A DNA stretch of 64,000 nt, from the NCBI GenBank assembly GCA_963823555.1, contig CAWGMA010000003.1, positions 128,001-192,000 of the forward strand. The letters run 5' to 3'. Source of the DNA: Candidatus Eiseniibacteriota bacterium (GTDB taxonomy: Bacteria > Eisenbacteria > RBG-16-71-46 > CAVPCR01). Below, piece by piece: positions 1-64,000 of this stretch. Every line of letters starts with the position of its first letter. Positions within the stretch are counted from its first letter, which is position 1. The position numbers and the translations under genes are program-made. The notes below the pieces were generated by a model. It had not been told where the DNA came from and made no database searches. It saw only the letters and a program-made list of their open reading frames with translations.

Positions 1-458
1 AAGAGGGTGAGCGCGCAGAGGAACGGGGCCAGTGATTCGATCATCAGGCTCCCCTCGTGAAAGACGAAGGGGGCGTAGAGTGCCGCGCCGATTCCCGCCG
101 CGAGGCCGACCCGCCGATCGAAGAGCCGGGCCCCGATCACGACCAGCAGCACGGGGAGGAGACTCCCGAGGATGTGCTGGATCAGATGGACCACGAGCAG
201 GTGACGGCCGATCGCGGCATAGATGACGCCCAGGTAATACGGATAGAGCGGATTGGCATAGAAGACCTCCCGGCCCAGCCACTCGCCGGCGGCGATGCGC
301 TGGGCCCACAGGTCGTAGAGGCGAGGATCGAGGAGCGGATGCTCGAGGAAGGGGGTTCGCGCCAGCGCGAGGAGATAGAGGAGCCGGACGGCCAGGGCGA
401 GCAGGAAGATGCTGAAGAGGGTCCGCGCGCTGGCCGTCGATGGCGGGGGGAGATTCAT
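1..458 (-). CDS. GT-C fold membrane glycosyltransferase (ArnT/PMT-like, family 39), N-terminal part; runs off the window edge
   Basis: Not in the ORF track; translated by hand from ATG 458, which overlaps the LysR stop (ATGA): MNLPPPSTASARTLFSIFLLALAVRLLYL...PLLDPRLYDLWAQRIAAGEW...FYANPLYPYYLG...IGARLFDRRVGLAAG...YAPFVFHEGSLMIE. This is the typical TM1, D-x-x-Y loop and P-L-Y-P pattern. Confidence 0.75.
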   Translation of the reverse strand, partial: MNLPPPSTASARTLFSIFLLALAVRLLYLLALARTPFLEHPLLDPRLYDLWAQRIAAGEWLGREVFYANPLYPYYLGVIYAAIGRHLLVVHLIQHILGSLLPVLLVVIGARLFDRRVGLAAGIGAALYAPFVFHEGSLMIESLAPFLCALTL

Positions 459-1339
459 GCCGTGGGTTTGGCGGTCAGGAGCTCGATGAGCTTCTGGGTC
501 GCGATGTTCGGCCTCGCTCCCTTGCGGTGGATGATGGCCAGGGGGCGCTCCCAGACATGCCCGTGCAACGGCCGTTGCACCAGGGTTCCGCAGTCGATCT
601 CGTGCCCGACGGTGGCTCGCGGCACGATGGAGACCCCGGCTCCGATCTCGACGGCGCGCTTGATCATCTCGACGTTGTCGAACTCGTGCACCATCTGCAC
701 CTCGACGTTCGCCTGCTCGAGCAGACGATCGACGGCCCGCCGCGTCGGCGTGTGGCTCTCGAACGCGATGAACGGCATCTTGTCGAGACTCCCGATATCG
801 ATGCTGCGCTTCGCGGCCAGCGGATGATTGGGCGGCGCGATGAGGATGAGCTGGTCATGGCGGAAGGCGATGGTGTGGATCTGGGGATGGCGGACGGGAT
901 AGGCGACGATGCCGACATCGAGCGTGAAATCGACGACTCCAGCGTAGATGGCCTGGGCTTTCCGGTACTCGAGCTGCAGGCCCACGGCGGGATAGGTCTT
1001 CAAGAAGGTCTTGAGGTATTCCGGGAGCTCGTGGAGTCCGACCGAGGGAATGGTGCCGATGCGCACCTGTCCAGCCACTGTGGCATCGAGCCCGGCAATC
1101 TCCTCGCGGACCCGGGCATAGCGGTCGAGGATCTCCTTGGCGGCACCGAAGAAGACTTGCCCGGCCTCGGTGGGACGCAGGCGACCGCGGCCGCGCAGGA
1201 TGAGCGGCTGTCCCACGGTCTCTTCCAGCTTCTGGATCTTCTGGGAGACCGCCGATTGCGTCAGGTAGTTCTTGAGGGCGGCGCGGGAGAAGCTCCGGAG
1301 CTCGATGACATCCACGAAGACCTGCATGGCGTCGAGCAT
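455..1339 (-). CDS. LysR-family transcriptional regulator
   Basis: N-terminal HTH 'FVDVIELRSFSRAALKNYLTQSAVSQKIQKLEETVGQPLILR...PTEAG'; 294 aa; divergent from the hdr/mvh operon. Confidence 0.97.
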   Translation of the reverse strand: MLDAMQVFVDVIELRSFSRAALKNYLTQSAVSQKIQKLEETVGQPLILRGRGRLRPTEAGQVFFGAAKEILDRYARVREEIAGLDATVAGQVRIGTIPSVGLHELPEYLKTFLKTYPAVGLQLEYRKAQAIYAGVVDFTLDVGIVAYPVRHPQIHTIAFRHDQLILIAPPNHPLAAKRSIDIGSLDKMPFIAFESHTPTRRAVDRLLEQANVEVQMVHEFDNVEMIKRAVEIGAGVSIVPRATVGHEIDCGTLVQRPLHGHVWERPLAIIHRKGARPNIATQKLIELLTAKPTA

Positions 1340-1388
1340 GGTCAGGAACTCCCGACGGCGTCCGTCATCGGATACCGCTCCAGTTCAT

Positions 1389-1428
1389 CTTTCCTTATGC
1401 AAGAAAGTCATTCAATTAATTTTACTTC
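1389..1428. promoter_or_regulatory. Putative LysR binding site (T-N11-A) in the AT-rich divergent promoter
   Basis: ATGCAAGAAAGTCAT at 1397-1411 is ATG-N9-CAT, with T1398-N11-A1410. It overlaps CTTTC-N9-GAAAG (1389-1407) and is followed by ATTAATTTTACTT. AT-rich island between lysR and the operon. Confidence 0.6.
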
Positions 1429-1624
1429 AGTTGCCCGCGGCCGTAACCCTCATTAGGGGAGGTGCGTGACGCGCCGCCTTCCTGGCGGGCGTCACCTGGG
1501 GGATGTGCTGTGAGGGCAGGCGGTCCGGGGCTCGAGAGCCCGGACCGCCATCCCGAGGCTCCAACGCCGTCTCCGGCGCCCGCGCGATGCCTGGGCTCGA
1601 GCCGGCACCAAGGAGGTCCCCGCC

Positions 1625-2158
1625 ATGGCCGAGCACGAGCCCGCAGGACTCACCGCGCTCGAAGCCCTGGGTGTCGCCATTCGGGCCGAAGTCGATGCCC
1701 ACAAGATCTACGAGGAGCTCGCCACGCGGGCCGAGGATCCCCTCGTTCGCCGTCGCTTCGAGCTCCTGGCGGCCGACGAGCAGCAGCACCTCGCTTACCT
1801 CGAGGAACGCTGGCAGGAGGTCGCCGGCACGGTGCCTCTCGAGATCCCCCCTTCCCATCTGCCCAAGGGCATGCAGACCGGCGAGCAGCGGGCCACCAAG
1901 AGCATCGAGGAAGTGATCGACCTCGCCATCGAGGAGGAGCGCACCTCCCGGGAGTTCTACCTGCGCGCGGCGCGCGACACCGACGATCTCTCGGGACGCG
2001 CCATGTTCCGCTTCCTTGCCGACATGGAGTACCAGCACTGGATGACGCTGGCTCAAGAGAAGGATCTTCTCGTGCGCTATCCGAACTACGGGCGGCCCGG
2101 GAAGCTGCCCTGGCGTCTCGAGCCGGGCCTGGGCCACGCTCCGAGAAGGGAGAAGTGA
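1625..2158 (+). CDS. Rubrerythrin/ferritin-like di-iron protein
   Basis: Two E...ExxH helix pairs (AIRAE...DEQQH; AIEEE...MEYQH); AGGAGG RBS upstream. Confidence 0.88.
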   Translation: MAEHEPAGLTALEALGVAIRAEVDAHKIYEELATRAEDPLVRRRFELLAADEQQHLAYLEERWQEVAGTVPLEIPPSHLPKGMQTGEQRATKSIEEVIDLAIEEERTSREFYLRAARDTDDLSGRAMFRFLADMEYQHWMTLAQEKDLLVRYPNYGRPGKLPWRLEPGLGHAPRREK

Positions 2159-2159
2159 C

Positions 2160-2867
2160 GTGATCACGGCCGACCCGACCAACGGCGCCCCGCCGCGTCC
2201 GGGCGAGCTCTCGGCGCGCGAGAGCGCGCTGCGCGCCGCCTTCCTGTCCCAGGTGGAACGCATCCCTGGGGGCGACCGCCTGCGCCGCTGCATTCAGTGC
2301 GGAACTTGCTCCGGATCCTGCCCCGTGAGCTACGCCATGGATGTCCAACCGCGCCAGATCGTCGCCTACTTCCGCGCCGGAGACATCGAGTCGATCCTGC
2401 GCAGCCGCACGATCTGGATCTGCGCTTCGTGCTACGCGTGCACCGTGCGCTGTCCGTCCGGGATCAAGGTGACCGACCTGATCTACGGCCTCAAGCGCAT
2501 GGCGCTCGAGGGCAACATCCGCATGTCCGGGCTGCCCATCTACGCCCTGTCCGAGGAGTTCGTCAAGCAGGTCAACCGCACCGGGCGCAACGAGGAACTC
2601 GGGCTCGTCATGCGCTACAGCCTCAGGACCAAGCCGCTGAGCCTCCTCGGCATGTTGCCGCTCGGCTGGAGGCTCCTGCGTGCCGGCCGCCTGCCCTGGC
2701 GCACGAAGCGCGTCAAGGGGCTCGACGGGCTCCGGCGCATCATCGCCAAGGCCGAGGAGATGGAGCAGATCTATCCGCGCGAAGAGCGGGCGGCGCTGGG
2801 CTATGTGGGCTATGGCACCGTCGCCGAACGGGCCACCGCCGGCGCCGGAGGAGGGGTGCGGGCATGA
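2160..2867 (+). CDS. hdrC: Heterodisulfide reductase subunit C-like (2x[4Fe-4S])
   Basis: CIQCGTCSGSCP and WICASCYACTVRCP motifs; stop overlaps the hdrB start. Confidence 0.93.
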   Translation: MITADPTNGAPPRPGELSARESALRAAFLSQVERIPGGDRLRRCIQCGTCSGSCPVSYAMDVQPRQIVAYFRAGDIESILRSRTIWICASCYACTVRCPSGIKVTDLIYGLKRMALEGNIRMSGLPIYALSEEFVKQVNRTGRNEELGLVMRYSLRTKPLSLLGMLPLGWRLLRAGRLPWRTKRVKGLDGLRRIIAKAEEMEQIYPREERAALGYVGYGTVAERATAGAGGGVRA

Positions 2868-3739
2868 AGTACACCTATTATCCGGGCTGCAGTCTCGAGG
2901 GCTCGTGCACTCCCTACGATCGTTCGTTGCGCAAGGTGATGGAGCTCCTCGGCCATGAGCTCGTGGAGCTCGAGGACTGGAACTGCTGCGGGGCCACGAT
3001 GTACATGTCGGTCCGCGAGACCGTGGCCCTCTCGGTCTCGGCGCGGAACCTGGCCCTCGCCGAGCAAGTTGGAGCGCCCCTCGTGGCACCCTGCAGTGCC
3101 TGTTACACGACGCTGCTCAAGACCAACCGCTACCTGCGGGAGGTCCCCGGTCTGCGCGCGGAGGTCGATGCGGCCCTCAAGGAAGCTGGCCTCTCCTACA
3201 AGCAGACGGTGAGCGTCCGCCATCCGCTCGACATCATCGTCAACGACATCGGGGCCGGTGCGGTGGCGCGGCGCGCGGTGCGGAACCTCAATGGGCTCAA
3301 GATCGCTCCCTACTACGGTTGCCAGATCGTGCGTCCGGAGCCGGCCTTCGACGATCGCGACTGGCCGACCACGATGGATGACCTGTTCGCCGCGTTGGGC
3401 GGGGAGTGCATCTACTTCCCGGACCGCGTGCGTTGCTGCGGCGGCATGTTGATGACGACCTACCCGGAGGTGGGAGCCGAGCTCACCCACGACATCCTCG
3501 ACTGCGCCATGAGCCACGGCGCCGAGGTGATCGTGACCACCTGTCCGCTCTGTCACATGAATCTCGAGACCATGCAGCTGGGCAAGCAGAAGCGGAACGG
3601 CCACCGGCCGCTTCCGATCCTCTTCTTCACCCAGCTCCTCGGTCTCGCTCTCGGGGCGAGCCCCGAGGAGATGGATCTTCACAAGAGCCTGTTGCCACTC
3701 GGCGAGCGGCTCACGGCCCTAGCAGGAGCCTCACGATGA
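2864..3739 (+). CDS. hdrB: Heterodisulfide reductase subunit B (two CCG domains)
   Basis: Real start is ATG 2864 (MKYTYYPGCSL) inside track ORF 2297..3739. CCG motifs YPGC..NCCG..PCSAC and YYGC..RCCGG..TCPLC. Confidence 0.95.
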   Translation: MKYTYYPGCSLEGSCTPYDRSLRKVMELLGHELVELEDWNCCGATMYMSVRETVALSVSARNLALAEQVGAPLVAPCSACYTTLLKTNRYLREVPGLRAEVDAALKEAGLSYKQTVSVRHPLDIIVNDIGAGAVARRAVRNLNGLKIAPYYGCQIVRPEPAFDDRDWPTTMDDLFAALGGECIYFPDRVRCCGGMLMTTYPEVGAELTHDILDCAMSHGAEVIVTTCPLCHMNLETMQLGKQKRNGHRPLPILFFTQLLGLALGASPEEMDLHKSLLPLGERLTALAGASR

Positions 3740-6700
3740 AGAACGGCGACGAACGGCGGATCGGATTCTTCATCTGTCACTGCGGCACCAACATCGCGGG
3801 CACGGTGGATGTCGAGACCATCGCCCGGCAGATCGGCGAGCTGCCCGGTGTCGTCGTGGCCCGCGATTACCAGTTCATGTGCTCGCAGCCCGGGCAGGAT
3901 CTCATCGGCCAGGACATCCGGGAGCGGGGGGTGAACCGCGTCGTGGTCGCGGCCTGTTCCCCGCAGATGCACGAGCTCACGTTCCGCGGCGCCTGTGATC
4001 GAGCCGGGCTGAACGCGTTCCTCTTCCACATGGCCAACGTGCGCGAGCATTGCGCCTGGGTGCACAGCGATCGCGCCGCCGCAACACGCAAGGCGCTGGC
4101 TCTGTCCCACGCCGCGGTGCGGCGGGTCGCCCACCAGGAGCCGCTCTTTGCCTCGACCGCCAAGATCAATCCCAACACCATGGTGATCGGCGCCGGCATC
4201 GCGGGCATCCAGGCCGCTCTCGACCTGGCCGAGGCCGGGCACGAGGTCTATCTCGTCGAGCGCGAGTCGACGATCGGCGGGAACATGGCGCGCTTCGACA
4301 AGACGTTCCCCACGCTCGATTGCTCCTCCTGCATCCTGACGCCGAAGATGGTGTCGGTGAGCCATCGCGAGAACATCCACATTCTTACCCAGAGTCAGGT
4401 CGAGGAGGTGGCCGGCTATGCCGGCAACTTCCAGGTGCAGGTGCGGAAGCGCTCGCGCTACGTCACCGACAAGTGCACATCCTGCCAGGAATGCGAGAAG
4501 GTGTGCCCGGTCCGCGTGCCCAATCCTTTCGACCTGGGGCTCAAGACCCGCACCGCCATCCACAAGGCATTCCCCCAGGCGGTGCCCAACACCTATCTGA
4601 TCGAGAAGCAGGAGCGACCGCCGTGCCGCGAGGCCTGCCCCATCGGGCAGGAAGCGGCGGGGTACATCGCTCTCATCGCCGAGCGGCGCTTTGCCGAGGC
4701 GGCGGAGCTCATTCGCATGCGGAACCCGTTGCCCGCGATCTGCGGGCGCGTCTGCTATCACCCCTGCGAGTCCGAGTGCAACCGCGGGTTCGTCGACGAG
4801 CCGGTCTCGATCCAGCACCTGAAGCGCTTCGCGCTCGACTGGCAGCACGAGCACAACGGTCACGGCGAGCTGGAGCCAAAGGGCGGGATCACGGAACACG
4901 ACAAGGTGGCGATCATCGGCAGCGGCCCGGCGGGGCTCGCCTGCGCGCATGACCTGGCCATCCGCGGCTACCGCCCCGTCGTCTTCGAGCAGCATCACGT
5001 CATCGGCGGCATGCTGGCCGTCGGCATCCCGTCGTATCGCCTGCCGCGCGAGAAGCTGGAGGAGGATATCGACTTCATCCGCCAGCTCGGGGTCGAGTTC
5101 CGTCTCGGAGTCACCGTGGGCCGGGATCTGACCCTCGACGAGGTGTGGAACGAGGGTGTGAAGGCCATCTTCATCGCCAGCGGAGCGCATCACGGGATCG
5201 CGCTCGGGATCCCCGGCGAGGATCTGCCGGGTGTCCTCCAGGGCGTGAACTTCCTCCGGCGCTGCGCGCTCGGAATCAAGCAACCTGTGGGCAAGAACGT
5301 GGCGGTGATCGGTGGTGGCAACACCGCCGTCGACGCGGCGCGAACGGTGCTGCGCGAGGGGGCGGAGCGGGTGACGATTCTCTACCGCCGGACCCGCGCC
5401 GAGATGCCGGCGGTCGAGCACGAGATCGTGGATGCGGAAGCCGAGGGTGTGCGCTTCGCGTATCTCACCGCGCCGGTGGAGGCCATCGGCGAGCACGGTC
5501 GGCTGGTCGGCCTGCGCTGCGTGCGCATGGAGCTCGGTGAGCCCGATGCCTCCGGGCGGCGGCGCCCGGTGCCGGTCACCGGCTCGGAGCACGACCTCGC
5601 CTTCGACATGGTGATCGCTGCCGTCGGCCAGCGACCGGATCTCGATTTCGTCGGCCATGGTGACGGTAACGGCAACGGCAAGAAGGCGCCCGAATCGGGG
5701 CTCCACAGGAGCAAGAGCGACACCCTGATCGTGAACCGGGAGACTTTCGCGACCAACGTGCCGGGTATCTTCGCCGGCGGTGATGTGGTCTTCGGGCCGG
5801 CGACGGTGATCGCGGCCATGGGCGCCGGAAAGCGCGCCGCGGAGGCGATCGACAAGCACCTGCGCGGAGAGCCGCTCGCGGATTTCGAGACCCACATGGT
5901 GCCGTCGGAGATCCGCCGGGGGGAGGAGTTCCGGCCCCATCCCTACTCGCAGCCCTACACGCAGATCCCGAAGGAGCCGCGGCAGGCGATGCCGAAGCTC
6001 GACGGCGCGACGCGGGCGCGGGGCTGGGAGGAAGTCGAGCTCGGCTACACCGAGGAGCAAGCCGTGGCGGAGGCCAAGCGCTGTCTCCACTGCGGGGTGT
6101 GCGTCGATTGCTACCAGTGTGTCAAGGCCTGTCAGCCGGGGGCGGTGGACCATGCGCTCCGCGACGAGGTGCTCGATCTCGAGGTCGGGCAGATCCTCGT
6201 CTCGACCGGGTTCAGCCTCTTCGATCCGCGGCGCATGGCGCAATACGGCTATGGCAAGCTCGACAACGTGGTCACGAGCCTCGAGTTCGAGCGCATGCTG
6301 TCGGCCACCGGTCCCACGGGGGGCAAGGTGCTCCTCAAGAACGGGCAGGCGCCGCGCGCCGTCGCCATCGTCCACTGTGTCGGCTCGCGCGACGAGAACT
6401 ACAACCGCTACTGCTCGCGCGTCTGCTGCATGTATGCGCTCAAGTTCGCGCATCTGGTCCACGATCGTACCGACGCCGAGATCTACCAGTTCTACATCGA
6501 CATGCGGGCCTTCGGGAAGGGCTACGAGGAGTTCTTCGGGCGCGTGCTCGAGGAGGGAACCAACGTCATCCGCGGCAAGGTGGCCGAAGTCATCGCCGCG
6601 CCGCATGTGGCGCCGGGCGAGGGCTTTCTCCTGGTGCGCGCCGAGGACACGCTTCTCGGCAAGTTCCGCGAGATCCCGGTCGACATGGTCATCCTCTGCT

Positions 6701-7176
6701 GCGGCCTCGAGCCGGCCACCGGATCGGCCGAGCTCCGGCACCTCCTGCGGCTGAGCCAGAGCCCGGACGGCTTCCTGCTCGAGCGGCATCCGAAGCTCGA
6801 TCCGACCGGGACCGCGAGCGACGGCATCACCATCGCCGGGTGCGCGCAGGGGCCGAAGGACATTCCGGACACGGTGGCCCAGGCCTCGGCTGCCGCATCG
6901 CGCATGCTCGGTTTGATCGCGCGGGGTGAGCTCATGATCGATCCGGTCAAGGCCGAGGTCGATGCCACGCTCTGCGGCGGCTGCCGTACCTGCAACAACC
7001 TCTGCCCGTACAACGCGGTGCACTGGAACGAGGAGAAGAAGGTCGCCGAGGTGGTGGAAGCCCTGTGCAAGGGCTGCGGCACCTGTGTGGCGGCCTGCCC
7101 GGCCGGCGCGATCTCGGGCAAGGGCTTCACCGATGACCAGATCTATGCCGAGATCGAAGGCATCCTGGCGGTATAG
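3736..7176 (+). CDS. hdrA: Large HdrA-family flavoprotein (about 1146 aa) with an inserted GltD/NfnB-like FAD/NAD(P)H module (HdrL-type architecture)
   Basis: Start ATG 3736 overlaps the hdrB stop. HdrA motifs ICHCGTNI, GAGIAG, DKTFPTLDCSSC, HCVGSRD, YCSRVCCMYALK and a C-terminal 2x[4Fe-4S]. Insert at about 4618-6095 has PPCREACP..CGRVCYHPCESEC, GSGPAG, GGGNTAVD and YRRT. Confidence 0.93.
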   Translation: MKNGDERRIGFFICHCGTNIAGTVDVETIARQIGELPGVVVARDYQFMCSQPGQDLIGQDIRERGVNRVVVAACSPQMHELTFRGACDRAGLNAFLFHMANVREHCAWVHSDRAAATRKALALSHAAVRRVAHQEPLFASTAKINPNTMVIGAGIAGIQAALDLAEAGHEVYLVERESTIGGNMARFDKTFPTLDCSSCILTPKMVSVSHRENIHILTQSQVEEVAGYAGNFQVQVRKRSRYVTDKCTSCQECEKVCPVRVPNPFDLGLKTRTAIHKAFPQAVPNTYLIEKQERPPCREACPIGQEAAGYIALIAERRFAEAAELIRMRNPLPAICGRVCYHPCESECNRGFVDEPVSIQHLKRFALDWQHEHNGHGELEPKGGITEHDKVAIIGSGPAGLACAHDLAIRGYRPVVFEQHHVIGGMLAVGIPSYRLPREKLEEDIDFIRQLGVEFRLGVTVGRDLTLDEVWNEGVKAIFIASGAHHGIALGIPGEDLPGVLQGVNFLRRCALGIKQPVGKNVAVIGGGNTAVDAARTVLREGAERVTILYRRTRAEMPAVEHEIVDAEAEGVRFAYLTAPVEAIGEHGRLVGLRCVRMELGEPDASGRRRPVPVTGSEHDLAFDMVIAAVGQRPDLDFVGHGDGNGNGKKAPESGLHRSKSDTLIVNRETFATNVPGIFAGGDVVFGPATVIAAMGAGKRAAEAIDKHLRGEPLADFETHMVPSEIRRGEEFRPHPYSQPYTQIPKEPRQAMPKLDGATRARGWEEVELGYTEEQAVAEAKRCLHCGVCVDCYQCVKACQPGAVDHALRDEVLDLEVGQILVSTGFSLFDPRRMAQYGYGKLDNVVTSLEFERMLSATGPTGGKVLLKNGQAPRAVAIVHCVGSRDENYNRYCSRVCCMYALKFAHLVHDRTDAEIYQFYIDMRAFGKGYEEFFGRVLEEGTNVIRGKVAEVIAAPHVAPGEGFLLVRAEDTLLGKFREIPVDMVILCCGLEPATGSAELRHLLRLSQSPDGFLLERHPKLDPTGTASDGITIAGCAQGPKDIPDTVAQASAAASRMLGLIARGELMIDPVKAEVDATLCGGCRTCNNLCPYNAVHWNEEKKVAEVVEALCKGCGTCVAACPAGAISGKGFTDDQIYAEIEGILAV

Positions 7177-7190
7177 GAGGGAGATGCCCC

Positions 7191-7607
7191 ATGGATAACG
7201 GTGGGTTCGAGCCCAAGATCGTCGGTTTCCTCTGCAACTGGTGCGCCTACTCGGGGGCGGATCTGGCCGGCGTGTCCCGGCTTTCCTCCTCGCCCTCGCT
7301 CCGGGTGATCCGCGTCATGTGCACGGGTCGAATCGACCCCGGATTCGTCTTCAAGGCGCTGGCCGGGGGGGCGGATGCGGTGTTGCTCGCCGGCTGCCAT
7401 CCGGGCGATTGCCATTACCAGGAAGGCAACTTCAAGTGTCTGCGCCGGTTCATGCTGATCAAGAAGATGGTCACCGATTTCGGCATTGATGAGCGGCGGG
7501 TGCGGCTCGAGTGGATCTCCGCTTCCGAGGGTGAGAAATTCGCGCGCGTGAGCAAGGAAATGGAAACAGAGGTCCGCGAGCTGGGTCCGCTCGAGCTCGT
7601 GACGTAA
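7191..7607 (+). CDS. mvhD: [2Fe-2S] hydrogenase subunit delta (MvhD/FlpD)
   Basis: FLCNWCAYSGAD, RVMCTGRID, GCHPGDCHY and WISASEG motifs. Confidence 0.96.
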   Translation: MDNGGFEPKIVGFLCNWCAYSGADLAGVSRLSSSPSLRVIRVMCTGRIDPGFVFKALAGGADAVLLAGCHPGDCHYQEGNFKCLRRFMLIKKMVTDFGIDERRVRLEWISASEGEKFARVSKEMETEVRELGPLELVT

Positions 7608-7621
7608 CGGGGGTGCGACCG

Positions 7622-8638
7622 ATGGATAATCCCGACCGGGTCGAGAGCCAGCCGGCGGCGCCGGCCGAAGCGATGCCGAAGCAGAGGCCGAAGCTCGCCC
7701 TCTACTGGGCGGCGAGCTGCGGCGGCTGCGAGATCGCCATCCTCGATCTCCACGAGAAGGTGCTCGAGATCGAACCCAACTTCGAGCTCGTTTTCTGGCC
7801 GGTGGCGATGGATGTCAAGTACGCCGATGTCGAAGCGATGGCGCCGGGGTCGATCGACATCTGTCTGTTCAACGGCGCGATCCGGAACGCGGAGAACGAG
7901 CACCTGGCGAAGGTGCTGCGCGAGAGGGCCAAGGTTCTCGTCGCTTTCGGGTCCTGCGCCCACGAAGGGTGCATCCCGGCGCTCGCCAACACGACGACGA
8001 AGGAGAAGATCCTGCGTTTCGTCTATCACGATTCGCCGTCGACCGATGCGGCGAACGGTGGGGAGCCGAGGACGCGCTTCGATCTTCCCGAAGGCGAGGT
8101 CGAGCTGCCCGAGCTCTACGAATCGGTGAAGGCGCTCGATCAGGTCGTGGACGTGGACTACATCATTCCCGGTTGCCCGCCCCAGGCCCAGCGCATCTGG
8201 GAGGTGCTCGAGCTCATCATCTCCGGCGCGCCGCTGCCGCCGAAGGGCAGCGTGATCGGGGCGGGGCAGGAGACCTGCTGCGAGGAGTGCACGCGCGAGC
8301 GCGAGGAGAAGCGCCTGACCCAGTTCGTGCGCCCGCACCAGGTGCTCGCCGAGGCGGATCGCTGCCTCCTCGACCAGGGCATCATCTGCCTGGGGCCGGC
8401 CACGCGCTCCGGCTGCGGCGCGCTCTGCCCCACGGCGGGCATGCCCTGCCGCGGCTGCTACGGACCGCCGCCGCTTGTCCATGACCAGGGCGCCAAGATG
8501 ATCTCGGCCCTGGCCTCGGTCGTGGACTCGACGGACGAGCTCGAGCTCGAGCAGATCATGGGGCAGATCGCCGATCCCGTGGGCACCTTCTATCGTTTCA
8601 GCATGGCCCACTCGCTCCTGAGGAGGGTTCAGCCATGA
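7622..8638 (+). CDS. mvhG: Group 3c [NiFe]-hydrogenase small subunit
   Basis: WAASCGGCE, FGSCA, PGCPP and CLLDQGIICLGPATRSGCGALCP..PCRGCYG; start uncertain (7613, 7622 or 7673). Confidence 0.93.
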   Translation: MDNPDRVESQPAAPAEAMPKQRPKLALYWAASCGGCEIAILDLHEKVLEIEPNFELVFWPVAMDVKYADVEAMAPGSIDICLFNGAIRNAENEHLAKVLRERAKVLVAFGSCAHEGCIPALANTTTKEKILRFVYHDSPSTDAANGGEPRTRFDLPEGEVELPELYESVKALDQVVDVDYIIPGCPPQAQRIWEVLELIISGAPLPPKGSVIGAGQETCCEECTREREEKRLTQFVRPHQVLAEADRCLLDQGIICLGPATRSGCGALCPTAGMPCRGCYGPPPLVHDQGAKMISALASVVDSTDELELEQIMGQIADPVGTFYRFSMAHSLLRRVQP

Positions 8639-10173
8639 CCGTGAAGAGCGGGGCTGAGGCCCCCGGAATCCGCCGCGAACCGATCGAGAAGCGCGCCGTG
8701 GCCACCAACCTGAAGCGGATCTCGATCGATCCGATCACCCGCCTCGAGGGGCATGGGCGCATCGATATCTTCCTCGATGAGGAGGGGCGGGTCGCCAACA
8801 CCTACCTGCGCGTGCCGGAGCTCCGTGGCTTCGAGCAGTTCTGCGTCGGGCGGCCAGTGGAGGAGATGCCGCGGATCACGACCCGCATCTGCGGCGTCTG
8901 TCCCGAAGCGCACCACATGGCGAGCGCCAAGGCCTGCGACGCGGTCTATCACGTCGATCCCCCGCCGGCGGCGAAGAAGCTCCGCCGGCTCCTCTACAAC
9001 ACCTTCTACGTCGCCGACCATGCGGTCCACTTCTATGTCCTGTCGGGCCCCGACTTCGTCGTCGGTCCGCAGGCGCCGGTGGCCGAGCGCAACGTCTTCG
9101 GTCTCATCCACAAGGTGGGTCTCGATGCCGGCAAGAAGGTGATCGAGAGCCGGGCCAAAGCGCAGGAGATCATCAAGCTCCTCGGGGGCAAGTCGATCCA
9201 CCAGGTGACCTCGCTTCCCGGCGGCGTCAGCCGCGGGCTCTCGGAAGAGGAGCGCAAGCGCTGCGAGGAGATCTGCGCCGACCTGGTCGAGTTCGGGAAG
9301 TTCACGCTCAAGATCCTCGATGACATCGTGCTTTCGAATCAGGAGTACCTGGATCTCATCTTGAACGATGCCTTCAAGCACGAGACTCACTACATGGGGC
9401 TCGTCGACCAGAACAACCACCCCGACTACTACGACGGGACGGTGCGAGTGGTGGATACGCGCGGGCAGGAGATCGCCCGGTTCGCTGCCGCCGACTATCT
9501 ATCGCACATCGCCGAGCACGTGGAGCCCTGGTCCTACCTCAAGTTCCCCTATCTGAAGGCGCGGGGCTGGAAGGGGTTCACGGACGGCATGGAGAGCGGG
9601 GTCTACCGCGCCGCGCCGCTCGCGCGCCTGAACGTGGCCGAGGGCATGTCGACCCCGATTGCCCACGAGCAGTGGGAGCGGATGATGCAGACCCTGGGCG
9701 GGCGGCCGGTGCACAACACCCTCGCCTACCACTGGGCGCGCGTGATCGAGCTCGTGAACGCCGCCGAGACCGCACTCGCCCTGGCGCGGGATCCGGAGAT
9801 CACCGATCCCAACATCCGTACCGTGCCCACGGCGACGCCGACCGAGGGCGTGGGGGTGGTCGAGGCCCCGCGCGGCATTCTCTACCATCATTACGTCACG
9901 GACGAGAAGGGGATCCTCGAGCAGGTGAACCTGATCGTCGGCACCACCAACAACTATGCGGCGCTCAACCTCTCGGTGAAGAAGGCGAGCAAGGCGTTGA
10001 TCGAGAGCACCGGGAAGCTCTCCGAGGGCATTCTCAACATGATCGAGATGGCCTTCCGCGCCTACGATCCGTGCATCGGGTGCGCCACCCACTCGCTCCC
10101 CGGGCAGATGCCGCTCGAGATACGGCTCCTGGATCACACCGGGGCGGAGGTCGATCGCCTGGTGCGTAAGTGA
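8635..10173 (+). CDS. mvhA: Group 3c [NiFe]-hydrogenase large subunit
   Basis: TRLEGH; L1 motif RICGVCPEAHH; L2 motif RAYDPCIGCATH followed by a cleavable C-terminal extension. Confidence 0.95.
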   Translation: MTVKSGAEAPGIRREPIEKRAVATNLKRISIDPITRLEGHGRIDIFLDEEGRVANTYLRVPELRGFEQFCVGRPVEEMPRITTRICGVCPEAHHMASAKACDAVYHVDPPPAAKKLRRLLYNTFYVADHAVHFYVLSGPDFVVGPQAPVAERNVFGLIHKVGLDAGKKVIESRAKAQEIIKLLGGKSIHQVTSLPGGVSRGLSEEERKRCEEICADLVEFGKFTLKILDDIVLSNQEYLDLILNDAFKHETHYMGLVDQNNHPDYYDGTVRVVDTRGQEIARFAAADYLSHIAEHVEPWSYLKFPYLKARGWKGFTDGMESGVYRAAPLARLNVAEGMSTPIAHEQWERMMQTLGGRPVHNTLAYHWARVIELVNAAETALALARDPEITDPNIRTVPTATPTEGVGVVEAPRGILYHHYVTDEKGILEQVNLIVGTTNNYAALNLSVKKASKALIESTGKLSEGILNMIEMAFRAYDPCIGCATHSLPGQMPLEIRLLDHTGAEVDRLVRK

Positions 10174-10201
10174 CGTCGGTAGCAGAGAAGAGCAGGCCAG
10201 G

Positions 10202-10669
10202 ATGAAGCGGAACGGCGAGCGCACGCTCGTGCTCGGGCTCGGGAACGAGATCCTCGGCGACGACGGCGTCGGGCTCAGGGCGGCGCGCGCGGTGGCGGAC
10301 GTCGCGGGGGACCGTGCGGATCTCGTCGAGGCCTGCGTCGCCACCATCGATCTCCTGCCGATCGTGGCCGGCTACGACCGGGTGATCGTCGTCGATGCCT
10401 ACGTTTCGGACGAGGACCTGCCCGGCACCATGGTGCGCACGACACCGGAAGAGCTGCCGCGGGGCTTCGGCTACCGCTCTCTCCACACGCTGCCTTTCCG
10501 CGAGATGCTCGAGTTCGGTCGCGAGATCGGGCTCGCGATGCCGCGCGAGATGGTGATTCACGGGCTCTGTGTCGCCGATCCGGCGACGTTCGGCGAGACC
10601 TTCAGCGAGCCCGTGGCAGGCTCGTGGCGGGCGTGGGCGGAAGCCATCGCGCGAGCGGAGTTCGCCTAG
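10202..10669 (+). CDS. Hydrogenase maturation protease (HycI/HybD family)
   Basis: VLGLGNEILGDDGVG, VIVVDA and SLH motifs; last gene of the hydrogenase operon. Confidence 0.93.
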   Translation: MKRNGERTLVLGLGNEILGDDGVGLRAARAVADVAGDRADLVEACVATIDLLPIVAGYDRVIVVDAYVSDEDLPGTMVRTTPEELPRGFGYRSLHTLPFREMLEFGREIGLAMPREMVIHGLCVADPATFGETFSEPVAGSWRAWAEAIARAEFA

Positions 10670-10690
10670 GCGAGCGGCCGGATCCCTGAG

Positions 10691-11314
10691 CTACTGCTTG
10701 ACCCAGTACGGTCGAAAATCCTCGGTCACATCATGGATCAGATGGTGGACGAGGCTGCCATAGGCTGCCTCCGGATCACTCGCCTCGAAGTGGACCCCCT
10801 GGGAGTTGATGCCGGCATTCGCCACGGTCTTCTTGGCGCGTGCCGAGCGGGTCCACATGGTCGCCCCGCCGCCGGCCTCGAGCAGCCGTGTGGTGAGCGC
10901 GGCCTCGACGTCCGCCTGAACGCTCGCCGACGTGAGCTGTGACCATCCGACCTTGGGTTTCACATCGGTGACTTCCAGGTTGCCGACGATGACCGCATCG
11001 ACGTTGTAGATCTTCCCGATCTCCTGGACAGCGGCCGCGTCGATATTCTCGCGCCCGATGGCCCGCCGCACCGCGTCCTCGTTCCCCAGCTCGAGCACCG
11101 GCACTCCGGGCTGCGCCGACTGCAGCTTCTGGATGAACTCCTGGCTCGCCAGCGCATTCAGATCGCCTTCGGCGTTGGACGTGAACTCGACGAGTCCGAT
11201 CCTGTGGAACGCCTGCAAGTCCATCCGGGGGGACATGAGAACGCTCGACCCACCGCACCCGGTAGACAGGGTGAGGATCGCCACGAAGACGGCCGGTTTC
11301 ATTGCGGAATGCAT
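10691..11314 (-). CDS. Hypothetical lipoprotein (possibly CsgG/TolB-N-like alpha/beta domain)
   Basis: GGAGG then ATG 11314; signal peptide with lipobox LSTG-C; 'EIGKIYNVDAVIVG' pattern. Confidence 0.65.
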   Translation of the reverse strand: MHSAMKPAVFVAILTLSTGCGGSSVLMSPRMDLQAFHRIGLVEFTSNAEGDLNALASQEFIQKLQSAQPGVPVLELGNEDAVRRAIGRENIDAAAVQEIGKIYNVDAVIVGNLEVTDVKPKVGWSQLTSASVQADVEAALTTRLLEAGGGATMWTRSARAKKTVANAGINSQGVHFEASDPEAAYGSLVHHLIHDVTEDFRPYWVKQ

Positions 11315-11440
11315 CGCCCACCTCCAAATCGCATCACGATCTCCTCTTTCTCGCTCGCCTTCTGGCACCGTGCGGAGCGTTGCACCCGCCGTGCCAGCCC
11401 GAAGCTGCTACTATCTTCGAGCACAGAGCCAGGAGGTCCC

Positions 11441-12220
11441 TTGCCCGCCCAACCCCCCGATCATGTCATCGCCAATCGCCAGCACTGGGACGAGCACGCC
11501 CCGGAGTGGGTGGCCGCGGGCGAGCGGAACTGGGTGGCCGGGCCGAGCTGGGGCATCTGGGGCATCCCCGAAGCGGAGCTCCGTCTGCTGCCGGAGGACA
11601 TGACGGGGCTCGATGCCATCGAGCTCGGTTGCGGCACCGCCTATGTGTCGGCCTGGATGGCGCGCCGCGGCGCGCGCGTGGTGGGGATCGACAACTCGAT
11701 CGCGCAGCTCCGGACCGCCCGGCGTCTGTCCGCCGAGCACGGCGTCGAGCTGACCCTCATCCATGGCAATGCCGAGGCCGTACCCTATCCCGACCGGAGC
11801 TTCGACTTTGCGATCAGCGAGTACGGGGCGGCCATCTGGTGCGATCCGCACCTCTGGATCCCGGAGGCCCACCGGCTCCTTCGTCCCGGCGGTGAGCTCG
11901 TGTTCCTCGGGACGTCGGCGCTCGCGTGCCTGTGCTCGCCCGAGAACGGCGCTCTTCCGTACACCGAGCGCCTGGAGCGGGACTATTTCTCGATGCACCG
12001 CTTCGACTGGTCCAATGCGGTCGACGAGCCCGGGGGAATCGAGTTCAATCTCCCGATCTCCGGCTGGTTCCGGCTGTTCCGGGAGACCGGGTTCGAGGTC
12101 ATCGACTTCCTCGAGCTCAGGGCGCCGCGGCCGGGCCCGGAGATGAAGTTCGGCTTCACCGCCGACTGGGCCCACCGCTATCCGGCGGAACAGGCCTGGA
12201 AGCTGCGCCGGCGCTCGTGA
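11441..12220 (+). CDS. Class I SAM-dependent methyltransferase
   Basis: AGGAGG then TTG 11441; motif I 'AIELGCGTA', 'VVGIDNS', 'HGNAEAVPYPDRSFD', 'RLLRPGG'. Confidence 0.92.
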   Translation: MPAQPPDHVIANRQHWDEHAPEWVAAGERNWVAGPSWGIWGIPEAELRLLPEDMTGLDAIELGCGTAYVSAWMARRGARVVGIDNSIAQLRTARRLSAEHGVELTLIHGNAEAVPYPDRSFDFAISEYGAAIWCDPHLWIPEAHRLLRPGGELVFLGTSALACLCSPENGALPYTERLERDYFSMHRFDWSNAVDEPGGIEFNLPISGWFRLFRETGFEVIDFLELRAPRPGPEMKFGFTADWAHRYPAEQAWKLRRRS

Positions 12221-12291
12221 CGAGCGGGGAAGGCTCCGGCCCCCCAAGTAGACGTGAACGAACCCCAGCCCCCGGAGGATGACGTTCCGGG

Positions 12292-12678
12292 GTGGTCACC
12301 TTCGATTGGTTCATGGATCGAGACCACATCATCTACACACCCGCAGATCATCCCACGGAGCTGCGCGCGGCGGATCTCAGGAGCGGAAAGGAGATCACCC
12401 TCGTCGACGAGCCCAACATGGAGCCGGCCGTGGCGCCGGATGGGAGCGCGCTCAGCTACTGCGCGGCGCGGAGCCACTTCAACATGAACCTCCAGCTCCT
12501 GCGCCTCAAGATGGGTGATGACGGGTTGCCCCGCGCGGCAGGTCCCGCCCAGGCGCTCGCCGTCGGGGAGGGGTTGTGGCACGTGCACAACGGCGGCTTC
12601 AGCCCCGACGGCCGGAGCGTCATCTACACCCGGGACACCGATACCGGGGATGTGTACGTGCTCGAAGGAGCGTTCTGA
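12292..12678 (+). pseudogene. C-terminal fragment of a TolB/PD40-type beta-propeller protein
   Basis: PD40-like repeats 'EPAVAPDGSALSY' and 'GGFSPDGRSVIYT..GDVYV'. Only 128 aa, with an in-frame TGA at 12280 just upstream and no signal peptide. Confidence 0.5.
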
Positions 12679-12777
12679 AGTCGCGGGCTAACGCGGCACC
12701 TCTGATCGGAATCCGCCGTATGCTGTCCGCTCTCCATCATCCACCCGCCGCCGTCGCGCCAGCGACCCGCCACTCAT

Positions 12778-14670
12778 TCAGTCCGGTCCCGGATGGATCT
12801 TCAGCGCCTTGATGCGGGAGCTCAAGGTCGTGGGTCGGATCCCGAGCAGGCGCGCCGCGCCGTCGGGCCCGGCGATCTTGCCGTTCGTGGCCGCGAGGGC
12901 TCGCTCGATGTTCGCGCGCTCGATCGCGCGCAGCTCCCCCTCCGTCAGCACGCGATCGGGGGGCGATGCATCAGGACCCCTCTCGGTCGCCGCTCCCGAC
13001 AGCATGCGTTCCAGATCGACGCGCCCCTGCCGTGCGGTGATCACGGCGCGCTCGATCACATTGCGTAACTCACGGACGTTGCCGGGCCAGCTGTATCCGC
13101 GAAGCCTGAGCTTCGCTGCTTCGTCCAGGGGCGAGACCTTGCGGCCCATCTCGCGCGCGAACTTCGTGACGAACATGTCCGCGAGGAGCAGGACGTCCTC
13201 GCCGCGCTCACGCAGCGGAGGCACCCGGATCGGGAACACGTTGAGCCGGTAGTAGAGATCCTCCCGAAACGAGCCGTCCTTGATGGCCCCGGCGAGCTCT
13301 CGATTGGTGGCGGCGATCACGCGCACATCGACCTGGCGCGTGCGCGAGCTGCCGACCGGTTCGAATTCGCCCTCCTGCAGCACGCGCAACAGCTTGCCCT
13401 GGAGATCGATCGGCAGCTCCCCGACCTCGTCGAGGAAGATCGTGCCGCGATCCGCCAGGGCGAATCGTCCGTCGCGCCGCTGCGTGGCTCCGGTGAAGGC
13501 GCCGCGCTCGTGCCCGAAGAGCTCGCTCTCCACGAGGTTGGCCGGGATCGCCGCGCAGTTGACCTTGATCATGGGCTGGCCGCGGCGCTTGCTGGCGCCG
13601 TGGATCGCAGCGGCGATGAGCTCCTTCCCGGTTCCGGTCTCGCCCTGGATCAGGACCGTGGCATCGGTGTCCGCCACCTGATCGACATCGCGGAGCACGG
13701 TGAGCAGAGCCTTGCTGTTGCCGAGGATCTGTCCGTACTGGCCGAGATCGCGCAGCTCCTGGCGCAGGGTCTCTGCTTCCAGCTCCAGCGAATGGATGCG
13801 TCGCTCGGCCGCCAGGCGGTCGTCGATGTTGCGCAGGATGAGGGTGTAGAAGCGGTGGTTGCGGACCATGAACTGGGATAGCGATGCCTCGGCAGGGAAC
13901 TCGCTGCCGTCGGCGCGAGCGGCACTCAACCCGCCCGCCACCCACGTGGTACGGCGACCTGGAGGCAGGCCGTCCAGCTCGCGCGTGAGTGCCGCCAGGC
14001 GATCCGGCGCATCGGCGCGCAGGAAGTCGGTGAGGGATCGGCCCATCCATGCCGTCGCCTGGCAAGCGAAGACCGCCTCGGCGGCCGGGTTCACGCGCGT
14101 GACGCGGAAGTCCGCATCGAACTCGATGATCGCGTCCATGGCGCTGTCGACCAGCCGGCTCAGCTTGAGCTCCCGCTCCCGGACCTCGCCTTCGGCGCGC
14201 AGGCGGCGCAGCTCGGCCGCGGCGCGGTTGGCGAAGATGCGGAACAGATCGGTATGGCGGGGATCCTCCGGCATCGGGCGGGAGTCGAGCACAGCCAGGT
14301 GGCCCAGGATGGCGCCGTCCGTATCGTGGAGCGGCACCCCCATGTAGCTCACGGCTTCGGCCGGGGGCAGATCGGGGTCTTCGGGAAACAGCTCGATGAC
14401 GCGGTCGGGGATGAGCACCAGGCGATCGTTGTCGATCACCGGCTCGCACGGAGTGCCGGCCAGAGCGTATTCGTAGTCCTCGACCCAGCGGTCCTCGAGC
14501 CAGAAGGCATAGGCTCGCATCCGCCGCCGTTCGGCGACGAACTCGGTGACCCACGCCCCGCGCACGTCGAGGGCTCGGGCCAGGTGGCGAACCAGCTCGC
14601 GGAAGAAGGGCTCCCCGGTAGCGGTCGCGGTGCCCTCGACGATGGCGCGTAGCGCCTCTTGCTCGTTCAT
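12778..14670 (-). CDS. Sigma-54-dependent transcriptional activator, GAF-PAS-AAA+-HTH (FhlA-like)
   Basis: GETGTGKE, ESELFGHERGAFTGA, LFLDE-like 'IFLDEVGE', WPGNVRELRN and a C-terminal 'AARLLGIRPTTL' HTH. Confidence 0.95.
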   Translation of the reverse strand: MNEQEALRAIVEGTATATGEPFFRELVRHLARALDVRGAWVTEFVAERRRMRAYAFWLEDRWVEDYEYALAGTPCEPVIDNDRLVLIPDRVIELFPEDPDLPPAEAVSYMGVPLHDTDGAILGHLAVLDSRPMPEDPRHTDLFRIFANRAAAELRRLRAEGEVRERELKLSRLVDSAMDAIIEFDADFRVTRVNPAAEAVFACQATAWMGRSLTDFLRADAPDRLAALTRELDGLPPGRRTTWVAGGLSAARADGSEFPAEASLSQFMVRNHRFYTLILRNIDDRLAAERRIHSLELEAETLRQELRDLGQYGQILGNSKALLTVLRDVDQVADTDATVLIQGETGTGKELIAAAIHGASKRRGQPMIKVNCAAIPANLVESELFGHERGAFTGATQRRDGRFALADRGTIFLDEVGELPIDLQGKLLRVLQEGEFEPVGSSRTRQVDVRVIAATNRELAGAIKDGSFREDLYYRLNVFPIRVPPLRERGEDVLLLADMFVTKFAREMGRKVSPLDEAAKLRLRGYSWPGNVRELRNVIERAVITARQGRVDLERMLSGAATERGPDASPPDRVLTEGELRAIERANIERALAATNGKIAGPDGAARLLGIRPTTLSSRIKALKIHPGPD

Positions 14671-15110
14671 GCTCGAGTCGGAAGCGGCATCGTATAGCAG
14701 ACCGCGGTGCCCTCGAGAACGACACGGCCGTCCGCGAGCAGGACCCGCGTCTCGAGCTCGGTGATCGGCTTGTCGGCGCGGACCTTCGTCACCTCGACCT
14801 CGCCCGTGATCGTATCGCCGGGACGGACCGGCGCCTTGAAGCTCCAGTTGACCTGGAGAAAGACCGTGCCGGGCCCCGGCAGGTTCTCGGCGACCACTGC
14901 ATTCAGGATGGCGCTCGTGACGCCGCCCTGGACGACGATGCCGCCGAAGCGGGTGGCGCGCGCGGCAGCTTCGTCATAGTGCAGGGGATTGCGGTCGCCG
15001 CTCATGGCGGTGAAGAGCTCGATATCTCGCCGCGAAACCTGGCGTGACTGCCGCGCTTTCTGGCCCACCTCGGGCATCCCGCTGGGCCATACGTCATTCG
15101 TTGCTGTCAC
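14667..15110 (-). CDS. MaoC-family (hotdog fold) dehydratase
   Basis: FTAMSGDRNPLH and FKAPVRPGD motifs; stop overlaps the regulator's start (ATGA). Confidence 0.9.
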   Translation of the reverse strand: MTATNDVWPSGMPEVGQKARQSRQVSRRDIELFTAMSGDRNPLHYDEAAARATRFGGIVVQGGVTSAILNAVVAENLPGPGTVFLQVNWSFKAPVRPGDTITGEVEVTKVRADKPITELETRVLLADGRVVLEGTAVCYTMPLPTRA

Positions 15111-15280
15111 TGATCACTCCCGTCTGAACATTTCCAGAAGTGGCCTCTATCGTCGGCTCGCTGGCAGCACCTGCCTGCAGGAGCCAGTCTATCATCGGCC
15201 TTGCCCCGTGGCAGGGTCACGGACGCGAGGTCTTTGCTTTCCCGGCGACGTCCGGTCGCGAAAGCGGTCTAATAGAGGTG

Positions 15281-17629
15281 ATGCCCATCCGTCGGTCCAA
15301 ATTGTCCGTCCTGGTCCTGGTCCTGATCCTCGGACTCCTCGACCCACGCGGGGGCCTCCTGGCCGCCGGGCCAGGAGCGATCCACGGCCGTGTCCTGGAC
15401 GGGGAGACCAAGCAGCCACTGGCCGGGGCCAGCATCGCGGTCGTCGGCACCGACCGCGGAGCGGTGGCCGATCGCGCCGGGGAGTTCACGATCGAGGACC
15501 TGCCTCCAGGCAACTACAACCTCAATATCACCTTCGTCAGCTACGAACCGGTCGTGGTCACCGATGTCGTGGTCAAGCCAGGGGTGCCCACCACGGTCGA
15601 GCGCGAGCTCATGCCGGAGCCGGTCCGGGGCGAGACCATCGAGGTTCGCCCCAGCTTCTTCGCCAGCAGCGCGAACCCGACCAGTTCGGTGAGCCTCTCC
15701 CGCGAGGAGATCCGGCGCTTCCCGGGCGGCTTCGAGGACATCGTGCGCACGATCTCGACCCTGCCCGGCGTCGCCCTCGTCAACCAGGGCGGGCGGAACG
15801 ATCTCCTCGTCCGCGGCGGCGGCCCGAGCGAGAACCTCTACATCGTGAACGGGCTCGAGGTCCCCAACATCAACCACTTCGGGAACCAGGGTGCGGCGGG
15901 CGGCGCGCTCAGCTTCGTCAATCTCGACTTCATCGACGGTGTCGACTTCTCGACCGGCGGCTTCGGCTCCACGTACGGCGACAAGATGTCCTCGGTCCTC
16001 TCGATCGAGATGCGCGAGGCGCGCTCTGACCGGGTGGGCGGCAAGGCGACCATCTCCGCCACCCAGTTCGGCCTCAACCTCGAGGGGCCGCTGCCGGGGG
16101 AGAACGACGGGCACTTCCTCTTCTCTGCGCGAAAGAGCTACCTCGACCTCCTCTTCCGCGCCCTCGACCAGCCGTTCATCCCGGTCTATAGCGACTTCAA
16201 CCTGGCCGGCGACTACCGCATCAACGAACGCTACGAGCTCTCGTTCCTCGGTCTCGGCGCACTCGACAACGTCGATCGCGAGTCCTCGACGAGCGAGGAC
16301 AAGGTGGTGAACGCCGGCATCCTCGGCAACACCCAGGACCGCTGGATCGGCGGCCTCCGCCTCCGCCGGCTCTTCGATCAGGGGTTCCTCGACGTGATCG
16401 GCGGCTACAACCAGGTGGACTTCACGTTCGCACAGGCCGACACGAACCAGGTCGCATACTTCACGAGCGACGCGCTCGAGCGCGAGACCGCGCTCCGCGC
16501 CGAGGGGACGCGCCGTCTCCCCGCCGGCTTCGATCTGAGCGCGGGCGCCGGCGTGAAGCGCGCGGGTGTCGATTACATGACGGCCTTCGCCGACTCCGTG
16601 TACGACCGGAGCGGGCGCTACGTTGCGCGCGAGGATCTCGACTTGCCCGCGGAGATCGTGGGCGACGCGGGCGGCTTCAAGCTCGCCACCTGGGTCGAGG
16701 CCAAGCGTCGCGTCGCCCGCGTCGAATGGACCGCGGGATTCCGGCTCGACTACTTCGAGAACCTGGACGACACGCTCTATCCGGCCGGGCGTTTCTCGCT
16801 TCGCTATGGCCTCACGGACCGGCTCACGCTCAAGGGGAGCTTCGGGACCTACTACCAGATGCCGTCCTACGTGTGGCTCGGGAATCCCGAGAACCGCGAC
16901 CTGAAGGCGCTCCGCAACGACATGCCGATCGCCGGCGTCGACTACCGGGTGCGCCCCGACCTGAACCTCTCCGCCGAGGGGTTCTACAAGCGCTACTCGG
17001 ACCTCCCGGCCGGGGCGACGCCGGAGACCGACTACCTCGTCCTCACCAACACCGGCGTCGGCTTCGGCGGCCGGGACGACGACTTCCAGTCGTTCGGGTA
17101 CATCCCGCTCGACCCGATCGGCGAGGGCGAGGCCTACGGCGTCGACGTCCTCGCGCAGAAGAAGTTCGCGGCGGTGCCCTGCTACGGCACGGTGGGCCTG
17201 ACCCTCAGCCGCACCCGCTACACGGCGCCGAACGGCAAGACTTACCCCGGCCAGTTCGACCAGGCCGCGGTCTTCACCATCTCCGGCGGCTACGTCATCA
17301 GTCCGCGCTGGGAGGTGAGCAGCAAGTGGCGCTACGCCTCGGGGGCGCCGTACACGCCGGTCTACGATCCGGCGACGAACGGCGGCGTCATCTCGAATCT
17401 GCCGGAGGAGTACCTGAGCTCCCGCCTCGGCGCGACGCACTCGCTCGACGTGCGCGTGGATCGCCGCTTCTCGTTCACGAGCTGGTCGATCGTCGCCTTC
17501 CTCGACATCCAGAACATCTACGACTACGCGGCGCCGGTGCCGCCGAGCTGGGACTTCTGGGACGAGGAGGTCGTGGCCGAGCAAGGCATCGGCTTCTTGC
17601 CCACCCTCGGAGTGAGCGCCGAGTTCTAG
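15281..17629 (+). CDS. TonB-dependent receptor with N-terminal CarboxypepD-reg-like domain
   Basis: Signal peptide; 'GRVLDGETKQPLAGASI'; plug 'VRGGGPSENLYIVNG'; beta-barrel ending in SAEF. Start probably 15278 or 15281 rather than 15140. Confidence 0.92.
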   Translation: MPIRRSKLSVLVLVLILGLLDPRGGLLAAGPGAIHGRVLDGETKQPLAGASIAVVGTDRGAVADRAGEFTIEDLPPGNYNLNITFVSYEPVVVTDVVVKPGVPTTVERELMPEPVRGETIEVRPSFFASSANPTSSVSLSREEIRRFPGGFEDIVRTISTLPGVALVNQGGRNDLLVRGGGPSENLYIVNGLEVPNINHFGNQGAAGGALSFVNLDFIDGVDFSTGGFGSTYGDKMSSVLSIEMREARSDRVGGKATISATQFGLNLEGPLPGENDGHFLFSARKSYLDLLFRALDQPFIPVYSDFNLAGDYRINERYELSFLGLGALDNVDRESSTSEDKVVNAGILGNTQDRWIGGLRLRRLFDQGFLDVIGGYNQVDFTFAQADTNQVAYFTSDALERETALRAEGTRRLPAGFDLSAGAGVKRAGVDYMTAFADSVYDRSGRYVAREDLDLPAEIVGDAGGFKLATWVEAKRRVARVEWTAGFRLDYFENLDDTLYPAGRFSLRYGLTDRLTLKGSFGTYYQMPSYVWLGNPENRDLKALRNDMPIAGVDYRVRPDLNLSAEGFYKRYSDLPAGATPETDYLVLTNTGVGFGGRDDDFQSFGYIPLDPIGEGEAYGVDVLAQKKFAAVPCYGTVGLTLSRTRYTAPNGKTYPGQFDQAAVFTISGGYVISPRWEVSSKWRYASGAPYTPVYDPATNGGVISNLPEEYLSSRLGATHSLDVRVDRRFSFTSWSIVAFLDIQNIYDYAAPVPPSWDFWDEEVVAEQGIGFLPTLGVSAEF

Positions 17630-17697
17630 GACCGGGGGTGGGTCCGATTCCTCCCCCCAGGGGTTGTACGGCGCTCGAAACCCATGACAAATAGTCC

Positions 17698-17727
17698 TTT
17701 ACAGCGCCAGCCGGAGTGTGATATTTT
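17698..17727 (+). promoter_or_regulatory. Putative sigma-70 promoter for the Cys-rich secreted protein gene
   Basis: TTTACA (17698-17703), 18-nt spacer, TG-a-TATTTT extended -10, in an AT-rich patch. Confidence 0.4.
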
Positions 17728-17866
17728 TGTAAAAGTTCGGTTCGCTCCCGGGCATCCCCGTCCGGGGAGGGCGAGCTGTGTGACATCCGGGCTCCTGACA
17801 TCGGCACATGCCCCCTGTCGCGAGACCATCCTGGGAGGGCACATGCCTCCTGGAGGGATTCATCTG

Positions 17867-18880
17867 ATGAAGCGATTCCTAATGGTTCTGTGTACGGGAT
17901 TGCTTTTTGTAACGGCATCCGCAGTGGCTCTGGAGAGCACCTCCAACGTGTTCGAGCCTCCCATCAAGGATGTGCTGCCGCCGGGACCGCCCAGTGGTAC
18001 GCCTGATACCGGCGGTGAGACGATCGCGACTGCGACGGTCATCCCCTCGCTGCCCTACAGCGATGGGGACAACACCTGCGGTCACACGCAGGACTACGTC
18101 GCCAGCTGCGCGGCCAATGCGGCGCCCGATCTCTTCTACGTGTACAATCCGGCCACGACTTCGAACGTCATCATCTCCCTCTGTGGTTCGGGCTACGACA
18201 CCGCTCTCTACGTTCTCGAGAACGGCGTCGAGATCGCCTGCAACGACGACTTCTGCGGACTCCAGTCCGAGCTGGCCGTCACCTTCACCGCCGGCCGGAC
18301 CTACCACATCGGCGTCAGCGGCTTCTCCACGAGCTGCGGGTCCTACGTCATGAACATCACGGAGCTCGTCCCCTGCATCCCGTCCTGCCCGCCAGGCGTC
18401 CAGGTCGAGGGCGAGCCGGTCTGCGGCACGGACTACGTCGACAACTACAACGGTGGCTGCAACTCGACGCCGAACATCTTCCAGCCGGTTGAGTGCGGGA
18501 CGATCTGCGGCGAGACGGGCACCTACCTCTTCCAGGGCGGAAGCTACCGTGACACCGACTGGTACTCGATCACCGTCGGCGCCGGCACCTTCAACTACAG
18601 CGGTATCGGTGACGGCTACACGCTCCGCCTGTTCGTGGGCACGATCGGCGACTGCGTCAACTACCTGAGCACGACCACCGCGCCGTCCTGCGTCCAGTCC
18701 TCGAACCTGACCTTCAATGGCCCCGGGAGCTTCTGGCTCTGGGCCGGTCCGGATGTCTTCTCGGGCGTTCCCTGCGGCTCGAAGTACATCCTGACCCTCA
18801 CCGGCCCCGGCATTCCGGACTGCGGTGCGACTGCGGTCGAGCCGTCGACCTGGGGCAACGTGAAGGCCTTCTACCGCTAG
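17867..18880 (+). CDS. Secreted Cys-rich protein with PPC-like beta-sandwich domain(s) and C-terminal 'STWGNVKAFYR' tail
   Basis: GGAGG then ATG 17867 (MKRFLMVLCTGLLFVTASAVA signal peptide); 'YDTALYV..ACNDDFCGLQSEL' segment shared with 59132..59638. Confidence 0.8.
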   Translation: MKRFLMVLCTGLLFVTASAVALESTSNVFEPPIKDVLPPGPPSGTPDTGGETIATATVIPSLPYSDGDNTCGHTQDYVASCAANAAPDLFYVYNPATTSNVIISLCGSGYDTALYVLENGVEIACNDDFCGLQSELAVTFTAGRTYHIGVSGFSTSCGSYVMNITELVPCIPSCPPGVQVEGEPVCGTDYVDNYNGGCNSTPNIFQPVECGTICGETGTYLFQGGSYRDTDWYSITVGAGTFNYSGIGDGYTLRLFVGTIGDCVNYLSTTTAPSCVQSSNLTFNGPGSFWLWAGPDVFSGVPCGSKYILTLTGPGIPDCGATAVEPSTWGNVKAFYR

Positions 18881-18912
18881 ATCGCATCCCGCAAGGGGTG
18901 ATTGGCTGAACC

Positions 18913-18951
18913 GAAGGCGGGCGCCGGCAACGGCGCCCGCCTTCTGCCTTT
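18913..18951 (+). terminator. Intrinsic terminator hairpin
   Basis: Perfect 14-bp stem GAAGGCGGGCGCCG / GCAA loop / CGGCGCCCGCCTTC, then TGCCTTT. Confidence 0.8.
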
Positions 18952-19127
18952 GGAGCCTGGGCGCGCGCCCAGGCCGAGCACCGGCCCGAAGACAGGTGAT
19001 GCACGGGACCCCGGGTCGCGCTATGCTTGATGGTGCGAGCCTGGCGGGCGCCTCCCCGGCGCTCCCGCTTATCCCACCAGCACCTACGCCCGCCGTTCCC
19101 GCTGGAGAACGCGCAGAGGACATACCC

Positions 19128-21407
19128 ATGCTTCGCAGGTTGACGACGACGCTCTGTGCCGCCCTGATCCTGGGCTCCGGTCTCTCCATTCTCGCGGCGA
19201 GCCCGGCCGGCGCCGCTTCGCCCCTCTGGTCTGACATGTCCCTGGCCGCCATCGCTCCTACCGGAGAGCGGGACATCGTGCCTGAGCAGTACCGAGTGCT
19301 CGCCCTGGATGTCGAGGCGCTGCGCGCGTTGCTCGCGCGCACCCCGCTCGAGAGCGCCGCGCCGGTGGGGGAGGGCACCGAGATCGAGCTGCCGCTTCCC
19401 GACGGTCGCTCCGGCCGTTTCCAGATCGTCGAGTCGCCGGTCATGCACCCGGATCTGGGGGCGCAGTATCCCGAGATCCGCACCTACTCCGGCCGCGGCC
19501 TCGATGACGCCACGGCCACCGTCCGTCTGGATCTCACGCCGGCCGGCTTCCACGCCCTCATCCTGGCCGCCGGTGGCTCGATCTACATCGATCCCCTGCA
19601 GAGGAGCGATGTGACCCACTACCAGAGCTACTGGAAGCGGGACTTCGTCTCGGACCGGGGTCTGGGCTGCACGTTGCTCGATGAGGACAACATGGCGGCC
19701 GAGATCGCGGCCCTCGTCGCCGCTACCGGCGGCGCCCAGCGTTCGGGCACGCAGCTTCGCACCTACCGCACCGCCGTCGCCGCCACCGGCGAGTACACGA
19801 TCTTCCACGGCGGGACGGTGGCTCTGGGCCTCGCCGCGGTGACGACCGCGATGAACCGGGTCACCGGGGTCTACGAGCGCGAGGTCTCGATCCGCATGGA
19901 GCTCGTTTCCAACAACAACCTCATCATCTACACCAACCCGAGCACCGATCCCTACACCAACAATGACGGATTCACCATGCTCGGCCAGAACCAGACGAAC
20001 CTCGACGCGGTGATCGGGAGCGCCAACTACGACATCGGGCACGTGTTCTCGACGGGTGGGGGCGGGGTGGCCTCGCTGGGTGTCGTGTGCCGCTCCGGGC
20101 TCAAGGCCCGCGGCGTGACCGGGCTGCCACAGCCCACCGGCGATCCGTTCTACATCGACTATGTCGCCCATGAGATAGGCCATCAGTACGGTGGCAACCA
20201 CAGCTTCAACGGCAACGCCGGGGCTTGCGCCGGCGGCAATCGCAATGCCTCGACCGCGTACGAGCCGGGGAGCGGGTCGACGATCATGGCCTACGCCGGG
20301 ATCTGCAGCCCGCAGAATCTGCAGCTCCACAGCGACGACTACTTCCACTGGATCAACATCCAGGAGATCGTCAACTACTCGACCATCGGATCGGGCAACA
20401 GCTGTCCCGTGACCACCGCGACCGGCGTCCTCGAGCCGGTCGTCGAGGCCGGTACCGGCGGGTTCACGATTCCCCTGCGCACGCCCTTCGTGCTGACCGC
20501 CTCGGCGACCACCACCGGAACCCCGACCTACTGCTGGGAGGAATCCGACCTCGGGCCGGCGGGAGCGCCGAGCTCGCCGTCCGGCAACGCGCCCATCTTC
20601 CGCTCGTTCGACCCGGTGGCGAGTCCATCGCGCACTTTCCCCAAGCTGAGCGACATCATCTTCAATACGCAGACGATCGGCGAGATCCTGCCCACGTACG
20701 CCCGCAACCTGTCGTTCAGGGTCACCGTGCGTGACTTCCAGGTGGGCGGCGTCGGTGTGGCGAACGATCAGATCTCCTTTGCCGTGTCCTCCGCGGGGCC
20801 CTTCCTCGTCACCGCGCCGAACACCGCGGTGCAGTGGCCGGGTGGTACTCAGCAGGCGGTCAGCTGGGATGTCGCGGGCACCAATGTGGCGCCGATCAGC
20901 TGCCAGACCGTGAACATCCTCCTCTCGACCGACGCCGGGAACAACTTCAACACCGTGCTCGTTTCCGGAACGCCGAATGACGGCACGGAGAACGTCGTCG
21001 TCCCCAACATCCCCACGACCTTCGCGCGCATCAAGGTGGAGGCGGCGGACAACATCTTCTTCGACATGTCGAACGCGAACTTCCAGATCCTGGCCTCGAC
21101 CGCCGTCACCGAGACCGCGGCCGCACCGGCCGGGCTCGCCCTGCACGCCAACCGCCCGAACCCGTTCAATCCGGTGACGACCCTGAGCTTCGACCTGCCG
21201 GTGGCAGGTCACGCTACGCTCAAGGTGTACGACTCGAGTGGGAGGCTGGTGCGAACGCTCGTCGACGGCACGATCGCTGCGGGACAGCACGCCGCGGTCT
21301 GGGATGGCACCGATCAAGCAGGCCGGGCCGTGGGGTCGGGGATCTACCTCTACGAGCTACGCGCCGCCGGCCGGACCCTCACCGGCCGCATGACGCTCGT
21401 CAAGTAA
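19128..21407 (+). CDS. Secreted reprolysin-like (M12B) zinc metallopeptidase with Ig-like domains and FlgD-Ig/T9SS-type CTD
   Basis: HEIGHQYGGNH zinc motif; Met-turn 'GSTIMAYAG'; CTD 'NRPNPFNPVTTLSF..VYDSSGRLVRTL..WDGTD..GSGIYLY..RMTLVK'. Confidence 0.93.
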   Translation: MLRRLTTTLCAALILGSGLSILAASPAGAASPLWSDMSLAAIAPTGERDIVPEQYRVLALDVEALRALLARTPLESAAPVGEGTEIELPLPDGRSGRFQIVESPVMHPDLGAQYPEIRTYSGRGLDDATATVRLDLTPAGFHALILAAGGSIYIDPLQRSDVTHYQSYWKRDFVSDRGLGCTLLDEDNMAAEIAALVAATGGAQRSGTQLRTYRTAVAATGEYTIFHGGTVALGLAAVTTAMNRVTGVYEREVSIRMELVSNNNLIIYTNPSTDPYTNNDGFTMLGQNQTNLDAVIGSANYDIGHVFSTGGGGVASLGVVCRSGLKARGVTGLPQPTGDPFYIDYVAHEIGHQYGGNHSFNGNAGACAGGNRNASTAYEPGSGSTIMAYAGICSPQNLQLHSDDYFHWINIQEIVNYSTIGSGNSCPVTTATGVLEPVVEAGTGGFTIPLRTPFVLTASATTTGTPTYCWEESDLGPAGAPSSPSGNAPIFRSFDPVASPSRTFPKLSDIIFNTQTIGEILPTYARNLSFRVTVRDFQVGGVGVANDQISFAVSSAGPFLVTAPNTAVQWPGGTQQAVSWDVAGTNVAPISCQTVNILLSTDAGNNFNTVLVSGTPNDGTENVVVPNIPTTFARIKVEAADNIFFDMSNANFQILASTAVTETAAAPAGLALHANRPNPFNPVTTLSFDLPVAGHATLKVYDSSGRLVRTLVDGTIAAGQHAAVWDGTDQAGRAVGSGIYLYELRAAGRTLTGRMTLVK

Positions 21408-21490
21408 ACGCCGCCGGCCGCTGCGGCGGCCGGGCTGGTCCTAAGCGGGGCGTCCGGCTCATGCCGGCGCCCCGCAGGTGTTTGGAGCGG

Positions 21491-23299
21491 TCAGCTCTTC
21501 AAGCTCCACTTCGGCCGCTGCTGGCGAGAGAGGACGCGCTTGCGGAGCCGGATCGCGCTCGGCGTCACCTCGACGAGCTCGTCCTCGGCGATGAAGGCGA
21601 GGGATTCCTCGAGCCCCATCTGGTGCGGCGGGATCAGGCGGATCGTCTCCTCACCGGTCGAGGAGCGGATGTTGGTGAGCTTCTTCTCCTTGGCGGCGTT
21701 GACGTCGAGATCGCCGGGGCGGGAGTGCTCGCCGACGACGAGACCTTCGTAGAGCGGCATCCCCGCCCCGATGAAGAGAACGCCACGGTCCTGCAAGTGC
21801 TCGAGGGCGTACGCGGTCGAGGGACCGGGTCGATCGGCGACCAGGGACCCCGTCGAACGGGCGGGGATCGGTCCCGCCCACGGCTGGTAGCCGGCAAAGA
21901 GCCGGTTCAGGATTCCCGTGCCGCGAGTGTCGGTGAGGAACTCGCTCCGGAAGCCGATGAGTCCCCGGGCGGGGATGATGAACGTCATGCGCACCCGCCC
22001 GGTGCCATGGTTCACCATTCCGGACAGCCGTCCCTTGCGAGAGGAGAGCTTCTGCGTCACGACACCGATGAATTCCTCGGGGCAGTCGACGTACAGCTCC
22101 TCGTAAGGCTCATGCTTCTGCCCGTTGATCTCCTTCAAGATGACCTCGGGCTTCCCGGCGGCGAGCTCGAAACCTTCCCGGCGCATCATCTCGATCAGGA
22201 TGGCGAGCTGGAGCTCGCCCCGCCCCTGGACCTCGAAGGAGTCCGCCGTCGCGGTCGGCAGCACGCGGATCGAGACGTTGATGCGGTCTTCATGCTCGAG
22301 GCGCTCCCGCAGATGGCGGGAGGTGAGAAAGCGCCCCTCGCGGCCGGCGAGGGGGGATGAGTTGACCGAGAACACCATCGAGACGGTCGGCTCCTCGACC
22401 GTGATCGGTGGCACGGCGACCGGCTCGAGCGCATCGGCGATGGTCTCGCCGATGTCGATGCCGTCGATGCCGGCGATGGCGCACAGGTCGCCGGCCGGCA
22501 CCTCGGCGGTTTCCACGCGCTTCAGTCCGTCGAAGGTATAGAGCATGGTGATCTTGGCCGGTACGATCGAGCCGTCGAGCTTGACGAGCGCCACCGGATC
22601 CCCGCGACGCAGCACCCCGGCGTGCACCCGGCCAATGACCAGGCGGCCGACGTAGTCGTTGTAGTCGAGACTTGCGATCTGGAACTGGAGGGGGCGGGAA
22701 ACATCGGCTTGCGGTGGCGGGATGTGATCGATGATGAGATCGAAGAAGGGCCTCAAGTCGGTGCCCGTGCGGTTCGGATCGAGGGTGGCCGTGCCGGTGC
22801 GCGCGTTGGTGTAGACGAGTGGGAAGTCGAGCTGATCCTCGGTGGCATCGAGGTCGATGAAGAGCGAGTAGACCTCGTCGACGACGGCGGCGATCCGGGC
22901 ATCGGGGCGGTCGATCTTGTTGATGACAACCACCAGCGGCAACCGATCGGCGAGCACCTTGCCGAGGACGAAGCGGGTCTGTGGCAGCGGGCCCTCGGAG
23001 GCGTCGACGAGGAGCATCGCTCCGTCCACCATCTTGAGCGTGCGCTCGACCTCGCCACCGAAGTCGGCGTGGCCGGGCGTATCCACGATGTTGATCTTGG
23101 TATCGCGATAATGGACCGCCGTGTTCTTGGCCAGGATGGTGATGCCGCGTTCGCGCTCGAGGTCGATCGAATCCATGACTCGATCCACCACGGCCTGTCC
23201 TTCGCGGAATATCCCACTCTGCCTGAGCATCGCGTCGACAAGGGTGGTCTTGCCATGGTCGACATGGGCGACGATGGCGACGTTACGAATTGCATCCAT
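21491..23299 (-). CDS. typA: Translational GTPase TypA/BipA
   Basis: [55 protein letters not shown] and C-terminal '[15 protein letters not shown]'. Confidence 0.98.
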
Positions 23300-23369
23300 G
23301 CGCGGGAGTGTAGCATGCTGCCTCTGCTGGCAAGATCTGCCAGGGGCCGCGTGCCGGGAGAGTTCGCCT

Positions 23370-24164
23370 CTAGCGCGCTAAACTTCCCGGCTGTGGGTTT
23401 CGAGTGGAAGATGTCGTCGTTGCCGCCGCCCGCGGCCTGCCGCCGGCGCCCAGGAAGGGCGACTCGAGCAACCAGGCGGCGTCCGGATAATAGGCGAAGA
23501 CAAGCGAGCCCTGCTTGATGGTGTCGATCAGGTCGCGGGCGACGTCGAGACTGAGCGCCGGACAACCCCAGCTGCGCCCCAGCCGCCCCAGCGCTCCCGC
23601 TGTCTCGGAGCTGACGTAGGGAGCGCCGTGCATGACGATTGCGCGCTCGAGAGCCTGGTCGTTGATGCCGGGTTCGAGGCCCTGCATGCGCAGCGAGTAG
23701 CCGTTTCTGCCGACATAGGTGTCGAGCGTCAAGAACAGGCCCAGACTCGACTGATGGCTCCCCGGCCGGTTCGAGAAGCGCGTTGCGTGGTTCTCTCCGC
23801 TGCCGCGACCATGTGCCACCAGTTCCGCGAACAGGACCTGCCTGCGGTCGAGGTCGAGCACCCAGAGTCGCTGTTCCGTCGACGGGCGGGAATAGTCGAT
23901 GACCGTGAGCAGCGATGGGTTCTCGACAGCGACCGTACCACGGGCCTCGGCCGCCGCTTCGAGCGCGAGTTGCAGCACGTGGAGGTCGGGACCCGGAGCG
24001 GAGGAGAAGTCGGGGGCCTTGACGGCGCGACCCGGGGTCGCCAGACCGGGAAGGGATGAGATCAAGACGGACCCGATGACGGCGAGGGAGAGAAGCGAGG
24101 CTCTGCCGGCCGGAAGCGAGTGCCGGGAGCGCGTGATCCAGCCGTGGGCGGTCCGTCCTCTCAC
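23370..24164 (-). CDS. Murein L,D-transpeptidase catalytic-domain protein (YkuD_2 family)
   Basis: [41 protein letters not shown] and GRSWGCPA. Start estimated at GTG 24164 (track gives 24305). Confidence 0.9.
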
Positions 24165-24538
24165 CGAGTCTGTTCTCCGCTGATCCTCTCGGCCGATGGG
24201 GCAGGAAACCCGGGTGGGGGCAGAAGAAGCTGGGAGTATAGCGATGGCCGGGCCCCAAAGCCAGAGCCGCCCGGGAGGGCACCGCCCTGATGGGTGATTC
24301 GGCAATTCGCTGTCAGAGCTTGAGTTGTCCGGCCGCTACGGGTCGGCACCCTCGAGGCTGCATCGCCCGGCCGGAGGTTGGAATCAGGAGAGGAGCAAGA
24401 GAAGGGCGCCCCGCCGCCGCGTTCGCGAGGGCCGCACTCGCGAAGATTCGGCTGGCAGGGCGCCGTCATTGAGCCGGGATCATAGGTCATCCGCGGCTCC
24501 CTGTCGAGCCCGATTCAGTCCTGTCCGGTCGTCCTCCG

Positions 24539-26133
<1,595 letters not shown>

Positions 26134-26134
<1 letters not shown>

Positions 26135-27282
26135 TACTCACCTCCTGGGTCGGGCCGGAGCCCCATGAGCTCCTCGAGCTTGTCGAGAACCTCGCTCACC
26201 TCGGGCAGCACGCCCCCGACGCGCCCGTAGAAGTGGACCGGGGCGAGGCTGCCGGCCGCGAGCCGTACATCTTCGACCATTTGACCGGTTGAGAGCTCGA
26301 CCGTGAGCAGGAATCGTGATTGCTCGGCGAGCTCGGCCAGGGGTTCGGAGGGGAAGGGCCAGAGCGTGATGGGCCGGAAGAGGCCGACGCGGATGCCCCG
26401 TTCGCGGGCGATGTCGACCACGCTCTGCATGAGACGGGCGACGATCCCGTAGGCGACGATCGCGACCTCGGCGTCCTCGGCGCGGTAGGTCGTCCAGCGC
26501 GTCTCCTTGAGCTCGATCTCGTCGTACTTCCGCTTGAGGTGTCGGATGTGGTCCTCGAGCTCGTGGTGGTCGAGGTGGATCGACGAGATCAGATTGTGCA
26601 TCGACGCGGCGTCACCGCGCACAGCCCACTCGGGATCGCCCGGGGGCAGCTTCGGCTCGGGAAGGGTCACGGGCTCCATCATCTGCCCGATGGTGCCGTC
26701 CGCGATGACACAGACCGGATTGCGGTACTGGTCGGCCAGCTCGAACGCGAGCATCGTGAAGTCGCACATCTCCTGCGCCGACGCCGGAGCCAGCACGATG
26801 ACGCGATAGTTGCCGTGTCCCCCGCCCTTGACCATCTGGAAGTAGTCAGCCTGCTCGGGCCCGATGTTGCCGAGGCCGGGGCCGCCGCGCATGATGTCGA
26901 TGAGCACGAGCGGCAGCTCCGATCCGGCGGCGTAGGAGATGCCCTCCTGCTTCAGGCTGATGCCGGGGCTCGAGGAGGCGGTCATCGTCCGGACCCCCGC
27001 TGCCGAAGCCCCGTACACCATGTTGATCGCCGCGGTCTCGCTCTCGGCCTGGATGAACGTGCCGCCCACCAGCGGCAGCAGCCGAGCCGCCTCATGGGCG
27101 ATCTCGCTCGCCGGGGTGATCGGATAACCGAAATAGCAGCGACAACCGGCGAGCACGGCGCCGCGGACTGCCGCTTCATTGCCCTTGATCAGGATCGTGG
27201 GTTGGGAGGAAGCGCGCCCGGCCGCTGGCTTCGGGTCCGACGAGGGAGCGGCGCCCGTCGGGGGAGTGGTGGTTGCGGTCAT
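26134..27282 (-). CDS. vorB: 2-oxoacid:ferredoxin oxidoreductase alpha subunit (VorB-like)
   Basis: [33 protein letters not shown] and [11 protein letters not shown] 27282 overlaps the upstream stop. Confidence 0.92.
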
Positions 27283-27569
27283 CGCTTCTCCTCCTCGCGT
27301 CGATAGACGGAGATCGTCCCCGGCTCGGGGCAAACATAGAAGCAGATCGCACAGCCCGTGCACCCCGAGCCCGAATAGATGGCCGGGTGATAGCCGTGCG
27401 CATTGAACCCATCGGAAAGCGAGATCACCTTCGGCGGGCAGAAGACCACGCAGAGCGAGCAACCCTTGCACAGCTCCTGGTCGATGGCCACGAGACCGCG
27501 ATCCCCGGCAGGGATCTCTGGCTCGCTATGCTTGCCGACCGGGACTGCGGGTGAAGTCGAATGCACCAT
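27279..27569 (-). CDS. 2x[4Fe-4S] ferredoxin, oxidoreductase delta subunit
   Basis: [12 protein letters not shown] and [13 protein letters not shown]. Confidence 0.93.
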
Positions 27570-27585
27570 ATTCTTCTCCTCCGGC

Positions 27586-28086
27586 CTAGGCGGTTCCGGC
27601 CGAGTGCGATTCGGCCTGGCCTTCCTGTCCTACCGGATGTGGCTCCTTCACCACGAAGACCGAGCAATGGGCTAGCCGGACCACCTTCTCCGCGGTCGAA
27701 CCGAGAACCAGGTGAGCAAGGCCCCGCCGGCCATGAGTTCCCAGGATGATGAGATCAGCCCCTTCCTCCCCCGCGGCTGCCAGGATCTCCTCCGCGGCGA
27801 AGCCGACACGCACGCTGACCGTGGCCTCGACGCCGGCCGCGAAGGCCGTGGCCGCGATGCGCTCCAGGCGTCCCGTCGCGCCTTCGCGGGCCCGCGCGTA
27901 GTAGTCATCATAGGTACGCTGGTCCACGAACACCGGGGTTGCATAGGCATTGACCTGGGGCAAGACATGCAGGAGGACGAGTCGCGAGCGCTTCATGCGC
28001 GCCCATTCGATCGCCCAGCCTGCGATCGCCTCGCACGGTTCGCCCACGTCGAGCGGAACGAGAATGGTGGCGATCGTCGCGAACAT
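27586..28086 (-). CDS. Universal stress protein (UspA family)
   Basis: TILVPLD, LLHV and [42 protein letters not shown] before ATG 28086. Confidence 0.93.
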
Positions 28087-28475
28087 GTCTTCTCTCCCAG
28101 GACCTCGTGCTCGCCAGCACCGGGGGCGACGTCGGTACCGGCCGCGCACAAGAGAGGGGCGGGCAACCCGTGGTTATTCAGGGCAAAAAGGAGTCCAACG
28201 GCCGGATCGACCCGGCATCGAATGCAGCCCATATCATTATGTAAAATATAGAGTTGTAGCTGACCTTGGATGGCGACCTGACCGGCTCGGTTTTGTCGGC
28301 CGCCATGGTCGGACATTATGTCCGGTATGGAAAATCGGCCGTGGACACGGGGTCGACTGCTGATGCGGATGGCGAGCGGGGGCCCGACTCTGGTTTCCTG
28401 CACCGTGGCACGTTGCTTCCGTGACATGCGGATACAGCAGTCCGCCCGTGCCTCCACCCTGGGGAGGAAACCGCC

Positions 28476-28787
28476 GTGCGTGACCAGGACCAGATTCTCA
28501 AGGATCGGGAGAGCGAGGTCCTCGATCGGTTCCGCGCGAACCTGGATCGCGGCCACCTCAGCCCGCACTTCAAGACGCGCCCTCTCGATCACGAGTGGGT
28601 GGATCGGGATCATCTTCTCGTCCACCTGAACGATGTCGAACAGATCACGGAGATGGAGATCCGATCTCTTCAGGAGGCGCTCGTGGTCCAGAGCTCCTGG
28701 ACGATCGTGCCGCAGCACCTGAACCGTATGCGGATCAGCTTCCTCTGCCAGCTGGCGACCCGGCCACCTCGGGATCCGACCCGGTAG
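28476..28787 (+). CDS. Small hypothetical protein (103 aa)
   Basis: GGGGAGGA RBS before GTG; protein-like composition unlike the Arg/Pro-rich shadow ORFs; no family recognised. Confidence 0.55.
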   Translation: MRDQDQILKDRESEVLDRFRANLDRGHLSPHFKTRPLDHEWVDRDHLLVHLNDVEQITEMEIRSLQEALVVQSSWTIVPQHLNRMRISFLCQLATRPPRDPTR

Positions 28788-29053
28788 CAGCTTGCAGCGT
28801 CGGGATTCGGGCTCCGGACGCGCAAGGCAAAGGAGAGGGCCGGGTGGCCAGAGGCAGCCACCCGGCCCATGTTCCGGCCGTGAGACGGTCCCGGTCGTCC
28901 CACGGGCCGGCAGCGCACGCTACTGGCGTAGCGTCGCGCCCTTGGGTGCCAGGCCCCCCGACCCGACACCCTAGTTGGAGCGCGGTCCCGGTCGCGCTCC
29001 TAAGACTCTATCCGTTCCCCCTGTCGGCCCTGTTTCAGCGGACCGGCTTCAGT

Positions 29054-29521
29054 TCACCCCTGCTGCCAGATTTCATTGCTCCGGCGCGAGTTCTGGATCA
29101 GCGCCAGCACCGCCAGCAAGGCCCGAAGGGCATCGCTTTCAGAGAAGATCCCCACGATCTCGTCGCCCGCCAGGACCGGCAGCGCACCCACCTGATGGTC
29201 CACCAGGAGCCTGGTGGCATCGGCCAGACTCGTGTGTGGGCCGACCACCAGCGGCTTCTGCGTCATGATCTGTCGGACAGCGATGCGATTGAGCTGGGCT
29301 TCGGTCTCCTTGTCGCCCGGGGGTGCCATCATGGATGGCCAGATGGTTCGCAGGTCGCGATCGGAGACGATCCCGATCACGCGTCCTTGCTCCACCACGG
29401 GAAGGTGCCGGAAGCCCCCTGCATCCATCAGCCGACGGGCTTCCAGGACCGTACACGCGGGACCTGCCGTCTCGGGCGCCGGGGTCATCCATTCCTGGAC
29501 TTCGAACCGGGATACTGGCAT
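29054..29521 (-). CDS. Tandem CBS-domain protein (AcuB-like)
   Basis: VQEWMT..RHLPVVEQGRVIGIVSDRD and VRQIMT..GALPVLAGDEIVGIFSESD. Confidence 0.9.
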   Translation of the reverse strand: MPVSRFEVQEWMTPAPETAGPACTVLEARRLMDAGGFRHLPVVEQGRVIGIVSDRDLRTIWPSMMAPPGDKETEAQLNRIAVRQIMTQKPLVVGPHTSLADATRLLVDHQVGALPVLAGDEIVGIFSESDALRALLAVLALIQNSRRSNEIWQQG

Positions 29522-29800
29522 TCGAACGCTCCAGGAGAGCCACGCCGGGGCGCTCCAACGAAGTCCCTTGAGGCAGAGCGCAGACCAACCTGCCGCCTCT
29601 GGCGGGTGCAGTCCGTAGTCCTTTCCCTGGCAGGCCCCGTGCCGAAAAGGATGCAGTCATGATAAATATGTAACTTATTGTCATTTCAATGGTAATGGGC
29701 TTGACGCAGGCGAAAGGAGGCCATTCTTGCGGACAAACTGTCGACGCGCCAGGTGGTTGCCCGGCCATGTCGTCACCGTCGAGGGCGTACGGCCCCGGGA

Positions 29801-30334
29801 TCAAGGAGACAGGGGGGTGGTGCCCGGAGAGGGATAGGGTGGGATGTGGACCCGGCGGTCCCGGTCGGCCACGACCAGGTGGGCGGAGTCGCCCCAGGAG
29901 TGAGGGATGTTCGCGGTGTCGAAGGGGTACCGCCCCTCGTCTTCCGGGTCGTAGGTCCGACTCGTGATGTAGAAGAGGTGGGCCTGCGGGCTCTTCACCT
30001 TGCAGCCGTGGGCTACCCCGGGGGGAATTCGCAGGATCTGAGGGGCCGCCTCCTTGAGCCGGAACTGCATGAGGGTGCGATGCGTGGGGCTCGACGAACG
30101 AAGATCCCACAGCGCCACGTCCAGCTCACCGATGGCGACGTACCACCAATCCACCTGCCGATGATGGAAGTGCCAAGCCTTGACCACGTTCTCCGCCATG
30201 AGGCTGTGGCTCCACTGGGCAAATCCCTCCTGGAAGAAGGGATCGCTGGCGCGGATGAGCTCACGGAAGAAGCCGCGAGTATCGGGATGGGTGACCAGGG
30301 ACTTGAACTCGACGCCTTGAATCATGCGGGTCAT
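29801..30334 (-). CDS. dTDP-4-dehydrorhamnose 3,5-epimerase-family (RmlC-like) cupin
   Basis: HPDTRGFFRE, VVKAWHFH, LWDLRSSSPT and RIPPGVAHG; start 30334 or 30325 inside track ORF 29801..30973. Confidence 0.85.
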   Translation of the reverse strand: MTRMIQGVEFKSLVTHPDTRGFFRELIRASDPFFQEGFAQWSHSLMAENVVKAWHFHHRQVDWWYVAIGELDVALWDLRSSSPTHRTLMQFRLKEAAPQILRIPPGVAHGCKVKSPQAHLFYITSRTYDPEDEGRYPFDTANIPHSWGDSAHLVVADRDRRVHIPPYPSPGTTPLSP

Positions 30335-30553
30335 TCCGTGGGTTCGACTTGCTGGGTTGCCGGAGCGGATTATCGCATGTCGTGGCCGATCTCGCGATGC
30401 GTCCCGGTGGCGCCTTCGATCCGGCGCATCGCAGGAGGATCCCCACCCTGGCCAGTGGTCGGTTGATCGGGCGTGCACGAAGGGGCCTCCTGTGCCATGC
30501 TTCCGCTCTCCGAGAGGTCTGGGAGTCCCGGAATGAAGACCCAGCAGCACCCG

Positions 30554-31150
30554 ATGAAGGGCCATGACATCCGCCAGGCCCGGCTTCTGGCCGAGCTGCA
30601 GGCGCATGTCCCCGCCGACGGTCAGGAAGCCGCTCACCGCGAGCGGATGCTGGCCCTCGCTGGCACGCCCGCAGATGTGTTCTCCCGCCACCATTTCGTG
30701 CCTGGGCATTTCACCGCCAGTGCTTTCGTGCTGGCGCCGGATGAAGGGGCGCTGCTCCTCATCTTCCACCAGCGGCTCGGCCGCTGGCTCCAGCCTGGAG
30801 GGCACATCGATCCCGGGGACCCGGACGTCCTCGCCGCGGCCCAGCGCGAGGTGCGGGAGGAGACCGGTGTTCTGGGACTCGATGTTCTCGCCGCTCACGG
30901 GCGCCGCCACCGACTCCTCGACCTGGACATCCATCCCATTCCGGCACACGGCGCCGAGCCCCGTCATGAGCACTTCGACGTGCGCGCCTTCTTCCGTGCC
31001 CGCGCTACCGAGCTACGCGCCGGTCTCGGTGTGGGGGCCGCCCGCTGGGTGCCGCTCGCCGCAGTGCTGGAGGATGCAGTCGACCGGTCGGTCGAGCGCG
31101 GCGTGGCCAAGCTGCTCGCCCGGCGGGAAGAAGGAGGATGGGGATCATGA
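30554..31150 (+). CDS. NUDIX hydrolase
   Basis: GHFTASA and Nudix box 'PGGHIDPGDPDVLAAAQREVREETG'; start uncertain (30533 or 30554). Confidence 0.9.
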   Translation: MKGHDIRQARLLAELQAHVPADGQEAAHRERMLALAGTPADVFSRHHFVPGHFTASAFVLAPDEGALLLIFHQRLGRWLQPGGHIDPGDPDVLAAAQREVREETGVLGLDVLAAHGRRHRLLDLDIHPIPAHGAEPRHEHFDVRAFFRARATELRAGLGVGAARWVPLAAVLEDAVDRSVERGVAKLLARREEGGWGS

Positions 31151-32145
31151 GCAGGACGCAGAGCATGGTCCTGTTCCTGGGGGCTCTGATGATCGGAGGA
31201 ATGATGGCGAAGGGCAATGACGCGAGTGCCGGGACGAGCGAGCTCCAGGACTTCGATGCCCGGTGGGATTACGCGCATCCGGATTCGACCGAGGCGGTGT
31301 TCAGGAGTCTCCTGCCTGCTGCCCGATCGGCCGGCGACGCGGACTACCTGGTGCAGCTCCTGACCCAGATCGCGCGCACCCAGGGTCTGCAGCGGAAGTT
31401 CACCGATGCCCATGCCACGCTCGACGAGGCCGCGGGAATGCTCACCGACAGCCTTGCCGTGGCTCGCGTGCGCTACCTCCTCGAACGCGGTCGAGTATTC
31501 AACTCGGCGCAGGAGCCGGAGCGGGCGCGCCCGCTCTTCCTCTCCGCCTGGGAGGAAGCTCAGGCGGCGGGAGCCGAGTATCACGCGATCGACGCGGCCC
31601 ACATGATGGGAATCATCGAGCCGCCGGCGGAGGCGCTGGTCTGGAACCGGAAGGCCATCGCTGCGGCGGAGGCAGCCGGGAGCGAGCGGGCGCGAGGGTG
31701 GCTCGGATCCCTCTACAACAACGTGGGGTGGACCTATCACGACCTGGGGGACTACGACCAGGCGCTCGACATGTTCGAGAAGGGGCTCGCCTTCCGCGAG
31801 GAGAAGAAGCAGCCGCGAGAGACGAGGATCGCCAAGTGGTGCGTGGCCCGCACCTATCGCTCGCTGGGGCGTACCGAGGAAGCGCTCGCCATGCAGCGGA
31901 CCCTGGAGCAGGAGCTCACCGCGAGCGGAGAGACCGACGGCTTCGTGGACGAAGAGATCGGCGAGTGCCTGCTCGCTCTTGGCCGCCCGGATGAAGCCGC
32001 GCCCTCCTTTGCGCGCGCCCATGAACTGCTGAGCAAGGACCCGTGGTTCGTGGAGAAGGAGGGGGCGCGCCTCGCGCGCCTCGCGGAGCTGGGAGGCGTT
32101 TCCCTTCCCGCCGAGGGCGCGCGCCCACCGGCGGGCGATCGCTAG
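31147..32145 (+). CDS. Exported TPR-repeat protein
   Basis: Hydrophobic N-terminus; TPR 'LYNNVGWTYHDLGDYDQALDMFEKGL'; ATG 31147 overlaps the NUDIX stop. Confidence 0.82.
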   Translation: MSRTQSMVLFLGALMIGGMMAKGNDASAGTSELQDFDARWDYAHPDSTEAVFRSLLPAARSAGDADYLVQLLTQIARTQGLQRKFTDAHATLDEAAGMLTDSLAVARVRYLLERGRVFNSAQEPERARPLFLSAWEEAQAAGAEYHAIDAAHMMGIIEPPAEALVWNRKAIAAAEAAGSERARGWLGSLYNNVGWTYHDLGDYDQALDMFEKGLAFREEKKQPRETRIAKWCVARTYRSLGRTEEALAMQRTLEQELTASGETDGFVDEEIGECLLALGRPDEAAPSFARAHELLSKDPWFVEKEGARLARLAELGGVSLPAEGARPPAGDR

Positions 32146-33056
32146 CGGCGATCGCTCCAGGTGGAGGACCGCTCCTCGTGTTCGATCAGATTGCGGATCA
32201 TCTGTCCGCGTCCCACCGCCGCTAGCGCCACGCCACCGAGGATGAGCATCGCGGCGACGAGAAGCCGCAGCGTGGGTTCCTCGGCGAGGAAGATCACTCC
32301 ACCAAGGGCCGCCAGCACCGGCACCGTGAGCTGGACGACCGCCGCCCGGGTGGCGGTCATGGCGGGGAGAGCGGCATACCAGACGACGTATCCGAGCCCG
32401 GAGGTGATGGCTCCCGAGACGATCGCGAGTATCGTACCGCGCGTCGAGGTGTGGAGTGTGGGCAGGCGGATCAGGGCCAGCGCTGCGACCAGCGGCAGCG
32501 ACCGGACGAAGTGGTCGGTGGTGGCCGCCATGGGGTCGACGGCGGTGCGGCCGCGCAGCGAGTAGATTCCCCAGGCGATGCCGGCCATGGCCATGAGCAG
32601 GGAGCCGGAGGTGGGTGGTGCCTGGATGCCCGGGCGCACCAGCACGACGAGCCCGACGATGGCGACCGTGATGCCCATCCACTGCATCGGGTGAGGTCGC
32701 TCGCCGGATCTGAGTCCGGAGAGGATCATGGTGGCCTGGACGGCGCCGAAGAGCACGAGCGCCCCCACTCCGGCCGTGAGCTTCACGTAGGCGAAGGAAA
32801 ACGCGGCGGCGTAGACGAACAACATGACCGTCGAGGTCCAGGTCCCGGAAACTCCCACCGGGCGCCTGTGCCCGAGGGCCACGGCGATCGCCCACAGGGT
32901 GATGGCGCCGGCGGCGAGGCGCAGCGCCGTGAAGGCAGCGGGATCGATCGATGCGGGGCCGAGAGCGAGCCGGCAGAGGACCGAGTTCGCGGCAAAGGCG
33001 ACGAGCGCGCCGAGGGTCAAGCCGACCGTGCTCAAGGCGCCGCGTCCGGCCATCAC
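32142..33056 (-). CDS. DMT/EamA-family transporter
   Basis: About 10 TM helices; AFAANS, 'SGLGYVVWYAALP' and 'QLTVPVLAALGGVIFLAE'. Confidence 0.9.
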   Translation of the reverse strand: MMAGRGALSTVGLTLGALVAFAANSVLCRLALGPASIDPAAFTALRLAAGAITLWAIAVALGHRRPVGVSGTWTSTVMLFVYAAAFSFAYVKLTAGVGALVLFGAVQATMILSGLRSGERPHPMQWMGITVAIVGLVVLVRPGIQAPPTSGSLLMAMAGIAWGIYSLRGRTAVDPMAATTDHFVRSLPLVAALALIRLPTLHTSTRGTILAIVSGAITSGLGYVVWYAALPAMTATRAAVVQLTVPVLAALGGVIFLAEEPTLRLLVAAMLILGGVALAAVGRGQMIRNLIEHEERSSTWSDRR

Positions 33057-33124
33057 CGCCTCGAGTTCGTGGGTGGGATGTTGTGATTCATGTCGCGATC
33101 CCGAATCGCAGAGCCATCCCGCCC

Positions 33125-34036
33125 TCAGCGCCGGCGCAGCTTTCGCCTTGCGTAGTCGGCGCCGGTGCCGAGATAGCGCAGGGCGCCCTCCAGGGAGATC
33201 ACCCGATCGAACATCCAGGAGTAGGCGCCCGCCAGCCGGCGATAGCGATGGTTGGACTGGCGATGACGCTGGAACTTCTTCTGACTCCCGAAGCCGAGGA
33301 TGCGCATGTCCTCGGCCGTGAGCGCGCCGAGGAAGGCTGCGTTCAGGATGAGCGGATGATAGCGATAGGCCCGGACATCGATCTCCTGCAGCGGAATGTC
33401 GGGATCGTGGTAATTGAAGAAGATGACCCGCCGTGGCTTCAGTACGGGGCTCGACTGGCGATGGATGCCCGCGGTATCGAACAAGAACGTGGTCCCCGCC
33501 GGACCCTTGACGTGCTCGATCTGGTCGCGGACGTGGGCGATCTCGCGGTCGTTCCAGTGCCGATGGCGGTTATTGACGTGTGTGCCGCGAATATAGGAGA
33601 AGTGGCCGGTCTCCACATCACTGAGGTAGAGACCCAGCTTCACCTCGCGCGGCACCACGGGCAGGTTGTGGTCGTACCAGGCGTCGTTGTGCCAGCCGTG
33701 GAAATTGTCGCGGGTCGCCACTGTTTCCCAGCCGCGCACCTCGCTCAGCGAGAACTGCGGGCCGATATAGAGGCGCATCACCTCCTTGACCAGCGGATGG
33801 AGTCCAAGTTCCTGGAATGCGGGATCGAGGGTGAGGATGTCCTCGACCATGAGCCGATGCTTGTCCGTCTTCTGGTAGCCCCGCGACGTGTTCCAGCTCA
33901 TCTGGCCGAGCACGACACTGAACGCTTCCTGCATGGCGATCAGGGATTCGGGGGTGACGAGGTCATCGACAAGGACGAGCCCGTCTGTCTCCAGAGCCAC
34001 GACGATCGAGTTCGGGTCGGTAGCGCGCGCGATCAT
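33125..34036 (-). CDS. Phytanoyl-CoA dioxygenase (PhyH)-family Fe(II)/2-oxoglutarate oxygenase
   Basis: 'LETDGLVLVDDLV'; HxD motif WHND; 'LYLSDV..YIRGTH'; 'GPAGTTFLFDTAGIHR'. Confidence 0.85.
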   Translation of the reverse strand: MIARATDPNSIVVALETDGLVLVDDLVTPESLIAMQEAFSVVLGQMSWNTSRGYQKTDKHRLMVEDILTLDPAFQELGLHPLVKEVMRLYIGPQFSLSEVRGWETVATRDNFHGWHNDAWYDHNLPVVPREVKLGLYLSDVETGHFSYIRGTHVNNRHRHWNDREIAHVRDQIEHVKGPAGTTFLFDTAGIHRQSSPVLKPRRVIFFNYHDPDIPLQEIDVRAYRYHPLILNAAFLGALTAEDMRILGFGSQKKFQRHRQSNHRYRRLAGAYSWMFDRVISLEGALRYLGTGADYARRKLRRR

Positions 34037-34065
34037 ATCCAGATGGAGTTATCGGCGTCGTCGGT

Positions 34066-36366
34066 CTAGCCCTTGACGCCCGACCTCTTCTTCTCCTCCC
34101 GTTCCCGGAGCAAGTTCAAGGCCGACCCGGCGCGGAACCAGGTCAGTTGCTCGCGGCTCAGCGTGTGCCCGAGCTCGATCGTCTCCCGAGTGCCGTCGGT
34201 GTGGTGGAGGACCGCCGATACCTTCTTCCCGGGAGCGAGACCGTCCAGGTCGAGAATGGTGATGCGATCGTCCTCGTGCACCCGGTCGTAGTCCGCCGAG
34301 TTGACGAAGGTGAGCGGCAGGATCCCCTGCTTCTTGAGGTTGGTCTCGTGGATGCGGGCGAAGCTGCGCGCGATGATCGCCGCCGCACCCAGGTGCCGGG
34401 GCGACATGGCCGCGTGCTCACGGCTCGATCCTTCGCCGTAGTTCTCGTCGCCGACCACCACCCACATGAGACCCGAGGCCTTGTAGCGCCGCGCGACGTC
34501 GGGTACCGGCCGGCCGCGCTCCTGGCTGGCCAGGTCCATGGTCGTCCCGCGCTCCCCCGTGAAGGCATTGGTGGCGCCGGTGAACATGTTGTCGCTGATG
34601 GCATCGAGATGGCCGCGGAAGCGGAGCCAGGGTCCGGCCGGTGAGATGTGGTCCGTGGTGGTCTTGCCCTTCGTCTTCAAGAGCACCGGCATCTCGCGGA
34701 AGCGAGCGGGGTCCGGGGCTGAGAACGGGCTGAGTACCGCCAGCCGCTTGCTGGCCCTGTCGATCTGCACCGAGACCAGATCAGGGTGGGTTGCCGGTGC
34801 CACGTAGCCGCCCGCCGTGGCTGCGAAGCCCGCCGCGGGCAACTCGGGGGCCTTCTTCGGCGGAGCGAGCTTCCAGGTCTTGCCGTCCGGCGCCGTCAGC
34901 GAGTCCGCGAGTGGATTGAAGGAGAGTCTCCCCGCGAGCCCGTAGGCCATGACCACCTCCGGGCTGGCGATGAAGGCCATGGTCTCCGGGTTCGCGTCGT
35001 TGCGCCCGGGGAAGTTGCGATTGAACGAGGTGATGATCGAGTTGCGCTCGCCCTTCTTCGGCTCCTCCCGCCGCCACTGCCCGATGCACGGGCCGCAGGC
35101 GTTGGCGAGCACCGTGCCGCCGACCGCCTCGATCCTGGCCATGAGCCCATCGCGCTGGATGGTGGCATAGATCTGATCACTGCCCGGGGTGACCAGGAGC
35201 GGCGACGCCGCCCGCTGGCCATGAGCGTGGGCCTGCTCAGCGATGTCGGCGGTGCGGGCGATGTCCTCGTACGAGGAATTGGTGCAGCTGCCGATGAGCG
35301 CCGCCGTCAGCTGATCGGGATAGCCATCCTTGGCGACATCGGCGGCGAGTCGCGACACCGGCCGCGCGAGATCGGGCGTGTGCGGGCCGACGACATACGG
35401 CTCGAGCTTGGAGAGATCGATCTCGACGACGCGCGAGAAGAACTTCTCGGGAGCAGCTTCGACCTCGGGGTCGGCCGCGAGGAGGTGCTTGTGCTGGCGC
35501 GCCAGCTCGGCGAGCTGGGCGCGGTTCGTGGCCCTCAGGTAGGCATCCATTCGATCATCGAAGGGGAAGATCGAGGTGGTGGCTCCGAGCTCGGCGCCCA
35601 TGTTGGTGATCGTGCCCTTGCCCGTGGCACTGATGGCCCGGGCGCCCGGACCAAAGTACTCGACGATCTTGTTGGTGCCGCCCTTCACCGTGAGCAGGCC
35701 GCACAGATGGAGGATGACGTCCTTGGGGGCCGTCCAGCCGGAGAGCTCGCCCGTGAGCTTGACACCGATGAGCTCCGGCTCGAGCACTTCCCACGGGAAC
35801 CCGGCCATCACGTCGACCGCATCGGCCCCACCAACGCCCACGGCGCACATGCCGAGGCCTCCGGCGTTCGGCGTGTGCGAGTCGGTGCCGATCAAGAGCC
35901 CGCCGGGGAAGGCGTAGTGCTCGAGCACGACCTGGTGAATGATCCCGGCCCCGGGTTGCCAGAAGCCGATTCCGTACTTGGCCGACACCGAGCGCAGGAA
36001 CTCGTAGACCTCGCTGTTCTCGCTGAGTGCCATCTTCATGTCGGCGGCGGCTCCAGTGCGCGCCTGGATGAGGTGATCGCAGTGCACGGTGGTCGGCACC
36101 GCCACCTCGGGAAGTCCCGCCTGCATGAACTGGAGCAAGGCCATCTGCGCGGTCGCGTCCTGCATGGCGACCCGATCGGGATAGAGGGCAAGGTAGGCCT
36201 TGCCCGGGGCGAGCTCCTGGTGTTCGGGATCGGCGAGATGGGTATAGAGGATCTTCTCCGCGAGCGTGAGCGGGCGACCGAGCCGGCGACTGATCCTGGG
36301 GAAATTCTCCTCCATGCGGGCATAGACACGGCTAACGAATTCAGGCGAGCTCTCGACCACTGGCAT
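34066..36366 (-). CDS. Aconitate hydratase (mitochondrial/Bacteroidota-type, 766 aa)
   Basis: DRVAMQDATAQMA, HCDH, GTDSHTPN, GSCTNSSYED, ANACGPCIGQW, TTDHISPAG and NYGEGSSREHAA. Confidence 0.96.
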   Translation of the reverse strand: MPVVESSPEFVSRVYARMEENFPRISRRLGRPLTLAEKILYTHLADPEHQELAPGKAYLALYPDRVAMQDATAQMALLQFMQAGLPEVAVPTTVHCDHLIQARTGAAADMKMALSENSEVYEFLRSVSAKYGIGFWQPGAGIIHQVVLEHYAFPGGLLIGTDSHTPNAGGLGMCAVGVGGADAVDVMAGFPWEVLEPELIGVKLTGELSGWTAPKDVILHLCGLLTVKGGTNKIVEYFGPGARAISATGKGTITNMGAELGATTSIFPFDDRMDAYLRATNRAQLAELARQHKHLLAADPEVEAAPEKFFSRVVEIDLSKLEPYVVGPHTPDLARPVSRLAADVAKDGYPDQLTAALIGSCTNSSYEDIARTADIAEQAHAHGQRAASPLLVTPGSDQIYATIQRDGLMARIEAVGGTVLANACGPCIGQWRREEPKKGERNSIITSFNRNFPGRNDANPETMAFIASPEVVMAYGLAGRLSFNPLADSLTAPDGKTWKLAPPKKAPELPAAGFAATAGGYVAPATHPDLVSVQIDRASKRLAVLSPFSAPDPARFREMPVLLKTKGKTTTDHISPAGPWLRFRGHLDAISDNMFTGATNAFTGERGTTMDLASQERGRPVPDVARRYKASGLMWVVVGDENYGEGSSREHAAMSPRHLGAAAIIARSFARIHETNLKKQGILPLTFVNSADYDRVHEDDRITILDLDGLAPGKKVSAVLHHTDGTRETIELGHTLSREQLTWFRAGSALNLLREREEKKRSGVKG

Positions 36367-36580
36367 CGACCGACTCCTCGGCTAGGTGACCTGGGTTTCC
36401 CCGGATGCGGGATACCCGGCGATGATAGCGCAGATGGGATGGCACCGAAACGCGCTGCAGGACCCGAGGATGGGGCTGCGGGGCAGCGCGACCGGTGCTC
36501 GCGCCCCTGAGGCCGCCGTTGCCCCATCCGGCCGCGGGGTCTAACATGAATGGCATCTGGAGCCGTTCGAGGAGGTCCCC

Positions 36581-38746
36581 ATGCGCCGCGCATCGCCGCC
36601 GGCCCGCCCTGCAAGCGCCGAATCCCCTCCTGAAGGCGACGCCCACGCCGGGCGAGGAGCCCCTGCGCCTTCCGCCGCGACGGCTGCGAACGGCGCCGCC
36701 GAGGGCGAGCGCGCCCAGGTCTTCAGAGCCCTCGTCGAGAATCTCGACCGCATCTTCTGGGTCATCACCCCGGACCTGACGCGAATCATCTACGTGAGTC
36801 CGGCATGCGAGCGGGTCCTCGGCCGCACCCGGGCGAGCATCTATGCGAATCCCATGTCGTGGATCGAGGCCATGCACCCGCATGATCGATCTCAGGTCCT
36901 CGATGCGATCAATCGCCGCGTACGTGGGCTGCCGGTGCCGGATCACCAGGTATTCCGGGTCACCCGTCCCGACGGTGGAACCCGCTGGTTGCGCAGCCAG
37001 GGGCTCCTGGTGCCCGCTCCCGATGGCGGATGGTGGTACATCGGTGTGGCCGAGGACATCACCGAGCTCAAGCGCGATGCCGACGCCGAGGGCGAGCGCG
37101 CCTCGATGTTCCGCATGATGACCGAGCAGCTGCCAGCGGTCATCTGGACGATGGGGCGGGATCTCGTCTTCACGTCGAGCAACGGTCGCGGGCTGGTCGC
37201 TCTCGGTCGCGTTCCGAACGAGGTCGTCGGGATGACGATCTGGGAATACTTCGGGACCGATGATCCGGACTTTCCTCCCATTGCTGCGCATCGCCGGGCC
37301 CTGACCGGGGAGAAGGTCTCCTACGATAGCGAGTGGCAGGGACGCACGTTCACGTCCCATCTCGAGTCGCTGTGCGATCCGGCCGGTCGCGTGGTGGGTG
37401 TTCTCGGTCTCGCGCTGGATGTGACCGAGCGCCGCCAGGCCGAGGTCGAGGCCCGGGCCGCCCATGAGGCGCTCCGGCTGGCGCACGAGAGCTTGCGCCG
37501 GGCTCATGACGACCTGGGGCACATCAACGAGGAGCTCGAGAGCCGCATCCTGGAGCGAACGGCCGCGCTCCAGCTGGCCAACGAGCGGCTCGAGCGGGAG
37601 GCGGGTGAACGCCTGCGTGTTGAGGAGTCGCTACGCCGCAGCGTCGAGCTGTACCGTCTTCTGGCCGAGAACACGAGCGACCTCATCACCCGCCTCGCGG
37701 CCGATGGGATCTGCACCTACGTCTCGCCGGCGATCTACGGCATGGCCGGGTATGCGCCGGAAGATCTCCTGGGTCGCAGCGGCTATGACGTGGTCCATCC
37801 TGATGACCTGGAGACGGTGGTGCGGGCCTCGGAGGAGGTGGTGTCCCGCTCGGGCACGGCGACCGTGATCTTCCGCTTCCGGATGAAGAGCGGCTCCTAC
37901 AAATGGGTCGAAGCCATCGGGAAGCGTGTCGAAGCGGCCGCTGGAGAAGCCGGCGAGATGATCATCGTGGTCCGCGACATCTCCCAGCGGAAGCAGACCG
38001 AGGAGCGCGTGGCCCGCCTGCAGCGCGAGCTGGCGCAGGTGGCCCGCCTGTCGACGATCGGGGAGATGGCGTCTCAGCTGGCCCACGAGCTCAACCAGCC
38101 CCTGACCGCCGTGATGAACTACCTCGATGCGGGGCGCCGTCTCCTGCGCCGGGATTGCACCGCCTCCCCGGAGGCGCTCGCGGCGATGGACGAGGCCGCG
38201 GCCGAGGCCCAGCGCGCGGGACACATCCTGCAGCGCGTCAGATCCTTTGCGCGTGGCGGGGAACCCGAGCGCACCCTGCACGACGTGAACACCCTTGTGA
38301 ACGAGGTGCTCGAACTGGCGCATGCCGATATTCGCGCGCGCGAGGTGAAGCTCGACCTCGACCTGGCTTCCGATCTCTCCCTCGTTCGCGTCGATGGCGT
38401 GCAGATCCAGCAGGTGATCCTGAACCTGATCCGTAACGGGCTCGACGCCATGGCGGATGGGGACGGGGAGCGCCGGCTCTCGCTGCGAACGAGGCAATCC
38501 GAGAGGTCGGTCGCAGTTGAAGTAGGGGACACCGGGCCAGGCATCCCCGCAGACGTGAGGACTCGGCTCTTCGAACCCTTCTTCACCATGAAGCCTGGGG
38601 GCATGGGGCTCGGGCTCTCGATCAGCCACTCCATCGTCGAGGCCGCCGGCGGCCGCCTGTGGGCCGAGGAGGGCGAGGGTCCGGGAGCGACCTTCTGCTT
38701 CAGCTTGCCGGCCGCGGCCGGCAAGCGATCCCGGGAGGATGCGTGA
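36581..38746 (+). CDS. Cytoplasmic multi-PAS sensor histidine kinase (FixL-like)
   Basis: Three PAS/PAC repeats; H-box LAHELNQPL; N-box QQVILNLIRNG; DTGPGI; FEPFFT; GMGLGLSIS; no TM segment. Start uncertain. Confidence 0.93.
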   Translation: MRRASPPARPASAESPPEGDAHAGRGAPAPSAATAANGAAEGERAQVFRALVENLDRIFWVITPDLTRIIYVSPACERVLGRTRASIYANPMSWIEAMHPHDRSQVLDAINRRVRGLPVPDHQVFRVTRPDGGTRWLRSQGLLVPAPDGGWWYIGVAEDITELKRDADAEGERASMFRMMTEQLPAVIWTMGRDLVFTSSNGRGLVALGRVPNEVVGMTIWEYFGTDDPDFPPIAAHRRALTGEKVSYDSEWQGRTFTSHLESLCDPAGRVVGVLGLALDVTERRQAEVEARAAHEALRLAHESLRRAHDDLGHINEELESRILERTAALQLANERLEREAGERLRVEESLRRSVELYRLLAENTSDLITRLAADGICTYVSPAIYGMAGYAPEDLLGRSGYDVVHPDDLETVVRASEEVVSRSGTATVIFRFRMKSGSYKWVEAIGKRVEAAAGEAGEMIIVVRDISQRKQTEERVARLQRELAQVARLSTIGEMASQLAHELNQPLTAVMNYLDAGRRLLRRDCTASPEALAAMDEAAAEAQRAGHILQRVRSFARGGEPERTLHDVNTLVNEVLELAHADIRAREVKLDLDLASDLSLVRVDGVQIQQVILNLIRNGLDAMADGDGERRLSLRTRQSERSVAVEVGDTGPGIPADVRTRLFEPFFTMKPGGMGLGLSISHSIVEAAGGRLWAEEGEGPGATFCFSLPAAAGKRSREDA

Positions 38747-39441
38747 TGTCGGTTGATGCAGTTGATGAAGCCGTCCCCACCGTGTTCGTGGTCGACGACG
38801 ATCCGGGCGTGCGCAATTCGTTGCGCCTCCTGCTCGAGACGGTGAATCTCCCGACCGAGACCTTCGCCTCGGCGCAGGAGTTTCTCGACGCCTGCGACCT
38901 CGGGCGACCCGGGTGCCTGGTTCTCGATCTGGCCATGCCGGGGATGAGCGGACTCGAGCTCCAGGAGCGATTGAGGGCCGAGCGCTGCATCATTCCCATC
39001 ATCTTCATCACGGCGCATGGCGAGGTATCCACCGCGGTCCGCGCCATGAAGAAAGGCGCCAAGAACTTCCTCGAGAAGCCCTTCTGTGGCCAGGCGTTGA
39101 TCGACATGATCCAGCGCGAGATCGAGGTGAACCGGCAGGAGAGGCTGCAACGGGCCCGGATCCGGGACGCCGGCGCCCGTCTCGACCTGCTCACCAGGCG
39201 CGAGCGGCAGGTACTCGATCTCCTGGTGCGAGGCCTGCCGGTCAAGGCGATCGCCGACGAGCTCGAGATGGCCAAGAAGACCTGCGATGTGCATCGTGCG
39301 CACATCATGCAGAAGACCGGGGTCAGCTCCGTTCCCGAGCTCGTGCAGCTCCATATCCTCGGATCGCAGGCCGAGGAGGGCCGCGAGCCGTCAGCCGGTC
39401 TGTCAGAGGATTTTCCTGGGCTCCCCTCTGCTAAAGGTTAG
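38746..39441 (+). CDS. FixJ-family response regulator (REC + LuxR HTH)
   Basis: VFVVDDD, LVLDLAMPGMSG, FITAHG, FLEKP and LTRRERQVL; start overlaps the kinase stop. Confidence 0.94.
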   Translation: MSVDAVDEAVPTVFVVDDDPGVRNSLRLLLETVNLPTETFASAQEFLDACDLGRPGCLVLDLAMPGMSGLELQERLRAERCIIPIIFITAHGEVSTAVRAMKKGAKNFLEKPFCGQALIDMIQREIEVNRQERLQRARIRDAGARLDLLTRRERQVLDLLVRGLPVKAIADELEMAKKTCDVHRAHIMQKTGVSSVPELVQLHILGSQAEEGREPSAGLSEDFPGLPSAKG

Positions 39442-39476
39442 ATCGGCTCAAAGTTGTAAGACATTTCCTTATAACG

Positions 39477-39644
39477 GCACAGAAAATGACCTATAGCGAG
39501 GTCGCAAGGAAAGCTCGATAGTGACTGTGCAGTCTGAGCGTGAGACGTGGCTGTGGCCGTGGTTGCCACATCCCGCTCAGGCCAGGCCCGACTTCCGGGG
39601 GATCCCACTGGCCGCAGGTCCACCGGCAAGCCGGGCCTTTTCTT
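39477..39644 (+). ncRNA. Candidate structured small RNA (three tandem hairpins plus U-tract), family not recognised
   Basis: Between convergent genes. Stems GCACAG/CTGTGC with inner CTAT(AG)CGAG/CTCGATAG; GTCTGAGCG/CGCTCAGGC with inner TGTGGC/GCCACA; AGGCCCG/CGGGCCT followed by TTTCTT. AT-rich upstream region with TATAAC at 39470. Confidence 0.35.
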
Positions 39645-39705
39645 ATGGGGGCCTTTCTCGGGGTTCCCGCTCCCGGCCCTTTCCTCTGCGGGTGCCAGGT
39701 CCCGG

Positions 39706-39731
39706 CCGCCCGGACTCCCGAGTCCGGGCGG
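39706..39731 (-). terminator. Hairpin downstream of the large S8 gene
   Basis: Perfect 11-bp stem CCGCCCGGACT / CCCG / AGTCCGGGCGG, about 45 nt after the stop at 39777. Confidence 0.55.
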
Positions 39732-39776
39732 GGCTCCCGCCCGGCTCCGGTGCTTCAGCTGTCGCCCCGTCGGGTG

Positions 39777-42700
39777 TTACTGCAGCAACACCATCTTGCG
39801 GACAGCCGCCCGGTCCGGCGTGACGAGCTTGTAGAGGTAGATCCCGCTCGCCACCGGCGCACCGCGCTCGTCCCGTCCGTCCCAGGCCACGACGTGGGTG
39901 CCGCCGGCGAGCTGGCCGCTGACCAGGCTGCGAACGGCCCGCCCCGCCACATCGAAGATGGTGAGCGCGACCGGCGCTTCCGATTCGAGCGTGAAGCGAA
40001 TCGTCGTCGCCGGGTTGAATGGATTGGGCGCGTTCTGATCGAGGCCGAAGCGGAACTCGGCGCTTGCCTCGGAGCCGATACCCGTGGGACCCGCGTTCAC
40101 GGGAACTCTGAGACTCGCGGCTCCACCCCAGGCCCCACCCTGGTCCTTGGCGCGCACCCACAGGGTCACGAAGTCCTCGCCGAAGGTTCCCGCTGGAATC
40201 TCCGCCATGACGCCGACCGTGATCGTGCCGAAGTCACCGGTCATGGCCGTGCCGGTGCCGGCCGGGGCGGGGTTGAGGCCGGCCGACCACTCGGCAGCGA
40301 GGATGTTGGAGCCCCCCGTGTTCGCGTCGGTCACGGTGGCCGCGAGGGATGTCGCCTCGCTGGCCCGGATGGGCAGCGGATCGACCGCGATCGAGCCCGC
40401 CACCACCACCGGTCCGGTCAGATCGCCGCCCGGGAGATGGAGCGTGAGATCTCCGTTCGAGTCATCGCGCCCGCGGAGAGAGGGCGATCCGTTGTCGGTG
40501 ATGGCGACTCGGATCCGGTAGCGGGTGCCGTTGGGGAAGCCCGCCGGATTCCAGGAGTAGGGCGGCGGGCCCGGAGCCGCCGCGACCAGGTTCCACGACT
40601 CGCCTCCGTTCGAGCTGACGTGGATGGTCCGCGATGCGACCGTGAATCCGGCGGCCGCCGATTCGGTCCAGGAGATGGCCACCGGGCCGCTCGTGATCAC
40701 CTCGCCCCCGTCCGGCCCCGTCACGGTGACATCCGGATGATCGTGGCCGATGAGCCAGATCAGGGTCCGGTCGAGGATGTCCGCTCGCGCCTCGTCATCG
40801 GGGACAACGGCATTCAGATGCGCCCACTCGTAGAAGTTGGTGGAGATCTTCGTCGGCTGCCCACCCCACACGGCACTACCGGGATCACCCGCAGGCATTG
40901 CGCCTGTGAAACGAATGGCAATGTCATCGGGAGAGGTGTCGTTGTTCCGCCAGCTGGCCAGCGCGGTGCCGCCGACCGGGTTGGGGTTGATCTCGTCGCC
41001 GGCGGCCCCCGAACGGTGCGGCGTGTAAGGAATGCCTGCGGTGTAGGTGCCGCTGATCGGGTCGCCGGCGATGCCGAGGACCGAGCTCCAGGTCGCCGGG
41101 TCGGCCTGCCAGATGGCCTTGAGCTCGGTCTCGAACCAGGCCTTTCGCGCCGGGGAGTAGTCGGGAGAGCTCGGTTCCGAGAAATCCCAGGCCACATCGT
41201 GGGAGAAGATGGCCCAGCGGGCTCCGCCGGCGTTCAGGGCGGTGAGCGTGTCACGCGCGGCATCGGTGATCACCGGGTACTGCTCGAGGCCCGGCTGCCA
41301 GACGACGGCCTTGAAGGAGCGCAGTCCGGAATCGAGATTGCCCAGGCGCGGCGGGCTGGCGAGAGCTCCCTCCCAGATCGCGTGGGCCCACCCGCGGGAC
41401 GAGAGCGCCGTCTCGTAATAGCCCCTCTTGTCGAAGGAGCTGTCGGTGATGACCACGAGAACATCGCGTCGCGAATCGGTCGTGAAGCGGTAATGGACTC
41501 CCCCCGCGTCGTCGCGCACGCCGTTCCCCTGATGATCCACGGATTCGACGTCGAAGTAATAGGTCTGGTTCGTTGCGAGCCCGGTGATCGTGACCGCGTG
41601 CGTGGTGACCAGGGCCGGCTCGAGCTCGGTCTCGGCGCCGAGGAGCGGCGTCGTCCCGTAGTAGACCCTCGAGCTCGCGGGCGTTGAGGTGAGCCACGTG
41701 ATGGTGGCTCCATCCTGGCTCTGGTTGCCGGCGTGCACTGCGGTGATCACAGGACCCAGGAGATTGACCGTGGCGCGGGCCGCGATTGGATTCGGGTCGA
41801 GGTAGGTCACGGTGATCTCGTCGCCATTCGACACCTGGATGCGACCGTCCGCCGCCGGAGCGGCGAGGGAAATCGGGATCGCGCCGGTGAAGATGCCGTC
41901 CCCCCCGTCGAGGCTCACCACTTCCGGCGTCGACTCGGTGGTGGAGCTGACGCTCACGGTCAGCGGCAGCGCTGCATCCGGGTCGGTGACGCGGATGGCC
42001 ACCGTGTCCTCGGCGCCGTAGGCGGCCTGATTCAGCTCGACCACGGCGAGGCCGCTCGCCAGCCCACCGGTGACCACCAGCGCGAAAGGCTGCGGGCCGA
42101 AGGGAACGTTCGCGGCCTCCACCCTGAGGATCCACGTGCCCGCGGATGGCAGGTTGCGCTGGACGCACTCCTCGACGTTGATGGCGTCGGCGGTCCCGCC
42201 GGTCGACGACTGGCCGGCGGCATAGAAGTTGCCGCGGTAGACCGCTCCACCCGGCTCGGTGGCGATGAGGTCGAGGTTGTTGACCAGGTTGATCGCCGCG
42301 GCCGGCGTCGAGGGGTAGTCGGTCCAGACCAGGGTCGCCTCGATCGGCTGCGTCGCGTCGGTGACCTCGACCGCGAATTCGACATACTCGCCGGTGAGAA
42401 GGCCGGTCGTGAAGTCCACGAGCGCCGTCCGCCGGGTGTCACCGGCGAAGTAGAGCACGTTGTCGGTGAGCACGCGGCCCCAGCCGATGCGATTGGAGGG
42501 GATCGAGTAGCCGCTGACCGAATTGTCCCCGGAGTTGACCACCATGGCCTTGAGCAAGGCCGCCGACGGCGTGAAGCCGTTGGCCGGCACCTTGGCGCCG
42601 GTCGGGTACCAGCCCTCGGTCAAGTACTGGCGCATCAGCGCGGCGGCGCCCGCCATGGCCGGCGTCGCCATGCTGGTGCCGGAGAGCGAGGCATAGGAGG

Positions 42701-44216
42701 CGTCCCCGCTGAAGAAGGCGCTCGAGACCGCGACCGCCGGTGCGCAGACGGTCGGCTTCAGTCGGCCGTCGTCCGCCGGGCCCCCCGAGGTCGAGCTGTA
42801 GATGGTGTTGGCCGCCGTGCCGTTGCCGGTTCCGCCGGCCGATACGCAGTTCTTGGCGGTTGCCGGGCTTCCCACTGTCCCCGTGCCGCCCGAGTTGCCG
42901 TCGGCGAAGAAGGGGAGGAAGTCGGGGTGCTCCCACATGAACTGGTCGACCGTCATGGCCTGGAAGTCGTAGTCGCCGGCAGCGGCTGATCTGCTCCACG
43001 AGTTCGACATGATGCGCGCCCCGCCCGCGGCATTCCCGGTGTAGGGGAGGACGAGGAGATCGTTGAGGTCGATCGGCACGTAGATCGCGACCGGGTCGCT
43101 GCCACCGCCATCGCAGAAGTAGAGCTGCGCCGCGGGCGCCATGCCGTCGCGGAGATCGGTGGCGAACGGTGAGTCGTCCCCGGCGACGGTGCAACCGGTG
43201 TGGGTGCCGTGTCCGCTCTCGTCGCCGAAGAGGATGCGCGGATCCTCGTTCGTCTTCACATAGGCCACGAGCTTGCGATGATCCGGGTACTGGCCGTAGC
43301 CGGTGATGGAGATCACGGGATCGCGGAACTGATTGTGCGTGGTGCGGATCCCCGAGTCGGCCGTCGAGACCATCTGGCCCTCGCCGCGGATGCCGAGGTC
43401 CCAGATGCGGCGGTCCGAGCTGACCCAGGTCTGCACCACCCACTGCGCGTTCGAGTTGACGATGCGGTTCGGGTGCCAGGGCTCGATCCATGCCACCGCC
43501 GTCTCCCGCGCCAGGTCGGGTAGGATGTCGCTTCCGGCCTGGAAGCGGATGAGCTGGTTCCGCCCGCGCGAGCGCTCGACGACGTTGCCGCCGAGGGTGG
43601 CGATGCGCGCGGCGATGATGTCGGCGGGTTCGCCGTCGAACACCTGGAGGACGTAGCTGTCCCCCCGGCGGCCGGGCGCCATCTCGGGAGCGGCCGCCAG
43701 CTTGTAGGCCGGGTGGTAGGCGCCGGTCCACTCGACTCGGGGCATGCGCGCGATGGTCTCGCGCGCGCCGGCGGGAAGGCGGACCAGGAAGGCGTCGTGC
43801 GGGAGATAGGCATGGATGCGGCCGCCGAGGGATTCGAGATCAGCCTTCCATTCGGCCTCGATCGGGCCGGCGAACTGGACGATGAAGTATCCCGCCGCGT
43901 CGGATCCGGGGTCGCCGCGGAGGGCATCCGGAAGAGGGGGCTCGCCCATGCGGGTGTCGAAGCGGATACCGCTGGCAAGGGTGATCATGGTCCGGTCGGC
44001 TACGGGATCGGGCTGGGTCCGCCCGCGACGGATCACCGAGATCCGGTCCCCGTGGCCGCCGGGCTTGCTCTCCATCCTCGAGGTGAAGGCGGGGCCTGGC
44101 GTGTTCGCCACCCGGTTGGCGCTTTCTCCGGACAGGGCATGAAAGGCGATCGCGAATGCCGCCAGGGCCACGCAACCGAGGAAACGCAGAGAGCGATCCA
44201 GTGTCGGGCGATGCAT
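39777..44216 (-). CDS. Large secreted S8 subtilase (KP-43-like) with jelly-roll, FN3/Ig domains and FlgD-Ig/T9SS-type CTD (about 1479 aa)
   Basis: Triad ADSG / GHGTHTG / SGTSMATP; 'PATAKNCVSAG'; 'LVWTDYP..LVNNLDL'; CTD 'QNAPNPFNPATTIRF..IFDVAGRAVRSL..WDGRD..ASGIYLYKL..RKMVLLQ'; GAGG before ATG 44216. Confidence 0.94.
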   Translation of the reverse strand: MHRPTLDRSLRFLGCVALAAFAIAFHALSGESANRVANTPGPAFTSRMESKPGGHGDRISVIRRGRTQPDPVADRTMITLASGIRFDTRMGEPPLPDALRGDPGSDAAGYFIVQFAGPIEAEWKADLESLGGRIHAYLPHDAFLVRLPAGARETIARMPRVEWTGAYHPAYKLAAAPEMAPGRRGDSYVLQVFDGEPADIIAARIATLGGNVVERSRGRNQLIRFQAGSDILPDLARETAVAWIEPWHPNRIVNSNAQWVVQTWVSSDRRIWDLGIRGEGQMVSTADSGIRTTHNQFRDPVISITGYGQYPDHRKLVAYVKTNEDPRILFGDESGHGTHTGCTVAGDDSPFATDLRDGMAPAAQLYFCDGGGSDPVAIYVPIDLNDLLVLPYTGNAAGGARIMSNSWSRSAAAGDYDFQAMTVDQFMWEHPDFLPFFADGNSGGTGTVGSPATAKNCVSAGGTGNGTAANTIYSSTSGGPADDGRLKPTVCAPAVAVSSAFFSGDASYASLSGTSMATPAMAGAAALMRQYLTEGWYPTGAKVPANGFTPSAALLKAMVVNSGDNSVSGYSIPSNRIGWGRVLTDNVLYFAGDTRRTALVDFTTGLLTGEYVEFAVEVTDATQPIEATLVWTDYPSTPAAAINLVNNLDLIATEPGGAVYRGNFYAAGQSSTGGTADAINVEECVQRNLPSAGTWILRVEAANVPFGPQPFALVVTGGLASGLAVVELNQAAYGAEDTVAIRVTDPDAALPLTVSVSSTTESTPEVVSLDGGDGIFTGAIPISLAAPAADGRIQVSNGDEITVTYLDPNPIAARATVNLLGPVITAVHAGNQSQDGATITWLTSTPASSRVYYGTTPLLGAETELEPALVTTHAVTITGLATNQTYYFDVESVDHQGNGVRDDAGGVHYRFTTDSRRDVLVVITDSSFDKRGYYETALSSRGWAHAIWEGALASPPRLGNLDSGLRSFKAVVWQPGLEQYPVITDAARDTLTALNAGGARWAIFSHDVAWDFSEPSSPDYSPARKAWFETELKAIWQADPATWSSVLGIAGDPISGTYTAGIPYTPHRSGAAGDEINPNPVGGTALASWRNNDTSPDDIAIRFTGAMPAGDPGSAVWGGQPTKISTNFYEWAHLNAVVPDDEARADILDRTLIWLIGHDHPDVTVTGPDGGEVITSGPVAISWTESAAAGFTVASRTIHVSSNGGESWNLVAAAPGPPPYSWNPAGFPNGTRYRIRVAITDNGSPSLRGRDDSNGDLTLHLPGGDLTGPVVVAGSIAVDPLPIRASEATSLAATVTDANTGGSNILAAEWSAGLNPAPAGTGTAMTGDFGTITVGVMAEIPAGTFGEDFVTLWVRAKDQGGAWGGAASLRVPVNAGPTGIGSEASAEFRFGLDQNAPNPFNPATTIRFTLESEAPVALTIFDVAGRAVRSLVSGQLAGGTHVVAWDGRDERGAPVASGIYLYKLVTPDRAAVRKMVLLQ

Positions 44217-44419
44217 GAATACCTCTTCCGCTGGCAACGGGGGTCGGGGGTGCCGGATCCATCCGGCCCCGGGGGCTTCTGGGGCGTCTGGGCTGCCCCT
44301 TCCTGGCGGTAGCAGTGGATCATAGCCGAGCCCCCGCCGGGGAGCCAGTGGCAGGTCGGCAGCCGCCGCACCATCCGTTGCGCTATGCTCCAGCGAGATC
44401 GGTCCCGGTCGAGAAAGTG

Positions 44420-46972
44420 ATGAAGGCAAGGGGCTTTCGGGGTTCGGGCTTTCTCCTGGCAGTTCTGGCGGCAGCCATGCTGCCCGCCGCCATGGCGCGC
44501 GCGGCCGGTCCGCCCTTGAAGCCGGCGCCGGTTCTCACGATCGAGCGGGCCACACGTCAGGAGATGCCCACCCGCACCTTCGACGTGCACCATCTGAAGC
44601 TCGAGCTCGCGCTGGATCCGGAGGCCGGGCGGATCTCCGGCGAGGCGACCCTGACCCTGAGCCCGCTCAGCGGTTCGATCACCGAGGTCCCGCTTCATGC
44701 CGCGGACCTGGCCATTGAAGCCGCCTGGATCGAACGGGAAGGGACCATCGACAGCGCGGGCACCGCAGTCGAACCCGGGCTCCTGCGCGTCGCCCTGCCG
44801 CGAAGCGCCGCCCCCGGGGAGACGCTCCGGGTGCGGGTGCGCTACACCGCGCATCCTGCGACCGGTCTCACCTTCGTCGCCGCCGATCCCGCCGGCGGCC
44901 GCTCGCTCCAGATATGGAGCCAGGGTGAAGCCGAGGAGAATCGCTTCTGGTATCCGGCGTGGGACTACCCCAATGACCGGGCGACGAGCGAGCTCGTGGT
45001 CACGGTGCCGGAAGGCCTCACCGCGGTCGGCAACGGCCTCCTGGTCGCCCGGCGCGAAAACCCAGATCGCACCGTGACGTTTCACTGGCGCGAGGACCAT
45101 CCCCACGTCAACTACCTGTTCTCCCTCGCCGTGGGCGATTTCGTCCGGCTGCCGGCGCAGGCCGGCGAGGTTCCGCTCGAGGTCTATGTCGAGCGCGGGC
45201 TCGAACCGCTCGCCGAGCGGAGCTTCGGCCACACCGCCGATATGGTGCAGACGTTCGCCCGGGCTTTCGCTCATCCCTATCCGTTCGAGAAGTACGCCCA
45301 GGTCACGGTGCGCGACTTTGCCTACTGGGGCATGGAGAACGTGAGCGCCACGACGCTGATGGAGCGGACCCTGCACGATGAGGCCGCGCACCTCACGTAC
45401 ACCTCGGACGACCTCGTGGCGCATGAGCTGGCGCATTCCTGGTTCGGCAACATGATCACCTGCCGGAGCTGGAGCCAGCTCTGGCTCAACGAGGGTTTTG
45501 CGACCTACGCCGAGGCGATCTACTACGAGGCCCGGTGGGGAGAGGAGGGCCTGGTCGACCGCCTGCTGAATGACCGCGAGAACTACCTCGAGGAGTACGA
45601 GGAGGACTACCGGCGGGCCATCGTCACCGATGTCTTCGTCGAACCGGTGGACCTCTTGGATGCCCACACCTACAGCAAGGCAGCTCTGGTCTTGCACATG
45701 CTGCGGAAAGAGCTCGGCGAGGAGGTGTTCTGGACGGCGCTCCACCGCTATGTCGCCGCCTTTGCCTGGAGGGAAGTCGAGACATCCGATCTGCGTAGGA
45801 TCTGCGAGGAAGTGTCGGGGCGCGATCTCGGCGTGTTCTTCGACCAGTGGCTCTACCGCAGCGGCCACCCTGTGCTCGCGGCGAGCTGGTCCTGGGACCG
45901 CGAGCTCGGGCAGGTCGAAATCGAGATCGAGCAGACTCAGGGAGTCGACGATTCGCCGTTGTTCTTCGACACGGCGCTCGACATCCGCATCGTGACGGCG
46001 GTTCCGGACGCCGGCCGGCCGGAGGTCGTGGACCATCGCGTGCGCCTCCGGGGCGCGCGGGAGACGTTCCATTTTCCGGCGGCGGCGCGTCCCAGCTTCG
46101 TCCAGCTCGATCCGGCCGGCTGGCTCCTCGCCGAGATCGACTTCCAGAAGCCGGCCGCCGAGTGGGCGCTCGAGCTGGCCAGCACCACGGAGGTTCTGGG
46201 GCGCGTGGCGGCGGTTCGCGCGCTCGGTGCATTCCCCGGAGACACGACGGCGCTCGCCGCGCTCGCCCGTGCCCTGCGCGAGGACACCTCGCGGCACGTG
46301 CGCGCCCGGGCCGCGGCCAGTCTCGGCGAGCTCGGCACCGAATCGGCGCTCGACACGCTGGCCAGCGGACTGGCCGATCCCGATGCGCGTGTCCGCCTGG
46401 CCGTGGCCACGGCGCTCGGCGAATTCGCCTCGGCGCGCGCGGCGGACCGCCTGCTCGATCTCATCGACCGCGATCCGAGTCCGTATGTGGTCGGCGCCGC
46501 CGCCGAGGCGCTGGGTGCCACCGGGGATGTACGGGCGCACCAGCGTCTCTTGCATCTCCGGCAGCGGAGCGCCCACGCCGACGAGATCGCGCGTGGCGCC
46601 TACGCCGGCCTTGCCGCCCTCGAGGATGAGGCCGTGCTGCCGGATCTCATGCGCGGCACAGGCGAGGACATACCGGGTGAGGCCCGGCGCGCGGCGATCC
46701 TTGGGCTCGGCACCCTGGCATCTGAGTTGCCCGAGCGACGACCGGAGATCCAGGCGCGGCTCGTGGGGCTTCTCGACGCGCCGTTGCTCGACACCCGGCT
46801 CGCCGCGATCGAGGCCATGGGGGAGAGCGGGGATCCGGGTGCCCTGCCGGTGTTGAGCCAGCTTGGACGGAGCGCGTGCGGGGAGTTAGTGCGAGCGACG
46901 GCACGGCATGCTGCCTGGCACGTCGCCCATGCCGAGGATTCAGCCGGCAAGACCGCGGACAAGGAGGATTGA
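44420..46972 (+). CDS. Exported M1-family aminopeptidase with C-terminal HEAT repeats
   Basis: Signal peptide; (W)GMEN; HELAHSW-x-NEG zinc motif; YSKA; repeats such as '[17 protein letters not shown]'. Confidence 0.93.
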
Positions 46973-46974
46973 TC

Positions 46975-47112
46975 ATGATCATGACCACGACGCCGACCAT
47001 CGAGGGCAAGCGCATCGCCGACTACAAGGGAGTGGTGACGGGCGAAGCGATCCTCGGCGCCAACGGCAGCATGCTCATGGTGAGCGTGAGCGGCACCGCC
47101 GTCGTCATCTAG
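46975..47112 (+). pseudogene. ybjQ: YbjQ/UPF0145 gene with an in-frame internal deletion (45 aa)
   Basis: AAGGAGG RBS; the N-terminal '[30 protein letters not shown]' is fused directly to the C-terminal '[15 protein letters not shown]'; the family's central part (about 60 aa) is absent. Confidence 0.8.
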
Positions 47113-47714
47113 CGCACGGTGAAGGTGGCGCTCGAACCACCGAGCGGCACCGTCGTCGACCCGCCGTTGACGCCCGTGGCGCTGGCGACGCGGAGGGATG
47201 AGGTCCCGGTGGCCGCGTTGCTGGCGACCTCGACCGTGGCGGTGACCACGATCCCGTCGCCGGGCGGGATCTCGGATGTGCCATTCAGGTCCACGAGGAT
47301 CACGCGGGCCAATCCGCCCGCGATCTCGTTCACCTGAGCGTCGAAGTCCGCGGCGCGGGCGCCGGCGCCGGCCGCGGTCACGCTCAGAAGGGCGGCGTCA
47401 TAGCCGAGGTCGAATTGCAGCCCGGTGAGCGAGCTCGTGTTCTCGAGCCGGAAGCTCACCGTGACGGCGGCTCCTGGCGCCCCGGCGGCATCATCGATGC
47501 GAAGGACGTTCGTCAGGTCGGGGGTGAAGGGTGGCGGCCCGTTGCCATCGTCGTCATCACCCCCGCCGCAGCCGGCAAGGAGAATGAAGGAGAGAACCGC
47601 CGTGGCAAGAGCGCACCGGCGCAGCGAGGGTATCGATCGGACGCTCATCGTGGCTGCCAAGGGTTGTCCTCCTCCTTGCGGTGTGCTCGCCGGGTGATCG
47701 GCCGTGTTGCTCAT
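47109..47714 (-). CDS. Lipoprotein with a single cohesin domain
   Basis: Lipobox LLAG-C, then GGGDDDDG and a Pro linker. Cohesin-type sequence '[35 protein letters not shown]...[27 protein letters not shown]'. Start is ATG 47714 (coupled to the protease stop) or TTG 47660/ATG 47648 after AAGGAGGAGG. Confidence 0.82.
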
Positions 47715-50593
47715 CGCACCACCGTGAGCCGCGCGGTTGCACTCTCACCGCCGGCCGTCACGCGTGCCCAGTAGACTCCTGCCGGCAGCGGCCGTCCCCT
47801 GGACCCGCGGCCGTCCCAGACGATCTCATGCCGGCCTGGCGCGCGCGTATCATCGGCCGGCATGGCCACCAGCCGTCCCGACACATCATAGATTCCCACG
47901 GTAACGCGCCGATTTTCCCTGCCTGGCACCTCGATGGCGATACGGGCGGGACCGGCAAAGGGATTCTGCGTGGCCGCCCATATCCGTAGCGACGCCGGTG
48001 CGCCGCCGCCCGCCGGATCCGGAATGGGGGCGCCGAAGGAGACGGTCCCGGCGACGTGCTCGCCACCCGGACCGACGAGGTCGAGGCGCAGCGGGCGCCA
48101 GGCCGCCGTCTCGGCTCCCGCGGCCGCGACGAAGGGCAGGTTGATGACGGGGTTCCCGCCGCTCAGCGAATGCCCGTCGGCGGCGAGCGCCATGAGGCGT
48201 GTGGTCCCCTCGGCATCGCGCGGCGAGCCGAGGGCGAGAACGCCGCTCCGCGCGCCGCGCACCGCGGCGGCGAGTGGTGTCAGGGTGCCTCCTGGCGCCG
48301 GCGCCAGGTCGAGCTCGAGCCCCGACACGGGAGCAGCCGCCTGGATCGTGATCGGGAGGATCCATGTCACCGCGCCGACCGGCGGCACGGGTGGGTTCGC
48401 GAACGCACCGGCCGCCATGATGGCGCGGATCACCAGGACCACGTCACCGACATCGATGATCTCGTCACGGTTCATGTCCGTGCGATCACGCTCCTCGGGG
48501 GTCGGCTGCTGGACCTCCAGGACATAGTCGAGGGCGAGGAGCGCATCGGTGATTTCGAGGACGCCGTTGCCATCGATGTCGCCGGCGATGGTGGTGTCGG
48601 ATGCGGCGGCGTTCGCGGCGGCGAGGACATCGAGCTTCCCGTACCCCCATAGAGCGTTGGGCAAGAGACCCGTGAAGGCATCGGAACGAGCGGTGGTGGT
48701 CAAGGCGCGCTTCAGATCGACGATGTCCCAGTCGGGATGGAGCTCCAGGAGCAGGGCCACGGCTCCAGTGACATGCGGCGCGGCCTGGCTCGTGCCTTGC
48801 TGGATGGCATAGCGGTCGCCGGCGAGGAGGAACATGTTGGGGAACTGCGGAAACGGCGAGGCAAAGCTCGATGACGGCGACGTCGGCGGAGCATCGACGG
48901 AGAAGCAGGAGGCAATCTCCATCCCCGGTGCGCAGAGCTCCGGCTTGATTCTCCCGTCGCGCGTCGGCCCGGCGTTGGAGAAGGGTGCGATCGCGCCGAA
49001 GGCGGCGTTGGGTAGGCCGAGGGTGCGCAGGTCGAAGTGGTTGCCGTCCTTGTCATCCCATTCGATCTTGGTCGTATGGGCGCCGACGGTGATGGCGTTG
49101 CGCGCCGTGCCCGGCTCCGAAACGAAGCCGGTGGAACTGGCGAAGCTGCCGAAGGCGGTGGCGGCTCCGGGCAGGGTCGGCTCGAAGGTGCTGATGGAGA
49201 TGTAGGCATCGAAGGGGCCGGCGCCGTTCTCGAGGCGGATCCGCCAGCTGCCGGGCACGGGCTGGGCGCCGGGGATATCGATGACCAGGATGTTGGCCTC
49301 GAAGTCGCCGTTGGCCGGGTTGGCGCCCGCTCCGACGTTCTGGACCAGGATCAGACCGTCCTCGCTGAAGGTGCCGCTCGGAGCGTTCGACTCACCGGGA
49401 GCGAACGGGCCGACGGCCAGTCCGTTGGGCGTGATGACCGTGATCGAGAATCCGGCGAAGGTCTCGTACCAGAGGTTGATGAGCACGAAGTCGTTCTGCA
49501 CGCCGGACGCCGGTACGTAATCCGGGATCGTGAAGCGGAGATCGTTGACTCCGCTCACGTAGTCCGAGGCGGCATGCTGCGCCGGCAGGCTGCGCTCGTT
49601 GCCGGCCGCCGCGACGATGGCCTTTCCCGGCCTGCCGCTGCCCACCAGGTTGTCGATCGCCACCTCCTGCAGCGCCGAGCCGTCGTGGGCCCCGAAATGG
49701 CCGCCGAAGCTCAGATTGGTCACGTAGGGCTGGCCGAGCTCGGCGGCCTTCTGATCGATGAAGGAGAGGGCGTTGACGACATCGGCCTCGCTCAGGCCCC
49801 CCGAGCCCGCGCGATCGCCGTTGACGATGATGAGATCGGCGCCGGGCGCGACCCCTCTCATGCCCGACATGACGCGGCCGCCACCGGCGGCGCTGCCGGC
49901 GACATGGGTGCCGTGGCCGACGACATCGCGCGCTGTGGCGCCCTGATCGATCTGGGCGGCGGTGAGGAGCGTGCCGCCGAAGGGGCCGTTGCCCGGCACG
50001 CTCAGGTCGAGCAGGAACTTGATGCGGGTCGTGCCGTCGGGATTCTGGAAGTCGGGATGCTCGGTATCGATGCCGGTGTCGATGACACCAACGATCACGC
50101 CCTCTCCGGTTGCTCCGTACTCCGACCACACGCCGGGGGCGCCCGTGTCGGGAACGCTCAGGTCGTTCATGAGGCGCATCCGGCCGGCGGCCTGGACGCG
50201 TTCGACCACCGGCAGTCGGGCGATGTCGTCAACAAGAGCGAGGGGCACCGCGCGCGCCGTGGCCACTTCGCCGATGACCGTATCGATCTCGAGGCCGAGC
50301 GCCGATAACGACGTCACATCACCGCCTGCGACGGCAAGGAGGAGATCGGCGACCGGAACCCCGGCCAGGAGTCGGGCCCCGAGCGCCGACGCAGCCGGGC
50401 TCAGCATGGGCGCGCCCCGGCCCGGGCTCGCGGCGGCTTCATAGAGCGGCTCGGCGGCCAGGGCGAGCAGGGGCTGGACCTTGCGTCCCTCCTCGGGCGA
50501 GAGCGAAGGAGCCGCCACCGCGGACGTTGCCGAGATGAGAAGTGCGGCGACCAGCAACCCGGACCGTCGGGAGACCCTTATCGCGTTCATCAT
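47711..50593 (-). CDS. Secreted S8 subtilase with dockerin, cohesin-like module and FlgD-Ig/T9SS-type CTD
   Basis: Triad VIDTG / GHGTHVAG / QGTSQAAPH; duplicated Ca-loop-helix GDIDGNGVLEITDALLAL and DMNRDEIIDVGDVVLVI (about 48416-48583); CTD 'NPFAGP..IYDVSGRLV..WDGRG..AGVYWARV..RLTVVR'. Confidence 0.92.
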   Translation of the reverse strand: MMNAIRVSRRSGLLVAALLISATSAVAAPSLSPEEGRKVQPLLALAAEPLYEAAASPGRGAPMLSPAASALGARLLAGVPVADLLLAVAGGDVTSLSALGLEIDTVIGEVATARAVPLALVDDIARLPVVERVQAAGRMRLMNDLSVPDTGAPGVWSEYGATGEGVIVGVIDTGIDTEHPDFQNPDGTTRIKFLLDLSVPGNGPFGGTLLTAAQIDQGATARDVVGHGTHVAGSAAGGGRVMSGMRGVAPGADLIIVNGDRAGSGGLSEADVVNALSFIDQKAAELGQPYVTNLSFGGHFGAHDGSALQEVAIDNLVGSGRPGKAIVAAAGNERSLPAQHAASDYVSGVNDLRFTIPDYVPASGVQNDFVLINLWYETFAGFSITVITPNGLAVGPFAPGESNAPSGTFSEDGLILVQNVGAGANPANGDFEANILVIDIPGAQPVPGSWRIRLENGAGPFDAYISISTFEPTLPGAATAFGSFASSTGFVSEPGTARNAITVGAHTTKIEWDDKDGNHFDLRTLGLPNAAFGAIAPFSNAGPTRDGRIKPELCAPGMEIASCFSVDAPPTSPSSSFASPFPQFPNMFLLAGDRYAIQQGTSQAAPHVTGAVALLLELHPDWDIVDLKRALTTTARSDAFTGLLPNALWGYGKLDVLAAANAAASDTTIAGDIDGNGVLEITDALLALDYVLEVQQPTPEERDRTDMNRDEIIDVGDVVLVIRAIMAAGAFANPPVPPVGAVTWILPITIQAAAPVSGLELDLAPAPGGTLTPLAAAVRGARSGVLALGSPRDAEGTTRLMALAADGHSLSGGNPVINLPFVAAAGAETAAWRPLRLDLVGPGGEHVAGTVSFGAPIPDPAGGGAPASLRIWAATQNPFAGPARIAIEVPGRENRRVTVGIYDVSGRLVAMPADDTRAPGRHEIVWDGRGSRGRPLPAGVYWARVTAGGESATARLTVVR

Positions 50594-50624
50594 GAAGTGC
50601 CCCTTCAGAGCGTGATGGTCGTTG

Positions 50625-50993
50625 TCACTTGATCTGCATCTGGCGAGCAGGCTCGATCTGGATCACCTCGTCCAGCGCGGCGATCTCGGCCAGCGAGCGC
50701 GGCTGGATCCAGCCGGTGAGGACGTCGCCGACAACCGTGTCGACGCGCATCCCCCTCGACTCGAGGAAGGGGCTGGAAGCCGCTTCATCGACCCGGACGA
50801 GCACCGAGAGAAGCGAGTCCCCTTTTCCTTCGCTCAGGAGCTGGGAGGCGGTGCGGCGCAGCTCGGGATCGACCTTGGCCGCAGCAGGGCCGGGAAGGTC
50901 GAGCGTTTCCTGACCATGGGAACCGCATCCAGCCAGAACAGCGAGGGCCAGGACGCTGAAGAGGGCAGGGCGGAGAGAGGTTGAGTGGCGCAT
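50625..50993 (-). CDS. Lipoprotein consisting of a stand-alone subtilase propeptide-like (I9-like) domain, 122 aa
   Basis: ATG 50993, lipobox VLAG-C; the mature part aligns by eye to the propeptide of the adjacent S8 (LESRGMRVDTVVGDVLT vs LSALGLEIDTVIGEVAT). Confidence 0.8.
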   Translation of the reverse strand: MRHSTSLRPALFSVLALAVLAGCGSHGQETLDLPGPAAAKVDPELRRTASQLLSEGKGDSLLSVLVRVDEAASSPFLESRGMRVDTVVGDVLTGWIQPRSLAEIAALDEVIQIEPARQMQIK

Positions 50994-51124
50994 CCTGGCC
51001 TCGGGGTGGGGAGCCTCTCGACGGCGCGCGGCACAGCCAATGCAGGCCGGCGCAGGATTCCAGAGCCAAGTGACATTACCACTGGCGCCTGGGCGTGGGA
51101 AGCGGCTCGCGCCGGGCGGGAACG

Positions 51125-51661
51125 CTAGCTGCGAGCGAGCGGGATGAACCCCTTGGGATAGCGCCGGGCCAGATCGACGTAGGTCTTCTTGAAGTGGAGC
51201 CACTCGGCCTTGTAACGCTCGTCGACCGTCTTCTCGAGGATCCTGGCTGGAACGCCGACCGCGATCTGTCCGGGCGGGATCTCCTGGCGCTGGCGCACGA
51301 CACAGCCCTCGCCGACGACCGCCCAGGTCCCGAGAACGGTCCAGTCGCTCACGACCGCGCCCATGCCGATGACGACATAATCCTCGATGCGCAGGGCGTT
51401 GTGGATGATCGAGCCGTGTCCGACGGTGACCCAGTTTCCGATCGTGCACACCTCACCCGGCCGGGCGTGGATGACGCAGTTGTCCTCGATGCTGGTGAAG
51501 TCGCCGATGTGGATCGTGCCGTAGTCGCCGCGGATGCGGGCGCCGGGGCCGATCCAGCAGCCGCGGCCGATCACGACATCCCCGAAGACATCGGCCGATG
51601 GATGAATGTAGGTCGCTTCGCCGATCGTCGGCGTCTTGCCCTCGAAGCTGGCAACGCTCAT
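51125..51661 (-). CDS. Gamma-carbonic-anhydrase-family hexapeptide-repeat protein
   Basis: YIHPSADVFGDV, RGD, IEDNCVIH, VGHGSIIH and IGMGA; GGAGG before ATG 51661. Confidence 0.92.
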   Translation of the reverse strand: MSVASFEGKTPTIGEATYIHPSADVFGDVVIGRGCWIGPGARIRGDYGTIHIGDFTSIEDNCVIHARPGEVCTIGNWVTVGHGSIIHNALRIEDYVVIGMGAVVSDWTVLGTWAVVGEGCVVRQRQEIPPGQIAVGVPARILEKTVDERYKAEWLHFKKTYVDLARRYPKGFIPLARS

Positions 51662-51683
51662 GGCGGTTGTCCTCCCGGTGGCG

Positions 51684-51720
51684 AGGATAGCAGGAAGTGC
51701 CGCCTGGCCGGTGCTAGGAT
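51684..51720. promoter_or_regulatory. Back-to-back extended -10 promoters (gamma-CA and ABC operon)
   Basis: Minus strand TGC-TATCCT (51692-51684); plus strand TGC-TAGGAT (51712-51720), 7 nt before ATG 51728. Confidence 0.55.
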
Positions 51721-51727
51721 CTCGCTC

Positions 51728-52453
51728 ATGGACCACCGAGCCGGTGAGAGCGATCTCCTTCTGCTCCGCGACGTTCACCATGTCTATGCCGATGACGGGG
51801 TCGAGGTCGTGGCGCTGCGCGGCGTGACGCTCTCGGTGAAGGCCGGCGAGTTCGTGGCCATCGTCGGTCAGAGCGGCTGCGGCAAGAGCACTCTCCTCCA
51901 TGTGATGGGGGCCATGGATCGCCCGCGTTCGGGCGAGGTATGGCTTCGCGGCCGGGAGATCGCTCGCCTCGATGACGAGTCGCGCACCGCCATCCGCCAG
52001 CGCGAGGTGGGTTTCGTCTTCCAGTTCTTCAATCTGCTCCCCACGCTCGACCTGAGCGAGAACGTGATGCTGCCGGCGTTGCTCGCCGGCGCCGGTGTTG
52101 CCGCCGCGCGCCAGAGGGCCGAGGATCTGCTCCGCGCCGTCGGGCTCTCCGGGCTCGGCGCTCGCCGGGCGACCGCGCTCTCCGGCGGCGAGCGCCAGCG
52201 TGGCGCGATCGCTCGCGCCCTGGTCAACGAGGCCCCGCTGCTCCTCGCCGATGAGCCGACGGGGAATCTGGACAGCGGGACCGGAGCCGAGATCATCCGG
52301 CTCCTGCGCGCCCTGCCGGCGAGCCGGGGCACGACCGTCGTGCTCGCCACTCATGCTACCGAGCTCGCCCGCGTCGCCGATCGCGTCGTCACCATGCGTG
52401 ATGGGCGCATCGAGAGCGACGAGGCGGCGGGCGAGGGCCAGGACAGGCTGTGA
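51728..52453 (+). CDS. ABC transporter ATP-binding protein (LolD/MacB/AttE-like)
   Basis: GQSGCGKS, GFVFQFFNL, LSGGERQR and LLADEPTGNLD. Confidence 0.95.
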   Translation: MDHRAGESDLLLLRDVHHVYADDGVEVVALRGVTLSVKAGEFVAIVGQSGCGKSTLLHVMGAMDRPRSGEVWLRGREIARLDDESRTAIRQREVGFVFQFFNLLPTLDLSENVMLPALLAGAGVAAARQRAEDLLRAVGLSGLGARRATALSGGERQRGAIARALVNEAPLLLADEPTGNLDSGTGAEIIRLLRALPASRGTTVVLATHATELARVADRVVTMRDGRIESDEAAGEGQDRL

Positions 52454-55010
52454 TCCCCCGCCTCCTCGTCTGGACCAGCCTCCGCCACACGGGCCGCGCG
52501 CCAGGGCTCTTTCTCCTCGCGGTGCTCGGTATCGCGCTGGGAGTGGCGGTCTTCGTGGCGATCCAGATCGCGAATCGCACGGTGCTTCGCACCTTCGCCG
52601 CCACGGTCGACGCGGTGGCCGGGCGGGCGAACCTGGAGATCGCCGGTGGCGGCAACGGTCTTCCGGACAGCCTGTACGTGCGCGTGCGGCGGCTCCCCGG
52701 CATCACCGCCGCCACGCCTCTCGTCACGGCTCATGCTCTCTTGCCGGACCACCCCGGCGAGGTCCTGGAGCTCATCGGCGTCGACAGCTTCTCGAACGGA
52801 CCTTTCCGTACCTATGACGTCGTCGCCGCCGATGGCGCTGCGGATGGATACCTGTCGTGGCTCGCCGATGCGCGCGGCGCCCTCGTGCCCGCCTCGCTGG
52901 CCAGGACGCTCGGGCTCGAGATCGGGAGTCCGCTCGTCATCCTGGCCCGGAGCGCCCCGGACACGCTCCGGGTGCGCGGCCTCCTGCGCTTCTCCGGAGA
53001 GATCGAGCGCACCGCCGAACGAATCGTCGTCGTCGATCTGGCGACGGCGCAGGAGGTGTCGGGCAAGCTCGGGCAGCTCGATCGCATCGATCTCATCGCC
53101 GCCGATCCGGACTCGACCGGCATCCGCTTGCAGGCGCTCGCCGCAAACGGGTGGCCGGCGGATGCCAGCGTGCGGCGTCCGGGCGCTCGCACGACGCAGG
53201 TCGAGACCATGCTCGCCGCTTTCCGGCTCAACTTGACGGCGCTCAGCCTGATCTCGCTCTTCGTCGGTGTCTTCCTCGTCTACAACGCTGCGACCACCGA
53301 GGTCGTGCGCCGCCGGCGTGAGATCGGCATCCTCCGTGCTCTGGGCACGCCACGGCGGATGGTCCGACGACTCGTTCTGCTCGAGACCGGCGTGCTGGGG
53401 GCCATCGGCATCGCGGCCGGCCTCGGGTTGGGGGTGCTCCTCGCCCGGTTCGTGCTGAGCTCGATCGCGCGCACCGTCTCGGCGCTCTACGTCCAGGTGG
53501 CGGTGCGCGAGCTCTTCATCGAACCGCGCGTGCTCCTCGCGGCGGCAGTGGCCGGAGCCGGGGCGGTTCTCTTCGCCGGCTGGGCACCGGCGCGCGAGGC
53601 AGCAGGGCTCGAGCCGCAGGTGGTCCTGACCGAGGGCCGGTATCCGGCGCTCGGCTGGCTCCGCCCGCTGCGCCTGCTCGCGGCGGCGCTCGCCGCAGGC
53701 GCCCTCGCCGCGATCCTCTCCATGTCGCGGCTCGCGAGCTGGCACCCGGCGGCGGGGTTCCTGGCGGCGCTCTGCATCCTCACGGCCGGGGCGCTGGCGG
53801 CACCGGCGGCGGCGGTGGGTCTCATCGCCGCCGCCCGAGCGCTGGCCGGGCGGAGCGTGAGCATGCGTCTGGCCGCCGGGCAGCTCCGGGCCGGCCTCCG
53901 GCGGGCGGCGGTCACCATCGCCGCGCTCAGCTCGGCGCTCGCCATGGTGATCGGCGTCACCATCATGATCGACAGCTTCCGGCGCACGGTGGACCTCTGG
54001 ATCGGGCAGACCATCCGCGCCGACCTCTATGTCGCGCCCGCGAGCCAGCGCGCCGCCGGGGGGCGGCCGAGCTGCCCGGGGAGGTCAGCGCCCGGATCGG
54101 GCGGTTGCCCGGTATCCGAGCCCGCGACGAGCTCCGCATCGTCGAGCTCGAAGTGGGCGGGCGCCGGGTTCACGGGGGTGCCGTCAACTTTGACGTCATC
54201 GCGCAAGAATCGGCGTTCCTGTTCCGTCGGGGCCGATCCTCGTCGATTCTCGCCCAGGCCATCCGGGATCACGGGGTGATCGTGAGCGAGCCCTTCTCCC
54301 GCCATCAGCACCTGGCCGAGGGGGATACGCTTCATCTCGCCACGCCCTCCGGTCCCGCCGCGCTCAGGATCGCCGGGGTGTTCTACGACTATTCGAGCGA
54401 TGCCGGTCTCGTCTTGTTTCATCGGCCGCACTACGCGGCGCTCTACCGGGATCCGGCGATCAACTCGCTTGCGCTCTATCTCGAGGACCCGGCGGGCGCG
54501 GCGGCCTTCAGGCAGGCCATCGCTGCCGGCGTGGGTCGCGAGCACGCGCTCCTCATCCGGTCGAACCGCGACATCCGGGATGCCGCGCTCGAGCAGTTCG
54601 ATCAGACCTTTGCGGTGACCATGACCCTCAAGTTCATCACCCTCATCGTGGCCATGGCCGGAGTCTTCTTCTCGCTGACGGTGAGCGTGGCCGAGCGCCG
54701 GGCCGAGATCGGTATCCTGCGCGCGATCGGCGCCAGGGCGGGGCAGGTGCGGCGGATGGTGTTCGGCGAGGCGCTCCTGATCGGCCTCGCCGCGCTGGTC
54801 GTGGGCGTGGCGACCGGCATCGGCCTCGCGCTGCTCCTCGTCTTCGTCATCAACCGCCAGTTCTTCGGGTGGACCCTCCTCTGGGTCCTGACTCCGCGTG
54901 TCCTCATCGAGGCGTTCGTGGTCATCGCCGTGGCATCCGTGCTGGCGGCATGGCTGCCGGCGCGGACCGCGATCCGTACGGACCCGGCGGCGAGCCTGCG
55001 CGCCGAGTAG
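52450..55010 (+). CDS. Duplicated FtsX/MacB-type ABC permease (AttF/G-like), split by a frameshift at the G6 run 54058-54063
   Basis: Track ORFs 52450..54279 and 54105..55010 each contain an FtsX motif ([24 protein letters not shown]); one extra G in the run gives a single ORF of about 853 aa. Confidence 0.88.
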
Positions 55011-55153
55011 CCGCGGGGGGCGGAGCGCGCCAGCGGCGATTCGTGGAGCGAGCGGACTCGCCCCGCTCCCGTCTCTCGTGCTATGCTTCCCGCCCGCCGC
55101 GGCACCCCCCTCGTCGATGCCATGGACTCAGCCGTGGCTACCGCTCGAAAGCC

Positions 55154-55822
55154 ATGAGGTACAAGAAGATGCACAGAATGATGGTATGCGCGATCCTGGC
55201 CCTCGGGATCGCCGGCCAGGCCCTGGCCGCCGACAACCCAAAGGACAAGGCAATGACGCAAATCGACGAGATGATCGCCAAGGCTGGCGTGGACAAGTCC
55301 GACCCGGCCTGGCGCACGACTATCCCGAAGCCCGAGATGGCCACCTTCGATTCGACACACACGTACTATGCGAAGATGGTCACCAGCAAGGGGCCGATCC
55401 TGATCAAGTTCATGCCGAAGGTGGCGCCCATGCACGTGACGAGCTTCATCTATCTCACCAAGCTCGGCTTCTACGATGGCCTCACCTTCCATCGCGTGAT
55501 CACCGGCTTCATGGCGCAGGGTGGTTGTCCGCTCGGTAGTGGCACCGGGGGCCCGGGCTACAAGTACGGGGGCGAGTTCGATTCCAAGGTCAAGCATGAC
55601 AAGCCCGGCCTGCTCTCGATGGCCAACGCCGGCCCCGGCACGGACGGCAGCCAGTTCTTCCTGACCTTCAAGCCGACGCCCTGGCTCGACGGCAAGCACA
55701 CGCTCTTCGGCGAGGTCGTCGAGGGGATGGATGTGCTCAAGGCCCTGGAGGCCGCCGGCTCCGAGAGCGGGACGACCAAAGAGAAGCTCGTGATGGAGAA
55801 GGTCACGATCGAGGTCAAGTAA
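55154..55822 (+). CDS. Exported cyclophilin-type peptidyl-prolyl cis-trans isomerase
   Basis: Signal peptide; [35 protein letters not shown] and [12 protein letters not shown]. Confidence 0.95.
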
Positions 55823-55850
55823 CCAAAGCGCCTTCGCGTATTCGAGAATC

Positions 55851-57071
55851 ATGACGGCCACGGGCCCGCGTCACGACAGATCGATGTCGGTCGCGGGCCC
55901 GCTTGCTTGGGCACGGCACCGCGCCGGCGCCGGGGGCGTCGCATTGCTTATCTGCGCTGTGACGCAGATATTCCCGGGATGGCTCCCGGCCGATGATTCC
56001 TTCCGCCCGCTGGAACCTGGATACGAGCTGCGTTTTCCCGAGGATCACGCCGCCCATCCCGCCTACCGCACCGAGTGGTGGTACTACACCGGACATCTTT
56101 GGTTCGAGGCGCCTGGCGATGCCGGCGGCAAGCCGGGTCGCAAGCAAGCGCCATCGGATCTGGGATTCCAGCTCACTTTCTTCCGGAGCGGGATCGCTCG
56201 TCCTGAACCGCCGCGACCATCACTCTGGGCGCTCCGCGACATCTACTTTGCGCACCTCGCCATCGGGGACTTCGCAGCGCGGCGCTTCCACGTCGCCGAG
56301 CGGCTCGAACGGGATGCCCTCGGGCTTGCCGGAGCCGACTCCGTGCGCTATCACGTGTGGGCGGGAGACTGGTCGGCGACCCTGGCGCCCGACGGTGCTC
56401 ATCATCTGGTCGCGGTCGAGGCGGAGGAGTGCGGCGTCGACCTCACGCTCGTCCCGTTGAAGCCTCCGGCCCTGCACGGAGAGGCGGGATGGAGCCGGAA
56501 GGGGGATGAACCGGGCCAGGCTTCCACCTACTACTCGCTGACCCGCATGGCGGCGAGCGGCACGGTCCATCTCGGAGACCGCACGCTCAGCGTGCGCGGC
56601 GAGGCCTGGATGGACCACGAGTTCACGACCGGTGAGCTCGCGTCCGACCTCGTGGGCTGGGACTGGTTCGGATTGCAGCTCGATGACGGCACGGAGCTCA
56701 TGCTCTATCTCCTGCGTCGCTCCGACGGCACACCGTCCCCGGCCTCGAGCGGGAGCCTCGTCGATGAGGCCGGCCGCGTCACCCATCTCGACCGCGAAGC
56801 GTTCACGGTGACGAGCGAGTCGAGCTGGCGGAGCCCCCGGAGCGGGGCGGTCTACCCCGCGGGATGGCGGGTCCGCGTTCCCGGCGCGGCGCTCGAGCTC
56901 ACGCTCACACCTCGGCTTCCCGACCAGGAACTGGTGACTCGGGAATCGACCGGCGTCACCTACTGGGAAGGGGCCGTCGGGATCAGCGGCAGTCGCGGAG
57001 GGGCCCCGATCACGGGCCGCGGGTTCGTCGAGCTCACCGGTTACGCCGAGGCCTTTCGCGCCCGGATGTGA
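55851..57071 (+). CDS. AttH/CrtC-like lipocalin-fold secreted protein
   Basis: FPEDHAAHP..TEWWYYTG, GFQLTFFR, YYSLTR, WMDHEF, GWDWFGLQL, YWEG and GFVELTGY. Confidence 0.9.
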   Translation: MTATGPRHDRSMSVAGPLAWARHRAGAGGVALLICAVTQIFPGWLPADDSFRPLEPGYELRFPEDHAAHPAYRTEWWYYTGHLWFEAPGDAGGKPGRKQAPSDLGFQLTFFRSGIARPEPPRPSLWALRDIYFAHLAIGDFAARRFHVAERLERDALGLAGADSVRYHVWAGDWSATLAPDGAHHLVAVEAEECGVDLTLVPLKPPALHGEAGWSRKGDEPGQASTYYSLTRMAASGTVHLGDRTLSVRGEAWMDHEFTTGELASDLVGWDWFGLQLDDGTELMLYLLRRSDGTPSPASSGSLVDEAGRVTHLDREAFTVTSESSWRSPRSGAVYPAGWRVRVPGAALELTLTPRLPDQELVTRESTGVTYWEGAVGISGSRGGAPITGRGFVELTGYAEAFRARM

Positions 57072-57145
57072 TGGGACCCCCGTAGTTCGGGGGCGGGGTC
57101 GATCATTCTCGAGACGGCTCGAGGCGACATCGCGCTCCGAGGGTT

Positions 57146-58777
57146 CTAGCCGTCCCGCCCCGGTGACAACGGGCGCCCACGAGCGAGCTCGGCGCTCGCC
57201 CTGCGGAAGGCGGATTGATCGCGCTTTCTCGCCGCGGCGCTGCGCTTGCGGAGCGCGGCCAAGGGCAAACGCATTCGCGGGTTTGCGTCCAGCTCTGGCT
57301 CGTGGCGCGCCAGGAAGGCCCAGTAGAGGGGAGTGAGCGGGCAGTTCGCCCGGGGGTCGAAGGCGCAGGGCGGGCAAAGATCGCTCATGCGGTCGATGTA
57401 GGCCGCGCCCGAGACATAGGGCTTGGTGGTCATGAGATCGCCTGCGGCGTAGGTGCCCATCCCGAGCACGTTCGGTTCCACGACCCAGTCGTAGGCGTCC
57501 GTGAAGGCGACCCAGAACCAGTCGGTGAGAGCGCGGGGCGAGACGTCGAGCAACGTGGCGATGTTGGCGAGAACCATGAGCCGGGTGATGTGGTGGCTGT
57601 ACCCTTCGCGCCACACATCGCTGACCACCGTGTCGAGGCAGGCCAGGCCGGATCGGATCCGGCCCCAGTAGGCGGGCGGCAAGGGGCCGGCCGCGCCGAG
57701 GAAAGAGGGCTCGGCGCCGCCATCCTCGTGCTCCGCCGTGCGCACGCGCAGGCCCGCTCCCGGCAGGCGGCGAAAGCCATCGGTCGCTTCGTGCACGTGA
57801 CGCATGAACTCGCGCCAGCCGAGAACCTGCCGGATGAATCCTTCCTTGCTCGCTAGCGGGATGTCGAGTCGCGCGGCATCCCGCACCACGCGTGCCGGCA
57901 GCAGGCGATGCAGGTTCAGGAGCGAGGAGATGCGGGTATGGAAGAGCCCGCGCGAGCGCGCCGACATGGCGTCCTCGAACGGCCCGAAATGCGGGAGGCA
58001 TTCCGTCTGAGCCCAGCGCCACAGGTGCTCGGCATCGTCGCGGGTCGCCGGCAGCGCCTCGAGGTCGAGCTGACCGGGATGATCTCCGTAGCGCGCGGCG
58101 ATCAGATCGGCGACTTCGTCCTTGATGGGGTCGGACTGGAAGCGCGGTGCGGTCGGCGCCGGGGGATCGCCCTTCCAGGGCAAGCGGTTCTCGGTATCGA
58201 AGCTCCACTTGCCGCCGGCCGGCCGGCCCCTCGCCACGAGCGTCCCGGTCGCCCGGCGCGCCGCCCGATAGAAGCGGTCCAGGCGCCACGGCGGATCCCC
58301 GGCCAAGGCAGTGAACTGCTCCCGGGTCGTGAGCCAGCCCTCGTGCGGCAGCAGCTCGAGCTGACCGGCCACGGCCAGCCGGGCCAGATCGGCGCAGAGT
58401 TCGCGCTCTGCCGGGCGCATGACGCGGATCGGGCCCAGCTCGCGCGCGAGTGGCGCCAGCGCCTCCGCGTAGGAGTGAGGCGCGACGACATGCAGGACCG
58501 CAACACCCCGTGCCGCCTGCTCGAGCGCGAAGTGCCGCATGTTGGCGAGCACCAGCGCGAGCTTCTGCCGGTGATAGGGCCGGCGTGCCGCCTTGCCCGG
58601 ACACTCGACCATGATGACCCCGAGCTCGCGCGGATCCTCGCGCGCCAGGGGTCCGATCTCGTCCGACAGTTGATCGTAGGGGACGAAGATCCAGCGCCGT
58701 TTCCCGCGGTCGCGCGCGCTCTCGGCCAGCGCCGCGCGAAACGGACTCCGGGGTTTGCGGTTGTTTCGCTTCTTCAC
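57146..58777 (-). CDS. Fe-S bacterial cryptochrome/(6-4) photolyase (PhrB/CryB-like)
   Basis: YDQL, HRQKL..NMRHFA, WSFDTENR, FGPFEDAM, EGFIRQVLGWREF, HHITRLM, DAYDWV and KPYVSGAAYIDRMSD; four Cys (AC..., LCPPC, NCP). Confidence 0.92.
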   Translation of the reverse strand: MKKRNNRKPRSPFRAALAESARDRGKRRWIFVPYDQLSDEIGPLAREDPRELGVIMVECPGKAARRPYHRQKLALVLANMRHFALEQAARGVAVLHVVAPHSYAEALAPLARELGPIRVMRPAERELCADLARLAVAGQLELLPHEGWLTTREQFTALAGDPPWRLDRFYRAARRATGTLVARGRPAGGKWSFDTENRLPWKGDPPAPTAPRFQSDPIKDEVADLIAARYGDHPGQLDLEALPATRDDAEHLWRWAQTECLPHFGPFEDAMSARSRGLFHTRISSLLNLHRLLPARVVRDAARLDIPLASKEGFIRQVLGWREFMRHVHEATDGFRRLPGAGLRVRTAEHEDGGAEPSFLGAAGPLPPAYWGRIRSGLACLDTVVSDVWREGYSHHITRLMVLANIATLLDVSPRALTDWFWVAFTDAYDWVVEPNVLGMGTYAAGDLMTTKPYVSGAAYIDRMSDLCPPCAFDPRANCPLTPLYWAFLARHEPELDANPRMRLPLAALRKRSAAARKRDQSAFRRASAELARGRPLSPGRDG

Positions 58778-59131
58778 GGCCGGACCTCGTGGCGAATGGC
58801 GGTCATTCCATCGACCCCCTGCCGTTCTTGAGGCCGCTGGCGTTCGCCTGGATACCTGACCATATCATGATGGCGTTCCGACTACGCCTTCGAGTCCGGG
58901 GCGGCGCCCGGCCAATCCTGGCTCGACTTCGTCGGGATCGCGGTCGACACTCCGTAGTTGTTCATGGCGAGATGGAAAAGGGGGTGGTTCCACATGGAGG
59001 CGCCCTCTTTCAATTGAACGTGCTCCGTGCATCCCGGTGAACCCGCGTGTTATTCTCGAGGCGTTCAGTCCCGGACCGGGCCCAGCTTCCCGGTCGAACG
59101 CAATCCCGCCAGATCCCAGAGGAGGCTTCCC

Positions 59132-59638
59132 ATGCGGAACCTGTTATTGGCTCTTCTCTTCATTCTCGTGCTCCCGGTCTCGGCCCTGGCCCAGAAGGGA
59201 AGCGATTCTCACTGCGATCCGTGTCCCGATGTCGAATCGTCGCTGACGATCACCGGGGCCTACCAGACGATCGCCGGCTCCACGCTCGGTGCGAGCAATG
59301 GCGACTACTCCTACCAGTTCTGCGCCATCGCCAACGGTGGCTACACGTTCACCTTCTGCCAGCAGGGCGGGACCGCGAATTTCGACACCGGTCTCTCCAT
59401 CTGGCCGCTGAATGCCGGGGCCTGCGGTGGCCAGGTCGCCCTCGCCTGCAACGACGACACCTGCGGGCTCCTCTCCGAGCTCGCCTGGATCGCGCCCGCC
59501 GACGGCACCTATGTGCTGCGGGTCGGCGGCTTCGGCGGCTCGACCGGGGACTATGTTCTCGCCTATTCCGGGCGCGAGTGCGGCGCGACTCCGGTCGAGA
59601 ACTCGACCTGGGGCAGCATCAAGTCGATGTACGAGTAG
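59132..59638 (+). CDS. Small secreted Cys-rich PPC-like protein with C-terminal 'STWGSIKSMYE' tail
   Basis: GAGGAGG before ATG 59132; signal peptide; 'FDTGLSI..ACNDDTCGLLSEL..GTYVLRVGGF'. Confidence 0.8.
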   Translation: MRNLLLALLFILVLPVSALAQKGSDSHCDPCPDVESSLTITGAYQTIAGSTLGASNGDYSYQFCAIANGGYTFTFCQQGGTANFDTGLSIWPLNAGACGGQVALACNDDTCGLLSELAWIAPADGTYVLRVGGFGGSTGDYVLAYSGRECGATPVENSTWGSIKSMYE

Positions 59639-59672
59639 CCGGCCGATCGAGCGAATGCACGAGCGATGACAC

Positions 59673-59700
59673 GAGGGCGGCTCCCGGAGGAGCCGCCCTC
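59673..59700. terminator. Hairpin between convergent genes (probably a bidirectional terminator)
   Basis: Perfect 12-bp stem GAGGGCGGCTCC / CGGA / GGAGCCGCCCTC. Confidence 0.7.
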
Positions 59701-59727
59701 AATCTCTTCCGGCCTCGGAGCGCACGC

Positions 59728-60351
59728 CTACTTGCGGACGAGGCCCTGTGTCTTCAGGTCCTCGACCACGGCGCTGCTCACCTGCTTGACGACATCGGAG
59801 ACCGATTTCGGATCGAAGGTCTCGGACACCGCCGTCCACAGGAGCTTCTCGGTCGCCACATCGTAGAGATTGCTCTCGAGAACGACCGTCAATGCGGTCT
59901 GCTCCTGAGCGGGCTCGACCACGGTCTGGTAGGACTGGTAGTAGTAGTTGTAGTAGCCGTTATAGTAGGACTGCGGCACCGTGTAGCTCGCCGGATCGGT
60001 GTAGGTCGTCGTGGTATCGATGTTCTTGAGGCGGGTGACGATCACGGCCTCGACGCCTGCTTTCTTCACCTCGGCTTCGACCTCTTCGCGGGTGAAATCG
60101 CTCGTCGGCAGGACCTGGTACCCCAGCAACGCGCGCACCCCGTGTTCTTCCAGCCGCCCGGCGAGCTCGGTCTCGAAGAGCCGGCGGTTTTCCTCCGACC
60201 GACCTGCTGCGATCACCATCATGCTCGAGACCGGCTGGCCGGTGTAGCTGGGGTCGCGCCACCGTCCGACGAGCTCCGTGTTCGAGCCGCAGGCGACGGC
60301 AATGAGAACCGCCATGAGCGCTGGGAACGCAATCCTGATACGGGATGACAT
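59728..60351 (-). CDS. Hypothetical lipoprotein (DUF4136-like)
   Basis: GGAGG RBS; lipobox IAVA-C; 'W.DP', 'RRLFE', a Tyr-rich loop and 'LESNLYDVATEKLLWTA'. Confidence 0.72.
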   Translation of the reverse strand: MSSRIRIAFPALMAVLIAVACGSNTELVGRWRDPSYTGQPVSSMMVIAAGRSEENRRLFETELAGRLEEHGVRALLGYQVLPTSDFTREEVEAEVKKAGVEAVIVTRLKNIDTTTTYTDPASYTVPQSYYNGYYNYYYQSYQTVVEPAQEQTALTVVLESNLYDVATEKLLWTAVSETFDPKSVSDVVKQVSSAVVEDLKTQGLVRK

Positions 60352-60467
60352 GATACCTCCGCCACTTGGAAGCCACAGACCCAGGGCATGATATCACGCT
60401 CGTGCCGGCTGCGAGGCGCGGGGGTATCGAGTAGAATGAAATCCCCCCCCCGGCGGAGCCCGATCCC

Positions 60468-63400
60468 ATGACCCTCGACATCCTCGAGAGCTTCCATCCC
60501 GCCGTCGCGCGCTGGTTCGCAGGGGAGCTCGGTCCGCCGACCGAGCCGCAGGTTCGCGGCTGGCCTGCCATCCAGGCGCGGCGGAACACGCTCATCGCCG
60601 CGCCCACCGGTTCGGGGAAGACGCTGGCCGCGTTCCTGGCCGCCATTGACGCTCTTGTGCGGCAGGGAGTCGCGCGGGACGGCGTGCTCCCCGATGAGAC
60701 CCAGGTCGTCTACGTATCGCCGCTGAAGGCGCTCTCCAATGACATCCAGCGCAACCTCGAGGAGCCGCTCCTGGGCATCGGTCGTGAACTCGAGGCGCTC
60801 GGGCTCCCCGCCGCCGGCATCCGGACCTCGGTGCGCACCGGGGACACCCCGGCCGCGGCGCGCCAGGCCATGGTCGCGCGCCCGCCGCACCTCTTCGTCA
60901 CCACCCCGGAGTCGCTGTACATCCTGCTCACGAGCGAGCGCGGGCGGCGCATGCTCGCCACCGCGCACACCGTGATCGTCGACGAGATTCACGCCCTCGT
61001 GCGCGACAAGCGGGGCTCGCATCTGGCCCTGTCGCTCGAGCGGCTGGCTGCGCTCACGAGCGCGCATCGAGGCGGGGACCAGGGGCTCGTGCGCATCGGA
61101 CTCTCCGCGACCCAGCGTCCCATCGACGAGATCGCCCGCTTCCTGGTCGGCGCGGAGCACATCGCAGCCAACGGCGAGCCAGAGTGCACGATCATCGACG
61201 CCGGCCACCGGCGGACCCTCGATCTCGCGCTCGAGCTCCCGCGTTCGCCGCTCGAGGCCGTGATGTCCGCCGAGGTCTGGACCGAGGTCTACGATCGCCT
61301 CGCCGATCTCATCCGCGAGCACCGGACGACACTCGTCTTCGTCAACACCCGGCGGCTCGCCGAACGGTTGAGCCGGCATCTGAGCGAGCGTCTGGGCGAG
61401 GAGCATGTCACGTCCCATCACGGGAGCCTCGCGCGCGAGCAGCGCTTCCTGGCCGAGCAGCGACTCAAGGCCGGCGAGCTCAAGGCGCTCGTGGCCACCG
61501 CGTCGCTCGAGCTGGGCATCGACATCGGTGCCGTCGATCTGGTGTGCCAGATCGGCTCGACGCGCTCGATCGCCACGTTCCTGCAGCGAGTCGGCCGTTC
61601 CGGGCACCACCTGGCGGGGGTGCCGAAGGGGCGGCTGTTCCCGACCAGCCGCGACGAGCTCGTCGAGTGCGCGGCGCTGCTCGACTCGGTCGGCCGCGGC
61701 GAGCTCGACCGGATCATGATCCCCGAGGCGCCGCTCGACATCCTGGCCCAGCAGATCGTGGCCGCGGTGGCCGCCGAGGAGTGGAGCGAGGACGAGCTCT
61801 TCGACTCGTACGCCGCGCCCATCCGTTCCGCCGACTCGCGCGCGAGCGACTTCGATCAGGTGGTCGGGCATGCTCGCCGACGGCTTCACGACGCGGCGCG
61901 GCCGGCGCGGCGCCTATCTCCACCGCGATCAGGTGAACGGGCGCTTGCGGGCCCGGCGCGGGGCGCGGCTCGCCGCCATCACATCGGGCGGCGCCATCCC
62001 GGACACCGCCGACTACGAGGTCGTGCTCGAGCCCGCCGGGACTCTCGTCGGCACGGTGAACGAGGACTTCGCCATCGAGAGCATGGCGGGCGACATCTTC
62101 CAGCTCGGCAACGCCTCGTGGCGGATCCTGCGCATCGAGCCGGGTCGCGTTCGCGTCGAGGATGCGCGCGGCGAGCCGCCGACGATCCCGTTCTGGTTCG
62201 GCGAGGCGCCGGGCCGCACCGCGGAGCTGTCGTCGTCGGTGTCGCGCTTCCGCTCCGCGGTGGCGGAGCGTCTGCTGCAGGGGGGGCCCGCGGCGGCACG
62301 CGCGTGGCTCGAAGCGGAGATCGGAATCGCTCGCCCTGCCGCCGAGCAGATCGTCGATTACCTGGGCGCGGCGCGCGCGGCGCTCGGGGTCATGCCGACG
62401 CAGGAGACCATCGTGGTCGAACGCTTCTTCGACGAGAGCGGCGGCATGCAGCTCGTCGTGCACGCGCCCTTCGGCAGCCGTCTCAATCGCGCCTGGGGGC
62501 TGTCGTTGCGCAAGCGCTTCTGCCAGCGCTTCAACTTCGAGCTGCAGGCGGCGGCCACCGAGGACGCGATCGTGCTCTCGCTCGGCCCCACGCACAGCTT
62601 CCCGCTCGACGCGATCTTCGGGTTCCTCAGCTCGGCCACCGTGCGCGACGTGCTGGTGCAGGCGCTGCTGGCCGCACCCATGTTCGCCACCCGCTGGCGC
62701 TGGAACACGACCCGCGCCCTCGCGGTGCTGCGCTTCCGCGGCGGCCGCAAGGTGCCACCCCGCTTCCAGCGCATGGACGCCGACGATCTGCTCGCGCTCG
62801 TCTTTCCCGATCAGGTCGCGTGCCTCGAGAACCTGCGCCGGGCCCGCGCAGGTTCCCGAGCATCCGCTCGTTCTCGAGACCATTCGCGACTGCCTGGACG
62901 AGGCGATGGACATCGAGGCGCTGGAATCGCTGCTGACATCGATCGAGAGCGGCGAGCGGGAGCTCGTGGCCCGCGATCTGACCGAGCCCTCGCCGCTGGC
63001 ACAGGAGATCCTGAGCGCGCGTCCCTACGCGTTTCTCGACGACGCGCCGCTCGAGGAGCGGCGGACACAGGCGGTCTTGAGCCGGCGCTGGCTCGATCCG
63101 GAAACGGCATCCGATCTGGGCGCGCTCGATGCGAGCGCGATCGAACGCGTGCGCGCCGAGGCCTGGCCCCAGGTGGAGACCGCCGACGAGCTGCACGACG
63201 CGATGTGCCTGCTCGGCGGTCTGACCGCGGCCGAGATGGAAGCCGAGCCGCGCTGGCGCGAGCTTCTCGCCGGGCTGGTCACCGCTCGCCGCGCGACCCG
63301 GCTCGAGGTCCCAACCGGCCCTTCGCTGTGGGTGGCCGCCGAGCGCCTACCCGAGCTCGGCGCGCTCCATCCGGAGGCGCGGCTCGATCCGCCGATCACC

Positions 63401-64000
63401 GCCCCGGCCGCGCCGGCGGCGCGGGTGTGGACGCCGGACGAGGCGCTGGTCGAGATCGTGCGCGGGCGCCTCGAGAGCTCGGGGCCCGTCGTGGCCACGG
63501 CCCTCGCCCGCGCGCTCGCGGTCGCGCCGGGAGCGATCGCCGCGGCGCTCGCCGCTCTCGAGAGCGAGGGCTTCGCTCTTCGCGGCCGCTTCACGCCGGG
63601 GACGGCCGAGACCGAATGGTGCGAGCGCCGGCTTCTCGCCCGCATCCATCGCTACACGCTCCATCGCCTGCGAAGCGAGATCGAGCCGGTCTCGAGCGCC
63701 GACTTCATGCGCTTCCTCTGCTCGTGGCAACGGGTGACACCGTCCCGCCGCATGGCCGGTCCGGAGGCGCTCGCGCTCATCCTCGAGCAGCTCGCCGGCT
63801 TCGAGGCCCCGGCGGCGTCGTGGGAGAGCGAGATCCTGACGGCACGCCTTGGCGAGTACGATCCACTATGGCTCGACGGACTCTGCCTCTCCGGCCGTGT
63901 CGCCTGGCTCCGGCTCACGCCGCCGCGAGCGAACGGGAAACGACGCGGGCGCGTGGCGCCGGTGCGCTCCACTCCGATCGCCATCATTCCGCGCGAGCAT
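60468..64000 (+). CDS. lhr: Lhr-family DEAD/DEAH-box helicase; partial at the window edge and broken by about 4 single-base indels in this sequence
   Basis: [37 protein letters not shown] and QRVGRSGH. Conserved sequence continues in other frames ([44 protein letters not shown]). Confidence 0.92.

Follow-up and report, generated by a model that had tools for sequence, protein, structure and literature searches.

Introduction

Cohesin-dockerin pairs are widespread outside cellulosomes, and their roles there are mostly guessed. Non-cellulosomal peptidase complexes have been proposed in silico for the 'planctosome' (PMC6461901) and for the cellulosome-like complex of Ca. Stygibacter (PMC8542988). 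According to the available parts of these papers, in both, as at the locus described here, secreted peptidases of a diderm bacterium would be assembled through cohesin-dockerin pairs, and Stygibacter has an S8 peptidase with a dockerin and a CTD-bearing scaffoldin. Clostridial type I cohesin-dockerin pairs share their folds with the domains of our operon. In C. lentocellum, the adjacent single-cohesin and dockerin genes ClcC/ClcD form a minimal pair whose binding was shown (PMC13487519), and anchoring by a cell-bound cohesin has been proposed for the S8 double-dockerin protein Clo1313_0689 of C. thermocellum (reviewed in PMC12484212). These clostridial pairs belong to monoderm hosts and a cellulase context, and the available text on them describes neither a lipid anchor nor a T9SS tail; the words 'lipoprotein' and 'Gram-negative' are absent from the text of PMC11557425.

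Two further systems resemble single components. In the KLIKK/potempin system of Tannerella forsythia, especially in PotC-mirolase, a small lipoprotein gene lies directly upstream of a T9SS-secreted S8 protease, and potempins, lipoprotein inhibitors whose genes precede those of T9SS peptidases, can lie exposed on the cell surface and inhibit with nM Ki; the accessible sections describe no cohesin or dockerin (PMC9890683). The clostridial Csp subtilases CspB/CspA/CspC (4i0w; PMC3567191), described in the text available as spore germination proteases, offer the closest solved sequence and fold, including a large catalytic-domain insert.

Here we analysed a 64,000-nucleotide window from a Candidatus Eiseniibacteriota genome, containing an operon of three genes. 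Unlike the planctosome and Stygibacter complexes, as far as their available text goes, its enzyme itself carries a dockerin-cohesin-fold-CTD tail, the partner encoded with it is a lipoprotein with one cohesin, and the operon has a prodomain lipoprotein in addition. Judged by sequence, the operon appears to be a variant of peptidase display by cohesin-dockerin pairs outside cellulosomes; its layout resembles that of potempins, but the fold of its candidate inhibitor differs. We found no description of this three-gene layout in the literature, where the Stygibacter and ANME supplementary domain tables may hold similar architectures. Our preferred reading, which we consider on balance probable, is that an exported CspB-like subtilase is held at the surface through its dockerin, which would bind the gene 3 cohesin in a Ca-dependent manner, and that its active site is re-blocked by gene 1. 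The display question is directly testable, because enzyme, candidate anchor and candidate inhibitor are encoded together and are of a size that can be expressed.

Organization of the operon

The three ORFs are co-oriented (Table 1), with a 31-bp gap between genes 1 and 2 and an ATGA overlap between the ORFs of genes 2 and 3. An initial annotation had described this arrangement and read the genes as a propeptide-like lipoprotein, an intact S8 protease with a two-repeat dockerin and a T9SS-like CTD, and a single-cohesin lipoprotein. The ORF layout and all of these domain assignments stood up to profile, alignment and fold comparison. The ATGA overlap as the working junction is doubtful, since gene 3 probably starts downstream, and a cohesin-fold domain of the protease, here called X, had been overlooked. 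The annotation's further proposal, in which the lipid-anchored cohesin captures the secreted protease at the cell surface and a co-encoded inhibitor or chaperone controls it, is supported in part by the comparative data. The annotation had also named four profiles expected at the locus, of which Cohesin, Dockerin_1 and Peptidase_S8 matched and Inhibitor_I9 did not.

Table 1. Positions of the operon features in the window
Feature	Position	Strand	Evidence
Gene 1, 122-aa lipoprotein, stand-alone S8 prodomain copy	50625..50993	-	BLASTP, HHalign
Gene 1 lipobox LAGC (Cys23)	50925..50936	-	Sequence; homologue conservation
Gene 2, 960-aa CspB-like S8 protease	47711..50593	-	Pfam, alignment, structure model
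Prodomain (about residues 28-142)	50168..50512	-	Alignment, model; boundaries inferred
S8 catalytic domain (about 143-664), insert about 340-490	48602..50167	-	Match to CspB 4i0w
Two-repeat dockerin (670-725)	48419..48586	-	Pfam; fold match 2ccl_B
Cohesin-fold domain X (738-856), between dockerin and CTD	48026..48382	-	HHalign, fold matches
C-terminal sorting domain (about 870-960)	47711..47986	-	FlgD_ig; PorU fold match
Gene 3, single-cohesin lipoprotein (201 aa from first ATG)	47109..47714	-	Pfam Cohesin 49.9 bits
Gene 3 cohesin domain, about	47112-47504	-	Pfam
Gene 3 lipobox LAGC	47568-47579	-	Sequence

The start of gene 3 is probably TTG 47660, which lies behind AGGAGGAGG, or ATG 47648; no motif like AGGAGGAGG stands ahead of the overlapping ATG, and both gene 3 orthologues carry Shine-Dalgarno-like motifs ahead of downstream starts. 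A search for sigma-70-type promoter and terminator patterns gave none, a weak test at 70% GC. Small shares of the sequencing runs gave short identical pieces in two DNA runs and, in one RNA library, a 228-nt identical piece over the dockerin, which is no proof of transcription. The locus departs from a cellulosome proper in that gene 3 has a single cohesin and the passenger is a peptidase, and Pfam matched no CBM or glycoside hydrolase on the operon proteins or the related scaffolds scanned.

The CspB-like protease

Gene 2 encodes, in order, a signal peptide, a prodomain, a catalytic domain with a jelly-roll insert, a dockerin, domain X and a FlgD/T9SS-type CTD, with Pfam scores of 155.8 bits for Peptidase_S8, 28.6 bits for Dockerin_1 (cut-off 22.9) and 35.1 bits for FlgD_ig. 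Its best solved relative was CspB 4i0w (phmmer E=1.4e-32), onto which the model superposed with a VIA Z of 33.0 and an rmsd of 2.9 over 436 residues (146-664), jelly-roll insert included; the dockerin-X-CTD tail lies beyond the end of this match at residue 664. The triad D172/H227/S602 and the oxyanion N332 were invariant in all ten aligned homologues; the protease is intact by sequence. The family f1 protease has Gln, not Met, after the catalytic Ser.

Both Ca-loop patterns of the dockerin are intact (D672-D674-N676-E680-D683 and D706-N708-D710-D714-D717), and its fold matched 2ccl_B with Z 10.9 and rmsd 2.0 over 62 residues. The CTD matched the C-terminal region of PorU (6za2) with Z 9.7 and rmsd 1.9 over 80 residues, and TIGR04183 scored below its cut-off (17.8 vs 23). 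Gene 2 thus carries both the signal peptide and the C-terminal sorting domain by which we recognized T9SS cargo. A protein database region search with residues 660-870 returned just one further homologue, and a contig scan with the protease alignment returned mostly generic S8s, and none of the 79 loci among the matches listed scored with the cohesin or dockerin HMMs.

Domain X aligned with free cohesins at an HHalign value of 70.8%, against about 1% or lower for controls, and its fold matched 2w1n (Z 10.5), 2vo8 (Z 10.1) and 6kgc (Z 8.8). It mostly retains the Q/E of the cohesin G-x-Q motif, which we take to lie on the binding face. The AF2 model of dockerin plus X reached a pTM of 0.73 and a pLDDT of 87.7; X may occupy the dockerin, because this pTM exceeds our own estimate for freely moving domains (about 0.55-0.6). 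Foldseek on dockerin plus X gave no match at E<=0.001, although dockerins and cohesins headed its list. The modelling suggests that X could cap the dockerin in cis as a rival partner. Carried further, dockerin and X would be a permanent pair that makes a rigid stalk in front of the CTD, the CTD/PorU route would anchor or release the protease, and the neighbouring cohesin would bind something else or exchange weakly. The cohesin fold of X, its motif and the model all fit this account, as does the occurrence of the dockerin-X tail in 145 of 206 genomes of the phylum, often without a cohesin gene nearby. We nevertheless judge it unlikely in view of the comparative data below.

The cohesin lipoprotein and its linkage to dockerins

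The gene 3 cohesin scored far above the Pfam cut-off of 24.1, and the top solved matches of its sequence profile were the type I cohesins 1g1k and 2vn5 (E about 4e-11). Gene 3 is likely the surface tether of the gene 2 protease. One point against this is that the acidic stretch after Cys49, which resembles the surface-export signals of Bacteroidota, is absent from G002.

The same gene order, which the initial annotation had proposed looking for in relatives, was present in the two remaining family genomes: in G001 (protease identity 67%) and in G002 (56%), where the locus falls on two contigs and the cohesin gene immediately follows the protease tail. Gene 1 also lay upstream of gene 2 in all three metagenome loci. 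A purely positional association of the three genes, with no functional connection, seems very improbable to us. The exact triplet occurs in only three genomes, which are close kin, as that account would allow; it leaves unexplained that gene 1 is homologous to the gene 2 prodomain, that three protease clades show cohesin linkage, and that the triplet is constant while the downstream flanking genes vary among G000, G001 and G002. A chance neighbourhood is unlikely also because the 4.6-Mb source genome has two cohesin and two dockerin Pfam matches, the top cohesin match lying ~1 kb from a dockerin match.

A Pfam cohesin was encoded within 5 kb of 9/10 dockerin-tailed S8 genes vs 1/47 other S8 genes, several contigs being short and the no-dockerin label being verified by lineage HMM for 14 of the 47. 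In the one positive among the other S8 genes, protease and cohesin share a single ORF; the dockerin-tailed gene without a nearby cohesin is that of G002, whose locus is split. Fisher's p of 1e-8 overstates the case, because the linked S8 genes are kin from about three clades. The dockerin-tailed S8s fall into three supported groups, and a cohesin neighbour occurs in every one of them; a single clade was rejected (p-AU 0.022).

With a cohesin profile built from the neighbours of dockerin-tailed genes, a separate protein of 1-4 cohesins was found to flank the passenger in all ten further strong-hit loci (S8, 8; M6 peptidase, 3; BNR protein, 1). Two points count against trans capture here: the profile comes from these neighbours themselves, and of 20 loci hand-picked for long contigs, 10 had no separate cohesin gene. 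Apparent anchors on the cohesin partners were a lipobox (family f1, G033, G042 and G044) or a CTD (G023), and in 15 loci the partner had a C-terminal domain and stood beside a TPR lipoprotein, an anchor-like arrangement. Lone dockerin-X-CTD proteins had a cohesin-like domain fused directly upstream of the dockerin (profile 96.4%; 11 of 14 scored higher than any of 280 shuffles); in contrast, the partnered non-S8 dockerin-X-CTD proteins lacked it (7.7%; 0/7). Permanent pairing with X explains neither this extra domain on lone tails, nor the linkage, nor the multi-cohesin scaffolds. Across the class, cohesin genes are linked to dockerin-bearing peptidases, in support of capture by the partner cohesin, and these sequence comparisons favour trans capture over cis capping by X.

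The prodomain lipoprotein

Gene 1 matched residues 96-141 of gene 2 (BLASTP E=7e-4) and aligned with the protease's own prodomain at 97.8-98.1% in HHalign (E about 1e-13), its C-terminus falling where the propeptide would be cleaved. Cys23 is conserved in 12 of 13 homologues, the 13th being N-terminally truncated. Pfam assigned no family to gene 1, and its profile had no significant match in a PDB sequence search; CspB_prodomain was weakly matched in 5 of the 13 homologues (best E 0.061), and an Atlas lead pointed from gene 1 to a CspB_prodomain cluster (0.89). By alignment, gene 1 is a homologue of the subtilase prodomain, whereas potempins are described in the available text as OB-fold or eight-stranded beta-barrels (PMC9890683). 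Homology and analogy together make it likely an inhibitor of the linked protease. Prodomain-derived lipoproteins also occur in KSB1 and Bacteroidota genomes and upstream of dockerin-less Csp-like proteases. The three-part layout is therefore a family-level combination of two modules, as the prodomain lipoprotein is separate and more widespread. A G023 match to gene 1 was discounted, as it covers the signal peptide only; the G023 protease is preceded by a two-domain prodomain-like lipoprotein (weak).

Proposed secretion and display

PorZ is the known lipid-attachment factor for T9SS cargo. Among the T9SS components searched (PorU, SprA, PorV, PorZ and GldM), the source genome encodes PorU (above cut-off), SprA and several PorV copies. 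The PorZ profile matched none of 41 genomes, and GldM gave no match, nor did its controls give a signal.

In our preferred reading of trans capture at the surface, the protease would pass through Sec export and then CTD-directed type IX-like secretion with PorU cleavage, as the presence of PorU, SprA and PorV suggests, and would autoprocess near M142, as subtilase biology leads one to expect. Its dockerin would be captured by the lipid-anchored gene 3 cohesin, consistent with gene linkage and the fused-or-split pattern, with X as a constant brace or placeholder. Membrane-bound gene 1 would then inhibit the protease through its free C-terminus, given prodomain homology and the potempin precedent. 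Against this, CTD and PorU could anchor the protease without any cohesin.

A different division of labour would keep both lipoproteins facing the periplasm, where the cohesin would retain the zymogen via the dockerin, with the prodomain copy serving as a trans folding chaperone or safety catch until secretion; there would then be no surface display. Lipoprotein topology is not readable from sequence, prodomain lipoproteins precede dockerin-less proteases as well, and the CspB prodomain is described in the available text as an intramolecular chaperone that stays bound (PMC3567191), all of which suits such a maturation station. We regard it as quite improbable: the gene 2 protease keeps a full prodomain of its own, and in other families the cohesin partners have up to 4 cohesins or their own CTD and serve M6 and BNR passengers, which an outer scaffold fits better.

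If surface capture is true, it would add a protein-protein anchoring route for T9SS cargo in a diderm lineage without detected PorZ, and a family of prodomain-derived lipoprotein inhibitors; larger versions in relatives would form cellulosome-like protease clusters. More tentatively, and as something we hold possible rather than probable, the phylum may have a type IX-like system that lacks PorZ and whose selected cargoes, those with a dockerin-cohesin-fold-CTD tail, sit on cohesin scaffolds that are lipid-anchored or tethered by a lipoprotein, making proteolytic cellulosome analogues (S8, M6 and BNR; up to 4 cohesins), with the operon as a minimal, self-inhibited one-enzyme form. Cohesin tethering is not a general anchoring route, because only a handful of the at least 150 CTD proteins in the source genome carry a dockerin. 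A second cohesin lipoprotein of this genome is encoded upstream of a giant dockerin-X-CTD protein.

Operon organization and conservation

The layout proposed in the initial annotation was borne out in the window sequence: three co-oriented ORFs, with a 31-bp gap between genes 1 and 2 and an ATGA overlap between genes 2 and 3. Pfam likewise recovered Peptidase_S8, Dockerin_1 and FlgD_ig in gene 2 and Cohesin in gene 3, each over cut-off, and gave no family for gene 1; a LAGC lipobox was present in both gene 1 and gene 3. Gene 3 probably starts at one of the two downstream codons listed below rather than at the overlapping ATG. The TTG begins seven bases downstream of AGGAGGAGG, no similar motif was found ahead of the overlapping ATG, and in each of the two orthologues a convincing start codon likewise lies further downstream.

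Coordinates of the operon and of related features (window positions unless a contig of the source genome, G000, is named)
Feature	Position	Strand	Remark
Hexapeptide-repeat gene	51125-51652	-	directly upstream, same strand, in 3/3 family genomes
Gene 1, lipoprotein	50625-50993	-	
Gene 2, S8 protease	47711-50593	-	960 aa
Gene 2 residue 603	48785-48787	-	follows catalytic Ser
Gene 3, cohesin lipoprotein	47109-47714	-	
Gene 3 candidate start TTG	47660	-	
Gene 3 candidate start ATG	47648	-	
Second S8-CTD protein (1550 aa)	within 39777-46972	-	adjoins operon; neighbourhood not the same in G001 and G002
M1 aminopeptidase with HEAT repeats	within 39777-46972	+	as preceding row
Second cohesin lipoprotein and giant PKD-repeat protein	G000:C3:247478-255599	+	outside window; lipoprotein directly upstream
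PKD protein	G000:C1:1022476-1026174		cohesin-like domain fused ahead of dockerin-X-CTD
823-aa cohesin-CTD protein, then smaller one	G000:C2:214055-217485		

The triplet, whose synteny had been put forward as a check, recurred in both remaining family genomes (G001 and G002), and genes 1 and 2 were adjacent in 3/3 metagenome contigs, each of which stops short of gene 3. Across 41 genomes, a Pfam cohesin lay within 5 kb of 9/10 dockerin-tailed S8 genes versus 1/47 others, a statistic inflated by kinship. The tenth locus was split over contigs, with a cohesin straight after the tail, and the sole exception among the 47 carried its cohesin within the same ORF. We regard it as very improbable that the three genes are unrelated neighbours. 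Quick trees divided the tailed proteases into three supported groups, and placing 12 of these proteases in a single group was rejected (p-AU 0.022), the tested group being defined by the trait and the first tree already seen.

Domain X and the dockerin tail of gene 2

The closest solved relative of gene 2 was CspB (phmmer E=1.4e-32; VIA Z 33.0 over 436 residues), and the triad and oxyanion residues were invariant across 10 homologues. Residue 603, usually Met, was Gln in the family f1 orthologues and in P0016. The dockerin kept both Ca-loop patterns; in predicted models its fold was close to that of the type I dockerin from C. thermocellum (Z 10.9, rmsd 2.0), and residues 879-960 matched the PorU C-terminal region (Z 9.7).

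The S8, dockerin and C-terminal sorting domain (CTD) called initially stood, and a cohesin-fold domain between the latter two (X, residues 738-856) had been overlooked. X matched free cohesins at 70.8% in HHalign (controls: insert 0.2%, CTD 1.1%). The model of residues 663-862 (pLDDT 87.7, pTM 0.73) matched cohesins 2w1n, 2vo8, 2o4e and 6kgc (Z 8.8-10.5), and its pTM suggests that dockerin and X may pack in a defined way. Such packing would suit a dockerin permanently paired in cis with X, which we consider rather unlikely alongside the linkage to separate cohesins. The dockerin-X tail was present in 145/206 phylum genomes.

From the survey of this tail, 20 further loci were hand-picked for long contigs. 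In 10/10 loci of families f13, f15 and f16, separate proteins of 1-4 cohesins adjoined the dockerin-X-CTD passengers, which were S8 (8), M6 (3) and BNR (1); in the 10 loci of f9, f10, f12 and f18, no separate cohesin protein was found within about 7 kb. Lone tails had a cohesin-like domain immediately ahead of the dockerin (profile 96.4%; 11/14 over best shuffle), whereas partnered non-S8 passengers did not (7.7%; 0/7). The recurring unit is therefore a cohesin plus a dockerin-X-CTD tail, either in one protein or in two, and X is its constant part. The free cohesin would take the place of the fused domain, and X would have a structural role. Four operons combined a multi-cohesin scaffold with two different dockerin-X-CTD passengers, an S8 paired with an M6, a BNR or a protein lacking annotation (L231 in G044, L232 in G046, L233 in G041, L054 in G038), and are candidate multi-enzyme proteolytic complexes.

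Gene 1 and the proposed mechanism

The propeptide-like nature ascribed to gene 1 was upheld, its sequence being homologous to the protease's own prodomain. Its C-terminus aligned with the propeptide end, with Ile-Lys at this position in 11/13 homologues. Because the CspB prodomain remains bound and occludes the active site, according to excerpts of PMC3567191, a free lipid-anchored copy is, by analogy, a plausible inhibitor. Similar stand-alone lipoproteins preceded Csp-like proteases at seven f10 loci, in two KSB1 genomes and in one Chitinophagales genome (L063, L064, L065, L193-L196, L199-L201), and no cohesin scored at the KSB1 and Chitinophagales loci; the prodomain lipoprotein is a module of its own. 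At L065 the pair occurred twice in tandem, and G023 and G070 encoded a longer, two-domain lipoprotein.

FlgD-type tails numbered at least 150 in the source genome, which also encoded SprA, a PorU scoring over the NCBIfam cut-off and several copies of PorV. PorZ, which delivers A-LPS to PorU (PMC8545088, in part), gave no profile match in 41 class genomes, with a positive Bacteroides control. A periplasmic maturation station seems unlikely; we lean towards a mechanism in which the cohesin lipoprotein would capture the protease at the cell surface and the prodomain copy would inhibit it.

In the sections consulted, the proposed planctosome (PMC6461901) and Ca. Stygibacter complex (PMC8542988) resemble the predicted working of the present operon, and the potempin system (PMC9890683) shares its gene layout. 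By fold, gene 1 falls outside the potempins. The operon does not qualify as a cellulosome proper. Excerpts of other reports describe binding of adjacent single cohesin and dockerin gene products in C. lentocellum (PMC13487519), a proposed surface-anchored dockerin-bearing S8 in C. thermocellum (PMC12484212) and scaffoldin-like proteins in ANME archaea (PMC9012536). Searches of the openly accessible literature (Peer et al. 2009 excepted) yielded no description of the dockerin-X-CTD tail, of lipoprotein cohesins in this lineage or of prodomain lipoproteins.

Apparent anchors of cohesin partners

The apparent anchor of the cohesin partner varied among a lipobox, a CTD and a C-terminal domain beside a TPR lipoprotein. 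At 15 loci (L050-L055 except L052, and L230-L239), multi-cohesin scaffolds ended in a conserved ~85-aa domain without Pfam match, followed by a TPR lipoprotein; both were absent where the cohesin protein was a plain lipoprotein or had a CTD. The two are possibly an undescribed anchoring pair. At L063, the KSB1 protease was followed by the same kind of TPR lipoprotein. Elsewhere in the source genome, the giant PKD-repeat protein ended in dockerin-like, cohesin-like and CTD domains, and the pairing of 823-aa and smaller cohesin-CTD proteins seems to be shared with further genomes of the class.
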